Positions 1 to 64,000 of a DNA stretch of 64,000 bases are shown here, piece after piece (the stretch's first letter is position 1; the number at the start of each line of letters is the position of its first letter). Source of the stretch: Planctomycetota bacterium. Lineage in GTDB: Bacteria; Planctomycetota; UBA1135; UBA2386. Where the stretch lies: NCBI GenBank assembly GCA_965223545.1, contig OZ245006.1, positions 4,192,001 to 4,256,000 of the forward strand, given 5' to 3'. The notes beneath the pieces are model-generated. The model worked only from the letters and a program-made list of their open reading frames with translations, had not been told where the DNA came from and ran no database searches. The translations under genes and the position numbers were made by a program.

Positions 1-281
1 GACTTGAGTACCTCGTAGTTGAAGTCGACGTGTCCGGGGGTGTCGATCAGGTTGAGGAGATAGGTCTCGCCGTCGTCGGCGCGGTAGTGCATCGCGACCG
101 CCCGCGCCTTGATGGTGATGCCGCGCTCGCGTTCCAGCTCCATGCTGTCGAGCAGCTGCTGCTTCATCTCGCGCTTCTGTACCGTGCCGGTCAGCTCGAG
201 CATGCGGTCGGCGAGCGTCGACTTGCCGTGGTCGACGTGGGCGATGATGCTGAAGTTGCGGATCCGCAGAATCGGGTACAT
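1..281 (-). CDS. lepA: Translation elongation factor 4 (LepA), 5' part; truncated by the window edge
   Basis: Minus strand from ATG 281 reads [32 protein letters not shown]...[16 protein letters not shown]...[16 protein letters not shown], the LepA G-domain. Not in the ORF track. Confidence 0.96.
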
Positions 282-314
282 CGAGCGATTCGGAAGAGGC
301 TACGATCGAAGAGG

Positions 315-917
315 CTATAGGGGCAGGCCGGCCAGTCGAGTGAGCAGCTGCCGCAACGCCTTGCCACGATGGCTGAGCGCGTCCTTCTGGCCGGCGTCCA
401 GCTCGGCGAAGGTCGAATCGGGAGCGGCGTCCGGGACGAACACCGGGTCGTAGCCGAAGCCGTGGCGGCCGCGCGGCGCGGTCGCGATGCGACCCTCGCA
501 GGATTCCTCGATCGCGGCCAGCACGCGACCGTCCGCGGCGGCGAGGCACAGGTGGCAGACGAACCGCGCCGTGCGGCGCGGTGCGGGGACGCCGTGCAGC
601 TCTTCGAGCAGCAGCCGAACCCGATCGTCGTCGGTGGCGCCCTCGCCGCCGTAGCGCGCCGACAACACCCCCGGCCGGCCGTCGAGCGCGTCCACGCACA
701 GCCCCGAGTCGTCGCCGATCGCCGGCGCGGCGACCGCGCGTGCCAGCGCGCGCGCCTTGATCGCGGCGTTGCCGGCGAAGTCGGGCGCATCCTCGCGCAT
801 GGCGACCGGACCCGGGGCCTCCGCCAGCCGGCGCAGAGAATAGCCCAACGGTCCGAGCAAGCGCTCGAGCTCGTCGCGCTTCTTCGCGTTGTTGGAAGCG
901 ATCCAGAGGTCGGTCAT
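315..917 (-). CDS. rdgB: Non-canonical purine NTP pyrophosphatase (RdgB/HAM1)
   Basis: [36 protein letters not shown] and SHRGKAL motifs; classic position downstream of rph. Confidence 0.95.
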
Positions 918-938
918 GTCGGTGCGAGTGCGTGGTCG

Positions 939-1658
939 CTACAGCCCGAGTGCCGTGCGCTGGAGACCGTTGATGTGCTCGCACGCCACCTTGGCGCGAG
1001 CCATCATCTCCTGGAACTGCTCATCGGAGAACGGCGCGCCCTCGGCGCTGCCCTGCACCTCGACGAGCATGCCGTCGGAAGTGCGCACGACGTTGAGATC
1101 GACGTCGGCGGCGTAGTCCTCCTTGTAGTCGAGGTCGACCAGACACCCGCCGTTGCGCAGGCCGACGGAGATGGCGCTGACCTCGCTGCGCAGCGGCCAC
1201 TTGCGCACCTTCTTCCTCTCCTCGAGCGCCAACAGCGCGTCGAACAGCGCCACGCAAGCGCCGTTGATCGCCGTCGTCCGCGTGCCGCCATCCGCCGACA
1301 GCACTTCGCAGTCGACCCAAAGGGTGATCTCGGGCATCGACTTGAGGTCGATGATGCTGCGCAGACTGCGGCCGATGAGGCGGCCGATCTCGAGGGAGCG
1401 TCCGTCGACGCGCGCCGTTCGCCCCTCGCGCGGTTTGCGGGAGTGGGTCGAGCCGGGCACCATGCCGTACTCGGCGGTGAGCCAGGCGCCGCCTTCGTTC
1501 TGCCGCCACAACGGCACTTGCTCGCTGACCGACACGGTGCACAGCACCTTGGTGTTGCCAGCCTCGACCAACACCGAACCCGGGGCGTTCTCGGTGAAAG
1601 CCCGTGTGAACTTCAACGGCCGGATCTGGTCCTCGGCCCTGTCGTTGCGCCGCTTCAG
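939..1658 (-). CDS. rph: Ribonuclease PH; probable non-canonical CTG start at 1658
   Basis: GSVLVEAGNTKVLC, WLTAEYGMVPGST, EIGRLIGRSLR, ADGGTRT and DLDYKED motifs. The conserved N-terminus KRRNDRAEDQIRP lies upstream of the TTG at 1616, with GAGGAG 6 nt before CTG 1658. Confidence 0.93.
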   Translation of the reverse strand: MKRRNDRAEDQIRPLKFTRAFTENAPGSVLVEAGNTKVLCTVSVSEQVPLWRQNEGGAWLTAEYGMVPGSTHSRKPREGRTARVDGRSLEIGRLIGRSLRSIIDLKSMPEITLWVDCEVLSADGGTRTTAINGACVALFDALLALEERKKVRKWPLRSEVSAISVGLRNGGCLVDLDYKEDYAADVDLNVVRTSDGMLVEVQGSAEGAPFSDEQFQEMMARAKVACEHINGLQRTALGL

Positions 1659-1764
1659 CGTGTTCTCCTCGAGACCGGAAGAAAGCCCGGCAGCTTACCC
1701 GGCGCCTCCGGCCGGTTTTGACAGAATTCGCGCGACGTCCGTGCGCGCCCGGAGAATTGCGGCC

Positions 1765-4374
1765 GTGACCGAGCCCCTGCGCAGCCTCGACCGCGACTTC
1801 GCCCGCTACTGCCGCAGCGGAGATCCGGGTGCGTTGGCGGCGGTGTTCGACGGGTCCGCCGACGAGCTCTGGCGGCTGGCGCGACACCTGGTCGGCGACC
1901 GGCACGCGGCCGACGACCTCGTGCAGGAGGTGTTCTTGGTCGCCATCGAGCGCCGCGATCGGTTCGAGCCGGGCCGACCTGTGTTGCCGTGGCTGCTGGG
2001 CATCCTGGCCAACCTCGCGCGCCGGCGCCGGCGGCGGACGACTGCGGGTGCCCCGCCGGCTCGCTTCAGCGGCACCTCCGGCGACGATCCGGTCGAAGCG
2101 GCCGCGCGCGGCGAGCTGGTCCGTTCGCTGCAGCGCTGCGTTCGCGGGCTCCCGCAGCCGTACCGCGACGTGCTGGTGTCTCACTTGGAGCACGGCGAGG
2201 GAGCGCGGGCGATCGCCGCGCGGCGCCGCTGCCCACCGAGCACGGTGCGCAACCAGGTGATGCGGGGACTCGACCTGTTGCGGCGTTCGCTGCCGGCGGG
2301 GCTCGGCAGCGCTGCCGCCGTCGGCACGCTTTCCCCGCGCGCGGCGGCCGCCTTGCGGGACACCGTTCTGCGCCGCGCGGCCGCGGCGGCACCGGTCTCC
2401 CCGGCGCTGACCCTGACTGGAGCGATTGTCATGCACAAGATCACGATCTCGGCGGTGGTGCTCGCCGCCGTCCTGTTGGCCTGGTGGGTGGTTTCGCCGC
2501 CATCGGCACCGCCCAAAGAGCGTCCCGCGCCGGTGGACGGCACGGGGTCGGCTGCCGCCGACGCGGGGGCGGGCGGCGTGGACACGGCCGCTTCGCCGGG
2601 CGCGCGTGACCGCGTGCCGCAAACGCCGGCGAGCACCGCTCCTGCGACCTCCCGCGCCAGTCTGTCGGTGCGCGTCCACCGCGACTCCGAGCCGGTCGCG
2701 GCGGTCGGCGTGTACGTGCGGCCCGTCGACGGTGGCCCTGGTGCCGGCCAGGGGGGCGTCGGGCAGGGGGGCGTCGAGCAGAAGACCGACGCCGCCGGCG
2801 AGGTCGTGTTCGCCGACTTGGCGCCAGGGCCATTTCGCGTCGTGACCGACCGGGGCGTGGGCACCGAGGTCTCGCTGCGCGCGGGCGAGCAGCAGCGGAT
2901 CGAGCTGTCGCTGCCGCGTGGCTTGAACGTCGACGGCACGGTGGTCGACGTCGAGGGCAAGCCGGTGGCGGGTGCCGGCATCTTCGCCAAGCAGCGGCTG
3001 CACCACGACTGGTTCCACCAGGTCGCCACCAGCGATGCCGACGGCCGGTTCCGGTTGACCGAGGTCGCGCAGGGCACGCGTCTGCTGGCGCGCGCCGAGC
3101 ACTACCAACCGTCCCACCACCGCCGCAGCGGGGCGGTCGAGGGCGAGATCGGTGCCGACGTCGCGGTGCGGCTGCGGCTGGGTGCGCGCGCGCACCGCTT
3201 GCGCGGTGTCGTGCGCCACGCCGACGGGCGTCCGGCCGCCGGCGCCGTGGTCGCGATCGCCGCCGACGAGGACGCGCGCAACCACCCCGACGGGGTGCTG
3301 AGCCAGAAGTACGAGTCCGAGTTCACCCGACCGATGGACATGGAGGCGTTCTTGGTCCGCTGCGATGCCGAGGGGCGCTTCACGACCACGGAGGTGCCGA
3401 TGGGGCGCACGCTGCTGGTCGCGCGCGCGGTTGCCGAGGCCGGCATCGCGGTGACCAACGTCGTCGTACGGCCGGAGTCGGACAACCGCGTTGAGGTGGT
3501 GTTGCAGCGCGGTGCCACGGTCCACGGCCGCGTCGTCGATGGCGACGGAGTGGGCTACGCCGGGCTGCGCGTCGCCGCCGAGTGGCAGGGGACCATCGAG
3601 GTCGGCACGTTCGAGCACGATATCGGTCACTTGGTGTCGGACCGGCACGCGGTCACCGATGGCGAGGGTCGCTTCGAGTTGTCCGCGCTGCTTGCCGGCG
3701 AGCACCGGCTGGTGGTCGGCGCCGCGGTCGATCCCGAGTTGCGGTTGGATGACGACAGCGCGTTGCACAGCGAGCGCGTCGTGCTGGCGAGCGAAGAGGC
3801 CTTGCACTGGCAGGCCGTGGTGACCCGCCGGCAGCCGCTGCGGGTGTCGGTGTCGGGGCCCGACGGCGCGCCGCTGGCGGGGGTCGCAGTCAACGCGAGT
3901 GGCGGTGAGGCGCCCACCAGCGAGCGTGCCCTGCGCCGGCAGCGGAGCGGCACCGACGGTGTGGTCACCCTCGACGTGGAGCCGGGAGAATGCGTGGTGA
4001 CCGCGCACGGCACGATGGCGGACGGGTCCCCCGATCCGCTGCCGGCGCGGATCGAGCGGGTCGCCGCCGGCAGCGGCGCGGTCGACCTGCGCTTGGAGCA
4101 CTTGCCCTCCGCGGTTCTCGCTGGTCGGCTGACCGGCGACCTGGGGTCGCGCGCCTGGCTGCGGCTGCGGCGCACGGATTGGCCGGCCGGCCGGATTCGC
4201 GGGCTGGACCGGACCACCGGGGAGTTCGCGTTCGAGCGGCTGCCGGCTGCGACCTACCGGCTCGCCCTGCGGCGCGTCGGCGACGACGGTTGGCGCGATC
4301 TGCGCGAAGTGACCCTGCGGCCGGGCGAACGGCTCGCTCTCGGCATCCTGCCGATAAGCTCGGGGAGCCGCTGA
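1765..4374 (+). CDS. ECF-type RNA polymerase sigma factor fused to a TM helix and extracytoplasmic carboxypeptidase-regulatory-like beta-sandwich repeats
   Basis: Sigma region 2 (AADDLVQEVFL...PWLLGILAN) and region 4 (LPQPYRDVL...STVRNQVMRGL), then hydrophobic ISAVVLAAVLLAWWVV, then repeated GxVVDxxGxPVAGA / TDxxGRF units. GTG 1765 follows GGAGA; the ORF-track extension to 1153 is antisense to rph. Confidence 0.85.
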   Translation: MTEPLRSLDRDFARYCRSGDPGALAAVFDGSADELWRLARHLVGDRHAADDLVQEVFLVAIERRDRFEPGRPVLPWLLGILANLARRRRRRTTAGAPPARFSGTSGDDPVEAAARGELVRSLQRCVRGLPQPYRDVLVSHLEHGEGARAIAARRRCPPSTVRNQVMRGLDLLRRSLPAGLGSAAAVGTLSPRAAAALRDTVLRRAAAAAPVSPALTLTGAIVMHKITISAVVLAAVLLAWWVVSPPSAPPKERPAPVDGTGSAAADAGAGGVDTAASPGARDRVPQTPASTAPATSRASLSVRVHRDSEPVAAVGVYVRPVDGGPGAGQGGVGQGGVEQKTDAAGEVVFADLAPGPFRVVTDRGVGTEVSLRAGEQQRIELSLPRGLNVDGTVVDVEGKPVAGAGIFAKQRLHHDWFHQVATSDADGRFRLTEVAQGTRLLARAEHYQPSHHRRSGAVEGEIGADVAVRLRLGARAHRLRGVVRHADGRPAAGAVVAIAADEDARNHPDGVLSQKYESEFTRPMDMEAFLVRCDAEGRFTTTEVPMGRTLLVARAVAEAGIAVTNVVVRPESDNRVEVVLQRGATVHGRVVDGDGVGYAGLRVAAEWQGTIEVGTFEHDIGHLVSDRHAVTDGEGRFELSALLAGEHRLVVGAAVDPELRLDDDSALHSERVVLASEEALHWQAVVTRRQPLRVSVSGPDGAPLAGVAVNASGGEAPTSERALRRQRSGTDGVVTLDVEPGECVVTAHGTMADGSPDPLPARIERVAAGSGAVDLRLEHLPSAVLAGRLTGDLGSRAWLRLRRTDWPAGRIRGLDRTTGEFAFERLPAATYRLALRRVGDDGWRDLREVTLRPGERLALGILPISSGSR

Positions 4375-4435
4375 GCTCGATTCGGGCGCGGCCGGTGGGA
4401 TCCCGGCGGGCGCGGCCGCGTAGGACAGGTCGAAC

Positions 4436-5179
4436 ATGCACACCATCGCCGCACTCGGAGCCGTCGCGCTCGGAGCCATCGCCATGACGATTCACCCGCA
4501 GGATCCGCTCACCGAGAAGCAGCCCAACCCGCAGATTCGGACCGCGACCTTCGCGGTCGGTTGATTCTGGGGGCCCGACTCCCGGTTCGGGGGTCTCGAA
4601 GGCGTGCTCCGCACCCGCGTGGGCTACGCGGGTGGGTCGACTCCGGACCCGACGTATCGAGAGATCGGCGATCACACCGAGGTGTTTCAGGTCGACTTCG
4701 ACCCGAAGGTGATCTCGTTCGGCGAGCTGTTGGAGGTGTTCTGGGAGAGCCACGGGCCGTGCGCGCCGGTCCGGTCGACGCAGTACAAGGCAGTGCTGTT
4801 CCATCACGACGAGGCGCAGCGCGCGCTGGCCGAAGCCTCGGCGCAGGCGCGGCAAGAGCAGCTGGGTCGGCCGATCACGACCGAGCTACGCGCGCTGGAG
4901 CGGTTCTATCTGGCCGAGGAATATCACCAGAAGTACGCGTTGCGTCGGCACCCGTCGGTGGTGCGTGATCTGTTGGTGCTGGCTCCAAGAGACACCGCAC
5001 TGGTGGGGTCGATCGCGGCGGCCAAGCTCAATGCCTACTTCGCCGGTCACCTGTCGTTCGAAGGGCTGGAGCGAGCGCTGAAGGAGCTGGACTTGCGCGT
5101 CGAGGGCGGTGAGCGAGTCACCGGAGTGTGCAGAATGCGCGCACCGGCCGTGCGCGAAGCGCGCGGGGCCTCCTCCTGA
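4436..5179 (+). CDS. msrA: Peptide methionine sulfoxide reductase MsrA, selenocysteine-containing (in-frame TGA 4562-4564)
   Basis: Reads ...RTATFAVG-TGA-FWGPDSRFGGLEGVLRTRVGYAGG...PTY...GDHTE...FYLAEEYHQKY; the TGA is at the catalytic Cys of the GCFWG motif. ATG 4436 is in frame and gives a hydrophobic, signal-like N-terminus. Confidence 0.9.
4577..4595 (+). promoter_or_regulatory. Candidate bacterial SECIS hairpin for msrA
   Basis: GACTCCCG-GTT-CGGGGGTC stem-loop; the G-containing apical loop lies about 20 nt 3' of the UGA. Confidence 0.65.
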
Positions 5180-5266
5180 CCGATCAGTTGCTATGGTGTT
5201 GGGCCTCGGCCCGTGGTTTGCGGGTGCAGCGAGAACCACACATCCCAGACAACAAGGACTTCGCGA

Positions 5267-6046
5267 ATGTCACGTCTGTTCCTCGGACTGGCGGTTGCGT
5301 CAGCATTCACTCTCTCCGCCCCGGCCCAGAGCACCTTCACGTACGACGTCGAGCTGATCGGCGGTCAGGAGGAGCCGCCCAACAGCTCCGGCGGCATCGG
5401 CCAGGCGCAGGTCACCATCGACCCGGCGCAGGGTCGCATCGCGGTCACCGGCCGCTACTCGAACCTGCAGGGCACCGCCTCCGCGGCGCATATCCACGGC
5501 AGCGCGCGGCGCGGCGCCAACAGCGGCGTCATCCTCGGGCTGACCGTTTCGGGTGGCAGCGCGGGCACGATCAGCGGCTCGGGCATGCTGACCGCGAGTG
5601 AAGTGCAGACCCTGATGGACGGCTTGGCCTACCTGAACCTGCACTCCTCGGCCTTTCCCGGTGGTGAAATCCGCGGCCAGATCGACCACGTGCCCGACAG
5701 TGGCAGCCCCAGCGCGCCGTCGCCCACGGTCACCGGACCGGCGACCCCTGGAGGCACGCTGAACATCGGCTGCCCGCCTTCGATCAACATCGGAATCGTC
5801 TTGGTCGGCATCGGCCTGCCGGCGACGGTGACTCTGCCCTTGCCGGCGATCATCGCCTGCGTGGCGCCGACCAACATCGGCATCGACATCTCGCTGCCGT
5901 TCCTGAACACGGGAACCGGCTTCGTGCCGCTCGCGATTCCGCCGGGCGTGCCGTCGTTCGAGCTCGCGACCCAGTGCGCGATGCTGCCACTCGGCGGCGG
6001 CTGCGTCGACCTGTCCGGTGCGCACCGCATCGCCGTGCGCCCCTGA
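5267..6046 (+). CDS. Secreted CHRD-domain protein
   Basis: Signal peptide followed by LIGGQEEPP...AAHIHG...YLNLHSSAFPGGEIRGQI, the CHRD signature. ATG 5267 follows AAGGA. Confidence 0.88.
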   Translation: MSRLFLGLAVASAFTLSAPAQSTFTYDVELIGGQEEPPNSSGGIGQAQVTIDPAQGRIAVTGRYSNLQGTASAAHIHGSARRGANSGVILGLTVSGGSAGTISGSGMLTASEVQTLMDGLAYLNLHSSAFPGGEIRGQIDHVPDSGSPSAPSPTVTGPATPGGTLNIGCPPSINIGIVLVGIGLPATVTLPLPAIIACVAPTNIGIDISLPFLNTGTGFVPLAIPPGVPSFELATQCAMLPLGGGCVDLSGAHRIAVRP

Positions 6047-6121
6047 CCGCCAAGCGAGAAAAACGAGCCGGACTCCGTACGTTCGCTCGCATTCGGCGGG
6101 GTTGGGGTCGATCCTCGATCG

Positions 6122-6586
6122 ATGCCATCCCTGCAGGCCGGTAGTGCGATCCCTGTCCTGTTTGCTTTGATCGCCGGCGTCGTCGTCGCGGTCCAGCCCG
6201 GCATCAACGGCGTGCTCTCCAAGCGGCTCGAGCATCCGATCCAGGCGAGCGTGATCTCGTTCTCGGTCGGGTGGGCGCTGCTGGTGGCGGTTTGCCTGGC
6301 CCTCGGCCAGCGCTTGCCGCGACCGTCGATGTTGAGCGGCGCGCCGTGGTGGCTTTGGCTCGGCGGCGGCACGGTGGGCGCGTTCTTCGTCACCACGGCG
6401 CTGATCGTCGCACCGAAGATCGGCGCGGCGTTCTGGATCGCGTTGATCGTCGCCGGACAGATGGCGGCGTCGCTGGCGCTCGATCACTTCGGCGTGCTCG
6501 GTTTCGCGCGGCGGACGATCTCGCTCGTGGACGGCGTCGGCGCTGGGCTCATCGTGGCCGGCGTTTGGTTGCTCTCGCGTCGCTGA
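6122..6586 (+). CDS. DMT-family (YdcZ-like) small membrane transporter
   Basis: AVQPGINGVL, PWWLWLGGGTVGA and IVAGQMAASLALDHFG motifs; about 5 TM helices. Confidence 0.88.
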   Translation: MPSLQAGSAIPVLFALIAGVVVAVQPGINGVLSKRLEHPIQASVISFSVGWALLVAVCLALGQRLPRPSMLSGAPWWLWLGGGTVGAFFVTTALIVAPKIGAAFWIALIVAGQMAASLALDHFGVLGFARRTISLVDGVGAGLIVAGVWLLSRR

Positions 6587-6601
6587 ACGAGCGTCGCGCA
6601 C

Positions 6602-9574
6602 CTAGCGTCGGCGCTCGGCCTCGAGCCGCTCGTGCTCGGCCCGCCAGTGGGCGGCCTGCTCGCTGCGCTCGTCGCTCGGCTCCGCGGAGTGCCACTGTTC
6701 GTAGAGCTGGGCCAGGCGGTTCGCGCCCCGCCAGGGCTGCCCCAGCTCGACGCTGAGCTCCTGCATCCGCCGCATCGCCTGCTCGGCGCCAGTCCAGTCG
6801 CCCTGTGCCGACCGCGCCCAGGCCAGCTCCCGGTAGCCGGTCAGCCGCAGCAGCGAAGACGGGGCTTCGGCATCCAGAATGGCCAGCGCCTCGGTGATGG
6901 TGGTCGCGGCCTCCGCCGGGCGCTCGGTGCGCCGTAGCAGCGCGCCGAGGCGCACGATGTTCTCCTGCACCGCGCGGTGGCGCTCGCCGTGCAGCGCGCG
7001 CAGCACGTCGATCGCCTCGATCAACACCGGCTCGGCGGCCAGCGGGTTGTCGTTGCCGATGTGACAGAAGGCGAGGTTGAGCGTGGACTGCCCCACCTCC
7101 GCGCAGATCGGACCGATGCTGCGCTTGCGCACGTCGATCGAGCGTTGGTAGAGCCGCACGGCGTCTTGGTAGCGGCCTTGCCGGTCGACCGCGATCGCCA
7201 AGTTGTTGAGCGTCGTGCCGACGTCCGGGTGATCGGCGCCGAGCGCCTCGGTGAGAATGTCGACTGCCTTCTCCTGGGCCTCCACCGATTGGTCGACCTG
7301 TCCCTTGCGAATCAAGATCTTGCCCAACGCGCCCCAGGCCTTGCCGACGTTGGGGTGCGACGCTCCGAGCCGCTCCGTCGTCGTCGCGATCGACGTGCGG
7401 ATCAGATCCTCGGCCTCGTCGGGCCGGCCCTGCGCGGAAACGAACCCGGCCAGATTGTGCTGCAGGATCGCGATGTGATGGTGGCCATCGCCGTGCTGGC
7501 TGCGCAATAGCTCGATGGCTTCGCGCATGTGCTTCTCGGCAGCCGCGTAGCGCCCGCGATTGCTCTCGGTCGTCGCGATGTTGGCCAGGTTGACCACCAC
7601 CTCCGGATGCGCCGCGCGCAGGGTTCGCCGGCGTAGAGCCAACGCCTCGCGAAACACACGCTCGGCGTCCTCGTACTCACCAGAGAGCCGGTGCGCGCGT
7701 CCGAGCGTGCCGAGCAGGCCGGCGTGCGCCTGATCGAGGCCGGCGGCACGCGCCGTGTCGATCGCCGCCAAGCACAGCGCCTTGGCCTCGTCGATCCGGC
7801 GCAGCTCGCACAGCGTCTGTGCGCGCAGATCCTGCAGCTCCAGCTCCATGGTCGGATCGGGGGCGCCACGCGCCGTCATCGCCAGTGCCCGGTCGCACAC
7901 TACAAGAACGTCGTCGTAGCCGGCGCGGTGGAATCGCAAGGTGCCCCACTGCAGCAGCGCCGGGACCAGCCGGGCCGGGTCGCCGTGCTGCTCCTCGATT
8001 TCCAGGGCGCGTTGCAGGTGCTGCTCGGCGCGATCCAGGGCGCCGATGGCGAGATAGGCCTCGCCGAGCGTGAGCCGCAGGGCGGCCTCTACGTCAGGCT
8101 GGTCGGCGATCTCCTCGCTGTCTTCCAGCTCGAAGTCGTCGAGCAGCTCTCGCAGCGTGTAGTCCGGGTCGGCGTGGTACGGGTTGGCCGACGCCAGCAT
8201 GCGCCGGGTGACCTCCAGCACGGTCGACGCGCGGTCTGCCTCGGCCCGGGCAGTGCGCTCGGCGGCCAGCGCTCGCCGCAGCATCACTCCGGTGCCGACC
8301 ACTCCGCCGACCAGGGAGAGCAAGAGGAGCAACCCGGCTGCCGCCATGGCGCGGTTGCGGCGGACGAACTTGCCGAGCCGATACGCCGTACCCGGAGGTC
8401 CGGCAATGACCGGCACGTTGTCGAGGTGTCGCTGCAGGTCCTCGGCCAGTGCAGCGGCGGTGTCGTAGCGTCGGTTGCGATCCTTCTCGATCGCCTTCAT
8501 CACGATCCAGTCGAGGTCGCCGCGCAGCGTGTGCCGCAAGTCGCGGGCCTCGATGCGGCGCCGGTGCGCGATGTCGTCGAGCTGGTCGCCGAGCGAGCTC
8601 ACGCGCGTGCTCGGCTTGGCGGGCTCGGACTCGCGAATGTGCCGCACCATGTCGGCGTAGTCACCCGAGCGCAGGCGGTTGGGATCGAACGCCTTGGTGC
8701 CGGTGAGCAGCTCGTAGAGCACGATCCCGAGGCTGTAGACGTCAGCGCGCGTGTCGACGTCGAGGCCCGAGTACTGGGCCTGCTCCGGCGCCATGTACTC
8801 CGGGGTACCGATCATCTGGTGGTACTCGGTGAACAGCGTGCGCTGGGTGAGCTCCTGCCCCGTCGCCTTGGCGACGCCGAAGTCGATGACCTTCGGAGTG
8901 GCGACCCGGTCGTGCATGGTGACCAGGATGTTGCCGGGCTTGAGGTCGCGGTGGATGATCCCCTTGTGGTGCGCGTGCTGCACCGCGTGGCATACCTTCT
9001 GGAACAGCTCGATGCGCGCGCGCGGCGTCCACTGCTCGGTGTCGCAGAACTCGGTGATCGGCACGCCGCGCACCAGCTCCATGACGAAGTAGGGCCGCCC
9101 CGCTTCGGTCGCACCGCCGTCGAGGACTCGGGCGATGTGGGGGTGTTCCATCATCGCCAGTGCCTGTCGCTCGGCCTCGAAGCGGGCGATCACCTGGTGC
9201 GTATCCATGCCGACCTTGATGACCTTGACCGCGACCTTGCGGCGGATCGGCTCGGTCTGCTCGGCCATCCAGACCACGCCGAAGCCGCCTTCACCGATCT
9301 TCTGCAGCAGCTTGTAGCGGCCGATCTCGCTGCCGGGTGCTCCGCCCGGCGGCTCCGCCGTCGCCATGAACGACGCCGCCTTGTGATAGGCCTCGAGCAG
9401 GTCGGCGACCTCGGCGCGCACCGCCGGGTCGGTGCACTGCTCTTGCAGGAAGCGGCCGCGCGCTTCGGTCGGTAGCTCGAGCGCCCGTTCGAAGATCGCC
9501 CTGGTTTGCTCGGCCCCGCTCGGCAAGGGGCTGGTTTCGTCCAGCGGGTTGGTGTCGGGCAGCTCTGGGCTCAC
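6602..9574 (-). CDS. Serine/threonine protein kinase with TM segment and C-terminal TPR repeats
   Basis: GEGGFGVV, VAVKVIK, HRDLKPGN, DFGVAK and GTPEYMAPEQ motifs; TM segment AMAAAGLLLLLSLVGGVVG; repeated LGxxHPxV...LNNLA TPR-like units. Confidence 0.95.
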   Translation of the reverse strand: MSPELPDTNPLDETSPLPSGAEQTRAIFERALELPTEARGRFLQEQCTDPAVRAEVADLLEAYHKAASFMATAEPPGGAPGSEIGRYKLLQKIGEGGFGVVWMAEQTEPIRRKVAVKVIKVGMDTHQVIARFEAERQALAMMEHPHIARVLDGGATEAGRPYFVMELVRGVPITEFCDTEQWTPRARIELFQKVCHAVQHAHHKGIIHRDLKPGNILVTMHDRVATPKVIDFGVAKATGQELTQRTLFTEYHQMIGTPEYMAPEQAQYSGLDVDTRADVYSLGIVLYELLTGTKAFDPNRLRSGDYADMVRHIRESEPAKPSTRVSSLGDQLDDIAHRRRIEARDLRHTLRGDLDWIVMKAIEKDRNRRYDTAAALAEDLQRHLDNVPVIAGPPGTAYRLGKFVRRNRAMAAAGLLLLLSLVGGVVGTGVMLRRALAAERTARAEADRASTVLEVTRRMLASANPYHADPDYTLRELLDDFELEDSEEIADQPDVEAALRLTLGEAYLAIGALDRAEQHLQRALEIEEQHGDPARLVPALLQWGTLRFHRAGYDDVLVVCDRALAMTARGAPDPTMELELQDLRAQTLCELRRIDEAKALCLAAIDTARAAGLDQAHAGLLGTLGRAHRLSGEYEDAERVFREALALRRRTLRAAHPEVVVNLANIATTESNRGRYAAAEKHMREAIELLRSQHGDGHHHIAILQHNLAGFVSAQGRPDEAEDLIRTSIATTTERLGASHPNVGKAWGALGKILIRKGQVDQSVEAQEKAVDILTEALGADHPDVGTTLNNLAIAVDRQGRYQDAVRLYQRSIDVRKRSIGPICAEVGQSTLNLAFCHIGNDNPLAAEPVLIEAIDVLRALHGERHRAVQENIVRLGALLRRTERPAEAATTITEALAILDAEAPSSLLRLTGYRELAWARSAQGDWTGAEQAMRRMQELSVELGQPWRGANRLAQLYEQWHSAEPSDERSEQAAHWRAEHERLEAERRR

Positions 9575-9581
9575 GGTGTGC

Positions 9582-10754
9582 TCACGAGGCGGCGTCCGCG
9601 ATCGAGGCTGGCGGCAGCATCGTCTGGCATCGGGCGCGGAGCTGGTGGATGCCGAACGGCCGGCGCAGGACCTGACAGCGGCTGCCGAGCTCCGGCAGAT
9701 CCGCTTCCGGCGTGCTGGTGCGGATGAGCAGCAGCACCCGCACCGAGGGGTTGGTGGAAAGCGCGGTGGCGACCAGCTCGGTGATCGCGGGTCGCGGCGG
9801 GTGAGTGTCGAGGATCAACAGCTCGAAGCGGTCGGGCGTCGCCTCGAACAGCGTCGCCGCGGCCGCGTCGTCCGTGCAGCAGATCACCCGGCGCCCTGAT
9901 TCGACCAGCGGCGTCTTGAGCATCTCGCGCATCGACGCGTCCGGCTCCAGCACGAGTACGCCGCCGAACGCGTGCGGTGGGGTCGCGTCCGGCGTCGGCC
10001 GCACTTCGGGCACCGCGGCCGGAGTGGTGACCGCGGGGCGCAGCTGCAGGGTGGCGACCGTGTGTCGGCCGCGCTCCGCCAGCGCGAACGCGCCACCCAG
10101 CGCGCGCAGCCACTGGTGGGCTGCCTTGTCGTTCAGCTTGGCCAGCGCGTCCGCCGGCTGGCTCGCGGCGTCGCCGTGTGCCGCGATCGTGAGGTCGACC
10201 AAGAGGCCGCGGTCGTCGTTGCTCGCCGCGGCGCGGACGTCGAGCGCGTCCGCTTTCGGCTGCCGGGCGAGCAGACAATGCACGCCGAGCAGCAGGGCTT
10301 GCCGCAGGCTGTCGGGATCGCCGGCGACCGGCGGCAGCACGTCGGTCGCGGTGACCTCGATCTGCATCGGCCGCACCGCGTGCTGTTCGAGCATCAGGCG
10401 CAGGCCGGCAAGCAGGCTTGCCAAGTCGGTGGCAGTGCCACCGGGGTTGGGCAGGTTGCGGTCGATATCGAGCTTGGCGGCGAGCAGTCGCAGCCGCCGC
10501 ACCGCGGTGCGCAGGTGCTCGATCCGGCCGGTGACGCGCAGGGCGTCATTGGCGGATTCGCACACCAGCAGAGCGTGGCCCTCGACCGCATTGGCGAGGT
10601 GGACCAGCTCCTCGCCGACCGCCGCCGGCAAGTCACCCAAGGCGGCCGGCGGTGCCGTCGTCGCCACCGGCTGCCCGCGCCGGCGGCGCCCATTCCACCA
10701 GCAGACCGCCGCGGTGCCGGCACAACCGATCGAGAAGCCGAGAACAGTGGACAT
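9582..10754 (-). CDS. Degenerate hybrid histidine kinase / atypical receiver protein (pseudokinase-like)
   Basis: N-terminal TM, CckA-like layout (LPPVAGDPDSLRQALL) and a C-terminal receiver-like domain (VLVLEPD...LLILD...LRRPF). The H-box, N-box and G-boxes are not recognisable. Confidence 0.6.
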   Translation of the reverse strand: MSTVLGFSIGCAGTAAVCWWNGRRRRGQPVATTAPPAALGDLPAAVGEELVHLANAVEGHALLVCESANDALRVTGRIEHLRTAVRRLRLLAAKLDIDRNLPNPGGTATDLASLLAGLRLMLEQHAVRPMQIEVTATDVLPPVAGDPDSLRQALLLGVHCLLARQPKADALDVRAAASNDDRGLLVDLTIAAHGDAASQPADALAKLNDKAAHQWLRALGGAFALAERGRHTVATLQLRPAVTTPAAVPEVRPTPDATPPHAFGGVLVLEPDASMREMLKTPLVESGRRVICCTDDAAAATLFEATPDRFELLILDTHPPRPAITELVATALSTNPSVRVLLLIRTSTPEADLPELGSRCQVLRRPFGIHQLRARCQTMLPPASIADAAS

Positions 10755-10790
10755 GGAACTCGGCCCCGCGGTCCGGGGCCGTGCCCGAGC

Positions 10791-11744
10791 TTAGCAGGCC
10801 GGCGGGAGCTCCGGCGCGCCGAGCGTCATTCGGTGCTCGATGACGCCGAGACACTGCGCGGCGGGGACCGCGATGCTGGCGCCGCCGACGTCGAGACGAC
10901 CGCAGGCGCGCACCAGAGTCGCCGCACGAAACCGGCCGCCGCGGTGGACGATGGACTCCCAGGCCGGGGTGCCGGCGTGCGCGATGGGATAGTCGTCCGG
11001 CAGACCGGCGAAACGGACGCGGAGCCGGTGGTCCGGCCGGCGGTTCTCGATGCGAATGCGCAGCTCGACACCGTCGCGGTCCGCGGCGGCGAGGATGCCG
11101 AGCTCGCACGGGTAGCCGTCGGGCCGCCGGCCCAACCGGCCGCGCAGCCACAGCGCCGCGGCGCCGCGGGACTCCTCGAGTCTGACCGGCTGAAGGAAGC
11201 CCGGGGAGAACAGCCGTGGGCGTTCTTCCTCGAGAGGTGCGAAGCCATCCAGCGTGCCGCGGTCGGTGCGATCCTCGAAGCGCATGCAGTCCAGCACGTG
11301 CACGCCGCGACCGCGGTCGACCAGCAACAATCCGCCCTTGCGCGAAAAGCGGATGCGGGCGCTCGCGGAAGCGATCAGGATGTCGCGTTTGCGTCGCAGG
11401 GCGCGCCCCTCGAGGACGTCGGCCGGCGTGGTGTCCCCGCTGGGCGGCGGCGCTTCGCACAGGCTGATCGCCTCCTCCAGCGCGACCAGCAAGCCGCGCG
11501 CGGTGCCGTCCTGCACCGTCCCCGCCAGCAGATCCGGCGTGTCCAGGCCGGCGAGCCGCGCGCGCGCCGCCGGGGTGCCGCGCGCGGCCAGAATCCGAGC
11601 CGCGCGGTGGGCGGCCAGCTTGAGGTCGACGCGCGCGTCGTCGCTGCCCGGCCCCGGGGTCGCGAACGGGCCCTGCCATGCGGTGGACGGCAGCGCGTCG
11701 CGCTGCGCCAAGGTCGCCGCGAGTCGGTCCGGGTGCGCCTTCAT
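10791..11744 (-). CDS. Hypothetical protein; C-terminal half resembles the GH38 alpha-mannosidase C-terminal beta domain
   Basis: ATG 11744 follows GGAGGT. IENRRPDHRLRVRF, ATLVRACGRL and PAAQCLG resemble GH38 C-terminal motifs; no catalytic domain seen. Confidence 0.5.
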   Translation of the reverse strand: MKAHPDRLAATLAQRDALPSTAWQGPFATPGPGSDDARVDLKLAAHRAARILAARGTPAARARLAGLDTPDLLAGTVQDGTARGLLVALEEAISLCEAPPPSGDTTPADVLEGRALRRKRDILIASASARIRFSRKGGLLLVDRGRGVHVLDCMRFEDRTDRGTLDGFAPLEEERPRLFSPGFLQPVRLEESRGAAALWLRGRLGRRPDGYPCELGILAAADRDGVELRIRIENRRPDHRLRVRFAGLPDDYPIAHAGTPAWESIVHRGGRFRAATLVRACGRLDVGGASIAVPAAQCLGVIEHRMTLGAPELPPAC

Positions 11745-11821
11745 CCGGACACCTCCGCCGCGTGGCGTTGGGGACAACCATGCATCACCGTTGGATTGTA
11801 GAACGGGTCCAGGGGCGCTCT

Positions 11822-11855
11822 GGCTGCACTTGGGCCCACGCTGGCGCCGATAGCA
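11822..11855 (+). promoter_or_regulatory. Candidate promoter/operator GGCTG-N3-TTGG-N12-GCCGATAGCA (sigma28-like -10), copy 1
   Basis: Same motif with identical spacing at 23510-23543; GCCGATAG resembles the FliA -10 consensus GCCGATAA. Confidence 0.45.
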
Positions 11856-11893
11856 GGGAGGCGAGCGCCATCGCTCGACTCCCGATTCCGTCA

Positions 11894-12688
11894 ATGGACC
11901 TTCCGTTCAGCGCACAACGCAAGCACTTTCGCGTGGCATGGCGCATGTCCGTCGAGGTCGTGCCCGACGACGGCGGAGACTCGGTGCGCGCCAGCACGCT
12001 CAACATCTCGGCCGGGGGCATGAGCTTGCTCACCGCCAAGCCGCTGCCGAAGGATGCGGCGGTGGAGTTGCGCTTCGAGCTGCCGGACGGGGTGCAGCGG
12101 CGCAGAATGCAAGTGCGGGGCAGCGTGCTGCGCAGCGGCGTTCTACCCAATCGGGCGCCTTCGGCGGCGGTGGTGTTCGGCGAGATGGACTCGCGCGACC
12201 GCGCGTTCGTGCGCAGCTGCGTGCTGCATCAGGCGCTGCGGCAGATGCAGTCGATGGCCGAGTACCAGGCGTTTCGCACGGTCTCGGATCTCGACCTCCT
12301 GCAGCTCGCGTCGGTGTCCAACGAGCTCGTGTTGGCGGCGGGCGACTACGCCGCCCACCACGGCGACGAGGCCACCAGCGTGTTCTTGGTCAAGTCGGGC
12401 AAGGTGCGGCTGATGGGACCGGGGGCCGCCGCCGACGAGCCGCCGATCGAGGTGGTGCACGCGGGGCAGATGTTCGGCGAGGTGTCGGCCCTACTCGCCC
12501 TCCCACACAGCTTCGACGTGATCGCCACCGAGCCGACCGAGCTCTTGGTGGTCTCGCGCGCGGCGCTGAGCTACCTGCGCGAGCACAATCTGCACCTCGC
12601 CCTGGTGCTGTACGACATCATCGTCGCTTTCATGGCGCGCCGCGTGCGGCGGCTCACCGCGCGGCTGGCGGCCACCGCCCCGTTCTGA
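11894..12688 (+). CDS. PilZ domain + cyclic-nucleotide-binding domain protein
   Basis: QRKHFR (RxxxR) and NISAGG (D/NxSxxG) PilZ motifs, then a cNMP domain (GDEATSVFLVKSGKV...GQMFGEVSAL). Confidence 0.85.
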   Translation: MDLPFSAQRKHFRVAWRMSVEVVPDDGGDSVRASTLNISAGGMSLLTAKPLPKDAAVELRFELPDGVQRRRMQVRGSVLRSGVLPNRAPSAAVVFGEMDSRDRAFVRSCVLHQALRQMQSMAEYQAFRTVSDLDLLQLASVSNELVLAAGDYAAHHGDEATSVFLVKSGKVRLMGPGAAADEPPIEVVHAGQMFGEVSALLALPHSFDVIATEPTELLVVSRAALSYLREHNLHLALVLYDIIVAFMARRVRRLTARLAATAPF

Positions 12689-12833
12689 GCGACGCGCCCG
12701 TCCGAGGGCTGCCGCAGCGGCCGGTCTCAAGGCCGGGCCGGCCGGTGGCCGATCTGAACCCAGAGTCCCCGACCCGGATCCGGGGCGGCTCGGAGGTCCG
12801 GTCGTCCCCGCCCGGCGGTCGATCGAGAGTCCA

Positions 12834-14267
12834 ATGCCGTCGTTCATGGCCCACAGCACCGCGCAGCTCAGGGCGACCTGGGAGCGGCTCGATGCCGCCC
12901 AGCGCTGGGTCATCGCCAGCGTGCCGTTGGCCGCGGCCGGCGCCTTGATCAGCGTTCTCGCATTCGCGGCCGGCGGGCGCGAGCGCGTCGCGTGGACCGG
13001 CACGGGCGCCGAGCTGCAGGTCGCGGTCGGTGCGTTGGACGGTCGCGTCGGCTACCGCATCGAAGAGGGGCGGTTGGTGGTCGCTGCGGACGACCTGCAG
13101 CGGGCTCGCCGACTGCTGTGGAGCGCGGGCGTGGCGGCAGAAGACGCATCGTCCGTCGATGACCATGCTGGCCGCGAAGGCGACGTCGCGCGCGCGCTGG
13201 AGCGCGCCGCCGCGCAGCAGCTGGAGCGCTTCCAGCACGTCGTCGAGGCGCGGGTGGCGTTCGCGGCGCCGGTCGTTGTCGGTGATGCAGCGCGCGCGCA
13301 AGTCGGGCTGCGGCTGGTGCGCGGCGCCGATTTCCGCGAGCTGGCGCCGGTGGCGGCGAGCACCGCATCGGCGGCGCTGGGCGTGCCGGTCGATGCGGTG
13401 TCCGTGGCCAACCTGACGACCGCCGAGCTGTGGAGCGCGGGGGGTGATCGCCTCGGTAGTGCGGACGCGGCGGAGGAGTTCCTGCGCATGCAAGAGCGCC
13501 GCACGCGGCAGCTGACCGCCGTGGCCCAGTCGATCCTCGACGCGCTGTACCCGGGCAAGGCGATCGCCCGCGTCCATGTCGAGCTCGATCCGGAGATGCG
13601 CACGGTGCTCGACCGGAGTGCCAGCGACAACCCCGTGTTGCTGCGCTCATCGACCAACAAGGAGGAGACGCGATCGCCGGCGGAGCGAGATCCACGCGCC
13701 GTGCCGGAGATCGGCACCGAGGTCTTCTCCCGCCCCACCGAGAGCTCGCAGCTGCGCGAGAACGAGTACTCACCGGAGTCGTTCGTCGAGACCAGCACCA
13801 AGCACCTGGCTCCAGCGGTCCGCGCCGTCGGCGTCGCTCTCTTCGTCGATCGCCAGGCACTCGGTTCGACCGACACCGCGGCGCTGTGCCGGCAGATCGG
13901 CGTCGCCGTCGGGTGGCGCGAGGGGCGGGATCCCGCGATCGAGGTGCACCCTGTCGACCTGCCCGAACCGCCGCGGCACGACCCCTCGGCAGCCGCTGCG
14001 GCGTGGGCATGGTACGAGCGGCACCAGCCCATCGTCGCGGGAGCCACCGGCACCGCGCTGGTACTGCTGTTCTTGGTGTGGATGATCCGGCGGGCGACGG
14101 GCCCCCGCGCCGCGAGAGTCGCACCGGCCGGCGTGGCGGCGGCGGCCGGCGAGTCCGCCAGCGAGGGTGACTCCGACGCCCGCAACAGTATCGAGCAGGC
14201 GATCGATCGAGATCCCGCCGCGATCACGCGGGCACTCGAGACTTGGTTGCAGGAGCAGCGACCGTGA
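12834..14267 (+). CDS. fliF: Flagellar MS-ring protein FliF-like (divergent)
   Basis: Two TM helices flanking EGDVARALE...VVEARV and AQSILDALYPGKAIARVHVELD; C-terminal DRDPAAITRALETWL FliG-binding-type tail; stop overlaps the fliG start. Confidence 0.75.
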   Translation: MPSFMAHSTAQLRATWERLDAAQRWVIASVPLAAAGALISVLAFAAGGRERVAWTGTGAELQVAVGALDGRVGYRIEEGRLVVAADDLQRARRLLWSAGVAAEDASSVDDHAGREGDVARALERAAAQQLERFQHVVEARVAFAAPVVVGDAARAQVGLRLVRGADFRELAPVAASTASAALGVPVDAVSVANLTTAELWSAGGDRLGSADAAEEFLRMQERRTRQLTAVAQSILDALYPGKAIARVHVELDPEMRTVLDRSASDNPVLLRSSTNKEETRSPAERDPRAVPEIGTEVFSRPTESSQLRENEYSPESFVETSTKHLAPAVRAVGVALFVDRQALGSTDTAALCRQIGVAVGWREGRDPAIEVHPVDLPEPPRHDPSAAAAAWAWYERHQPIVAGATGTALVLLFLVWMIRRATGPRAARVAPAGVAAAAGESASEGDSDARNSIEQAIDRDPAAITRALETWLQEQRP

Positions 14268-15280
14268 CCGCGGACGAACCCGGCGGCCCGACCCCCGATC
14301 AGGCGGTCGCGGTGTTGTTGCTGTCGATCGAGCCCGAGCGCGCCGCCTCGGTGTTGCGTCGTCTGGCGCCCGAGGCGCTGCGCCGCATCGTGCAGGCGAT
14401 GCGCGAGGTCGGCACCGAGACGCTGGACGGGGCGGCGATCGGCCGGGTGCACGAGCTGGTCGAGAGCCGGCTGCGGGCGGCCTCGCCTGGGGTGTCGAGC
14501 CTGGCGGACCTGCACCAGCTGTTGGTCGCGGCGTTCGGCGAGGAGCAGGCCGCGCAGCTCGAAGACGAGGCGACCCGGGAGTTGGAAGCACGGCGACCTC
14601 TGGCGGTGTTCGAGGCGCTCGATCCACAGGATCTCGCCGCCCTGGTCGCCGAGGAGCACCCGCAGATCGCCGCCGTGTTCCTCGCCAACCTGGATCGCGG
14701 CAAGGCGGGAACCGTGCTGCGACACTTGCCGCCGTCGGTGAGGCCGGACCTGGTGCGCCGCGTCGCCACGCTGGACCGGACCGCTCCGGACGTCGTCGCG
14801 CGCGTCCTCGACGTGATGCGTCAAAAAGTGCGCGACCTGGGACTGTCCGGCCTGCGCGCCGAGCCCATGCTGTGGATCAAGGCCGCCGCCGGCATGCTCA
14901 ACCACATGGGAGGTGGCGAGCGCCGAGTGCTGGACGGCATTGCCGAGGTCGACCCGGAGATCGCCGCCGCCGTGCGCGAGGAGATGTTCACGTTCGACGA
15001 CCTCGCCAAGCTCAACCGCCGCGGGATGCAGCGCATTCTCAGCCAGGTGGACTCGCGCGTCCTGGCGCTGTCCCTCAAGGCGGCGAGCACCGAAGTCGAG
15101 GAGAACGTGTTCGGGAATCTGTCCCGCCGGGCGGGCGAAATCGTGCGCGAGGAGCGCGAGATGCTCGGCCCGACGCCGCTGGGCGAGGTGCTCGCGGCGC
15201 AGCAGGACATCCTCGAGCTGGTGCGCTCGCTCATGGACAGCGGCGACCTCTCGGTCGTCGACGAAGAGACGCTGGTCTGA
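14264..15280 (+). CDS. fliG: Flagellar motor switch protein FliG
   Basis: AVLLLSI, EEHPQIAA, EEMFTFDDL, LALSLK and NLSRRAGEIVREEREMLGP motifs. Confidence 0.93.
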   Translation: MTADEPGGPTPDQAVAVLLLSIEPERAASVLRRLAPEALRRIVQAMREVGTETLDGAAIGRVHELVESRLRAASPGVSSLADLHQLLVAAFGEEQAAQLEDEATRELEARRPLAVFEALDPQDLAALVAEEHPQIAAVFLANLDRGKAGTVLRHLPPSVRPDLVRRVATLDRTAPDVVARVLDVMRQKVRDLGLSGLRAEPMLWIKAAAGMLNHMGGGERRVLDGIAEVDPEIAAAVREEMFTFDDLAKLNRRGMQRILSQVDSRVLALSLKAASTEVEENVFGNLSRRAGEIVREEREMLGPTPLGEVLAAQQDILELVRSLMDSGDLSVVDEETLV

Positions 15281-15352
15281 TTCTCCACGGGTTGCGGCTC
15301 GAGCGTCGCTCAGCTAACACTCGGGCCCCGACTGTCGCGGGGGTCGAATCCG

Positions 15353-15802
15353 ATGACACGCAGCCGTCGCGTCTTGCTGGTAGCTTCGAGCGGTGGTTAT
15401 TGGGTGCAGCTGCAACGGCTGGCGCCCGCGTTCTCGAGTTGGGAGCGGATCTACGTCTCGCCACAGCCCGGATATCGCTCCGAGGTCCCCGAGCACCGCT
15501 TCTTCACCGTGCGCGATGCGCCGCGCCGCCGCGGCAGCCTGCGGCTCGCGCTGGCGATGCTGGCGATCGTCGTGCGCGAGCGCCCGCGGGTCGTGATCTC
15601 GACCGGCGCGCTGCCGGGCTACTACGCCCTGCGCTTCGGCAAGTGGATCGGCGCCCACACGATCTGGGTGGACTGCGCTGCGCATGCAGAGGCGATGTCG
15701 CCGGCCGGCTTGCGCGCGCGGCGTTTCGCCGACTTGTGGCTGACCCAGTGGCGACACCTCAAGCGTCGCGGCGGCCCCGACCACGCCGGGAGCGTGCTTT
15801 GA
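15353..15802 (+). CDS. PssD/Cps14F (Alg14-like) glycosyltransferase subunit
   Basis: VLLVASSGGYWVQL, ERPRVVISTGALPG and LWLTQWRHL motifs. Confidence 0.85.
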   Translation: MTRSRRVLLVASSGGYWVQLQRLAPAFSSWERIYVSPQPGYRSEVPEHRFFTVRDAPRRRGSLRLALAMLAIVVRERPRVVISTGALPGYYALRFGKWIGAHTIWVDCAAHAEAMSPAGLRARRFADLWLTQWRHLKRRGGPDHAGSVL

Positions 15803-16284
15803 TCTTCGTCACCGTCGGTTACCACGAGCCGTTCGATCGATTGGTGCGCGTGGTCGACGATTGGGCGGCGCTGCACCCGGACCGCGAGGTGTTCGCCCAG
15901 ATCGGCGACTCCAGCTGGCACCCGGAGCACGTGCCGTGGTGCGATTGGCTGCTGCCGGCGCAGTATCGCCGGGTGGTCGGCGAGGCGTCGTGCGTCATCT
16001 CGCACGCGGGCATCGGCGCGGTCTGCGCGGCGCGCCGGGCGGCGGTGCCGCTCTTGGTGATGCCGCGCCGCGCGGAGCTGGGCGAGGCCGACGACGAGCA
16101 CCAATCCGTGGCGGCGCGCCAATTCGCCCGCGCCGACTGGGCGACGGTGGTCGAAGACGAGACGCAGCTGGCCGATCGCCTGACCGACCTCGACCAGCTG
16201 CGGCGCGCGCCGTCCCTCGGGCCGCACGCCGACCGCGAGATGCTCGAGGCGCTGCACGCCTTTGCCGCGCGCGCCAGCCTCTAG
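15799..16284 (+). CDS. PssE/Cps14G (Alg13-like) glycosyltransferase subunit
   Basis: TTG start overlapping the upstream stop; IFVTVGYHEPFDRLV, VISHAGIG and MPRRAELGEADDEHQ motifs. Confidence 0.85.
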   Translation: MIFVTVGYHEPFDRLVRVVDDWAALHPDREVFAQIGDSSWHPEHVPWCDWLLPAQYRRVVGEASCVISHAGIGAVCAARRAAVPLLVMPRRAELGEADDEHQSVAARQFARADWATVVEDETQLADRLTDLDQLRRAPSLGPHADREMLEALHAFAARASL

Positions 16285-16319
16285 CCCCGACCATGATGAC
16301 TGGGCGCCTCCGACGCTCG

Positions 16320-17711
16320 CTACGTCCCGGTGCCGCGCAGAACCACTCCGAACGTCCGCAGCATCAGCTTGAAGTCCATGCTCAACGACCAGTGGTCCAC
16401 GTAGTAGAGGTCCATCGCCACCCACTGGTCGAAGGACACGCGGGCGGTCCGGCCGGTGACCTGCCACAGGCCGGTGATGCCTGGCGGGACCGACATCCGC
16501 CGCCGGTGCCAGAGGTCGTACTTGGCGACCTCCTCGGGGATCGGCGGCCGCGGACCGACTAGGCTCATGTTGCCGATCAGCACGTTGAACAGCTGCGGCA
16601 GCTCGTCCAGACCGTGCTTGCGCAGCAGGCGCCCGATTCTGGTGATGCGCGGGTCGTCCTTGATCTTGAACGCGGCACCTTGCTGTTCGTTCTTGGCGGC
16701 GAGCTCGGCCTGCATCCGCTCGGCGCCGACACACATCGTGCGGAACTTGAAGCAGGCGAACGCGCGGCCGTGCCGTCCGAGCCGCTCCTGCACGAACAGC
16801 ACGGGGCCGCGGTCCTGCAGCTTGATGGCGATGGCGATCGCCAGCATCACCGGTGAGAGCAGGATCAGCGCCACCCCCGACACGGCGAGGTCGATGCCGC
16901 GCTTGGCGACCACGCGCCACGGTGTCGAACGCCGGTGGCGGAACGTCAGCGCGGGGATCTCGCCGTACCACGCCAGCGCCGGCACCAGATCGTGAGCGGC
17001 GAGGAAGCCGGGGGCGTAGTGGCAGCGGATGCCCGCCTCGCTGCACACTTCGAAGACCTTCAGCACGTCGGCGTTGCGGGCGTCGTCGGGTGGGCAGAGC
17101 AGGACGTAGTCGACGTGGTGCCGCAGCAGGACCCGCTCGAGATCGGCGATGCCGCCCATGCTGCGCACGTCGTCGAGCTCGTGCTCGCCCTCGCCGAGCG
17201 GAATGCCGCCGAGGATGACGATGCCGTATTGCGGGTTGTCCCGGAGCTCGCGCCGGAGCCGGACGGCGGACTCGCCGCCGCCGACGAACAGCGCGCGGCG
17301 GTAGTTGAGGCCGCGGAGACGGATGCGGCGCAGCGAGAAGCGCAGCGTGACGCGGAGCGTCGCCAGTCCCAGGTAGCCGGTCACCGCCGCGATCAGCGGC
17401 TCGAACGCCGGGGCCCCGTGCGCGATCTGGGCGAACAGGACGGTGAGGCCCAGCGTTGCGACCCAGGTCTCCGCCAGCGCCAGCAGTTCCAGGCGCGAGC
17501 CTTGGGTGCGGCGCGATCGATAGAGGCCCAGCCGCGCCGACAGCACCAGCCAGGCGACGGCGGCGACCGCGATCTGCCAGCCGCAGTCGGCCCAGGAACC
17601 CGCGCTTCCGGCCGCCAGATAACGCCGCGAGAACGCCACCGCCGTGCCGACCAACAACAAGTCGTTGGTCACCAGAACGCGGTGCAGTGCGAGGTGGTGG
17701 CTCTGCAGCAT
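16320..17711 (-). CDS. Priming polyprenyl-phosphate glycosylphosphotransferase (WcaJ/WbaP family)
   Basis: N-terminal TMs; KRGIDL, FKFRTM, DDPRITRIG, LDELPQLFNVLIGNMSLVGPRP and PGITGLWQV motifs. Confidence 0.92.
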   Translation of the reverse strand: MLQSHHLALHRVLVTNDLLLVGTAVAFSRRYLAAGSAGSWADCGWQIAVAAVAWLVLSARLGLYRSRRTQGSRLELLALAETWVATLGLTVLFAQIAHGAPAFEPLIAAVTGYLGLATLRVTLRFSLRRIRLRGLNYRRALFVGGGESAVRLRRELRDNPQYGIVILGGIPLGEGEHELDDVRSMGGIADLERVLLRHHVDYVLLCPPDDARNADVLKVFEVCSEAGIRCHYAPGFLAAHDLVPALAWYGEIPALTFRHRRSTPWRVVAKRGIDLAVSGVALILLSPVMLAIAIAIKLQDRGPVLFVQERLGRHGRAFACFKFRTMCVGAERMQAELAAKNEQQGAAFKIKDDPRITRIGRLLRKHGLDELPQLFNVLIGNMSLVGPRPPIPEEVAKYDLWHRRRMSVPPGITGLWQVTGRTARVSFDQWVAMDLYYVDHWSLSMDFKLMLRTFGVVLRGTGT

Positions 17712-18087
17712 GCGGCGGAAGAGGGGCCCGGGTGCGCGGCGAGGTGTGCGAGGTGGGTCGCGGTCCGCTCCGCCCGGCGGTCGGCGCCGGGCGGGAGCGG
17801 TTCGCGGCCGCTGGATCGCCGACGAGGCGTTCCAATCCTCAGTGTAGCTCCGGGTCGTGCCGCGCGGCAACGAGCGCGTCGCCGAGCGGACCGTACGATT
17901 CCGTGGCACGGGCCGGTTGGTCGGTCGGGGTGGCCTCCGGCGGGGCCATCGGTTTTTCTACACTGCCCGGGGCCGCCAGCCGATCCAGCGAGTAGCGCCG
18001 CATGTCCCCCATCGACCCAACGACCCCCCTGTCATCTTGGCCCCCCAACGCTCGCCGAGCGGATGTCCGCGTCGACGAGGCAGCGCC

Positions 18088-18864
18088 ATGAGGGTCGGGA
18101 TCCTCGCCGGCGGCTTCGGCTCGCGGTTGGCCGAAGAAACCGAGATTCGGCCCAAGCCCATGGTCGAGATCGGTGGTCGTCCGATTCTGTGGCACATCAT
18201 GCGCCACTACGCATCATTCGGACACACCGAGTTCGTCATCGCGCTCGGCTACAAGGGAGAGCTGATCAAGAAGTTCTTCGCCGACTACTGCGCCCTGGGC
18301 GGCAACGTCACCGTCGATTTCGGTGCGCGCTCGGTGCGCAGCCATGGACGCGAGCAGCTCGAGTGGAAGGTCGACCTGATCGAGACCGGTCCGAGCACGC
18401 TCACCGGCGGCCGGATCAAGCGGTTGGCGCCGTACCTTGGCGACGAGACGTTCATGGTCACCTGGGGTGACGGCGTCAGCAACGTCGACGTCGACAAGCT
18501 GGTCGCGTTCCACAAGGCGCACGGCAAGCTGGCGACCGTGACGGCGGTGCGGCCGCCGGCACGCTACGGTCGGTTGGAGATCGAGGACGGTCGGGTGGTG
18601 GACTTCTCCGAGAAGCCGCAGCTCGCCGAGGGCTGGATCAACGGTGCTTTCTTCGTGCTCGAGCCCGGGGTCTTCGATTACATCGATGGCGATGACACCA
18701 TGTGGGAGCACGCGCCGCTCGAGCGCCTGGCGCGGCACGGCCAGCTGATGGCGTACGAGCACGCCGGCTTCTGGCAGTGCATGGACACGCTGCGCGAGAA
18801 GCGAATCCTCGAGAACCTGTGGGCCTCCGGCTCGGCACCCTGGAAGACCTGGAGCGACGACTGA
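18088..18864 (+). CDS. rfbF: Glucose-1-phosphate cytidylyltransferase
   Basis: [14 protein letters not shown]...[24 protein letters not shown] and [10 protein letters not shown] motifs. Confidence 0.95.
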
Positions 18865-19895
18865 TGCGAGTCTTGATCACCGGCCACGAGGGCTACATCG
18901 GCGCGGTCTTGGTGCCGCTGACGCAGGCCGCTGGGCACCAGGTGGTGGGGCTGGACAACGGTCTGTTCCGCGGTTGCACGTTCGGCGCCGAGCCGCCTGC
19001 GCTCGAGGAGCTGGACATGGACGTCCGCGACGTCGAGGAGGAGCACCTGCGCGGATTCGACGCGGTGTTCCATCTCGCCGGCCTGTCCAACGATCCGCTC
19101 GGCGACCTGCAGCCACAGCTCACCTACGACATCAACCACATCGCCTCGGTGCGGTTGGCGGAGAAGGCGCGCGCTGCAGGCGTGCAGCGGTTCGTGTTCT
19201 CGTCGTCGTGCAGCAACTACGGTGCCGCCGAGGACGGGCTGTTGGACGAGAGCTCGGCGTTCAATCCGGTGACGCCGTACGGCGAGTCCAAGGTGCGCTC
19301 CGAGCAAGACATCGCCAAGCTCGCCACCGACGAGTTCTCGCCGACCTTCCTGCGCAACGCCACGGCCTACGGCCTCTCGTCGCGGCTGCGCGGCGACTTG
19401 GTGGTCAACAATCTGACCGGTTACGCGTTCACCACCGGCAAGGTGCTGTTGAAGAGCGCCGGCACCTCGTGGCGGCCACTGGTCCACATCGAGGACATCT
19501 CGCGCGCGTTCCTCGCCGTGCTGCACGCGCCGCGCGAGAAGGTGCACAACGAGGCGTTCAACGTCGGCCGCACCGCCGAGAACTACCGGATTCGCGATGT
19601 CGCCGAGCTGGTCGCCGACATCGTGCCCAACAGCACCGTGGAGTTTGCCGAAGGCGCAAGCCCCGACAAGCGCAACTACAACGTCAGCTGCGACAAGATC
19701 TGCGAGGTGCTGCCCGAGTACCAGCCGACGTGGACCGTGGCGGCCGGCATCCGCGAGATGTACGACGCGTTCTCGCGCGAGAAGTTGACCTACGACCAGT
19801 TCGTCAGCCCCAGGTTCCTGCGCATCAAGCACGTGCTGCAGCTGCGCGGCGAGGGCCGGTTGGACGACGACCTTCGCCTGAACGGCACTGCCTGA
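18864..19895 (+). CDS. NAD-dependent nucleotide-sugar epimerase/dehydratase (extended SDR)
   Basis: [24 protein letters not shown] and YGESK (YxxxK) motifs. Confidence 0.9.
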
Positions 19896-19905
19896 GCTGT
19901 CCGCG

Positions 19906-21162
19906 ATGCAGCCGGCCTGCCGTTCTTGCGGGAGCAGCGCCCTCGAGCGCTTCCTCGATCTCGGCCGGTTGCCGCTGCCGGACGCGCTGCGCCTGCCCGA
20001 CCAGATTGGCGCACCGCAGGCGCGCTACCCGCTACAGGTCTCGTTCTGCTCGAGCTGCAGCTTGGTGCAGATCACCGAGGAGGTCGATCCCGGCGAGATG
20101 TTCGTCGAGAACTACCACTACTTCTCCTCGTTCAGCGAGGACCTGCTGCGCCACTCCAAGGCCAACGTCGACGAGCTGATCGCGGCCCGCGGGTTGGGCG
20201 AGAACAGCCTGGTGGTGGAGCTGGCGAGCAACGACGGCTACCTGTTGCAGTTCTTCGCGGCGGCCGGTGTGCCGGTGCTCGGCATCGACCCTTCCCCCGG
20301 ACCGGCGGCCGCGGCGGTGAAGCGCGGGATCCCCACGCTGCAGCAGTTCTTCAGCGCCGAGCTGGCAGAGCAGCTGCGCGCCGAGGGCAAGCAGGCCGAT
20401 GTGATCGTCGCCAACAACGTCCTGGCGCACGTGCCCGACACCAATGGCTTCGTCAGTGGCATCGCCAAGCTGCTCGCGCCGCACGGCACCACGTCGATCG
20501 AGGCGCCGTACGTGCGCGACCTGATCGACCACTGTGAGTTCGACACGATCTACCACGAGCACTTGTGCTACTTCTCGGTGACGGCGGTGCAGGCCCTGTG
20601 CGCACGCCATGGCCTGCACCTCAACCGGGTGCGGCACCTCGAGATCCACGGGGGCTCGTTGCGCTACTACGCCAGCCCCACGGCGGACCCGGACGGCTCG
20701 GTGGAGCGCTACCTCGCCGAAGAGCGGCAGAGCGGTTTGGATCGGTTCGACTACTACGCCGACTTCGCCGGCCGCGTGCGCGATCTGAAGCAGCGCCTGT
20801 TGGCGCTGGTCCGCGGCCTGGTCGCCGACGGCAAGCGCGTGGCGGCGTACGGAGCGGCGGCCAAGGGCGCGATCATGCTCAACTACGTCGGCCTGGACGA
20901 TTCCCTGATCGACTTCGTGGTCGACCGCAACGTGCACAAGCAGGGGCGCTACATGCCCGGAGTCGACGTGCCGATCCTGCCGCCGCAGGCGTTGCTCGAG
21001 CGAGGTCCCGACTACGTCTTGATTCTGCCGTGGAACTTCCGCGACGAGATCGTGCGCCAGCAGCGCGAGTACGCGAGCCGCGGCGGGCGGTTCATCGTGC
21101 CGGTGCCCGAGCCGGTGGTCCTGGCCGGTGACCCCGCGGTCCCGATCGAGCACCGCGGATGA
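19906..21162 (+). CDS. NDP-hexose C-methyltransferase (NovU/TcaB9-like)
   Basis: N-terminal CxxC...CxxC Zn site; ELASNDGYLL, IYHEHLCYFS, HGGSLR, YGAAAKG and ILPWNF motifs. Confidence 0.88.
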   Translation: MQPACRSCGSSALERFLDLGRLPLPDALRLPDQIGAPQARYPLQVSFCSSCSLVQITEEVDPGEMFVENYHYFSSFSEDLLRHSKANVDELIAARGLGENSLVVELASNDGYLLQFFAAAGVPVLGIDPSPGPAAAAVKRGIPTLQQFFSAELAEQLRAEGKQADVIVANNVLAHVPDTNGFVSGIAKLLAPHGTTSIEAPYVRDLIDHCEFDTIYHEHLCYFSVTAVQALCARHGLHLNRVRHLEIHGGSLRYYASPTADPDGSVERYLAEERQSGLDRFDYYADFAGRVRDLKQRLLALVRGLVADGKRVAAYGAAAKGAIMLNYVGLDDSLIDFVVDRNVHKQGRYMPGVDVPILPPQALLERGPDYVLILPWNFRDEIVRQQREYASRGGRFIVPVPEPVVLAGDPAVPIEHRG

Positions 21163-22334
21163 CCGTCGCCTGCTTTGCCTGCGGCTCTGACCGCACCCGT
21201 GTCTTCCACTCGGTAGACGGGGTGCCGGTGCACAGCTGTCTGTTGATGGAGTCGCGCGCGGCGGCGCGCGCGTATCCGCGGGGAGATCTGCGCATCGCGT
21301 TCTGCCAGCACTGTGGCTTCATTCAGAACTCCGCGTTCGACCCGAGTGTGCACGAGTACTCGCAGCGCTATGAAGAGACGCAGGCGTTCTCGCCGCGGTT
21401 CATGCAGCTGGTCGCCGAGCTGACCGAGCACTACGACCAGCGCTACGCGCTGGCCGGCAAGACCGTCTTGGAGATCGGTTGTGGCAAGGGCGAGTTCTTG
21501 GTCGCGCTTTGCGAAGCCGCTGGCTGCTCCGGCATCGGCATCGACCCGGGCTATCGCCCGGAGCGCACGACGAGCCCTGCGCGCGATCGCATCGAGTTCA
21601 TCGTCGACTTCTACTCGCGCGACTACGCGCACCTGCAGGCCGACATGGTGTTGTGCCGGCACACGCTCGAGCACATCCAACCGACCCGCGACTTCGTGTC
21701 GATGGTCCGCGACGCGGTCGGTGACGTGCCCGCGACCGTGGTCGCGTTCGAGCTGCCGGACATGGAGCGGATCCTGGCGGAGCAGGCATTCTGGGACATC
21801 TACTACGAGCACTGCTCCTACTTCACGCTCGGTTCGCTGGCGCGGCTGTTCCGCCGCTGTGGGTTCGAGATCCTGGAGCTGACCAAGTGCTTCGATGACC
21901 AGTACCTGCTGCTCGACGCGAGGCCGACCTCGGCTGCGACTCCGCCGGCCCACGCGGCCGAGGAAGACGTCGAGCACCTGCGCGGGTTGGTGGCTGGGTT
22001 CGAACGGGGGTTGGCCGAGAAGATGGCCGGCTGGCGCGCGTTCTTCGAGGGGGCCGCGCGGCGCGGCGAGCCCGTCGTGCTCTGGGGGTCCGGCTCCAAG
22101 GCGGTCGCGTTCCTGTGCGAGCTGCAGCTGGGCGACGCGATCGACTGCGTCACCGATATCAATCCGCACAAGCATGGCAAGTTCATGCCGGGCACGGGGC
22201 ACGAGATCGTCGCTCCCGAGGCGCTGGCCGGCCGGCGACCCGCGCACGTCGTGGCGATGAACCCGATCTACTCTGACGAGATTCGGGCCGAGCTCGATCG
22301 TCTCGGCGTGGCCGCCGAGCTGCACGCCGTGTGA
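21159..22334 (+). CDS. SAM-dependent methyltransferase with C-methyltransferase C-terminal domain
   Basis: CxxC Zn motifs; EIGCGKGEFL, RHTLEH, YYEHCSYF and WGSGSK motifs. Confidence 0.82.
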   Translation: MTVACFACGSDRTRVFHSVDGVPVHSCLLMESRAAARAYPRGDLRIAFCQHCGFIQNSAFDPSVHEYSQRYEETQAFSPRFMQLVAELTEHYDQRYALAGKTVLEIGCGKGEFLVALCEAAGCSGIGIDPGYRPERTTSPARDRIEFIVDFYSRDYAHLQADMVLCRHTLEHIQPTRDFVSMVRDAVGDVPATVVAFELPDMERILAEQAFWDIYYEHCSYFTLGSLARLFRRCGFEILELTKCFDDQYLLLDARPTSAATPPAHAAEEDVEHLRGLVAGFERGLAEKMAGWRAFFEGAARRGEPVVLWGSGSKAVAFLCELQLGDAIDCVTDINPHKHGKFMPGTGHEIVAPEALAGRRPAHVVAMNPIYSDEIRAELDRLGVAAELHAV

Positions 22335-23494
22335 TGGCCGCTGCCGCGCGACGATGTCCGGTTTGCCGCGCCGCCGGTGGCGATGAGTTCTTCGCCGCCG
22401 AAGCGGTCCCGGTGCACTGCAACGTATTGCATGGCGACGCCGGCGCGGCCCGACAGGCGCCGCGCGGAGACCTTCGCCTGGTGTTCTGCGCCGACTGCGG
22501 CCTCATCTACAACGCGGCGTTCGAGCCGGCGCTGGTGGCGTACTCGCCGGACTACGAGAACTCGCTGCACTGCTCGCCGCGGTTCGCCGACTACGCCGCG
22601 GAGCTGGCGCAGCGGTTGCTCGCCGAACAGGGCGCGGATCGGCGGCGCGTGTTGGAGATCGGCTGTGGCAAGGGTGATTTCTTGGCGCAGCTGTCGGCGG
22701 CGGGAGCCACCGCGTGCTTGGGATTTGATGCGTCGTACGACGGCCGGCACGGCGCCGGGCTGGAGATCGTGCGCTCGGGCTGGGATCCGGATCGGGCGGC
22801 GTCGTTTGCGCCGGACCTGGTGGTTTGCCGGCACGTGTTGGAGCACATCGAGACCCCGGTGGAGTTCTTGCGCGGCGTCCGCGGCGCGCTGCCCGCGGGT
22901 TGTCGCGCGTACTTCGAAGTGCCGGACACCATGTTCACGCTGCGCGACCTGGGCGTGTGGGACGTCATCTACGAACACTGCGTCTATTTCACTGCGCCGT
23001 CGCTGTGGCGCGCGTTCAGCGAAGCGGGGTGGTCGGTGCGCGGTGTCGACAGCGCGTTCGGGGGGCAGTTCTTGTGGCTGGAAGCCAGCGTCAGCGGTGC
23101 CGGCCGGTTCGACCCCGACCCCGGCGAGCGCGCGCGGCTGCCCGAGCTGATCGACCGGTTCGCCGCCGAGCACCGGCGCGTCGTCGCGCGCTGGAGCGAG
23201 ACCCTGGCGGAGCTCGAAGTCGCGGGCAACGGTGTCGCGGTCTGGGGCGTCGGGTCCAAAGGTGTGACATTCCTCAACACCGTCGACCGCGCCGCGGGAA
23301 TCGATGTCGCGATCGACATCAATCCGCGCAAGGTGGGGCGTTTCGTGCCCGGTACGGGGCACCGCGTCGAGGCGCCCGAGGCTCTGGTCGGTGCTGGGGT
23401 CGGCACGGTCTTGGCGATGAATCCCAACTACCGCGAGGAGATCGCGGGCCGGCTCGCAGAGCTCGGGGTCAGGGCCGACGTGGTCTGTGTTTGA
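22334..23494 (+). CDS. SAM-dependent methyltransferase, paralog of the preceding gene
   Basis: CPVC...CADC; EIGCGKGDFL, RHVLEH, IYEHCVYF and WGVGSKG motifs. Confidence 0.82.
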   Translation: MAAAARRCPVCRAAGGDEFFAAEAVPVHCNVLHGDAGAARQAPRGDLRLVFCADCGLIYNAAFEPALVAYSPDYENSLHCSPRFADYAAELAQRLLAEQGADRRRVLEIGCGKGDFLAQLSAAGATACLGFDASYDGRHGAGLEIVRSGWDPDRAASFAPDLVVCRHVLEHIETPVEFLRGVRGALPAGCRAYFEVPDTMFTLRDLGVWDVIYEHCVYFTAPSLWRAFSEAGWSVRGVDSAFGGQFLWLEASVSGAGRFDPDPGERARLPELIDRFAAEHRRVVARWSETLAELEVAGNGVAVWGVGSKGVTFLNTVDRAAGIDVAIDINPRKVGRFVPGTGHRVEAPEALVGAGVGTVLAMNPNYREEIAGRLAELGVRADVVCV

Positions 23495-23509
23495 GGCCGG
23501 GCCGGGGGC

Positions 23510-23543
23510 GGCTGTGGTTGGCAGCGGCCAAGTGCCGATAGCA
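23510..23543 (+). promoter_or_regulatory. Candidate promoter/operator GGCTG-N3-TTGG-N12-GCCGATAGCA, copy 2
   Basis: Matches 11822-11855 in sequence and spacing; lies just upstream of the second flagellar sub-cluster. Confidence 0.45.
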
Positions 23544-23548
23544 TCGAG

Positions 23549-23788
23549 GTGGAGCGGTTCGGCGACAGAATCGAGCGGGCACGTGCCGGGCGGGACCTCG
23601 GTGTTGCGCGCGCTCGCCAGCGGTTGCAGCTGGCGTTGTGCGCGTTGACGGTGCGTGTGCGGCAGCAGCCCCGGGCACTGGACACGGAGGCGGCTGCGGC
23701 GGCCGCCGCGGCCGCCCACGCGGACTACCTCGATCGGCAGCGCGCTCGCCTCGGCTTGCTGCGTGCACTGCGGCGGAGGCAATCGTGA
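23549..23788 (+). CDS. Short helical protein, possibly a truncated FliJ-like remnant
   Basis: 79-aa Ala/Arg-rich ORF whose stop overlaps the next GTG. It occupies the fliJ position before a MotE/YlxF-like gene; sequence support is weak. Confidence 0.3.
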   Translation: MERFGDRIERARAGRDLGVARARQRLQLALCALTVRVRQQPRALDTEAAAAAAAAAHADYLDRQRARLGLLRALRRRQS

Positions 23789-24585
23789 AGCGAGCCGGCG
23801 TCATGACCGCGGTCGGTGTGCTGTTGTTCGTGGCGACCATCTTCGTCCTGCTCGCGTTGCAGGGGCGGCTCGACTACGCGGGGACGCGGGGCATTCCGCT
23901 GGTGCAGAGCCTGTTCTCCAAGCCGTCCTCGGCGACCGACGCGTCGCGGACGGCGCGGCCGCGCGCGCTACCGCCGGCGCCGGCGGCGGAGCCGGCGCTC
24001 GATGCCGCCAAGCAGCAGCAATTCGAAGCCCGAGTCGAGGCGTTGACCGATCCCGGTCGCCAACCGCAAACCGGCTTGTTTCAGCTGCCGCTGTTGGAGT
24101 CCGGCCTGTCGGCCGCCGATCTCGACGAGATGGCGCGGGCCGCGCGCGAGCAGCGAGAGTCGCTGGCCCGGCGGGAGGCGGCCCTCGACCACCGCGAGGA
24201 GCAGCTCGCGGCGCGGGAGGACGACGTCACCAGGCGACACGGCGAGGTGCAGTCGCTGATGCGCGACGTGGTCGATGCACGGCAGCAGCTGATGGAGGAA
24301 CGCCGCGAGCTGGGTCGCCTGTACACCTTCATCGATGAGAGCGAGGAGTCGCGCTACCGAGAGCAAGCCCGGTTCCTGGCCGGTCAAGATCGCGTGCAGG
24401 CGGGCGGCGTGGTGCGCGAGATGTGGCGCAGCGAGAGTGGCCGCACTGACGCCGTGCGCATGCTGCGGCTCATGCAGGCCGAGGATCGCGACGAAATCCT
24501 CGCGGTCTTGTCGGCTGCCGAGCTGCGCGACATCGTCGCGCGGCTCGCCAACGCCGTGATCGTACCGGCGGGAGACAAGCAATGA
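23785..24585 (+). CDS. Membrane-anchored coiled-coil protein, MotE/YlxF-like flagellar accessory
   Basis: N-terminal TM, long coiled coil (RESLARREAALDHREEQL) and C-terminal AVRMLRLM...EILAVLS helical repeat; lies upstream of fliL. Confidence 0.5.
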   Translation: MKRAGVMTAVGVLLFVATIFVLLALQGRLDYAGTRGIPLVQSLFSKPSSATDASRTARPRALPPAPAAEPALDAAKQQQFEARVEALTDPGRQPQTGLFQLPLLESGLSAADLDEMARAAREQRESLARREAALDHREEQLAAREDDVTRRHGEVQSLMRDVVDARQQLMEERRELGRLYTFIDESEESRYREQARFLAGQDRVQAGGVVREMWRSESGRTDAVRMLRLMQAEDRDEILAVLSAAELRDIVARLANAVIVPAGDKQ

Positions 24586-24615
24586 TCGCGTCGAGCGGAA
24601 CGCGGGAGGTGCAAC

Positions 24616-25158
24616 GTGGCACTTGATGCGCAGAAGTGGGGGCGCGCGCGACGCACGTCGTGGTTGGTGCTGACGGTCGTTGGCGCCGCGGTCGGAGCCG
24701 CGGCGGTCGTGGTCATCACTCCGCGGTCCGGCGCTGGCGAGCAGCAGCCGGTGTCCAAGGCGGTGTCGCTCTACGACCACCCCCGGCCGATGGAGTTCAC
24801 CTTCAACCCGATCGTCGACCGTGGACACAAGACCGCCTTGATCACTTTCAAGTTCAGCTACCGGGCGGACACTTTCGACATCTATGGCGATCGCGACCCG
24901 GAGGTCGGCGAGCGCGAGCGTCTGAAACTGGACATCGCCGCCCTGGGCGTCGTGCCGAAGAGGATCGAGCGCCACTGGGACCGCGCCTACTCGCGGTGCC
25001 TGGAGATGCTCACCAACCAGCGTGCCGAGACGCTGATGGACCCCAAGGGCAAGGTCCTGATCAAGCGGATGCTGCGGGACGAGCTCACCAGCAGCTTGTT
25101 TCCCGAGGGCGCCGCGCGCGTCGACGACATCCTGTGGACCAAGTTCGTGCTGCAATGA
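24616..25158 (+). CDS. fliL: Flagellar basal body-associated FliL family protein
   Basis: Single N-terminal TM; EFTFNP, LMDPKGKVLIKR and terminal VDDILWTKFVLQ; directly before fliM. Confidence 0.75.
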   Translation: MALDAQKWGRARRTSWLVLTVVGAAVGAAAVVVITPRSGAGEQQPVSKAVSLYDHPRPMEFTFNPIVDRGHKTALITFKFSYRADTFDIYGDRDPEVGERERLKLDIAALGVVPKRIERHWDRAYSRCLEMLTNQRAETLMDPKGKVLIKRMLRDELTSSLFPEGAARVDDILWTKFVLQ

Positions 25159-26153
25159 GCGAGCTGCTCTCCAACACCGAGATCGAGACCTTGCTCTTGG
25201 CGTTCCGCGCCGAGGGCGAGACGCTGCACGATGCGGTCGCGGCGCTGGAACGGCAGCGGCAGCCCAACCAGACCGGCCCACGCGCGCACGTCACCGAGGT
25301 CGACCTGCTGAAGCCGAACCGCTTCGCCCGCGACCAGGTGCGCCGCGTCGAGCGTTTGCTCAACGGCGCCGCCAAGGGCATCGCCGCGTCGTTGAGCGAC
25401 CGGCTGCGGCTCGAGGTCGGTTGCGATTGCGTCGCCGTCGAGCAGATGCGGTTCTCCACGTGGATGTCGCTGCTGGTCGACCCGGTGGCCATCTACATGC
25501 TCGATCTGCCGCCGCTGGAGACCCCGGTGCTGCTGACCGCCACGACCGACCTGCTGCACCGCGCGGTCGATCGGGTCATGGGCGGCGTCGGCCGGGGCGT
25601 GGCGGAACGCTGCGAGCTCACGGACGCCGAGTTCGCGGTCGTGGATGCGTTGATCGGACCGTGCCTCGACAAGCTTTGCCGCGCCCTGGAGGAACTCGGC
25701 CAGTTCGCGTGGAGCATCGAAGGGCGCACCTGCAACCCGACGACTGCCGAGATCTTCCCCGGGCAGGACGTCGTCCTCGCGGCGCACCTGCAGGTATCCA
25801 GCCAGCCGATGCTCGGCGACTTCCGCCTGGTCGTGCCGCACAGCGGGTTGGCGGCGCTGTTGGAGACGGTCGATCCATGGCCGGGGCCGAGCCAGGCCGC
25901 AAAGCCGGGGGCGATGCGCGCGGCCACGACGCGGTCGGTGCGCGGAGTCCCGGTGTCGCTGACGGTGGAGCTCGGCCGCTTGCAGCTGCAGCTCGGCCGG
26001 CTGCTGTCGATGCAGCCGGGCGACGTGCTGCCCCTCGGAGGGCGCGGTATCGAGTCCACGGTCGCCAAGGTGCAGGGCATGCCGAAGTTCCGCGGCAAGG
26101 TCGGCGTTCGCGGCCGTCAGTTGGCGTTCCAGGTGGTCGAAGTGGTGGAGTAG
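25155..26153 (+). CDS. fliM: Flagellar motor switch protein FliM
   Basis: N-terminal LSNTEIETLL (CheY-binding peptide-like), DLLKPNRF, VDRVMGG...ELTDAE and C-terminal SpoA domain (LSMQPGDVLPL...PKFRGKVG). Confidence 0.85.
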   Translation: MSELLSNTEIETLLLAFRAEGETLHDAVAALERQRQPNQTGPRAHVTEVDLLKPNRFARDQVRRVERLLNGAAKGIAASLSDRLRLEVGCDCVAVEQMRFSTWMSLLVDPVAIYMLDLPPLETPVLLTATTDLLHRAVDRVMGGVGRGVAERCELTDAEFAVVDALIGPCLDKLCRALEELGQFAWSIEGRTCNPTTAEIFPGQDVVLAAHLQVSSQPMLGDFRLVVPHSGLAALLETVDPWPGPSQAAKPGAMRAATTRSVRGVPVSLTVELGRLQLQLGRLLSMQPGDVLPLGGRGIESTVAKVQGMPKFRGKVGVRGRQLAFQVVEVVE

Positions 26154-26156
26154 GGC

Positions 26157-26519
26157 ATGACCGAAGAAGACAAACGCTCGCGGCCCAAGCGCAAACCGGC
26201 GCAACGCGCCCGGAGTCGCCCGGTCGAGTTCGAGCCGCTCGAAGAATCCATGACCGCCGGGGAGCGGCCCAATCTGGACCTCTTGATGGACGTCTCGATC
26301 CCGGTCTCCGTGGAGATCGGCCGCGCCGACGTCCACTTGCAAGAAGTGCTCGACCTGGTGCCGGGCAGCGTCGTCACGCTGGACAAGAAGGCGGACGAGC
26401 CGATCGATCTCCGCGTCAACGGCAAGCTGGTCGCGCGCGGAGAGGTGGTATTGGTCGACGACAGCTACGGCCTGCGCGTCACGCAGATCCTCGATCCTGT
26501 GCGCCGTATCGGCGAGTGA
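26157..26519 (+). CDS. fliN: Flagellar motor switch protein FliN
   Basis: NLDLLMDVSIPVSVEIGR...GSVVTLDKKADEPIDLRVNGKLVARGEVVLVDDSYGLRVTQI. Confidence 0.95.
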   Translation: MTEEDKRSRPKRKPAQRARSRPVEFEPLEESMTAGERPNLDLLMDVSIPVSVEIGRADVHLQEVLDLVPGSVVTLDKKADEPIDLRVNGKLVARGEVVLVDDSYGLRVTQILDPVRRIGE

Positions 26520-26572
26520 GGATTCCCGGTGCCATCGAATGCGCAGGGCCGTACGTGCACAATAGATCCGTT

Positions 26573-26590
26573 TATCGAGATCTTATGATA
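26573..26590. promoter_or_regulatory. Candidate SahR-type palindromic operator TATC-N10-GATA
   Basis: AT-rich dyad TATCGAGATCTTATGATA 13 nt upstream of the ArsR-methyltransferase regulator. Confidence 0.5.
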
Positions 26591-26603
26591 GACTGCTGTC
26601 GCG

Positions 26604-27566
26604 ATGGTCACCGAAACCCTGCGGCAGGTCTTCAAGACCCTGGCAGACCCCACGCGCTTGCGGCTCCTGGTCCTCCTGGAGCGCGAGGAGCTGGCGGTGC
26701 ACGAGCTGATGCAGGTGCTTGGCATGGCCCAATCCACGGTGTCGCGGCACCTTGGCATTCTGCGTGAGGCCGGGCTGCTGCTCGATCGGCGCGAGGGCAC
26801 TTCGGTGCACTATCGATTCGTGCCGCCGGAAGACGGGGACTGGCGCGAGGTCTGGGCGCTGGCGAAGCGATCGCTGCGCGACGACGCCGACAGCACCGCA
26901 GACCTGGCTGCGCTGGACAAGATTCTCGAGCGGCGGGCGCTGCGCACGCGCACCTGGTTCGACCAGGTGGGCCCCGCGTGGGACGCCCTGCGCTCGGTGT
27001 TCAACGACACCGCGCATCGGGCGCGCGCCATCAACCGGCTGGTGAGCCCCGATCTGATCGTCGCCGACATCGGCACCGGCACCGGAATCCTGGCACGCGA
27101 GCTGGCCGGCCTCGGCCTGACGGTGATCGCCGTCGATCACTCGCGTCGGATGTTGGACGCCGCGCGCGCCAAACTCACCGCTGCCGAGGTCGATCGCATC
27201 GACCTGCGCCAGGGGGATGCCGGCGACCTGCCGTTGGTCGACGGCGAAGTCGATGCGGCGTTCGCGCACATGGTCCTGCAGCACCTCGCGTCGCCGGCCG
27301 AAGCCGTCGCCGAAATGTTCCGCGTGGTCAAGCCGGGTGGCCGCGTCGTCGTCGTCGACCTGGTCGAGCACGATCGCGAATGGATGCGTGAACGGCTCGG
27401 CAGTCAGTGGCTCGGCTTCTCGACCGAAACCGTGCGTGCCTGGTTCACCCAGGCCGGCTTCGTCGACGTCGACATCGAGCTGCACGACGTCGATCCGGCC
27501 GGCAACGGCAAGTCGACCGACATTCCCGCCACCTTCATTGCCACGAGCCGCGTGCCGCCGCACTAG
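26604..27566 (+). CDS. ArsR HTH + SAM-methyltransferase-fold regulator (SahR-like) of methionine/SAM metabolism
   Basis: FKTLADPTRLRLL...QSTVSRHLGILREAGLL, then VADIGTGTG and HMVLQH...RVVKPGG; immediately upstream of metH. Confidence 0.88.
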   Translation: MVTETLRQVFKTLADPTRLRLLVLLEREELAVHELMQVLGMAQSTVSRHLGILREAGLLLDRREGTSVHYRFVPPEDGDWREVWALAKRSLRDDADSTADLAALDKILERRALRTRTWFDQVGPAWDALRSVFNDTAHRARAINRLVSPDLIVADIGTGTGILARELAGLGLTVIAVDHSRRMLDAARAKLTAAEVDRIDLRQGDAGDLPLVDGEVDAAFAHMVLQHLASPAEAVAEMFRVVKPGGRVVVVDLVEHDREWMRERLGSQWLGFSTETVRAWFTQAGFVDVDIELHDVDPAGNGKSTDIPATFIATSRVPPH

Positions 27567-27754
27567 GAGCCCGTCTCACGGAAGGACGAACCACCATGCA
27601 CGCGTCTTTCACGCCAGCTCGCCCCGCGAAAGCCTCGCTGACTCCACCGATTCACCTACGTCTTCGCAAGCCGACCCGCCGCGAAACTCACGCACCTGGC
27701 CGGTCCGCCTCCCATGAGACAAGCTCCTGAGACCCACAAAGCGACCGAACACCG

Positions 27755-31471
<3,717 letters not shown>

Positions 31472-31544
31472 TGCGGTGACTCGAGCGCCGGCCTTGCGGC
31501 TATGCTACGAGGCTGTTGCCCGTCGAGTGCAAAGAGGTCGTGTC

Positions 31545-32198
31545 ATGCGCGATTTGTCCCTCACTTCTGCTCGCCGCCAGCGGCGTGCCGGTCCGTGGTT
31601 GGTTGCGTGCTTCTCCTGGCTGGTGGTCATGCCAGGGGCCCGGGCGCAGGAAGTCGAGCCCCCGCCCCCGCCGCCGGCCAGGGCGGAGGAGGTCGGCGGT
31701 GGTCTGTCGAATGAGTACATGACGATCTCCGTCAACGAGGAGAAGGGCATCAGTCTGCCCGAGTTCGTCAAGCTGGCGCAGACCCTGACCAACTCCTCGA
31801 TCGTGTACGAGCCCGGACTGTTCGACGGACAGCCGCCGCTGCGGCTGCCGGAGAGTCAGCGTCTCCGCGTGGTCGACTTCATGCTCCTGTTCAAGAACGT
31901 GATGGCGGCGCGCGGCTTCACGGCGGAGCGCATTGGTCGCAGCGACGGGCGCCTGTGGCAGGTCGCCGTCGATCCCCGGTCGATGGTGACCCTGACCGTG
32001 CGCGATGCCGAGCTCCGCACGGTCTTGGCGGACATCCTCGATCGCGGCGGGGTGGACTACGTCATCGGTCCGTCGGTCTCCGGGCCGGTCTCGATGCGGC
32101 TCACCGGACTGCCGTGGCGGGCCGCGGCCGAGCGGCTGGCTGCCGCTGCTGGCATCCAGCTCGAGGTCGACGACCGCGGGGTCTGGCTGGCGCGGTGA
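31545..32198 (+). CDS. Exported protein with two secretin N0/STN-like domains and no secretin barrel
   Basis: Signal-like segment, then ISLPEFVKLAQTLTNSSIVY (GspD-N0-like) and VTLTVRDAELRTVLADI...VSGPVSMRLTGLPW (STN/PilQ-N0-like). Start uncertain. Confidence 0.55.
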   Translation: MRDLSLTSARRQRRAGPWLVACFSWLVVMPGARAQEVEPPPPPPARAEEVGGGLSNEYMTISVNEEKGISLPEFVKLAQTLTNSSIVYEPGLFDGQPPLRLPESQRLRVVDFMLLFKNVMAARGFTAERIGRSDGRLWQVAVDPRSMVTLTVRDAELRTVLADILDRGGVDYVIGPSVSGPVSMRLTGLPWRAAAERLAAAAGIQLEVDDRGVWLAR

Positions 32199-32371
32199 GC
32201 CTCCGGCGCCTCGAATCTTCGAGCTTCGACAACATTCTCGAGGCGACGTCGCTGCCATGGCGACAACGCCGCCGCGCCGGAGGCTCGGAGAGACAGTGCC
32301 TCCTGGCTCAGCGCGGCGGCGGATGGGTCGGACCTTCCAAACCGCGCCGGCAAGAGCGGCATCCGAGTTTG
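32191..32371. repeat. Diverged copy of the ~200-bp palindromic repeat, left of the IS110 insertion
   Basis: Shares CGCGGTGAGCCTC, CCGGAGGCTCG, GGCTCAGCGCGGC and CCGGCAAGAGCGGC..TCCGAGTTTG with 34312-34524 and 35716-36193. Confidence 0.8.
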
Positions 32372-32434
32372 ATATCTCCTAAGTCATGTCAAGGGGTTTT
32401 CGCTGGGGCTCGACATCGCGTGTGCACGGCTTGT

Positions 32435-33937
32435 TCAGGACTCTTCCACAAGACCAGGGAAGTGTTCTTGCATGAGATCACCGATCGGGTGAGGTTGACG
32501 TGGGGATTCCACGGCCAGGCCTGTGGCGTCCATTGGGCGGCCACTCAAGTCCCTCGTCGTCGGAGTCCCCACTCGTCCCTGTCGCCGTTGGTCGCGCTCA
32601 TGCCGCTGTGGCGCGACGATGCTGCGCGTGAACTTGGCTGCGATGAGCGCGCGCGCGGCAACCTTCGTGAGCTCGTTGCCGTCGGCGTCTCGCAGGACGT
32701 AGCGGACTTGCGTCGACGCCGGCTTGTCATCGGCGCGCTGGCTGTCGCGACGCTTCAGGAGGGCGTAGACGCGGCGCGCCATCTTGCCAGCCAATGCGAT
32801 GAGGATGAGGTTGTGGTGATCACCTGCGGCGTAGCGGCGAGCGTAGTACGCCGCGAAATCCGGATCCCACTGGCGAGCGACGTCAGCTGCTAGGTAGAGG
32901 TACTTCTTGAGTACTCGTTGGCCGGTTTTGGTGATTGGCATCGAGGGGTCGCTCATGCCCGTCTGCTTCCGGCGTGGACACAGTCCGCAGTAGCTCACGA
33001 ACTTCTTGCCGTTCGAGAACCGCGCGATGTCGCCTACCAAGGCTTCGATGGCCGCAGCGATCGTGGGACCGACGCCGCGCAGTTGCTCGAGTGTTCGGTC
33101 AGGATCGACGCCCAGGTAGAGCTTCTTGATCTTTGCGTCGAGCTTGCGAACGTCCGTGTTCTTGCGCTCGATCTCATCCAGCTCGTACACCACATCCTCT
33201 TGGATGGCCTCGTAGTCGAACGGCATCTGCCCCGCAGCTCGCAGCTCAGCGTAGTACTCGGCGGCCTGTCGGCAGGACTCGAGCACGCGGTCGACCAAGC
33301 ACGGGTCATGCGTTCCCTTGGATCGCTTCGTCAAGAAGCGCTCCAAGCGACTCTTCCCAAGGCCGACCGCTTTCACCGGATCGACGTAGCGCCGCAGAAA
33401 CCCCATCTTAGCGGCACTGAACTTCTCTGCCCCCAAGGCCTTCATGAGGCTGGGATTCGCCAGTACCAGTATCGCGTGCACACGACGCTTGTGGTCGCTG
33501 AGCTCGCGCGCCAACCGCTCACGCCGCTTCACGAGTCGACGGATCGTCGTCTCGTCGGCAGTTGGAACACGCAGCTGGTGGACGCCCTTTGGATCCATCT
33601 GCGGCAGACGCGCAGCGGCCTCGGCGTCTACTACGTCGGTTTTGGTGTGCTTGCTATAGAACTTCCGCAGGTCGCTCAGCTTCTGTGGTTTGCTCACGTA
33701 GATCTGGAACCCTGCGGCGTTCACGTGCGCCGCGATGGGCAGCCACGCCAACCCCGTTGGTTCCATCACGAAGCTCACCGGACCCTCGGCACCTTCCTGT
33801 GCACGGCGCAGCAGAAGGTCAATACCCTCACGGCTGTTCTCGACTGAAAACGGTCTGCCCCGAGACTTCGCACCATCCAGAACGACGGCTCGGTGCTTGC
33901 TCCTCAAGCCGAGATCCAATCCAACGAATCGATTCAT
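32435..33937 (-). CDS. IS110-family DEDD recombinase/transposase
   Basis: FVGLDLG (D), VMEPTG (E), KTDVVDA (DD) and C-terminal LRGVGPTIAA...RFSNGKKFVSYCGLCP...QTG domain; RBS GGAGGGG before the ATG. Confidence 0.95.
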   Translation of the reverse strand: MNRFVGLDLGLRSKHRAVVLDGAKSRGRPFSVENSREGIDLLLRRAQEGAEGPVSFVMEPTGLAWLPIAAHVNAAGFQIYVSKPQKLSDLRKFYSKHTKTDVVDAEAAARLPQMDPKGVHQLRVPTADETTIRRLVKRRERLARELSDHKRRVHAILVLANPSLMKALGAEKFSAAKMGFLRRYVDPVKAVGLGKSRLERFLTKRSKGTHDPCLVDRVLESCRQAAEYYAELRAAGQMPFDYEAIQEDVVYELDEIERKNTDVRKLDAKIKKLYLGVDPDRTLEQLRGVGPTIAAAIEALVGDIARFSNGKKFVSYCGLCPRRKQTGMSDPSMPITKTGQRVLKKYLYLAADVARQWDPDFAAYYARRYAAGDHHNLILIALAGKMARRVYALLKRRDSQRADDKPASTQVRYVLRDADGNELTKVAARALIAAKFTRSIVAPQRHERDQRRQGRVGTPTTRDLSGRPMDATGLAVESPRQPHPIGDLMQEHFPGLVEES

Positions 33938-33959
33938 GTCCCCTCCATGTTCAACGAGT

Positions 33960-34297
33960 GAGTGTCGACGAGAGGACTCTCCCTACCCGCGCAGTCCGCC
34001 TGAGGAGGCGAGTCGCCAAAACGGTTCGTGTTTCGGGGCCGTGATTTCTCACGCCGCCAATCTCCTAAATCGGGTCCCCCACGCGGGAGGAGAGTCGCAG
34101 AACCAAATGAGGGGCCGCTCGAAGCGCCACCATTGCGGCAGATCGCGAAACCTCTCCGTCGCACGCCGGGGGACCCTAAGCTCTCTTGCGGCCGATGACC
34201 AGACTCCCGACACGACTCCTGCGGCTGCACCATCGCGCGAGTCTTCCACACCGCTACGGCGCGACGGGTGTGGAGAACTCTAGCTTCGCAGATCATG
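33960..34297 (-). ncRNA. Candidate IS110 bridge RNA (ends approximate)
   Basis: 5' hairpin followed by two parallel loops carrying target-matching (34133-34139, 34101-34107) and donor-matching (34060-34068, 34020-34031) segments. Confidence 0.72.
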
Positions 34298-34311
34298 GAA
34301 CCACACATACC

Positions 34312-34524
34312 GTTGCGGCCCCGGCCGCGCTGAGCCTCGGGGGCCGAGAATGTTCGAGCGGCAACAACCTTTCGGAAGGCCCGTCGTCGCCGGGACTTCG
34401 ATACCGCAACTCCCGGAGGCTCGAAGACAACACTGGCCTCTGGGCTCAGCGCGGCGGCGGATGGGTTCGGCCTTCCAAGCTGCTCCGGCGAGAGCGGTTG
34501 GTTGCGGCCGTGGCCGCGCTGAGC
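34312..34524. repeat. Continuation of the palindromic repeat right of the IS110 (one unit plus the start of another)
   Basis: GTTGCGGCCCCGGCCGCGCTGAGCCTC...GGCAACAACCTTTCGGAAGGC...CCCGGAGGCTCGAAGACAACACTGGCCTCTGGGCTCAGCGCGGC, highly similar to the 35764-36193 units. Confidence 0.88.
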
Positions 34525-34859
34525 TCGGTGCCCCCGGCCGCCGCTGGGGCGCGGGCCGCCGCCGGGCGCGCCGCGCTTTGGTCTTCTGACCCCGGGATTG
34601 GACAGCAGCGGGCCCCCTCGCTACTCTCCGACCTTTCGTCTGCCACGAACCCGGAGTGAAACCTGGAGCGCGGCGCCCCTGGTACGCAGGGACCGACCGC
34701 GCTCAGTGCCATCGATCGGGGTTGTGTCGACTCCGGTGAATCGGTCGCCGTCGGCCATGGGCCACGGGGCGAGATCCACCTCCTTTGTTTCACGGCCGGG
34801 CAAGGGCGCTCACTCCTGCGCCGGCCTTCCCGAATGGCACCGCCTGAAATCTCCGAGTC

Positions 34860-35378
34860 ATGAGCAAGCGCATTTTCGTCGGCAACCTGAATTACGACAC
34901 CACCGAGGACAACTTGGCCGCCGCCTTCGAGGGGCAGGGCTACAAGTTGGGCAGCTGTCGGATCGTCTTGGACCGTGATACCGGCCGCTCGCGCGGCTTC
35001 GCCTTCGTCGAGGTCGCCGAGGGCGTCGATGCCGACGCCGCCATGCAGGCGTTGGACGGCCACGAAGTCGACGGTCGTCCGCTCCGCGTCAACGAGGCCA
35101 CCGAACGTCCGCGCCGCGAGCGCCCCGCCTTCGGCGGTGGTGGTGGCGGCGGCGGCGGTTACGGCGGCGGCGGGGGCGGCTACGGCGGCGGCGGGGGTGG
35201 CTACGGCGGCGGCCGGCGCGGTGGTGACCGCGGTCGGCGCGGCGGCGGCCATGGCGACCGCGGTCGTCGTGGCGGCGGCGGTGGCTTCGGCGGCGGCGGT
35301 GGCGGTGGCGGCGGAGGCGGCGGTGGTCGTGGCCGCCGCGGCCGCGACGAGCACTACGACAGCCGCGAGGAGTGGTGA
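34860..35378 (+). CDS. RRM RNA-binding protein with Gly/Arg-rich tail
   Basis: RNP2 IFVGNL, RNP1 RGFAFVEV, DGRPLRVNEA and a GGGY/RGG tail. Confidence 0.93.
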   Translation: MSKRIFVGNLNYDTTEDNLAAAFEGQGYKLGSCRIVLDRDTGRSRGFAFVEVAEGVDADAAMQALDGHEVDGRPLRVNEATERPRRERPAFGGGGGGGGGYGGGGGGYGGGGGGYGGGRRGGDRGRRGGGHGDRGRRGGGGGFGGGGGGGGGGGGGRGRRGRDEHYDSREEW

Positions 35379-35483
35379 CCTCGCCGCGGCCGTTGTGCCG
35401 CTGGCATCGTGTGATTGGAGCCCCGATCGCTCCCGCTGTCGCCACTCCCCGCCGCCACCGAAACAACACGGAGTCACCCTGAC

Positions 35484-35708
35484 ATGGCAGATTCGTTTCA
35501 GAAGAGAAACCGGGAACGGCGGAAGCAGCAGCGCCGCCGCGACAAGGCGATCCGCAAAGAGGAGCGCAAGTTTCTGGAACCGCCGGAGGAGGGGATGTCG
35601 GCCGCTGAGCTCGAGGAGATGTTCGAGCAGGCGATCCGGCAGCGCGAGGCGGGCGACGAAGAGGAAGAGGGTGGCGAGGGCGAGGACACCGTCGTCGATC
35701 GCACCTGA
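35484..35708 (+). CDS. Small charged hypothetical protein
   Basis: ATG 35484; basic N-terminus MADSFQKRNRERRKQQRRRDK followed by an acidic C-terminus; follows the RRM gene. Confidence 0.6.
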   Translation: MADSFQKRNRERRKQQRRRDKAIRKEERKFLEPPEEGMSAAELEEMFEQAIRQREAGDEEEEGGEGEDTVVDRT

Positions 35709-35715
35709 CGCTAGT

Positions 35716-36193
35716 CTCCGGCGCCACGAATCGTCGAGCCGCTCCGGCAAGAGCGGCTCCGAGTTTGGTTGCGGCCCCGGCCGCGCTGAGCCTCAGGGTC
35801 CGCAAGTCTTCGCGCGGCAACAACCTTTCGGAAGGCTCGATGCCGCTGGAACTTCGACAACGCAGCTCCCGGAGGCTCGAAGACGACACTGGCCTCTGGG
35901 CTCAGCGCGGCCGCCGGCGACCGCGGGACCCGCGACCGACGCTCGGGTCGCGGAATGCTCCGTGTTTGGTTGCGCCCCCGGCCGCGGTGAGCCTCAGGGT
36001 CCGCAAGTCTTCGCGCGGCGACAACCTTTCGGAAGGCTCGATGCCGCTGGAACTTCGATACCGCAGCTCCCGGAGGCTCGAAGACAACACTGGCCTCTGG
36101 GCTCAGCGCGGCCGCCGGCGACCGCGGGATCCGCGACCGACGCTCGGGTCGCGGAATGCTCCGTGTTTGGTTGCGCCCCCGGCCGCGGTGAGC
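35716..36193. repeat. Tandem 201-bp palindromic repeat array (about 2.2 units)
   Basis: TTTGGTTGCG recurs at 35764, 35965 and 36166 (period 201). Unit 1 contains a perfect 15-bp inverted repeat, 35778-35792 / 35899-35913. Confidence 0.92.
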
Positions 36194-36348
36194 GTGCGGT
36201 CGGGGTTCTCGAATTGAGAGCGCGTCGCTCGGCGTCGCGTCTCCGCAGCGGACCTTCCGACGACGCCGCGAGTTGACCGCCCGAGCACGGCGCGGTCCCG
36301 CGCCCGGCAGTGGTTTTTCGGCTCCGCCGTCGGTGCAGGAACCTCCGT

Positions 36349-37647
36349 ATGTGGCCGATCAGCGGGGCACGTGGAGGCGCTGTCTTGCTGTTGATCCTGA
36401 GCCCACATCGCGTCGGCGTGCGTGGCGACCGCTACGCACTGGACGCCGACCTTCATCGAGAGCTTTGTTGCTATGCCGAGCGGCTGGGGGGCGCGGTGGC
36501 GTGCCTCGCCGTCCGGGAGACCGACGATGACGGCGCCACCGACGGTGGCACCATCGTCCTCGCGCCGGCAGAGCTGCCCTACGAGCTCCGTCTCGTCGAC
36601 AGCGAGGCCGGCGGCGGGCGGAGCGAGGCGCTGCGCGCGGAGCTCGCGGGCCAACTCGAGGGTGTGACGCTGGTGGCCGGCGCGGCGACGGACGCGATGG
36701 CCGCGACCGTGTTCGAGATCGCCGGAGAACGCCAAGTGCCGTGCGTGCCGCTGGTGGACGACACGGGTGATGTGTTCGGCGGGGCTGCCGGGGTCGGAAT
36801 CGTCGGCCGCGTGCTGGGTGCGATGCGCAGTCATGCGCAGCAGCGACAAGTGCGCAAACAGCTCCGCGGTGCCGCGGCGGTCCAATGCGTCGGCTTCACC
36901 GCCCATGAGCAGTGCGTCGCTCTCAACCCCGACGCCGTGGTCGTGCTGCACTCTCGCCTGCACGCCGAAGAGGTCGTCTCCGTCGAGCGAGTGCACCGGC
37001 GCGTGGCCTCGCTGCACAACGGCCGGCGCCCGAGGCTGTTCTGGGCGGGCCATCTCGAGGAGGAGCGCGGCGTGTTGGAGATCGTCGGCCTCGCTCTCGA
37101 GCTGCGCCGGTTGGGGCAGGATTTCCGATTGCAGATCTTCGGCCGCGGCTCGCTGCGCGGCGAGATCGAGCGGCGCATCGAGCAGGAAGGCGCCCAGCGT
37201 TTCGTCGAGGTTCACGGGCCGCTGTCCTGGGCGGACCAGCGGCAGGTCATGAACCAGTCGGACCTGTCGCTCAGCTTCGGCTACGCGCCCGGCGTCGTGC
37301 GCCCGGTGCTGGAGGCGATGGGCGCGGGGTTGCCCGTCCTGGGCCCGTCCTGCGGGTCTCTGGGCCTGCTCGCCGACATGTCGTCGGCGTGTGTCGTGGT
37401 CCCGGAGGACAACGTCGCCGCCGCGGCGCGAGCGGCCCGCCGGGTGCTGCGCGACCGCAGCCGACTGCTGTCGCTGTCCCTGGCGGCCCGGCGATTCGCG
37501 GGGGCGCACTGCGCGGAGCGACAGTGGGAGCGCCGCGTGGAGCACTGGCGCCCGTTGTTGGAACGCGTGCCCGCGCCGGCCGGCGCCGGCGAGCCGTCGG
37601 CCGCCACGCCGTCGGCCGCCGCGGAGCCGGTCTCGATCGAGAGCTGA
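36349..37647 (+). CDS. GT-B (family 4-like) glycosyltransferase
   Basis: LFWAGHLEEERG, IFGRGSLR and PVLEAMGAGLPV motifs; start uncertain. Confidence 0.75.
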   Translation: MWPISGARGGAVLLLILSPHRVGVRGDRYALDADLHRELCCYAERLGGAVACLAVRETDDDGATDGGTIVLAPAELPYELRLVDSEAGGGRSEALRAELAGQLEGVTLVAGAATDAMAATVFEIAGERQVPCVPLVDDTGDVFGGAAGVGIVGRVLGAMRSHAQQRQVRKQLRGAAAVQCVGFTAHEQCVALNPDAVVVLHSRLHAEEVVSVERVHRRVASLHNGRRPRLFWAGHLEEERGVLEIVGLALELRRLGQDFRLQIFGRGSLRGEIERRIEQEGAQRFVEVHGPLSWADQRQVMNQSDLSLSFGYAPGVVRPVLEAMGAGLPVLGPSCGSLGLLADMSSACVVVPEDNVAAAARAARRVLRDRSRLLSLSLAARRFAGAHCAERQWERRVEHWRPLLERVPAPAGAGEPSAATPSAAAEPVSIES

Positions 37648-37744
37648 TGGCGCGCGCCCCTTGTGGGCCGCGGCGGAGCGGGTCTATGGTGGCACAGCGG
37701 CCGGCCATGACCCGTCGCCGCGCGAACAAGGAGCACCCGTTGCC

Positions 37745-38176
37745 ATGCCCGCAGAAGACGATCCACGCCAGAAATCGGACGAAGACTGGGCAGCGGAGCT
37801 CTCGAGCCAAGAGTTCCAGGTAACGCGGCGCGGGGGCACGGAGCCCGCCTTCACCGGTCGCTATTGGGACGAGAAGCGGGCCGGCACCTACCTCTGCGTG
37901 TGCTGCCGGACTCCCCTGTTTCGCTCGGAGACCAAGTTCGACTCGGGCACCGGCTGGCCGAGCTTTACCGCGCCGGTGCGGCCGGCGTCGGTGGAGCGCG
38001 TGGCGGACGATAGCCACGGCATGCAGCGGACGGAGGTGACCTGTGCGCGCTGCGCCGCGCACCTCGGCCATGTGTTCCCCGATGGGCCCGCACCGACCGG
38101 CCAGCGCTACTGCATCAACTCGGCGGCCCTGTCCCTCGCCGAGGACGGCGAAGAGTCGGGCGGCGCGGAGAAGTAA
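37745..38176 (+). CDS. msrB: Peptide methionine-R-sulfoxide reductase MsrB
   Basis: GTEPAFTG, CVCC...KFDSGTGWPSF, CARC, HLGHVFPDGP and RYCINS motifs. Confidence 0.96.
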   Translation: MPAEDDPRQKSDEDWAAELSSQEFQVTRRGGTEPAFTGRYWDEKRAGTYLCVCCRTPLFRSETKFDSGTGWPSFTAPVRPASVERVADDSHGMQRTEVTCARCAAHLGHVFPDGPAPTGQRYCINSAALSLAEDGEESGGAEK

Positions 38177-38210
38177 GGGGAGGGCTGCGCGCCGGCGAGC
38201 TCCCCCCTTT
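38177..38210 (+). terminator. Possible intrinsic terminator after msrB
   Basis: GGGGAGGGCT...AGCTCCCCCC stem followed by a short T tract. Confidence 0.35.
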
Positions 38211-38349
38211 CGGGGCCCCGACCGCTGCACGTGGACCGTGCCAGTACGCCGGGTCCGCCCCCGCCTGTTTCTTTTGTTCTCGCCTCACCGCATACTGAGG
38301 CTTCCCCGCTGCGGTCAGGGCGGTCCGCGCCGCCAAGCGGGAGCTTCGG

Positions 38350-39300
38350 ATGGTGCGCTGGGCGGCAAAGAAACACCGGTCGGGTGGTGCAGGGCGATCG
38401 TCGCTCGGGCCCCAAGCCCGCGGGATCTTCGACCGGCTGTTCGGTGCTGCGGCGACGCCGGAGAGCCGGTCGGCCACCGCCGAGGCCCTCAGCGTGGCGA
38501 TTGCCTCGGGCAAGGGCGGCACCGGCAAGTCGTTCTTGGCCACCAATCTGGGCGTGCTGCTGCACCAGGCCGGGCGCCGCGTCTGCATCGTGGATTGTGA
38601 CTTCGGGTTGGCCTGCGACCACCTGCTGCTCGGTGTGTCGCCCCGGTTGACCCTGCAGGACTACGTCTCCGGACGCGCCAACATGGCGGACCTGACGATC
38701 GATACCCCGGCTGGACCGCGGCTGGTGCCCGGTGCGCAGGGGGTGCGCCGCATGGCCAGTCTGACCGACGCGGAGCTGCTGCGCTTGGCGCATGGGCTCG
38801 GCGAGGCGGCCGCCGACCACGACGTGATGATCTTGGACGTCGGGGCGGGGATTTCGCCGCAGACCATGTTGACGATGCTGGCTGCCGACCACCTTGTGCT
38901 GGTCACCGAGCCGGAGATCGCGGCGCTGACCGACGCGTACGCGGTCATCAAGTGCATTGCCCAGCTGCGACAGCAGGTGGAATTCTCGGTGGTCGTCAAC
39001 CGAGTCGCCGCGCCGGGACAGGGCCGCGCGACGTTTGCCAAGCTCGACGACGTCTCACAAAGATACACAGGGGTCACCCTGCGTTATCTGGGAGAGGTCG
39101 GATTCGATCCCGCGGTGACCCACCGCCGGTTGGGGCAACGCCCGCTGTCCGTGTCCGATCCCGCCGGTGCCACCGCGGCGGCGCTGCGGTGTGTGACCGC
39201 TCGGCTAGAGGGTGTCGTGGGGGGTTTTGGTCCAAGATCCGTCGCACCAGATGAAGGCATCGAAAGTCGGTTCCGCTCGCACCGTTTGTTCGTGACCTGA
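38350..39300 (+). CDS. flhG: MinD/ParA-family ATPase, FlhG/FleN-like
   Basis: IASGKGGTGKS, VDCDFGLA, ILDVGAGIS, VTEPEIAALTDAYAVIK and VVVNRV motifs typical of FlhG. Confidence 0.78.
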   Translation: MVRWAAKKHRSGGAGRSSLGPQARGIFDRLFGAAATPESRSATAEALSVAIASGKGGTGKSFLATNLGVLLHQAGRRVCIVDCDFGLACDHLLLGVSPRLTLQDYVSGRANMADLTIDTPAGPRLVPGAQGVRRMASLTDAELLRLAHGLGEAAADHDVMILDVGAGISPQTMLTMLAADHLVLVTEPEIAALTDAYAVIKCIAQLRQQVEFSVVVNRVAAPGQGRATFAKLDDVSQRYTGVTLRYLGEVGFDPAVTHRRLGQRPLSVSDPAGATAAALRCVTARLEGVVGGFGPRSVAPDEGIESRFRSHRLFVT

Positions 39301-39441
39301 AGCGGAGGAGTCCCCTCTGGTTTTTGCGGGCATCGCGTGCGAAGAACACGTGCTCAGCGCGTGCTATTCTCCCTCGGGGAGGTTGGACCAGGTGGGCCCG
39401 TTGCCAGCCGGTTCTGACTCCCGGACAACTGGGCTAACGCC

Positions 39442-40545
39442 ATGGAAACGAAGCGTGTAATCGTCGTTGGCTGCGGCGGCTTCATCGGGAGCCACCTGGT
39501 CGAGCGGCTTTTGAGTACCGATGGGTACGAGGTGATCGGCTTCGATACCTCGAGCCACAAGATCGCGGCGCACCTCGACAACCCGCGCTTCACGTTCCGC
39601 AACACGTACATCGAGGCCGCCAACGTGGAGGCCGAGATCGGCCCCTACCTGGACGACTGCCATGCGCTGTTCTCCCTGGCGGCGGTCTGCAACCCCGCCG
39701 AGTACGTCGCCAACCCGGTCTACACGATCGAGTCGAACTTCATCGACTCCTACAAGCTGGTCGAGCTGTGCGCGAAGCGCGGCATCTGGCTCATCCACAC
39801 CTCGACCTGCGAGGTGTACGGCCGAACGCTGGCCAGCTACTTGGACGACAACGACTACTCCGATCCGCGACTCTACGAGCAGGTCGAAGACGAGACGCCG
39901 CACGTGATGGGGCCGACGGTCAACCAGCGTTGGTGCTACGCCGCGGCCAAGGCGCTGCTCGAGCGCTACATCTACGCCAACCACACCGAGCGCGGTCTGC
40001 CGTTCACGATCGTCCGGCCGTACAACTGGTTCGGGCCGCGCATGGACTACATCCCCGGCCGCGATGGCGAGGGGACGCCCCGCGTGCTCGCCTGCTTCAT
40101 GAAGGCGCTGCTCGACAACGAGCCGATCCAGCTCGTCGACGGTGGAACCGCGACGCGGACCATCACCTACATCGACGACTGCATCGATGCCTTGATGCGC
40201 ATGCTCGAGCGGCCGGCGAAGGCGCAGAACACTTTCTTCAACATCGGTAATCGCGCCAGCGAAGTCACCGTGGCGGAGCTCGCATCGCTGATGATCGAGC
40301 TCTACGCCGAGATCACCGGTGACGAGGCGCGGCGGAGCCACCCCGTCCTGGAGGTCACCGGGGAGCAGTTCTACGGCAAGGGCTACGAGGACTGCGACCG
40401 CCGAGTCCCGAGTGTCGAGCGCGCCGAGCAGCGGCTCGACTGGTATCCCAAGGCGGACCTGCGCACGACCTTGCGCAGGACGATGGAGTACTTCCACGCC
40501 GCCTACGGCGTCCGTTCGGACGCAGCGGTCGACGGCGGCCGGTGA
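39442..40545 (+). CDS. UDP-D-apiose/UDP-D-xylose synthase-like decarboxylase (extended SDR)
   Basis: LAAVCNPAEY, STCEVYG, QRWCYAAAK, FTIVRPYNWFGPRMDYIPG, PRVLACF and FYGKGYEDCDRRVP closely parallel plant AXS1 motifs. Confidence 0.8.
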   Translation: METKRVIVVGCGGFIGSHLVERLLSTDGYEVIGFDTSSHKIAAHLDNPRFTFRNTYIEAANVEAEIGPYLDDCHALFSLAAVCNPAEYVANPVYTIESNFIDSYKLVELCAKRGIWLIHTSTCEVYGRTLASYLDDNDYSDPRLYEQVEDETPHVMGPTVNQRWCYAAAKALLERYIYANHTERGLPFTIVRPYNWFGPRMDYIPGRDGEGTPRVLACFMKALLDNEPIQLVDGGTATRTITYIDDCIDALMRMLERPAKAQNTFFNIGNRASEVTVAELASLMIELYAEITGDEARRSHPVLEVTGEQFYGKGYEDCDRRVPSVERAEQRLDWYPKADLRTTLRRTMEYFHAAYGVRSDAAVDGGR

Positions 40546-40549
40546 GTCG

Positions 40550-41308
40550 TCACCCCGGCGGTCCGGGCGTTGCTTCGGCCGCCGTGGGCTTGAAGCGCCC
40601 CAGCTTGTACTTGGCCATCACCTTGAGACAGCGCAGCCCGTAGACCACCGGGTTGAGGTGGGACTCCTCGTCGGCGTAGCGCGTCGGGATGGCCAGCTCG
40701 TCGACGGTGAAGCCGCGTGCTCTTGCCGAAGCGATGACTTCGAGGTCGAAATCGAAGTAGTAGCTCAGGCGTTCGAAAGGGATCTGCTCGACGGCTCGGC
40801 GGCTGTAGAGCATGAACCCCGAGTGGTAATCCGTCATGCGCAGCCCGAAGGTCTTGTTCTCCATCCAAGTCAGGACCTTGCCGGCGACGTACTTGTAGTA
40901 CGGCATCCCCCCGCGCAGGGCGGTGCCGTCCTTGTGTCGTGACCCTTGCAGCACGTCGATGCCGTGCGTGGCCATGTGGTCGATGAACTCGACGACCTTT
41001 TCCGGGGGGTACTGTCCGTCGGCGTGTAGGCACGCGACGTAACCGGCCTCGGCCTCGGCAGCGCACTGCCGCAGGCCCTCGCGCACGGCGGCGCCGTAGC
41101 CGCGGTTCTCTGCGAACCGGACGACGCGGACTTGCTCGTGTGCGGCGGCGATGCGCTCGGCGACCTCTTGGGTGGCGTCGGCGCTGCCGTCGTTGATGAT
41201 GAACGCCGCCGTCAAGCGTCGCCAGAGCTCGTCGGGAAACCGATCGAACACGCCGTCCAAGGTGCCGCTCGCGTTGTACGCGGGGACGAAGACCGCGCAG
41301 CGGTTCAT
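40550..41308 (-). CDS. GT2 glycosyltransferase (polyprenol-phosphate glycosyltransferase-like)
   Basis: VPAYNA, INDGSAD, NRGYG, LHADGQY, GSR, TDYHSGF and IPTRY motifs. Confidence 0.88.
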   Translation of the reverse strand: MNRCAVFVPAYNASGTLDGVFDRFPDELWRRLTAAFIINDGSADATQEVAERIAAAHEQVRVVRFAENRGYGAAVREGLRQCAAEAEAGYVACLHADGQYPPEKVVEFIDHMATHGIDVLQGSRHKDGTALRGGMPYYKYVAGKVLTWMENKTFGLRMTDYHSGFMLYSRRAVEQIPFERLSYYFDFDLEVIASARARGFTVDELAIPTRYADEESHLNPVVYGLRCLKVMAKYKLGRFKPTAAEATPGPPG

Positions 41309-42681
41309 GCTTCACCACCCGTGGGATCCGGCGTCGAGCCACCGCCGCGTCGGCCGGCGAGCAAAGCCAAGCCGGCGGCGATCGCGGTGAACAGCGGTAC
41401 GTCGAGCTCGCTGCGGTAGCGCGGCAGCGCGGTGGTATTGGCCGCGGCTCCAATGATGGCGAGGATGCACAGAGCGAGGCCGATCAACACCACGTGCGCA
41501 CGCCTGCGACGGCGCACGGCCAGCCAGAACCCGCCGACCAGCGCGATCGTCGCCACCGCGGGAATCACCAGGCGGAACAGGACCTTGCCGGCTGCCACCC
41601 CCCAGTGGCCTTCTGCCGTCACTTGGTCGAGGCTGCGGTCGACCCTTCTCTGGTAGTCCTCGTCGAGCCAGGTGAAGTCGTAGCCGCCGAGGACACGGCT
41701 CACCAAGAGGACGCCCTCCATGGCGTAGCGCCCAGGGCGCGCACGCATGCTCTCCCTGGCGACCTCGAGAAACTCCGCATCGATCGCTGCCCGCGGCATG
41801 CCCTGCTGGAGCAGCCGAATGTAGATCTGCCACTGAATCTGCAGCGCCAGCGACGGCCCCAAGTGCGGATGGTCGGGAAAGTCGTCGCGGAGATCTCGGG
41901 CTTGGTCGCGGATGCGGACGCCGTGCTCGCCCTCCGGCGCCAGGTGCCAGGTGCGCAAGAACAGCTGCATTCCCGACAGGCAGGCGGGGGCGAAGAAGCC
42001 GTGCCGCACCTGGTTGCGCACCATCCAAGGCAGCACGATCACGGCAGTCATCAGTACGACCGCGCCGGCGCGACGCCAGCGGTGCAGCCGCTGGCCCTGC
42101 ATGGCGAACAGCGCGGCCGGGAATGCCAGCGCCGCCCAGGCGCCGCGGGTCAGTCCCAACACGCCGAAGCAAAAGCCGGCGAGCGCGCACCACCGCGCGC
42201 TGGCGCGGTCGATGCCGCGGATCAGGGTGGCGATCGCCGCCACTAGCATGATTTGTTGCAGTGGTGAGGAGTAGAGCTCGCGCAAGGTGGCCAGCTGATC
42301 ACCGTCGATCGCCCACAACCAGGTGACGATGGCGGCGGCGACATGGTTGCCGGGCAACAGCCGACGCAGAATCCACAGGCCGATGAGCATCGCCGCGATC
42401 GACGCACAGGCCCAGAAGCGCAGCAACGGCACCAGATCGCGGCCGAGCAGCTCCATGCTGAGCATGAGCGCGAACGGAAACCCCGGTTCGCGCGACTCGT
42501 TGGTGTACACGCCGGTGTCCCGCAGCTTGACCGCCGCGTCGTAGTACTCAGCGGCGTCCCACCGAATGGGGGGGATCTCGAACCACTGGGGACAGAGCCG
42601 GAGCACCGCACCCACCGCAATTCCCGCCACCACCAGCCACAGGACCCACTTCGGCTGCGGACGCTCAGCGCGGGGTTGCAT
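41305..42681 (-). CDS. Multi-TM GT-C / ArnT-like glycosyltransferase
   Basis: WDAAEY after the first TM, REPGFP, many TMs, PWMVRN and PRYR motifs; overlaps the GT2 gene. Confidence 0.65.
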   Translation of the reverse strand: MQPRAERPQPKWVLWLVVAGIAVGAVLRLCPQWFEIPPIRWDAAEYYDAAVKLRDTGVYTNESREPGFPFALMLSMELLGRDLVPLLRFWACASIAAMLIGLWILRRLLPGNHVAAAIVTWLWAIDGDQLATLRELYSSPLQQIMLVAAIATLIRGIDRASARWCALAGFCFGVLGLTRGAWAALAFPAALFAMQGQRLHRWRRAGAVVLMTAVIVLPWMVRNQVRHGFFAPACLSGMQLFLRTWHLAPEGEHGVRIRDQARDLRDDFPDHPHLGPSLALQIQWQIYIRLLQQGMPRAAIDAEFLEVARESMRARPGRYAMEGVLLVSRVLGGYDFTWLDEDYQRRVDRSLDQVTAEGHWGVAAGKVLFRLVIPAVATIALVGGFWLAVRRRRRAHVVLIGLALCILAIIGAAANTTALPRYRSELDVPLFTAIAAGLALLAGRRGGGSTPDPTGGEA

Positions 42682-44062
42682 GCCAGACCCTGCGCGACAG
42701 GAGCGTGCCGATGAGCGCGACCGGGATCATTGCGATGGGCCACGCCATCCAATTCGCCGGATCCGCCGCCGCCGGCCCGTTGGGCAGCGTGGCCCAGTAG
42801 GTCAGAGACATGACGCCCGTGCCGGCATAGACGAATCCGTCGATGATGCCGACCGCCGTGCCCGCGTTCTTGCGCCCGCCGAAATCCATGCTCGCCGTGC
42901 CCGACAGCATCCCGTGCACGCCGATCACGCACAGGGACATGACGACGACCAGCGGGCCCAACGCCGGAGTTCGATAGAGGAACGCCAGCAGCACCGCGCC
43001 GATCAGCATGGCCGAATACAACAGCGCGGCGACCGGCCCGCGCCGGGACTGGAACACTCGATCGGAGATCACGCCGGCGACCACGCCGCCGAGGATTCCC
43101 GCTGCGCACAGGAGCATGCCCCAGTTGTCGTAGACGAAGCCGCCATCACCCTCGGTCTGTTTGATGAACGTGCGGTACCACTGCATGATCGCCTGGCGGA
43201 GGAACCCGCTGCAGAACTCGATCAGCGCGATGGTCAGGATCACCGGGTTGCGCAGCATCATCGCGAACACCGCCGCCGCTCCGAGCCGGCGGTCGTCTTC
43301 CGGCGAGGCCGCGTCGCCGGTGTCGAAGTCGGTGTGGCCTGCCTGTCCCGGTGTGTTGCGCACCACGATGACGATGACCACCGAGAACACCGCCAGCAGA
43401 ACCGCCGGCACGAAGAACACGGCCTGCAGTGGCCAGACCTCGAGCAGCATCCTGCCGACGTCGAAGGCGAAGTAGATGCCGAGCGAGATCAGGATTCCGA
43501 AGATCGCGCCGAACACGCCCCGCTCGCGGACGTGGAACCACGGTGCGTTGCACTTGACGATGGCGACCGCGCCAAAGCTCTGGAAGTACATGTTGGTGCC
43601 GTACAGCAGCACCAACCAAAGCTGGAGTTGTTCGGCGGACGGCCGGTCGGCGATGTCGCGGCCCAGGATGTCCATCGTCAGCCAGCCGGTCAGCGCGTTG
43701 CAGGCCAGCGAACCGAGTGCTCCGGCCAGGATGGCGGCCTTGCCACCAAAGCGATCGGTGAGCGGCCCGTTGAGCACGAACGCGCAGCCGTAGACGAACG
43801 TGCCGACGCCGAAGATCGTCGCGAAGTGCGCGTTGTCCATGAGCCCCAGATCCTGGAACTCGTCCTTGGCGACGGTCAGGTTGTAGCGCCCCATGTAGAG
43901 GAACGCGTAGGTCAGCCCGAGCGGCAACCAGTTGAGCACTCGCCGTCGCCGATAGCTCGCCGACAGATCGAGCCCTTCGACCCGTGGCAGCCGCGCGATC
44001 ACGACCGCGACGACCGCCAACAGGATCAGGATGGGGAGGAAGTTATCGAGCCAGGTGGGCAT
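42665..44062 (-). CDS. MFS transporter, organophosphate:Pi antiporter (GlpT/UhpT-like)
   Basis: YAFLYMGRYN, GPLTDRFGGK, WFHVRERG and GTAVGIIDGFVY motifs; ATG 44062. Confidence 0.82.
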   Translation of the reverse strand: MPTWLDNFLPILILLAVVAVVIARLPRVEGLDLSASYRRRRVLNWLPLGLTYAFLYMGRYNLTVAKDEFQDLGLMDNAHFATIFGVGTFVYGCAFVLNGPLTDRFGGKAAILAGALGSLACNALTGWLTMDILGRDIADRPSAEQLQLWLVLLYGTNMYFQSFGAVAIVKCNAPWFHVRERGVFGAIFGILISLGIYFAFDVGRMLLEVWPLQAVFFVPAVLLAVFSVVIVIVVRNTPGQAGHTDFDTGDAASPEDDRRLGAAAVFAMMLRNPVILTIALIEFCSGFLRQAIMQWYRTFIKQTEGDGGFVYDNWGMLLCAAGILGGVVAGVISDRVFQSRRGPVAALLYSAMLIGAVLLAFLYRTPALGPLVVVMSLCVIGVHGMLSGTASMDFGGRKNAGTAVGIIDGFVYAGTGVMSLTYWATLPNGPAAADPANWMAWPIAMIPVALIGTLLSRRVWHATPR

Positions 44063-44285
44063 CAGGCGGGACCGCGTCAAAGAGTAGTGGCAACGCCTGG
44101 CATCCCAAGGCCGTGCCATCGAGGTTTCCGCCCCGCCGGCCGCCGCCGCCTCTCTTTCCGGCTGGCCGGCGCAGCCCGGTCCGGCGTGGTCGATCGGCAG
44201 CAACCGAGTCTTGAGCCACCGCTGGCGCCACCTACCATGACCCCTTTTCCCCATTCCGCGGCCGGTCCCCCCCGGGCGCCGTTCC

Positions 44286-45944
44286 ATGACGATTGCGCAA
44301 GAGCTGGCCGACGCCCTCGGCCTCGAGAACGTTCGCTACAAGGAGAACCTCGACAAGGAGGCCCTGTTCCACGAGGCGATCGCCAACGATCGCGGGCGGG
44401 TGGTAAAGGACGGCCCCGACGATGCGCAAAAGGCCTTCCCGACCAAGCTGGGAATCAACGGGCCGCTGGTGTTCTACACCGACCCGAGCTGCACCGGGCG
44501 CCCGGTGCAGGACACTTTCGCGGTGGCGTGGCCGGAGCTGGAAGACGAGGTCTGGTGGAAGAAGGACTTTCAGAAGTTCGACCCCGCCAAGTTCGAGGCG
44601 CTGTTGCGCCGCGTCGTCGAGCACCTCAACGGCAAGGGAGCGAGTCTCTACGTCAAGGATGTGTACTGCGGTACGGACCCCGAGTATGCCGTTCCCTATC
44701 GGTTCGTCGGCGAGTACGCGACGCACGCGCTGTTCGTCCACAACATGTTCCCCAAGGGGATCCAAGGGGTCGGCGACGAGTCCGGCAAGCGTTGGACGTT
44801 GCTCAACGTGCCGACGTTCCACTGCGACCCGGACCGGGATGGCACGCGGTCGGCCCGCGTGGTCGTCGCCGACATGAAGAACCGCATCGCGCTGGTGTGC
44901 GGGCGCGCTGACTACTGCGGCGTGAACAAGAAGATGATGTTCACGGTGATGAACTACATGCTGCCGAAGATGGGGCACTTGTCGATGCACTGCTCCGCCA
45001 ACGTCGGACAGGGCGGCGATGGCGCGATTCTGTTCGGCCTGTCGGGAACCGGCAAGACCACGCTCTCCGCGGATCCCCACCGCGAGCTCATCGGCGACGA
45101 CGAGCACGCGTGGACCGCGAGCGGGGTCAGCAACCTCGAAGACGGTTGCTACGCGAAGCTGATCGACCTGGACAAGGAGGCCGAGCCGATCATCGCCGCG
45201 GCGTTGTCGATGCCCGGCACCCTGGTCGAGAACGTGCCGCCGCTGCCCGGCCGCAAGATGGAGGACACCGATCCACAAGAGCTGGACCTGACCGACTCTT
45301 CGATCACCGAGAACACCCGGTTCTCTTATCCGCTGACCTGCAATCCGAACGTCGCGGCGGGCGCCAAGGGGCCGCACCCGGAGACGATCGTGCTGCTCAC
45401 CGCCGACGCGTTCGGGGTCCTGCCGCCGGTCGCGGTGCTGACTCCGCGCGACGTGATGTACCACTTCGTTTCCGGCTTCACCGCCAAGCTGGCCGGCACC
45501 GAGGTGGGGATCACCGAGCCGGTGGCGGCGTTCAGCGCCTGCTTCGGTGCACCATTCATGGCGCAGAAGCCGCCGGTGTACGCGAAGCTGCTCGCCGACA
45601 AGATGAAGAAGCACGAGACGCGCTGCATCTTGCTCAACACCGGCTGGGGCGGCGGCCCGTACGGGACCGGCAAGCGCATCTCGATCCAGCACACGCGCGC
45701 GCTGCTCGATGCCGCGCTCCGCGGCGATCTCGACGAGGGCAAGGTCGAGTACGAGCAGCACTCCGTGTTCAACCTGTCGATGCCGAAGAGCTGCCCGGGA
45801 GTGCCGGCCGAGATCCTCAATCCGCGCAACACGTGGGCCGACAAGGAGGCCTACGACGCAGCGGCGTCCAAGCTGCGCGACATGTTCCGCGAGAACTTCG
45901 ACAGCAAGGGTTTTGCAGCGCTGGGTCTCGAGCCGGTGATGTAG
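44286..45944 (+). CDS. pckA: Phosphoenolpyruvate carboxykinase (ATP)
   Basis: SMHCSAN, FGLSGTGKTTLS, IGDDEH, GCYAK, TENTR, DAFGVLPP and FSACFGAPF motifs. Confidence 0.96.
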   Translation: MTIAQELADALGLENVRYKENLDKEALFHEAIANDRGRVVKDGPDDAQKAFPTKLGINGPLVFYTDPSCTGRPVQDTFAVAWPELEDEVWWKKDFQKFDPAKFEALLRRVVEHLNGKGASLYVKDVYCGTDPEYAVPYRFVGEYATHALFVHNMFPKGIQGVGDESGKRWTLLNVPTFHCDPDRDGTRSARVVVADMKNRIALVCGRADYCGVNKKMMFTVMNYMLPKMGHLSMHCSANVGQGGDGAILFGLSGTGKTTLSADPHRELIGDDEHAWTASGVSNLEDGCYAKLIDLDKEAEPIIAAALSMPGTLVENVPPLPGRKMEDTDPQELDLTDSSITENTRFSYPLTCNPNVAAGAKGPHPETIVLLTADAFGVLPPVAVLTPRDVMYHFVSGFTAKLAGTEVGITEPVAAFSACFGAPFMAQKPPVYAKLLADKMKKHETRCILLNTGWGGGPYGTGKRISIQHTRALLDAALRGDLDEGKVEYEQHSVFNLSMPKSCPGVPAEILNPRNTWADKEAYDAAASKLRDMFRENFDSKGFAALGLEPVM

Positions 45945-45950
45945 GCGCGG

Positions 45951-47027
45951 TCACGCGCACTCGCGGGCGATCTCGAGGAAGCGCGCCGCCGACTGGCTCC
46001 AGCTGTAGCGCGCGGCGCGGACGCGTCCCTTCGCCGCCAGCTCGTCGCGATAGTCGTCGTCGCCGAGCACGCGGCGCAAGGCGGCGGCGATGTCGTCCTC
46101 GTCGTTGGGGTCGACGTAGTGGGCCGCATCGCCGCAGACCTCGGGCAAGCTGGTCACCTTGGAGGTGATGACGGGGCACCCCTGGCTCATCGCCTCGATC
46201 GGGGGGATGCCGAAGCCCTCGTAGTGTGACGGGTAGCAGAACACCCGCGCACCGCGATAGAGCCGGGCGAGTTCGCGGTCGGAGACATAGCCGGCGAGCT
46301 CGACGCGCGGGTCCTCCAACAGTCGGGCCAGCTCGGGCTGGCGGCCGTAGACCGAGCGGTCGGCGGAGCCGACGATGACGAGCCGCACGGTGGGGTCCTC
46401 GATCTGGCGGAAGGCCCGCACCAGGCCGGCGAAGTTCTTGCGCTTCTGCAGAGTGGCGACGCCCAATACGTAGCTGCCGTCTGCCGCTGCATCGCCGCCG
46501 TTGGCCAACCCGGCTTCGTCGTCGTTCGTCAGCAGCGTGGGCGACACCGCGTTGTAGACCACTTCGATCTTGTCGGCGGGGATCCCCAGGTGTCGCACGA
46601 TCTCCGACTTGGAGAACTCGCTCACCGTGACCACGCGCTCGGCCCGTCGACAGAGGCGCGGCACGAGAAAGCCGTAGTAGTGGTAGAAGCCGCGGGATAC
46701 CCAGTCTCGGTGCAGGAAGCACACATCGTGCACCGTCACGATCGTCGGCTGATAGCGGAGTGGCGCGGTGAAGGTGAGGCCAATCAAGAGTGGGTTGCCG
46801 CGGGCGCGCAACGCGCGCGGCAAGTCGAGCTGCTCCCACGCGATCCCGCGCCGGCGACCGACGACCTCGCAGCCGAGCTCGGCGGAGAGTCCGGCGTCGT
46901 GGGTGTCCGCTGAGCCGATCAACCGCACGGCGGGGTCGAGCCGGCGCATCTCGCGCGAGATCTCGACCGCGTAGCGCTGGGCGCCCGTGATGCGGCGGCT
47001 CAGGAAGCGCGCGTTGATGCAGATCAT
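45951..47027 (-). CDS. GT-B family 4 glycosyltransferase (mannosyltransferase-like)
   Basis: INARFL...TGAQRY, TVHD, TVSEFSK, RKN and [15 protein letters not shown] motifs. Confidence 0.9.
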
Positions 47028-47082
47028 GCCGATTTGAGACTAAGCAACCCGTCACGGTGCGCCGATAGACGGGTGCCGTCAA

Positions 47083-47793
47083 GTGCGACACGCCCTCGCC
47101 GAGGGGCGTCGTTCTGTCGGGTCTTTCAACGTCTCTGGGGACAAGGGTTTGGCTGGTTGGTTCGCGGTAATGGCCATCGCAGTGGTAGTTGCGGTGACCA
47201 AGACTCTCATCGACATCTCTCAGGCGGAGATGTCGAGGTTTGCTCCTGCTGAGGAGCCGATCAGCCTCGACACCGACCCGGAGGGGTTTCGCGGGCGCGT
47301 CGAGTTCGACACGTGGGTCGATGGGCGCCAGTGCTTGGTCTTTCAGATCCGCGGCGTGATCCCCGGGGCGCACGGCGACTGGCTCGGCTCGTTCGAGATC
47401 GGCGCGGTCGATCTCAGCGGAGACGAGGCCGTTCCGGTGCGATGCTCGGTCGCGGACTTGCGCGCGCCGGTCAGTGGCGCATTCCGATTCCGCACCGAGC
47501 CGCTGATGCTGGGTGAGATGGCCTGGATCGATGGCTGGACCACGCTGGTGCGGGTGCCGGTCGACTGCTTCCGCTTCCCCGGCAGCGGCGAGCGCCGCGT
47601 CTGCGTGTTCTTCGGCGTCTGCGACTCCTCCGAGGCGGACGCGATCCGTTGCCACGATGAGGTCGAGGTTTCGGTGTCGGCGCCGGACGTGGATGCGCTG
47701 CCGTCGATCGGTGACGTAGACTTGAACGTCATGGACGCCGGCCGGCTCGCGCGGGAGCTGACGGCGCCGCGCGCGACCGGGGCAGCACACTAG
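47083..47793 (+). CDS. Hypothetical protein with N-terminal TM anchor
   Basis: Fills the gap between two glycosyltransferases; hydrophobic WFAVMAIAVVVAV. Start could be 47083 or 47170. Confidence 0.55.
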   Translation: MRHALAEGRRSVGSFNVSGDKGLAGWFAVMAIAVVVAVTKTLIDISQAEMSRFAPAEEPISLDTDPEGFRGRVEFDTWVDGRQCLVFQIRGVIPGAHGDWLGSFEIGAVDLSGDEAVPVRCSVADLRAPVSGAFRFRTEPLMLGEMAWIDGWTTLVRVPVDCFRFPGSGERRVCVFFGVCDSSEADAIRCHDEVEVSVSAPDVDALPSIGDVDLNVMDAGRLARELTAPRATGAAH

Positions 47794-47846
47794 TCGAGTC
47801 GGCGCGCGCTTGACGGCGCCAGCACCCCCTTCCAACCTAACTGCAC

Positions 47847-49100
47847 GTGTCCACCGCCGACGCAGCCCCGGCCTCGGTCTCGCCGCGCAACGCGGACAAA
47901 CCGTGCATCGTGATCACCTACCCGTATCCGGTCGGGCAGCGGGCGGCGGGTGGTCCGCGGACGCTGAGGGAAGTCGCGTTTCAGCTGACGGCGCAGGGCG
48001 CGGACGTGATCGTGATCTCGGTGTCCACCAACGCGCTCACCCGGCGGTTTCCGCGCAAACCGATGGAGCACAAGTACCTGGGTGAGGAGTGGGACGCGGT
48101 GTTCGCGGCGCACGGCGTCGAGCTGATTCGCGTTCCGCAGGATCGCTGGCTCTATCTCTGGGATGGGCGTCCGGTGCTGCGCGAGATGCGCCGCTTGTTG
48201 GCCCGGCGCCGTGTCGACTTGGTGCTCGGACACTATCACGAAGCGGGCTACCTGCCGGATTTCCTCGCGGCAAGGGGGATTCCGTTCGGCTACTTCGCCA
48301 CCTGGCAGACCTACGCCCCGCTCGCCGCCGAGCCGCGCAGCTGGGCGGGGAGAATGCAGAAGAGCATTCGCGATCGCGTCATCGTCGAAGCGCACCGGAA
48401 GGCGGACATCCACTTTGCCATTTCCGAGTTCACCAAGCGCGAGCTGATCGAGGTGTTGGGGGTCGATCCCGATCGAATCGTGGTCGCACCGCTCGGTGTC
48501 GAGCGCAGCTTCTTGGAGATCCCACGGCAGAGGCCGCAGAAGATCCGCAACCTGCTGTTCTTCGGGCGCATCACCTGGACCAAGGGGTTTCAGGACGCGT
48601 TCGAAGCGCTCGGCCAGCTGCGCCGACAAGGTGTCGAGGACTGGCACCTGCGACTGATCGGCGAGTGCCGCCCGGAGATGGTCGAGGGGCAGGCGAAGAA
48701 GTTCGGCGTGTCGGACAAGATCACCATCGATGGCCCGTTCGACGACGCCGGGTTGCGGCGCGAGCTGCGCGAAGCACACCTCGCCGTGTTGCCTTCGCAC
48801 GCCGAGTCGTTCGGACACGCGATCGTCGAAGCGCAGGCCTCGGGCCTGGCGGTCGTCGCCTATGCCACGGGTTCGGTGACCGAGGTGGTCGCCGATGGCG
48901 AGACCGGTTGGCTGGCGCCGTTCCGCCAACGGGAGGCGCTGGCGACCTGTCTGCAGCAGGCGCTCTCCGATCCGGACCGCTGCTACCGCAGAGGACTCGC
49001 CGCTCGCGAGCGGGTCGCGTCCCTGTATCAATGGGAGCACACCGCCGCCGCGATGCTCGAAGGCCTACGCGATCTCAAACCTGAAAGTACGGAGCCATGA
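47847..49100 (+). CDS. GT-B family 4 glycosyltransferase
   Basis: AISEFTK, FFGRITWTKG and PSHAESFGHAIVEAQASG motifs. Confidence 0.9.
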   Translation: MSTADAAPASVSPRNADKPCIVITYPYPVGQRAAGGPRTLREVAFQLTAQGADVIVISVSTNALTRRFPRKPMEHKYLGEEWDAVFAAHGVELIRVPQDRWLYLWDGRPVLREMRRLLARRRVDLVLGHYHEAGYLPDFLAARGIPFGYFATWQTYAPLAAEPRSWAGRMQKSIRDRVIVEAHRKADIHFAISEFTKRELIEVLGVDPDRIVVAPLGVERSFLEIPRQRPQKIRNLLFFGRITWTKGFQDAFEALGQLRRQGVEDWHLRLIGECRPEMVEGQAKKFGVSDKITIDGPFDDAGLRRELREAHLAVLPSHAESFGHAIVEAQASGLAVVAYATGSVTEVVADGETGWLAPFRQREALATCLQQALSDPDRCYRRGLAARERVASLYQWEHTAAAMLEGLRDLKPESTEP

Positions 49101-49229
49101 GGGTACGGTGAAAGTACGGAGCCAGGCTCCCGTTCATCACTTGGCCAGGCCAGCCGCCCAGGAGGAGGTTGTTGAGCCAAGTGATGAACGGGAGCCTGGC
49201 TCCGTACCCTCATGGCTCCGTACCTTCAG
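49081..49229. repeat. 149-bp long hairpin (REPIN/MITE-like) between convergent genes
   Basis: Perfect 32-bp IR 49114-49145 / 49176-49207 and 28-bp IR (one mismatch) 49081-49108 / 49202-49229; TGAAAGTACGGAGCCA is directly repeated at 49082 and 49109. Confidence 0.9.
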
Positions 49230-51583
49230 TCGTGGGCGACGAGGGCTTCTCGCAGGCGTTCGACGTCGGCTTGGCGCTGCGCCGACGAGAGCAGGCCGAT
49301 TGCGCGGTCGCCCATCTCCCGGGCCTGATCTACGAGCCCGAGTTTGAGCAACACCATCGTCGCCATGTGGCAGGCATCGGCGGAGTCGGGGTGCGCGTCG
49401 AGGTGGGTGGTGAGCACGTCGAGCGCCTCGGTGAACTCGTCGAACTCGAGATGTAGGCGGCATCGCGACAGAGCCGTGCACTCGGCGCCGCCGGGGAAGT
49501 GGCTGGCTTGTTGCAGCAGGATCCGGGCGCGCTCGTGCCGACCCTTGTCCAGGTACGCGTCCGCCATGCCGACGATCGCCGCCCAGGAAGTAGTGCCGGG
49601 TGCGACCTCGGCGCGGAGCACGTCGTCGTCCCAGGCGAGGCATCGGCGGTAGTGCCAGACCGCCTCGTCGGCTCGGCCGATGCGCAGCGCGACGCGCGCG
49701 GCGGCCGCGTGCAGGTTCGGCGTCGCGACGAAGCAGCGCATCGCGGCGCCGATGACTTCACGGGCGCGCCGCGTGCGGCCAGCGCGTTCGTGCTCGAGCG
49801 CCAGCATGGCGCTCACCTCGGCGGCGTACCACACCGCCGTTTGCTCGGCCATCGGCAGCCGCGCGATGCTGCGAGCGGCGCTCTCCAGGCTGTACAGCGC
49901 CTGCCCCGCGGTGTCCGTTCCCGCGGCCAAGAACATCGCGTACTCGTACAGCGTGTAGTGGTCGTCGGCGTTCTCGTCGAGTTGCTGGCGGAACGCTTGC
50001 TCGTCGCGGCTGCGCAGCGGCTCGCTCGCCTCAACCGCAGTCTCGCCGCATTCGACGACGAGGTCGCAGGTCGCGATTCGGGTCGAGTCGCGGGCCGCGA
50101 CGCTCTGTAGTGACGGGGCGATGCGCGGGCGAGCGCGGTTCTCGAAGCGCACTTCCGGATCGCGGCGGAACAAGCGCAAGACGCGCTGCATCCTGGGCTC
50201 TCCATCCCCTGCGCGGCGCAGGACAACATCCGCGCCGGCGACCTGTGGATCGGCGAGCACCGCCTTGAGCTGTGCCGACGCGTTGGCCGGCAGCGACTCG
50301 TTGGCGTTCAGCCACAACACCCAGTCCCCGCTCGCTTGCTCGAGGCCAGCGTTGAACGCGGCCGCGTAGTCCTCATGCCAGCCGTGCGCGACGACGGTGA
50401 CGCCGAGCTCCGCAGCGCGCTCGAGGACCGGGGCGTCGACTCCCAGGTCGACGGCGATCACCTCGGACGCGGTGGCGACGGCGCGAGTCAGCGCGGCTTC
50501 CGGTGTGGGCACGAGGGGATCGAGCAGCGTGCACACGGTCAAACGAGGAGCGCGCTGCTCGGCTTGCCACGGCGCTTCGGGCGAGGGCCGTGCCGAGGCC
50601 GGGCGCGTGGTGGCCTCGAGCAGCGGCGCCCAGCGGGCGCGCATCACTTTGGCTTCGTCGCGCGCTTGCTCGGCGTCCGCGGCGCGGGGCGTATCGGCGG
50701 GCAGCATCAGCGGCGAGGTGCGCGGTGTGCAACCGAGCGCCTCCATTCGGAGGGCGAGCTCCTGCCACGCGACCGGCGCACACGCCCACTCGGTAGACAG
50801 GGGGCCGGCGAGGAGAAGATCGAGCCGGCGCATCATCAGTCCGTTCAAGTCGCCGTTCTTCTCGGCACTGTTGGCGGGGCAGATGGCGCCGCGGGCGACG
50901 CCGCGCAGCAGGTCCTGCAGCAGCTCGTCGGTCGGCTGACTGCCGGCGCGAAGGAGCCAGACAACATCGCCGCGGGCGTTCGCGATTCCGCGGTTCACCG
51001 CTTCGGCCTCGCTCTCGCCGGTGCACCACAACAGCTCCCAGTCACCGGGCAACGCGTTGGTCAGCCAGTGCTGCGTCTCGTCGCGCTGCGCCGGGTCGCC
51101 GAACAGCAGGGCGGTGCCGGCGCGGGCGACGGCCTTGCGCACTCGAGCCCAGTAGCGCGTCGGTGCCGGGCCGCCAGCGAACGCACCGGCCAAGAACCCG
51201 TCGTTGTGGATCGATGTCGCGAAGCTCGCCTGCGTGGCGTCGTCACGCGCCGGTACCGCGAGCAGATCGATCACCTGGAGGCCGGCGGCGTCGGCCGCCT
51301 CGAGTAGGTCGCGCATCAGCACGGCGCGTTCCGGCTCACCGGGTCGGCCGAGCGGGTCGAATGGCCCGGGCTGCCCTTCGATTGCCAGGCGCAGGGCACG
51401 GGGCCCCTGCATGTTCTCGACGTCGAGCAGCACTTCGCCACCCGGCAAGACCCGCGATGCCAGCGACGACAGGAAGCGGGTCAGGTTGCCCATCGACGCG
51501 GTCAGCCCCTCGACGATGGCGGCGTCGAACGGGCCCTCCGGTAGACGCAGGAACGGACCGTCCTGGTAGCCGTCGCGCGGCAT
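49226..51583 (-). CDS. GT2-like + TPR multidomain protein with degenerate motifs
   Basis: HGWHEDYAAAFNAGLEQASGDWVLWLNANE and RLFRRDPEVRFE (GT2 scaffold), then TPR-like helices; N-terminal methyltransferase-like remnant (VLPGGEVLLDVEN). Start uncertain. Confidence 0.65.
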   Translation of the reverse strand: MPRDGYQDGPFLRLPEGPFDAAIVEGLTASMGNLTRFLSSLASRVLPGGEVLLDVENMQGPRALRLAIEGQPGPFDPLGRPGEPERAVLMRDLLEAADAAGLQVIDLLAVPARDDATQASFATSIHNDGFLAGAFAGGPAPTRYWARVRKAVARAGTALLFGDPAQRDETQHWLTNALPGDWELLWCTGESEAEAVNRGIANARGDVVWLLRAGSQPTDELLQDLLRGVARGAICPANSAEKNGDLNGLMMRRLDLLLAGPLSTEWACAPVAWQELALRMEALGCTPRTSPLMLPADTPRAADAEQARDEAKVMRARWAPLLEATTRPASARPSPEAPWQAEQRAPRLTVCTLLDPLVPTPEAALTRAVATASEVIAVDLGVDAPVLERAAELGVTVVAHGWHEDYAAAFNAGLEQASGDWVLWLNANESLPANASAQLKAVLADPQVAGADVVLRRAGDGEPRMQRVLRLFRRDPEVRFENRARPRIAPSLQSVAARDSTRIATCDLVVECGETAVEASEPLRSRDEQAFRQQLDENADDHYTLYEYAMFLAAGTDTAGQALYSLESAARSIARLPMAEQTAVWYAAEVSAMLALEHERAGRTRRAREVIGAAMRCFVATPNLHAAAARVALRIGRADEAVWHYRRCLAWDDDVLRAEVAPGTTSWAAIVGMADAYLDKGRHERARILLQQASHFPGGAECTALSRCRLHLEFDEFTEALDVLTTHLDAHPDSADACHMATMVLLKLGLVDQAREMGDRAIGLLSSAQRQADVERLREALVAHD

Positions 51584-51758
51584 GCAGAGCACGCGGCCCC
51601 GCACTGGCTCGATATCGCATCGCGACGAGACTTCTCCCGAGAAGCCGACTGCCCAACGGCTGCGTGCTTGATCCTGCAAGGTTCGCCTCTCCGAATTCCC
51701 TCTGGCCACGACATCGACCGATGGGCCGGGCCAACTTCACTGGCAACGCGTCACCGCC

Positions 51759-52532
51759 TCACAGGCGTGCGCGCATCTCGCAATCGTTCACCAGGCGAGA
51801 CTCGAACTGCACCACGCGGTTCGGCACCGGCGCCGCGACCAGCTGTTGCAGAAGTCCACGGTCGCCGTCCTCCGGCACCAGTGGCGGATAGCCGTGGTAG
51901 AGCAGATGCGAGGTGAACGCGACGAACCCCATGACCAGATTCAGGTCCGGAAACGGCGAGCAGCGCACCAGACGCCAGAGCAAGCGCGGCGCTTGCCGCA
52001 CGGGGTGCAAGGTGGCGAAGTCCTCGCCTTCGCCGTAGCGCTCGGTGGCCCGGAACGTGTCCAGGTGCACGTGGATCTCGTCACCGGAGGGATAGTCGAT
52101 GCCCGGGATCGCGTCCCAGGGCTCGTCGCGCCGGACGCAGTTGTTGCGGAACCTGGCGATTCCATCGGTGAGCTGGGAGAACAGCTCCGAGCAGCCCCAT
52201 CCGTGCAGCGGCTTGGCTGCCATCGCCCGTTGCCGCAGTCCGGCGAGCACCTGGCCCAAGCCGCGCACCATCTGCAGCTCGTGATGCGGGGTGGCGAAGT
52301 GCCCCGAGCCACCGCTGATGATGTCCGTGGCCTGGTCCGCGTCGATCTTGAGGCCGCGCAGCCCGAGCGTGCGGGCGACCCACAGGCCGTCGTGCACCGG
52401 GTCGGGATCGAGCCAGGGGAGGCGCCACTGCTGCGGGTCATCCAGCGCGTCGAGTTGGCTCGCGGTGAACGCGGCCAGCGCCAGATCGAGCCTCTCGAGC
52501 AGGGTCAGGTGTCGGTTGGATACTCCTCCCAT
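51759..52532 (-). CDS. Fic/Doc-fold-like protein lacking the catalytic motif
   Basis: HPVRQA...LVRCSPFPDLNLVMGF...LLYHGYPPL aligns by eye to the Fic core HPFxDGNGRxxR...LxxxGYPP. Confidence 0.55.
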   Translation of the reverse strand: MGGVSNRHLTLLERLDLALAAFTASQLDALDDPQQWRLPWLDPDPVHDGLWVARTLGLRGLKIDADQATDIISGGSGHFATPHHELQMVRGLGQVLAGLRQRAMAAKPLHGWGCSELFSQLTDGIARFRNNCVRRDEPWDAIPGIDYPSGDEIHVHLDTFRATERYGEGEDFATLHPVRQAPRLLWRLVRCSPFPDLNLVMGFVAFTSHLLYHGYPPLVPEDGDRGLLQQLVAAPVPNRVVQFESRLVNDCEMRARL

Positions 52533-52573
52533 GCCTGCCGGGCCTTTTCGGCATAATCCGTGCTGGCTCCGTG

Positions 52574-54679
52574 ATGGAAAACAAACCCACAGAACGCCGC
52601 CGGCGGCCGCTCGTGCGACTGTTCAAGATCTGCACGGTCCTCGCGCTGGTGCTCGCCGGTATCGTCGCCCTCGTGCCGACCGCGCTGTCGACCGGTGTCG
52701 CGCGCGACAAGCTGCAGCGGGCGCTCACCGATGCGCTCGGCACGCGCGTCGGAATCGCCGACCACAGCATCGGCTGGCTGTCCGGGTTCGCCATGGAGGG
52801 CCTGTCGATCGCCAACCCGAGCGGCTTTGTCGAGGGTGAGTTGCTGTCGGTGCAGCGGGTGGCCGGCGACCTCTCGTTCTGGCCGTTGCTGCGCGGGCGC
52901 GTCGCCTTCGAGGGGTCGGTCGAGGGATTGGACTTGGCCGTGGTGCAGCGCGCCGACGGACGCACCAACCTGCAAGCCCTGGCCGGGGATGTGCAGCCCC
53001 ATCGCGACAAGCAACGCCGCTCGCCCGATCCGCACCCGGGGCCGGCGGTGCCTCGCGCCGGCGGCCTGGATTGGTTGTGGCTCGATCTCGAACTGCGCGA
53101 CAGCCGCGTCGAGCTGGTGCACGAGCGCGAGGGGGTGCTCGAGCGGCTCGAGGATCTGCAGGCCACGGTCGCCAAGAGCTATGGCAGTAGCGATGTGCGC
53201 CTGTCCGTGCAGGCGGCGCTGCGCCGTCCCGGCGCGGAGGTCCCCGGGCGCGTCGATCTGGACGTCGACGTCGACGCCGGGTTCACCCGACCGATCGACG
53301 TGCGCTTCGATGTCTCCAGCCTCGATCTGTCCCGCTACCGCCCATTGCTCAACACGATCTTGGGACCCGAGCAGGTCAGCGCATTCGACGGGATCGTCAG
53401 CGGCAACGGTCAGGCACAGATCGACGCGCGGCAGCGCACGGTGCGCACTACGGGCCTGCTGGAAGTCGATCGGCCGCGAGTCGGCGGCGCGCTGCTGTCC
53501 GGGATGAATGTCGAGGCTCCGCGTTGGTCGGTGCGTCCCAATCTGACCGTCGAGTTGGGCAGCGGCGGAACGGTGCCGCTGATCGCGGCGGAAGGGCTGC
53601 GCGTCGATCTGGGTTTCCTGCAGCTGTCCGGCATGCCGGCGGACAAGGCGGCCGCGGCCAACGCCGGCCGGCCTTCACTGGGGGTGGACGTGGCCCTCGA
53701 TCTCGGCGCGCTCGGCGGCTTTGGCGGTCCCTTCTCGGGCCTCGTCGGCGCCAGCGGTTCGGTGCGCGGCAACGCGGCGCTGGCCGTGGTCGAGGGGTTG
53801 TTCGATGGCAGTGCTTCGGGCGACGACTTGATGGGGTTGGTCGCCGCGCATTTCGATGCCGCGCTCGAGCGGGCCGAGCTCGCGGGACACGTGGTCGCCG
53901 GGCTCACCGGGTCGTTCGACGTCACTGGTGAGGACATCGCGCTGCGGGTGGACGCGACGGTCGCGGGTGGGCCCGCCGAGCTGGCCTTGACCACGCGTTC
54001 CGGCGCCGACGGTTGGCCGGCCACTCTCGACTTCGCCTGGCGGGAGGGCGATGTCCGCGTCGAGGGTGTGGGGTTGCTCCGCTACGCGTTGCCCCTGCTG
54101 GCCGGTCTCGACGACAACGGCGGTCTCGACGTCTTGGGCGAAGTCGACGGCAGTCTGCACCTGGAAGGCCCACTGCTCGCCACCGACGATCAGTCGCGGC
54201 TGGAGTGGCTGGATCAGTGGCGGGGCAGTGGGGATGTGGCGTTACGCGGTGGAGGCTTTCGGCCGAGTGGCGTGTTTCAGCCGTTGGGCGAGCTGCTCGG
54301 CCATCGCGCCGAGTGGAAGTTCGACACGCTGCGGTCGGAGTTCCGATTGGCCGATGGCGTCGTCGAGACCGGGCTCACTCAGCTCGACGGTGGTGCCGCC
54401 AAGCTGGGCCTGCGCGGCAGCACCAAGCTGAGCGGTGAACTCGACTACGAGATCGACCTGAGCGGCGCGTTCGCCGGTCACCGCGACGGCGAGAAGATCT
54501 TGGCCGCGCTGGGCGGGTCGCTGCGGGCGGGGGCGATCCGCGGCACGTTGGACGAGCCGCGACTGGAGCTACCCGACATCGGCAACCAGCTGCAAGAGCT
54601 GCTGCGCAAGTCGGCCGGCGACCTGTTGCAGCGCGAGCTGCAGAAGGGGCTCGGCGAGCTGTTCAAACGCGGGCGTTGA
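52574..54679 (+). CDS. AsmA-like envelope protein
   Basis: N-terminal TM, LSIANPSGF, DLSFWPLLRG, DGRTNL; C-terminal LRGSTKLSGELDY and IRGTLDEP motifs followed by an amphipathic helix. Confidence 0.72.
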   Translation: MENKPTERRRRPLVRLFKICTVLALVLAGIVALVPTALSTGVARDKLQRALTDALGTRVGIADHSIGWLSGFAMEGLSIANPSGFVEGELLSVQRVAGDLSFWPLLRGRVAFEGSVEGLDLAVVQRADGRTNLQALAGDVQPHRDKQRRSPDPHPGPAVPRAGGLDWLWLDLELRDSRVELVHEREGVLERLEDLQATVAKSYGSSDVRLSVQAALRRPGAEVPGRVDLDVDVDAGFTRPIDVRFDVSSLDLSRYRPLLNTILGPEQVSAFDGIVSGNGQAQIDARQRTVRTTGLLEVDRPRVGGALLSGMNVEAPRWSVRPNLTVELGSGGTVPLIAAEGLRVDLGFLQLSGMPADKAAAANAGRPSLGVDVALDLGALGGFGGPFSGLVGASGSVRGNAALAVVEGLFDGSASGDDLMGLVAAHFDAALERAELAGHVVAGLTGSFDVTGEDIALRVDATVAGGPAELALTTRSGADGWPATLDFAWREGDVRVEGVGLLRYALPLLAGLDDNGGLDVLGEVDGSLHLEGPLLATDDQSRLEWLDQWRGSGDVALRGGGFRPSGVFQPLGELLGHRAEWKFDTLRSEFRLADGVVETGLTQLDGGAAKLGLRGSTKLSGELDYEIDLSGAFAGHRDGEKILAALGGSLRAGAIRGTLDEPRLELPDIGNQLQELLRKSAGDLLQRELQKGLGELFKRGR

Positions 54680-54685
54680 CGGCGA

Positions 54686-55339
54686 TCAAGCCGTCGGCAG
54701 TGCTTGTGCCCACTCGCCCAAAGCGGCCTCGGCGTCTTCGTCGAGTGAGAGTCGGGCGTCCTTGCTGTCGCGGCAGTGCTCGACCAATCGATCGAAGCAG
54801 CGGTGGCCCAGCTCGCGTTCGCCGTTGTCGACCAACAGCGTGCCGAGGCCGTAGAGCAGCTCGGCGCGCTGGTTGGCGTCGAGCGGACCGGCGCGCAAGC
54901 GGCGGCCGATCGCGGCCAGCGGCTGCCGGATCTCGGCGGTCGCGCTGCGCGTCGCCGTGACCAACCACGCGCCGCCGCCGGCCGAGGTGGCGGTGGCGTC
55001 GGCGAAACCGCCGAGGCACTGCAGCATCGCGACCACGCCCGCGCCGTCGTCGGCGCTGTGACCGAGAAGGCCGACCTGTCCACCTTCGCGCAGCACCCGG
55101 CGCCATTCGGCGATCTCCGTGACCCAATCGGTGACGCCTTCGATCGGGCCCAGCGCCACGATGGCGTCGGCGCTGGCGTCGGCGAACTCGCCGAACTCAT
55201 GGCTACCACCGCTCCAGGGCCGGGGGATCAGCCTGGTGCCGCTGAGCAGCTCGTGTGAGCCGCCGGGCAGCTCGATGGTCAAGCCGTTGACCATCTCCTG
55301 GAGTGCCGGCGCTTCCGTGCTGAGATCGAGTGTCTGCAT
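54686..55339 (-). CDS. Hypothetical protein: methyltransferase-like remnant plus TPR-like helix pair
   Basis: FADASADAIV...EWRRVLREGG resembles class I MTase motifs II/III but motif I is absent; C-terminal ELLYGLGTLL. Start uncertain. Confidence 0.5.
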   Translation of the reverse strand: MQTLDLSTEAPALQEMVNGLTIELPGGSHELLSGTRLIPRPWSGGSHEFGEFADASADAIVALGPIEGVTDWVTEIAEWRRVLREGGQVGLLGHSADDGAGVVAMLQCLGGFADATATSAGGGAWLVTATRSATAEIRQPLAAIGRRLRAGPLDANQRAELLYGLGTLLVDNGERELGHRCFDRLVEHCRDSKDARLSLDEDAEAALGEWAQALPTA

Positions 55340-55515
55340 GAGTTCCTCTGCGCTGCGGGTCACTGGTGGATATCGGTACGGCGGGGTCTCGTTCTGAACC
55401 GCTACCCCCACTTCTGAGTGGTGGACCTGGCCCCAGGCCGCCATCCGCGCGGAGGGGTGCCGCGCCCGGTCGATTTGTTCAATTTCGGTTCTTCCCTATC
55501 CCGAAAATCCGACGA

Positions 55516-57295
<1,780 letters not shown>

Positions 57296-57309
<14 letters not shown>

Positions 57310-59002
57310 CGGGGGCCTTCGATGAACGCGCGCTCGCGACCCGCGTCGTGGTGCCGCGGTCCGCGAGCAGCGCCCTGACTCCCATGGCCCCGCACGCAGC
57401 GGTCACCAGGGCCCAAATCGCGGCCAGCCAAGCGCCTGGCCAGCCGAAGTGCACGGTGCCGAGCACCATCCACCAGTGGCGAAAGCCCGCGTCTTCCGCC
57501 GCGATCGGCAATCGGGCCACTGCCGGCTCGACCCGCACGCCGAACAACGGCAGCGTCGTGTTCTCCGCTCCGCCCTGCTGCAGGCGGCCCTGTAAGGCGA
57601 GCCCCGCGTAGATCCAGTGGGTGTGCAAGGGACTGAAGCGGGGATCGGTGTTGACGTTGTGATCGATGGCCAGCCCGGCGTCGGGATACACGACCTTGGC
57701 GGCCTCGGTCGCGAGGACCTGTTGGCCCCGGTAGGGAGCCAGCACTCCGCCGAGCGATCCGATGAAGCCGGCGGCGCAGAGCGCGATCGCCATACCGGCG
57801 TGCCTGCGCGACCACCATCGCCAAGGCCGTGCCGAGCCGAGGACCACGCAGATCACCAGCACCGCGCTCGGCGTCACGTAGCGAATGCCCCAGCACTGTC
57901 CAGCCGCCCAGCTACTGGTGTGGCCGAGCAGGCCGACCGGCAGAGCCAGGCAGAGCCATGCGCTCCACACCCACCCGCCGCGGGCACGCCGAGTGATGGT
58001 CAACGCGAGTGCCCAGATCAACGGCAGGCTGAACAACAACACCCCTTTGCCGGGCGCGAGCAGCATCGCTGGGATGCCGAAGAGCGGAGGAAAGCTGGCC
58101 CACGCGTCGTTCATCCCGGGGCCGTAGCCGGTCGCCAGAGCGTCGCCGAAGCGCCAGTGGTTGGCCCACAGCAACAGAGCTGCCCACGGTAGCCCGCCGG
58201 CGACCAGCGCGAGCACGCGTGATGCGCGTCCGGAGCGCCAGGCGTGGAAGGCGAACAGCACCGACAACACCGCTACCAGAGCGCCGTGTGGATAGCGCAC
58301 CAGCACGGCGCAGCCGCCGGCAGTGCCGGCAAGCCACGGCAGCCACCACGAACGAGTGCCGCCGCGGATCGCGTGCGCGACGCCGCATGCCATCGCCAAC
58401 AAGAAGAAGCCGCCGGGCATGTCCGACATGGTCTCCGCCGTACCCGGCCAGAACTGGGTGCACAGCGTGCAGATGATGCCGACGACCAGCGCTTCCGCGC
58501 GGCGGCAGCCGAGCGCCATCGCCAGGGACACGAGCAGCACGAAGCAGCCGGCGGCGAACAGCGCCGGCGACATGCCGACGCAGAAGCGAACCCAGTACTC
58601 GTCGCCCATCACCGGCCCGCGCAGCTCTGCGTAGCGGCGCACCGGTTCCGGCCAACGCTCGCCGAGCCACTGTCCGATCGCGACGAACGGGACGAGGAGG
58701 GCCTGGTGGCCAATGGGATACTGCGCGTAGCCGAGGCCGTTACGACCGAGGATGCCAAGGGTGTCGTCGGCCATCTGTCCGGCGAGCCAACGCTCGGCCG
58801 GCCGCTCCGCATCGGCGCGCATGCCGGGGTCGCCGCGCTCGTACCAGGCGCGCGCCGCGATCATGGTGACGTCGGTGTCGGTGTTCTCGATCGTGCCGTG
58901 GGTGGACCAGCCGAAGCAGCCAAACGCGGCCAGCCAGAGCAGTGGCCAGGCCCACCGAGCGCGGCGGTCACGGTGGTCCGGCGAACGCGATGCGGCCGTC
59001 AT
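57296..59002 (-). CDS. Polytopic membrane protein, GT-C-like
   Basis: NTD motif after TM1, YAQYPIG, NHWRFGDALATGY, PGKGVLLFS and WGIRY motifs; many TMs. Confidence 0.55.
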
Positions 59003-59038
59003 GTCCGCGCCGTCCGCGGTTGGCCGGCGGCCGACCGA

Positions 59039-60652
59039 TCAGCTGGCGACGCGGCCGACGCGGTCACGCTGTAGTTCGACCATCGCCGGGGTTGCCGTGG
59101 CGCGCGTTGCGCGGCGCCGCAGCAGGGCGTTGAGCCGGTGCTCCAACGAGGTCTCACCTTCGTTCTTGAAGACGTTTCGGATCAGGCGGAAGAAGCGCCA
59201 CGGGCGGATCAGGAACGACAGCGCGAAGAACGAGATCATGCCGAATCCGCGCCAGAGACCCAGCTCGAAAGCGCCGACGTGGTCGCAGTAGTCGATCGAG
59301 CTCAGCAGGTTGCGGTTGCCGGCAAGCGATCGGAAGTAATCGCCGTCGAGGTTGCCGATCTTGTTGCGCGCGCGGAGGTCGTCGAACATCTCGGTGCCGG
59401 GATACGGCGAGAACATGAAGCACGCCAGGTCGTGGACGCCGATCACCGCGAGCTTCCAACAGAACCAAAGGGTCGCCATCAGATGGCGCCGCCGCTCGTG
59501 CGGGAAGCCGAAGATGACGTGCGTCTTGACGATGATCCCCTGACGCAGCGCGGCGCGGATCGAGGACTTGAGCCGCGGCAGCTTGACCTGCTTCTTGATC
59601 AGCTTGAGGGTCTCGACCGAGCCGCTCTCCGGCGCGTAGGTCACGTTGCGACAGCCGGTGCGATACAGCGCGGCGGCGACCTCGTCGTCGATGACCTCGG
59701 AGCGCGTGCCGCCGGGCAGCTGCCACGTGAAGTTCATGCCACGCCGCTCGATGCCCTCGCAGAACTCCAGGATCCACTTCTTCTTGACGACCATCGTCAG
59801 GTCGAAGAAGTCGAAGTTCTCGGCCTGGTACTTGTCCATGTACAGCTGCAGCTCGTCGAGCACGTCATCCGGGTCGCGCATGACGTAGACGGTGCCGTAC
59901 ATCTGTGGGTTGGAGCAGAACGTGCAGCGGTAGGGGCAGCCGCGCGTGGCTAGGATGCCCATGCTGCGGCCGCGGTAGACCCCGAAGCCGTTGCGGGTAT
60001 CGAGGTAGGTCTCGATGGGGAGCAGATCCCACGCCGGGTAGGGCAGTGCGTCGATGGCGCGGATGCGCTGCCGCGGTCCGGTCTTCACCACCTCGCCTTC
60101 GGCCAAGAACGCGGTGCCGGGCACTTCTGCCAACGCGGCGCGGTCCCGGCACTTGGCGACGATGTCGATCAGGGTCTCCTCGCCCTCGCCGAGGACGCAG
60201 ATGTCGATCTCCGGCCGATCGCGCAGGCTGTACTCGGTCAGCGCGGTGATGTGCTCGCCGCCGGTGACGATGAGCACGTCGGGGAGCGCTTCGCGCACGG
60301 CGCGAATCAGCCGCCGGGTCCACGGCCAATCCTGCGTGAACATGCAGCTGATGGCGACGATGTCCGTATTCGGATCGATGCGGGCGACCGTCTGCTCGAT
60401 CGTCAGACCTTGCAGCAGGTAGCCCGATTCTTCGACGATCTGCGTCGGCGCCTCGGCCAACGCGTCGATGATGGCGACCGGGATTTCGTTCTTCCGCAGG
60501 ACGGCGGCCAGGTAGGCGACGCCGAGTGGTGGTGTCAGTGACGACACCCACGCCCCGCCCGAACCGACCATGGTCGGCCGCACCAGGGTGACGTGTGCGG
60601 GCGCGGTTTCGGCGTCGGTCGAGTGCGCCAGCGATGCGAGATCGGCAGTCAT
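59039..60652 (-). CDS. Cobalamin-binding radical SAM protein
   Basis: PPLGVAYLAA, GGEHIT, GEGEET, LPYPAWDL, TRGCPYRCTFC (CxxxCxxC), ESGS and PYPGT motifs; ATG 60652. Confidence 0.9.
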   Translation of the reverse strand: MTADLASLAHSTDAETAPAHVTLVRPTMVGSGGAWVSSLTPPLGVAYLAAVLRKNEIPVAIIDALAEAPTQIVEESGYLLQGLTIEQTVARIDPNTDIVAISCMFTQDWPWTRRLIRAVREALPDVLIVTGGEHITALTEYSLRDRPEIDICVLGEGEETLIDIVAKCRDRAALAEVPGTAFLAEGEVVKTGPRQRIRAIDALPYPAWDLLPIETYLDTRNGFGVYRGRSMGILATRGCPYRCTFCSNPQMYGTVYVMRDPDDVLDELQLYMDKYQAENFDFFDLTMVVKKKWILEFCEGIERRGMNFTWQLPGGTRSEVIDDEVAAALYRTGCRNVTYAPESGSVETLKLIKKQVKLPRLKSSIRAALRQGIIVKTHVIFGFPHERRRHLMATLWFCWKLAVIGVHDLACFMFSPYPGTEMFDDLRARNKIGNLDGDYFRSLAGNRNLLSSIDYCDHVGAFELGLWRGFGMISFFALSFLIRPWRFFRLIRNVFKNEGETSLEHRLNALLRRRATRATATPAMVELQRDRVGRVAS

Positions 60653-60858
60653 GGACCGTCGAGCGTGACTTGGATGATTCGGTGGCGCCATCGAGCCCGG
60701 GCAGGGGCTCGTCGGTGACCTGGCGCCGGGCGAGAGCGAGCTATTAGAGCCTACACCAATCTCTCCCTCCCGCGATTCCCAGCCGGTGCCGGGACGGTCG
60801 ATCGTATCGAAGCGAGACTCCTCGCCCCCCACTGCGGGAACTCCCGCCGTCGGGGCGC

Positions 60859-62184
60859 TCAACTCGGCGGCCGGGGCATGTGGGACAGCATCCCCGCCGC
60901 CGATGCCGCCGCGCCCTCCAGCGTCGACGGCAGGCGCGTATCGGTCCAATCGCCGCAGACCCAGAGGTTGTGCAGGCCGTGCCAGCGACCTGGCGCCGGG
61001 CGCAGGGCCTCGGCCGCCGGGGTCGCGAGCAGGGTTGCGTTGGCCTCTTTGGTGACCCGCACGCGGGCCGCCTCGGGCACCGCGAAACCGGGGTAGAACG
61101 TCGCGAGCTGCGCGCGGGCCTGCCGTTCGAGGGCGGCGGCGCCCCCCGTCGCGGGCGCGGCGCTGCCGATCAGGGTGAAGCGCCCGGCGGGATCCCCCGG
61201 CCGCCGGTAGACGAACTGGAACGGAGCGCCGTCGACCAGCGCACAGAGCGGACCGTCTTCGACCGGCGGGGCACCCGGCGTGTCGCGCGCGCCGCAGTCG
61301 AACGCGGCGTTGACGATCGCCCGGCCGCGTAGTGCGGGACTGCTGCCCGCGACCTGCCCGGGCAGGACGCGGGCCAGGCGGTGCCACGGCAGCGCCGAGA
61401 CGACGGCGGTGTGGTCGTCCACCGGTCGCTGGCTGCCGTCCCCGAACTGGAGCCCGCCCACCCGGCCGGCCTCGACCCGCACGCCGGTCAACCGCTGTCG
61501 CAGCAGAACCTCGACGCCGGCGGCTGCCAGCGCGCGCCGCGCGGGTTGGTCGAGCAGCTCGGACCATGGTCGGCGTGGGATCCAGATCGCCGCGCGCGCG
61601 GCGCGGCCCGCGAACGCTTGCCGCAGGGTGCCGAGGAACAGCTGTGCCGACACTTGGCTGGGGTGCGCGTTCATCACCGCCAAGCAGAGCGGCTCCCAGA
61701 GCAGGCGTCGCGGCATGCCGTGCTGTCGCTTGGCTTGCAACCACCGCTCGAAATCCCAGTCTGCCGGTGCGCTCCGCGCGGTCGCCACCAGGGCGGCCAA
61801 CGCGCGGCGCCGTTCGCGCACCGACAGGCCGGGCAAAGTGGCCAACGCGGCCGGCATCGCGAGCGGCACGGGTAGGCGCGAGAGCTGCAGCGCGATGCGG
61901 CGTCCGCCGGCAAAGCGGTAGAGCAAGCGCAGTCGGCGGGGCGCCTCGAAGTCCGCCTCGGTGCCGAGCCGGCGCAGCAGCGAGCGGAAGTGGTCGTAGC
62001 AGCCGAGCGCGACGTGGGGTCCGTTGTCGGTCGCGCGGCCCTGGCTCTCGTCGTCGAACGAGAACGCGCGGCCGCCGAGCCAGCCGTGCGCCTCGCACAG
62101 TGTCACCGAATACCCGCGATCGGCGAGTCCGAGCGCGGCGGTGATTCCCGCGACTCCTCCCCCCAGCACCACAGCTTTGCGCAC
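60859..62184 (-). CDS. hpnE: Hydroxysqualene dehydroxylase (FAD-dependent)
   Basis: VVLGGGVAG, LGGRAFSF, DNGPHVALGCY and CGDWTDTRLPSTLEGA motifs; follows hpnC-hpnD. Confidence 0.9.
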   Translation of the reverse strand: MRKAVVLGGGVAGITAALGLADRGYSVTLCEAHGWLGGRAFSFDDESQGRATDNGPHVALGCYDHFRSLLRRLGTEADFEAPRRLRLLYRFAGGRRIALQLSRLPVPLAMPAALATLPGLSVRERRRALAALVATARSAPADWDFERWLQAKRQHGMPRRLLWEPLCLAVMNAHPSQVSAQLFLGTLRQAFAGRAARAAIWIPRRPWSELLDQPARRALAAAGVEVLLRQRLTGVRVEAGRVGGLQFGDGSQRPVDDHTAVVSALPWHRLARVLPGQVAGSSPALRGRAIVNAAFDCGARDTPGAPPVEDGPLCALVDGAPFQFVYRRPGDPAGRFTLIGSAAPATGGAAALERQARAQLATFYPGFAVPEAARVRVTKEANATLLATPAAEALRPAPGRWHGLHNLWVCGDWTDTRLPSTLEGAAASAAGMLSHMPRPPS

Positions 62185-62219
62185 GTGCAGTCCCTGTTCT
62201 CGGTCGATTCCGATCGACC

Positions 62220-63098
62220 TCAGCGCGCGGTGCGAATCTCGCGGCGCACGCGGCGCGCGATGAGCAACTTGCGCCAGCCGGCGACGCGGATGCGCCGCCG
62301 CCGACAGACCTCGCCGCCGAGAGCGGTCGCGCGCTGCAAGACAACGCGATACACCGCGCCCATGACCTCGGCGGGCAACAGCTTCACGCGCAACTCGCCC
62401 TGCGCGTGACGGTCCGCGCCCGCGAATCGCGCCTCGGCTCGGTCGGCCAGCCAACGCGCGACTCCGTCGACGGCGCCGCCGGGCGCGTAATGGCAATCCT
62501 CGCCGTCGCCCCCGAGCCAGCCTGCTTGCGCCCCGTGGGCGCGGAGCACCGAGGCCGGCACGTAGCAGCGGCCGCCGCGCGCGTCCTCCGCCAGGTCGCG
62601 CAGCACGTTGGTGAGCTGCAGGGCGTGGCCGAGCTCGATCGCATAGCCCTCGGCGGCGGGGCCCTCGGCCTCGAACAGGGGCAGGCAGGCGAGCCCGACC
62701 GAGCACGCCACGCGATAGCAGTAGCGCTCGAGGTCCTCCTCCGCGGCGAAGGTCTCGCCGTGCAGGTCGCTGGTCACCCCGTCGATGACGTTCTGCAGAT
62801 GCTGGCGCTGCACGCCGTAGCGCTGCATTGCCGCCGCCAAGCCGCGGCCGACCGGAGTGCGCGCCGCGTCGCGCTCCGCGCGGGCCAGCTCCTCACTCCA
62901 GAACGCGAGCTCTTGTGCGGCAGTCGCGTCGTCCGCGCGATCGTCGACGGCATCGTCCACCAGACGACAAAACGCGTACACCGCGGTGAGGGCCGCGCGG
63001 CGATCCGGCTCGGCGGCCGCGAACGACACCAAGAAGTTGGAGCCGGACCGATACGCAATGCGCTCGGGTGTCAGGGGGGAAGCGGACGGTGGATTCAT
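62220..63098 (-). CDS. hpnD: Presqualene diphosphate synthase
   Basis: SGSNF, YAFCRLVDDAVD, YCYRVACSVG and LQLTNVLRDLAED motifs. Confidence 0.9.
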   Translation of the reverse strand: MNPPSASPLTPERIAYRSGSNFLVSFAAAEPDRRAALTAVYAFCRLVDDAVDDRADDATAAQELAFWSEELARAERDAARTPVGRGLAAAMQRYGVQRQHLQNVIDGVTSDLHGETFAAEEDLERYCYRVACSVGLACLPLFEAEGPAAEGYAIELGHALQLTNVLRDLAEDARGGRCYVPASVLRAHGAQAGWLGGDGEDCHYAPGGAVDGVARWLADRAEARFAGADRHAQGELRVKLLPAEVMGAVYRVVLQRATALGGEVCRRRRIRVAGWRKLLIARRVRREIRTAR

Positions 63099-63940
63099 CG
63101 CAGCTCGACTGGAGCGCGCCGGCGAAACAGCGCGCGGGCGACGACGGCGATTTTCTCGCGGCGCGTCAGACGGACATGCGTTTTGAGCACATCGTAGTCG
63201 ATGGCCGCCAGGCTGCGCAGCACGGCGCCGGCGCCGCCGAGGATGGCCCGCAGCTCGGCGGCCAGGCGGCCACGCACCATGCCGGTGAGGGCGTGGCCAT
63301 CGCGCAGCATGGCGCGGGTCTCGTCGGCCCAGCCGCGCAGGAGATCGCGCAAGCCCGCCGGTGTGCTCGTGCCGGCGAGCGCTTCGAGGGCGACGCCGTG
63401 GCGGGCGAAGTCTTCGACCGGGAAGTAGACGCGGTCTCGCTCCAGCCAGTCCTCGCGCACGTCCTGCAGGTGGTTGACCAGCTGCAGGCCGGTGCAGACG
63501 AGATCCGACAATCGGTCCATCTCGTCGTCGCGGTGGCCGAAGACGCGCAGCACGAGCCGGCCGACGGGATCCGCCGACTTGGTGCAGTAGGCGAGCAGAC
63601 TCTGTCGGTCGTGCCGGCTCTGGCGCAGGTCGAGGGCGAAGGCGTCGAGTAGGTCGAAGAACAAGGCGGAGGGGAGCTCGCGTTCGACAATGCTGTCGCA
63701 CAGGTCACGCAACAGCGGCGTGGACCGCGTGCTCGGGTCCGTCAGGTGGCGCTCGAAGTCGGCACGGAAATCCGCCAGGGCGGGGGCGCTGCGCAGCTCG
63801 TCCGCCAAGTCGTCGGCGGTGCGCGCAAACGCGTAGATGCGATGCAGGTGGCGGCGCTCGGCGCGCGGCAGCAGCCAGGACCCGACCGGGAAGTTCTCGT
63901 AGTGGGTGGCGGCGAGCCGGAGGTGAGGGGCGGCGGACAC
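63095..63940 (-). CDS. hpnC: Hydroxysqualene synthase
   Basis: HYENFPVGS, YAFARTADDLADE, YCTKSADPVGRLVL and LQLVNHLQD motifs. Confidence 0.93.
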   Translation of the reverse strand: MSAAPHLRLAATHYENFPVGSWLLPRAERRHLHRIYAFARTADDLADELRSAPALADFRADFERHLTDPSTRSTPLLRDLCDSIVERELPSALFFDLLDAFALDLRQSRHDRQSLLAYCTKSADPVGRLVLRVFGHRDDEMDRLSDLVCTGLQLVNHLQDVREDWLERDRVYFPVEDFARHGVALEALAGTSTPAGLRDLLRGWADETRAMLRDGHALTGMVRGRLAAELRAILGGAGAVLRSLAAIDYDVLKTHVRLTRREKIAVVARALFRRRAPVELR

Positions 63941-64000
63941 GGGGCGGCCGTGGTTCTACCCGACGCGCCGGGCCGCGCGCGAGCCGTGGGGCTGGCGGGG

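Follow-up and report, generated by a model that had tools for sequence, protein, structure and literature searches.

The locus raises two questions: whether the non-coding end of an IS110-family insertion sequence encodes a guide RNA that selects the insertion site, and how such a system operates when donor and target carry unlike core dinucleotides. IS110 elements carrying bridge RNAs are already known, having been published in 2024. Of the IS110-group elements in catalogues, 85.7% were predicted to have such an RNA (Durrant et al. 2024, PMC11208160), and IS621 of Escherichia coli comprises a recombinase and a 177-nt bridge RNA (PMC11208160, PMC11208158). Here and below, statements on published systems refer to the accessible parts of the papers cited. 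Bridge recombinases are under development as programmable tools for DNA insertion, inversion and excision. The DNA studied is a window of 64,000 nucleotides, by which we mean the whole stretch that was analysed; (-) denotes its minus strand.

The element is 1,940 bp long, occupies 32372-34311 (-) and runs from GGTATG... to ...GGAGATAT. These bounds follow from the empty form, found in contigs of one public run, in which position 32371 is joined to 34312. The gene is flanked by a left end of 374 nt (33938..34311, -), which is non-coding and is assigned as the bridge RNA gene, and a right end of 63 nt. The genome of the window (8.1 Mb, 69.7% G+C) holds 11 copies of the element. These show no difference over all 1,940 positions, although this identity could in part stem from the assembly's handling of repeats, and their flanks are always GCCGCAAC and CAAA. 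The element is probably an intact, active insertion sequence. We note that it, or parts of it, is present in sequencing runs under many organism labels from 17 studies (runs X1-X20).

The occupied target consists of a left half, GCCGCAAC, at 34312..34319 (-), in which the target core AC lies at 34312-34313, and a right half, read from the junction as CAAAC, at 32367..32371 (-). The 12-mer GCCGCAAC/CAAA (the slash marks the point of insertion) is found unoccupied at 95 sites of the genome, where composition would lead one to expect 0.8. The majority of these empty 12-mers fall in a host repeat with a unit of about 200 bp. A tandem array of this repeat (2.2 copies, 96% matches) lies at 35756-36193, and the empty target in this neighbouring copy, 35764..35775 (-), reads GCCGCAACCAAA. 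The repeat is also seen at the flanks of the element (32200-32371 and 34312-34500). A separate, long and imperfect CGG/GGC triplet array, with 64 copies of the period-3 unit, lies at 35132-35349 within open frames adjoining the element.

The recombinase gene (32435..33937, -) encodes a 500-aa protein with DEDD RuvC-like and Tnp domains (PF01548, E 1.9e-24, 86.7 bits against a cut-off of 29; PF02371, E 4e-21, 75.6 bits against a cut-off of 21.3). Residues D8, E59, D101 and D104 are kept in 48-53 of 53 relatives. A sequence search of solved structures retrieved ISCro4 (E 9.2e-17) and IS621 (E 2.2e-13). The same two proteins are the best fold matches to an AF2 model of mean pLDDT 87.5 (TMt 0.73, E about 1e-12), with about 20% identity over the structural alignment. 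Both are shorter, at 326-341 aa against 500 aa. The AF2 model has a helical insert at about 164-234, within the coiled-coil region, and a conserved, confidently modelled C-terminal extension at about 403-455 comprising a beta-hairpin and helices.

The PRR..SG motif of IS621 aligns without gaps with PRRKQTG, which places Thr326 at the position of Ser241. In the deposited IS621 chain this serine is numbered 243; as that chain has 328 residues, we take the numbering to be shifted by two. Judged from the alignment, Thr326 would keep a hydroxyl group at the putative nucleophile position. In the 53-protein alignment this column holds 27 Ser and 26 Thr, with repeated changes between them. The family has been described as proteins of 300-460 aa with "a highly conserved serine" (Durrant et al. 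2024, PMC11208160). Threonine at the Ser241 position is not named in the accessible parts of the bridge recombinase literature searched; the supplementary tables of Durrant et al. 2024 may list the clade. The 11 identical copies suggest that the threonine form is active. An apparently active element with threonine where the nucleophile is expected is a further oddity, and one open to testing.

The left end very probably encodes a bridge RNA composed of a 5' hairpin, a target-binding loop and a donor-binding loop, which would act by the mechanism proposed below. The 5' stem-loop, at about 34239..34280 (-), appears in the minimum-energy and centroid folds, and a CCACA...TGTGG hairpin is found at the equivalent place in relatives. 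The target-binding module (34089..34157, -) has an outer stem, an internal loop and a hairpin. Its left guide, GCCGCAA (34133..34139, -), has the sense of target positions 2-8, and the U at 34132 that follows it faces C9. After the hairpin (helix 6, 34111..34131, -) comes the right target guide TTTGGTT (34101..34107, -), made up of UUUG, a GU facing the core and a U facing A7. A second GCCGCAA, equal to the left target guide, is seen about 50 nt upstream of it (34186-34192, -) and is absent from relatives.

The donor-binding loop is built in the same order. Its left guide, TTAGGAGAT (RNA UUAGGAGAU; 34060..34068, -), matches 9 of 9 bases of 32382-32374, the left donor half within the right end (TTAGGAGAT, 32374..32382, -). 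The hairpin (helix 7, 34035..34058, -) is followed by the right donor guide, ACACGAACC then GUU (34020..34031, -). The reverse complement of this guide agrees with AAC/GGTATGTGT (34314-34303) at 10 of 12 positions, and its two inner mismatches are also present in relatives. As in the published scheme (PMC11208160), the left guides share the sense of the top strand and so would bind the bottom one, and the right guides are complements of the top strand. The four guides lie where the original prediction had put them; its coordinates, and the hairpin that it noted ahead of the guides, were confirmed on the minus strand. No match to the covariance models of Rfam 15 was obtained in 31500-36500 at E values up to 1.

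The target guides specify the 12-mer GCCGCAAC/CAAA inside the host repeat. That the element is programmed against this repeat, as had been claimed, is supported by all 11 copies sitting at the 12-mer and by the 95 sites still empty. The finding accounts both for the burst of 11 identical insertions and for the 12-mer that is sought.

If these segments are guides, they should change along with the flanking DNA in relatives inserted elsewhere, as the original prediction had recognised. In a protein search, 103 relatives had E values of 1e-20 or lower, the closest of them being 73% identical; 53 were aligned, and this alignment led to 26 genome loci and 79 metagenome loci. Upstream regions could be aligned for 11 close relatives, in which the donor-loop guides are near constant and the target-loop guides vary. 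A covariance model of the two loops, built on 24 sequences, gave 65 matches among 100 sources, the most distant in relatives of about 30% protein identity, and matched the window element at 33998-34172 with 127.5 bits. All 65 matches lie upstream of the recombinase gene, except one weak match on the reverse strand. Guide segments were read off the model alignment. Element ends were located by their likeness to GGTAT... (left) and ...TTAGGAGATAT (right); for the metagenome relatives, the ends were thus set by likeness to those of the window element, without empty sites.

The right target guide was compared with the six bases past the right end at the 45 loci that have a right flank (43 non-redundant). 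It matched its own flank at 3.88 of 6 positions on average and the flanks of other loci at 1.59; none of 100,000 permutations reached as high a value, and several of the weak rows are distant relatives whose right end was probably miscalled. For the left target guide, taken at the best of four registers in 24 non-redundant loci, the corresponding values were 6.33 and 3.70 of 8 (0 of 100,000 permutations). This test omits all loci lacking a GGTAT match, as well as L047, L066 and L036, which were left out because their GGTAT match is no credible end. The left donor guide matched its own right end at 5.52 of 8 positions against 4.96 for others (31 loci, 0 of 20,000 permutations); the contrast is small because donor ends are conserved. 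All of these statistics are drawn from elements that are related and hence not independent of one another. In relatives at other insertion sites, both target guides shift along with the flanks, and the left donor guide covaries with the element's own right end.

Some loci fitted poorly: the left flank of L058 (3/8) and the right flanks of L056 and L051 (3/6 each). We note that the sites of some relatives fit just one of the target guides; L058 has 3/8 on the left yet CATG on the right. Such one-guide fits, with the misfit on the left in L058 and on the right in L056, recall the "half-match" insertions described in the accessible part of a preprint (bioRxiv 10.64898/2026.08.31.748434).

By analogy with IS621, the RNA would be transcribed from a promoter rebuilt when excision joins the right end to the left end. 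A candidate -35 box, TTGACA (32387..32392, -), ends 15 nt short of the right end, and a TTG... hexamer is found there in 20 of 20 loci. A candidate -10 box, TATGTG (34304..34309, -), occupies positions 3-8 of the left end; TAT... is present in 20 of 20 loci, although the hexamer agrees with the consensus at just 3 of 6 letters. In the joined ends the two boxes would be separated by 17 nt, as in the split promoters of IS621 (PMC11208158) and ISPpu10 (10.64898/2026.03.19.712850), and the promoter role of the boxes here is a proposal based on this placement. A consensus promoter scan of the integrated element gave no site. The circle junction, GGAGATAT joined to GGTATG, does not occur in the genome; contigs of three public runs contained the empty-repeat joint and the collapsed element, with no circle joint. 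One poly-A RNA library gave 0 reads on the stretch, a count that carries no weight for or against transcription.

The junctions of the integrated element read ...GCCGCAAC/GGTATG on the left and ...GGAGATAT/CAAAC on the right, and no base is duplicated. At their cores they are AAC/GGTATG and GATAT/CAAAC. The element ends in the donor core (32372..32373, -), which is AT in 11 of 11 copies. All 11 left junctions carry AC and all 11 right junctions carry AT, while the swapped forms do not occur in the genome. A core of the IS621 type, shared by donor and target and flanking the element on both sides, is therefore absent here (AT against AC).

The same comparison was made for 20 related loci with credible ends on both sides, selected from the 65 matches. 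Donor and target cores are unlike in 14 of the 20, one of the 14 (L052) having uncertain ends. The donor core is AT in 16 loci, AC in three and AA in one; the target cores are AC, GC, CC, GG, TG, AT and CA. At the letter facing position 9, the right target guide agrees with the target in 19 of 20 loci, switching among C, T and G. The matching letter of the right donor guide also follows the target, in 18 of 20 loci (two read by eye).

In the IS621 numbering scheme, the target's top strand is G2-C-C-G-C-A7, A8-C9, C10-A-A-A. The joined donor is ...A-G-G-A-G-A-T7, A8-T9, then G10-G-T-A-T-G-T-G-T. Not every one of the four guide pairings includes the core. It is read, by way of GU, in the two right guides, whereas the left donor guide stops at position 7, short of the core, and the left target guide extends to position 8 here, to 9 in one sub-branch and to 7 in another (0-2 bases before the junction). 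Both right guides end in GUU, whose last U pairs with A7 of the target. The GUU of the donor loop complements the incoming strand of the target rather than the donor, which is the role described for handshake guides (PMC11208158; 10.1101/2025.05.14.653916). The target guides had been predicted to overlap on AA; the overlap at A7-A8 is real, but the crossover lies one base further on, after C9.

By analogy with IS621, we propose the following course of events. Once excision had joined the ends, recombinase dimers would bind each loop. The top strands would be cut just after position 9, at AC/C in the target and AT/G in the donor, and then exchanged. In this exchange the GU of the right guides would form Watson-Crick pairs with the target AC and a G-T wobble with the donor AT. 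The other strand would then be filled in by replication or repair. For IS621, cleavage of both top strands is reported at the bond between positions 9 and 10, 3' to the core (PMC11208158), and the present junctions put the crossover at the same place. In each copy the left junction carries the core of the target and the right junction that of the donor. We therefore propose that the inherited product is set by top-strand transfer, although the pattern of the junctions would also fit directed repair.

The junctions bear on the dispute between exchange of both strands and top-strand transfer because unlike cores record which strand was inherited. It could be that the guide RNA works as described but both strands are exchanged via a Holliday junction, as proposed for IS621, with the heteroduplex always repaired toward the top strand, or with cuts at the same bond that leave no heteroduplex. 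Bottom-strand cleavage has been seen in IS621 structures, directed repair was left open by the IS621 authors, and the sequence of a junction cannot separate directed repair from single-strand transfer. Against this, 22 of 22 junctions here follow the top strand, an outcome with a chance of 2^-22 if mismatched cores segregated without bias. In relatives the cores differ at both positions (GG, TG or CC against AT), so that repair would have faced two adjacent mismatches. For other IS110 elements, the accessible accounts of experiments favour top-strand or single-strand transfer (10.1101/2025.10.25.684509; 10.64898/2026.08.31.748434). We regard exchange of both strands at this element as rather unlikely.

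It may be, and we propose it tentatively, that the whole branch, whose proteins of about 500 aa have either Ser or Thr as the putative nucleophile, operates with no core common to donor and target. The donor would supply AT, the targets AC, GC, CC, GG, TG or AT, the right-guide letters would be tuned to target position 9, and the junctions would follow the top strand. If so, the clade is natural evidence for insertion by top-strand transfer, and the "matching core" rule of design does not hold everywhere. Elements of this kind would then have been missed or thrown out by pipelines that set element ends from a core on both sides.

The structure of the RNA was assessed by comparison among relatives, with 42 pairs drawn on the model alignment (58 distinct rows). 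Standard pairs occupy 78.5% of cells; with slid partners the share falls to 44.5-52.1%. For covariation the score is 0.367, compared with 0.084-0.117 for slid partners, and none of 500 shuffles reached any of the measures. The hairpin of the target loop (helix 6) is 98.2% paired, with both sides changing in 6 of 7 pairs, and that of the donor loop (helix 7) is 94.0% paired, with both sides changing in 8 of 9; the alignment was fitted to a simpler structure, which favours these hairpins somewhat. The outer stem of the target loop (helices 3-5) is 68-79% paired and also shows compensatory changes.

Folding of the left end as a single sequence was less informative. The 5' hairpin that had been predicted is present in the minimum-energy and centroid folds, but the folds as a whole are no better than those of shuffled sequences (z -0.77 and -1.36). 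The minimum-energy fold also buries parts of the guides; the comparative structure alone places the guides in internal loops. Two partners are available to the stretch that separates the loops, one located 5' of the target loop and the other 3' of the donor loop (34161-34176, 34072-34094 and 33974-33997, -). These two closing pairings are mutually exclusive and both covary, with own versus cross duplex energies of -17.5 versus -13.9 and -20.1 versus -17.5 (28 loci, 0 of 5,000 permutations for each pairing). Since both alternatives covary, the bridge RNA may have two conformers.

The two loops resemble each other, and it had been suggested that they look like an internal duplication. In the window element the 5' scaffold agrees at 6 of 7 positions and the 3' scaffold at 6 of 6, GCGACTC follows both loops, and a local alignment of the loop modules scores 21 against a shuffle mean of 13.9. 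That score was reached by 40 of 2,000 shuffles, which is weak support, and in eight sampled relatives the equivalent count ranged from 7 to 314 of 500. The predicted scaffold repeat behind both loops does exist here as GCGACTC, but it is peculiar to the window element and absent from relatives; throughout the family only the short motifs UGGNGG, CCCC and GUU are common to both loops. Both loops are found in relatives down to about 30% protein identity, so any duplication must be ancient. The loops of IS621 are pseudo-symmetric too (PMC11208158). A recent duplication of one loop module as the origin of both thus appears improbable beside the alternative of an old pseudo-symmetry constrained by the protein.

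Very improbable, and close to refuted, is the reading of the left end as an ordinary 5' leader of the transposase gene with matches arising by chance or as target remnants carried along: the single-sequence folds are not significant and a 7-mer can recur, as GCCGCAA does at 34186-34192, but the guides vary with the flanks across relatives, the stems covary, only 6 of 200,000 shuffles of the 374-nt left end gave both target guides in the correct order and spacing, and the arrangement equals that of IS621 (PMC11208160, PMC11208158). The original prediction of an IS110 bridge RNA, in which the donor loop comes after the target loop, is upheld by the covariation in relatives of guides with flanks and of RNA bases with their partners.

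Compared with IS621, as far as the accessible parts of its description go, the element has much in common. The recombinases share DEDD RuvC-like and Tnp domains, and the place of the RNA is the left end, upstream of the gene. The order of 5' stem-loop, target loop and donor loop is the same, and the strand senses of the guides agree. The top-strand crossover falls immediately 3' of position 9, a host repeat contains the target, and the right donor guide pairs discontinuously. The candidate -35 box lies in the right end and the candidate -10 box in the left end, where IS621 has its boxes. The differences are nonetheless considerable. The protein has 500 aa instead of 326 and Thr in place of Ser241, and the left end is 374 nt long instead of 191. 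Whereas IS621 has a shared CT core, this element joins donor AT to target AC and duplicates no base. Its left donor guide does not read the core, and the core letters of its right guides follow the target and not the donor. The description of the system as distinct therefore stands, on account of the identity of about 20%, the length of the protein, the threonine at the nucleophile position and the lack of a shared core. The system may also be reprogrammable, as had been suggested.

The IS1111 group (Durrant et al. 2024) has the recombinase family in common with this element and an RNA, elsewhere called seekRNA, that pairs with target and donor. There the RNA lies downstream of the gene and the subterminal inverted repeats are long, whereas here the RNA is upstream. 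The IS1111 layout of a downstream RNA in a long right end was not found, as the right end is 63 nt and the model matches are upstream. ISPpu10 of Pseudomonas putida (10.64898/2026.03.19.712850) is similar in its repeated intergenic target, its junction promoter (a candidate here) and its tolerance of guide-DNA wobble pairs; its CT core is duplicated on both sides, while the window element duplicates nothing. For CazIS110-1 (10.1101/2025.10.25.684509) and in cell-free work on IS621 (10.64898/2026.08.31.748434), copy-out excision and top-strand insertion have been proposed, and the junctions here are what that model predicts. Those studies are experimental and concern cores that are alike, whereas the present evidence consists of natural junction sequences.

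We found no statement on unlike donor and target cores in the accessible parts of the bridge RNA literature searched; this is no proof of absence, and the supplementary tables of Durrant et al. 2024 may hold the clade. One mining pipeline, as its accessible text has it, rebuilds sites "around the shared core" and drops elements without a core on both ends (10.64898/2026.10.21.760802). The best match in both sequence and fold is ISCro4, or IS622 (PDB 9t56; 10.1101/2025.05.14.653916), which shares the two-loop RNA logic and the handshake guides. Present design rules call for a core dinucleotide common to donor and target (10.1101/2025.05.14.653916), and the engineering of IS622 accordingly picks pairs of sites with matching cores, whereas the clade of the window element naturally joins unlike ones. 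A natural, multi-copy element with an AT donor and an AC target, together with relatives that join AT to GG or TG, would relax the matching-core rule.
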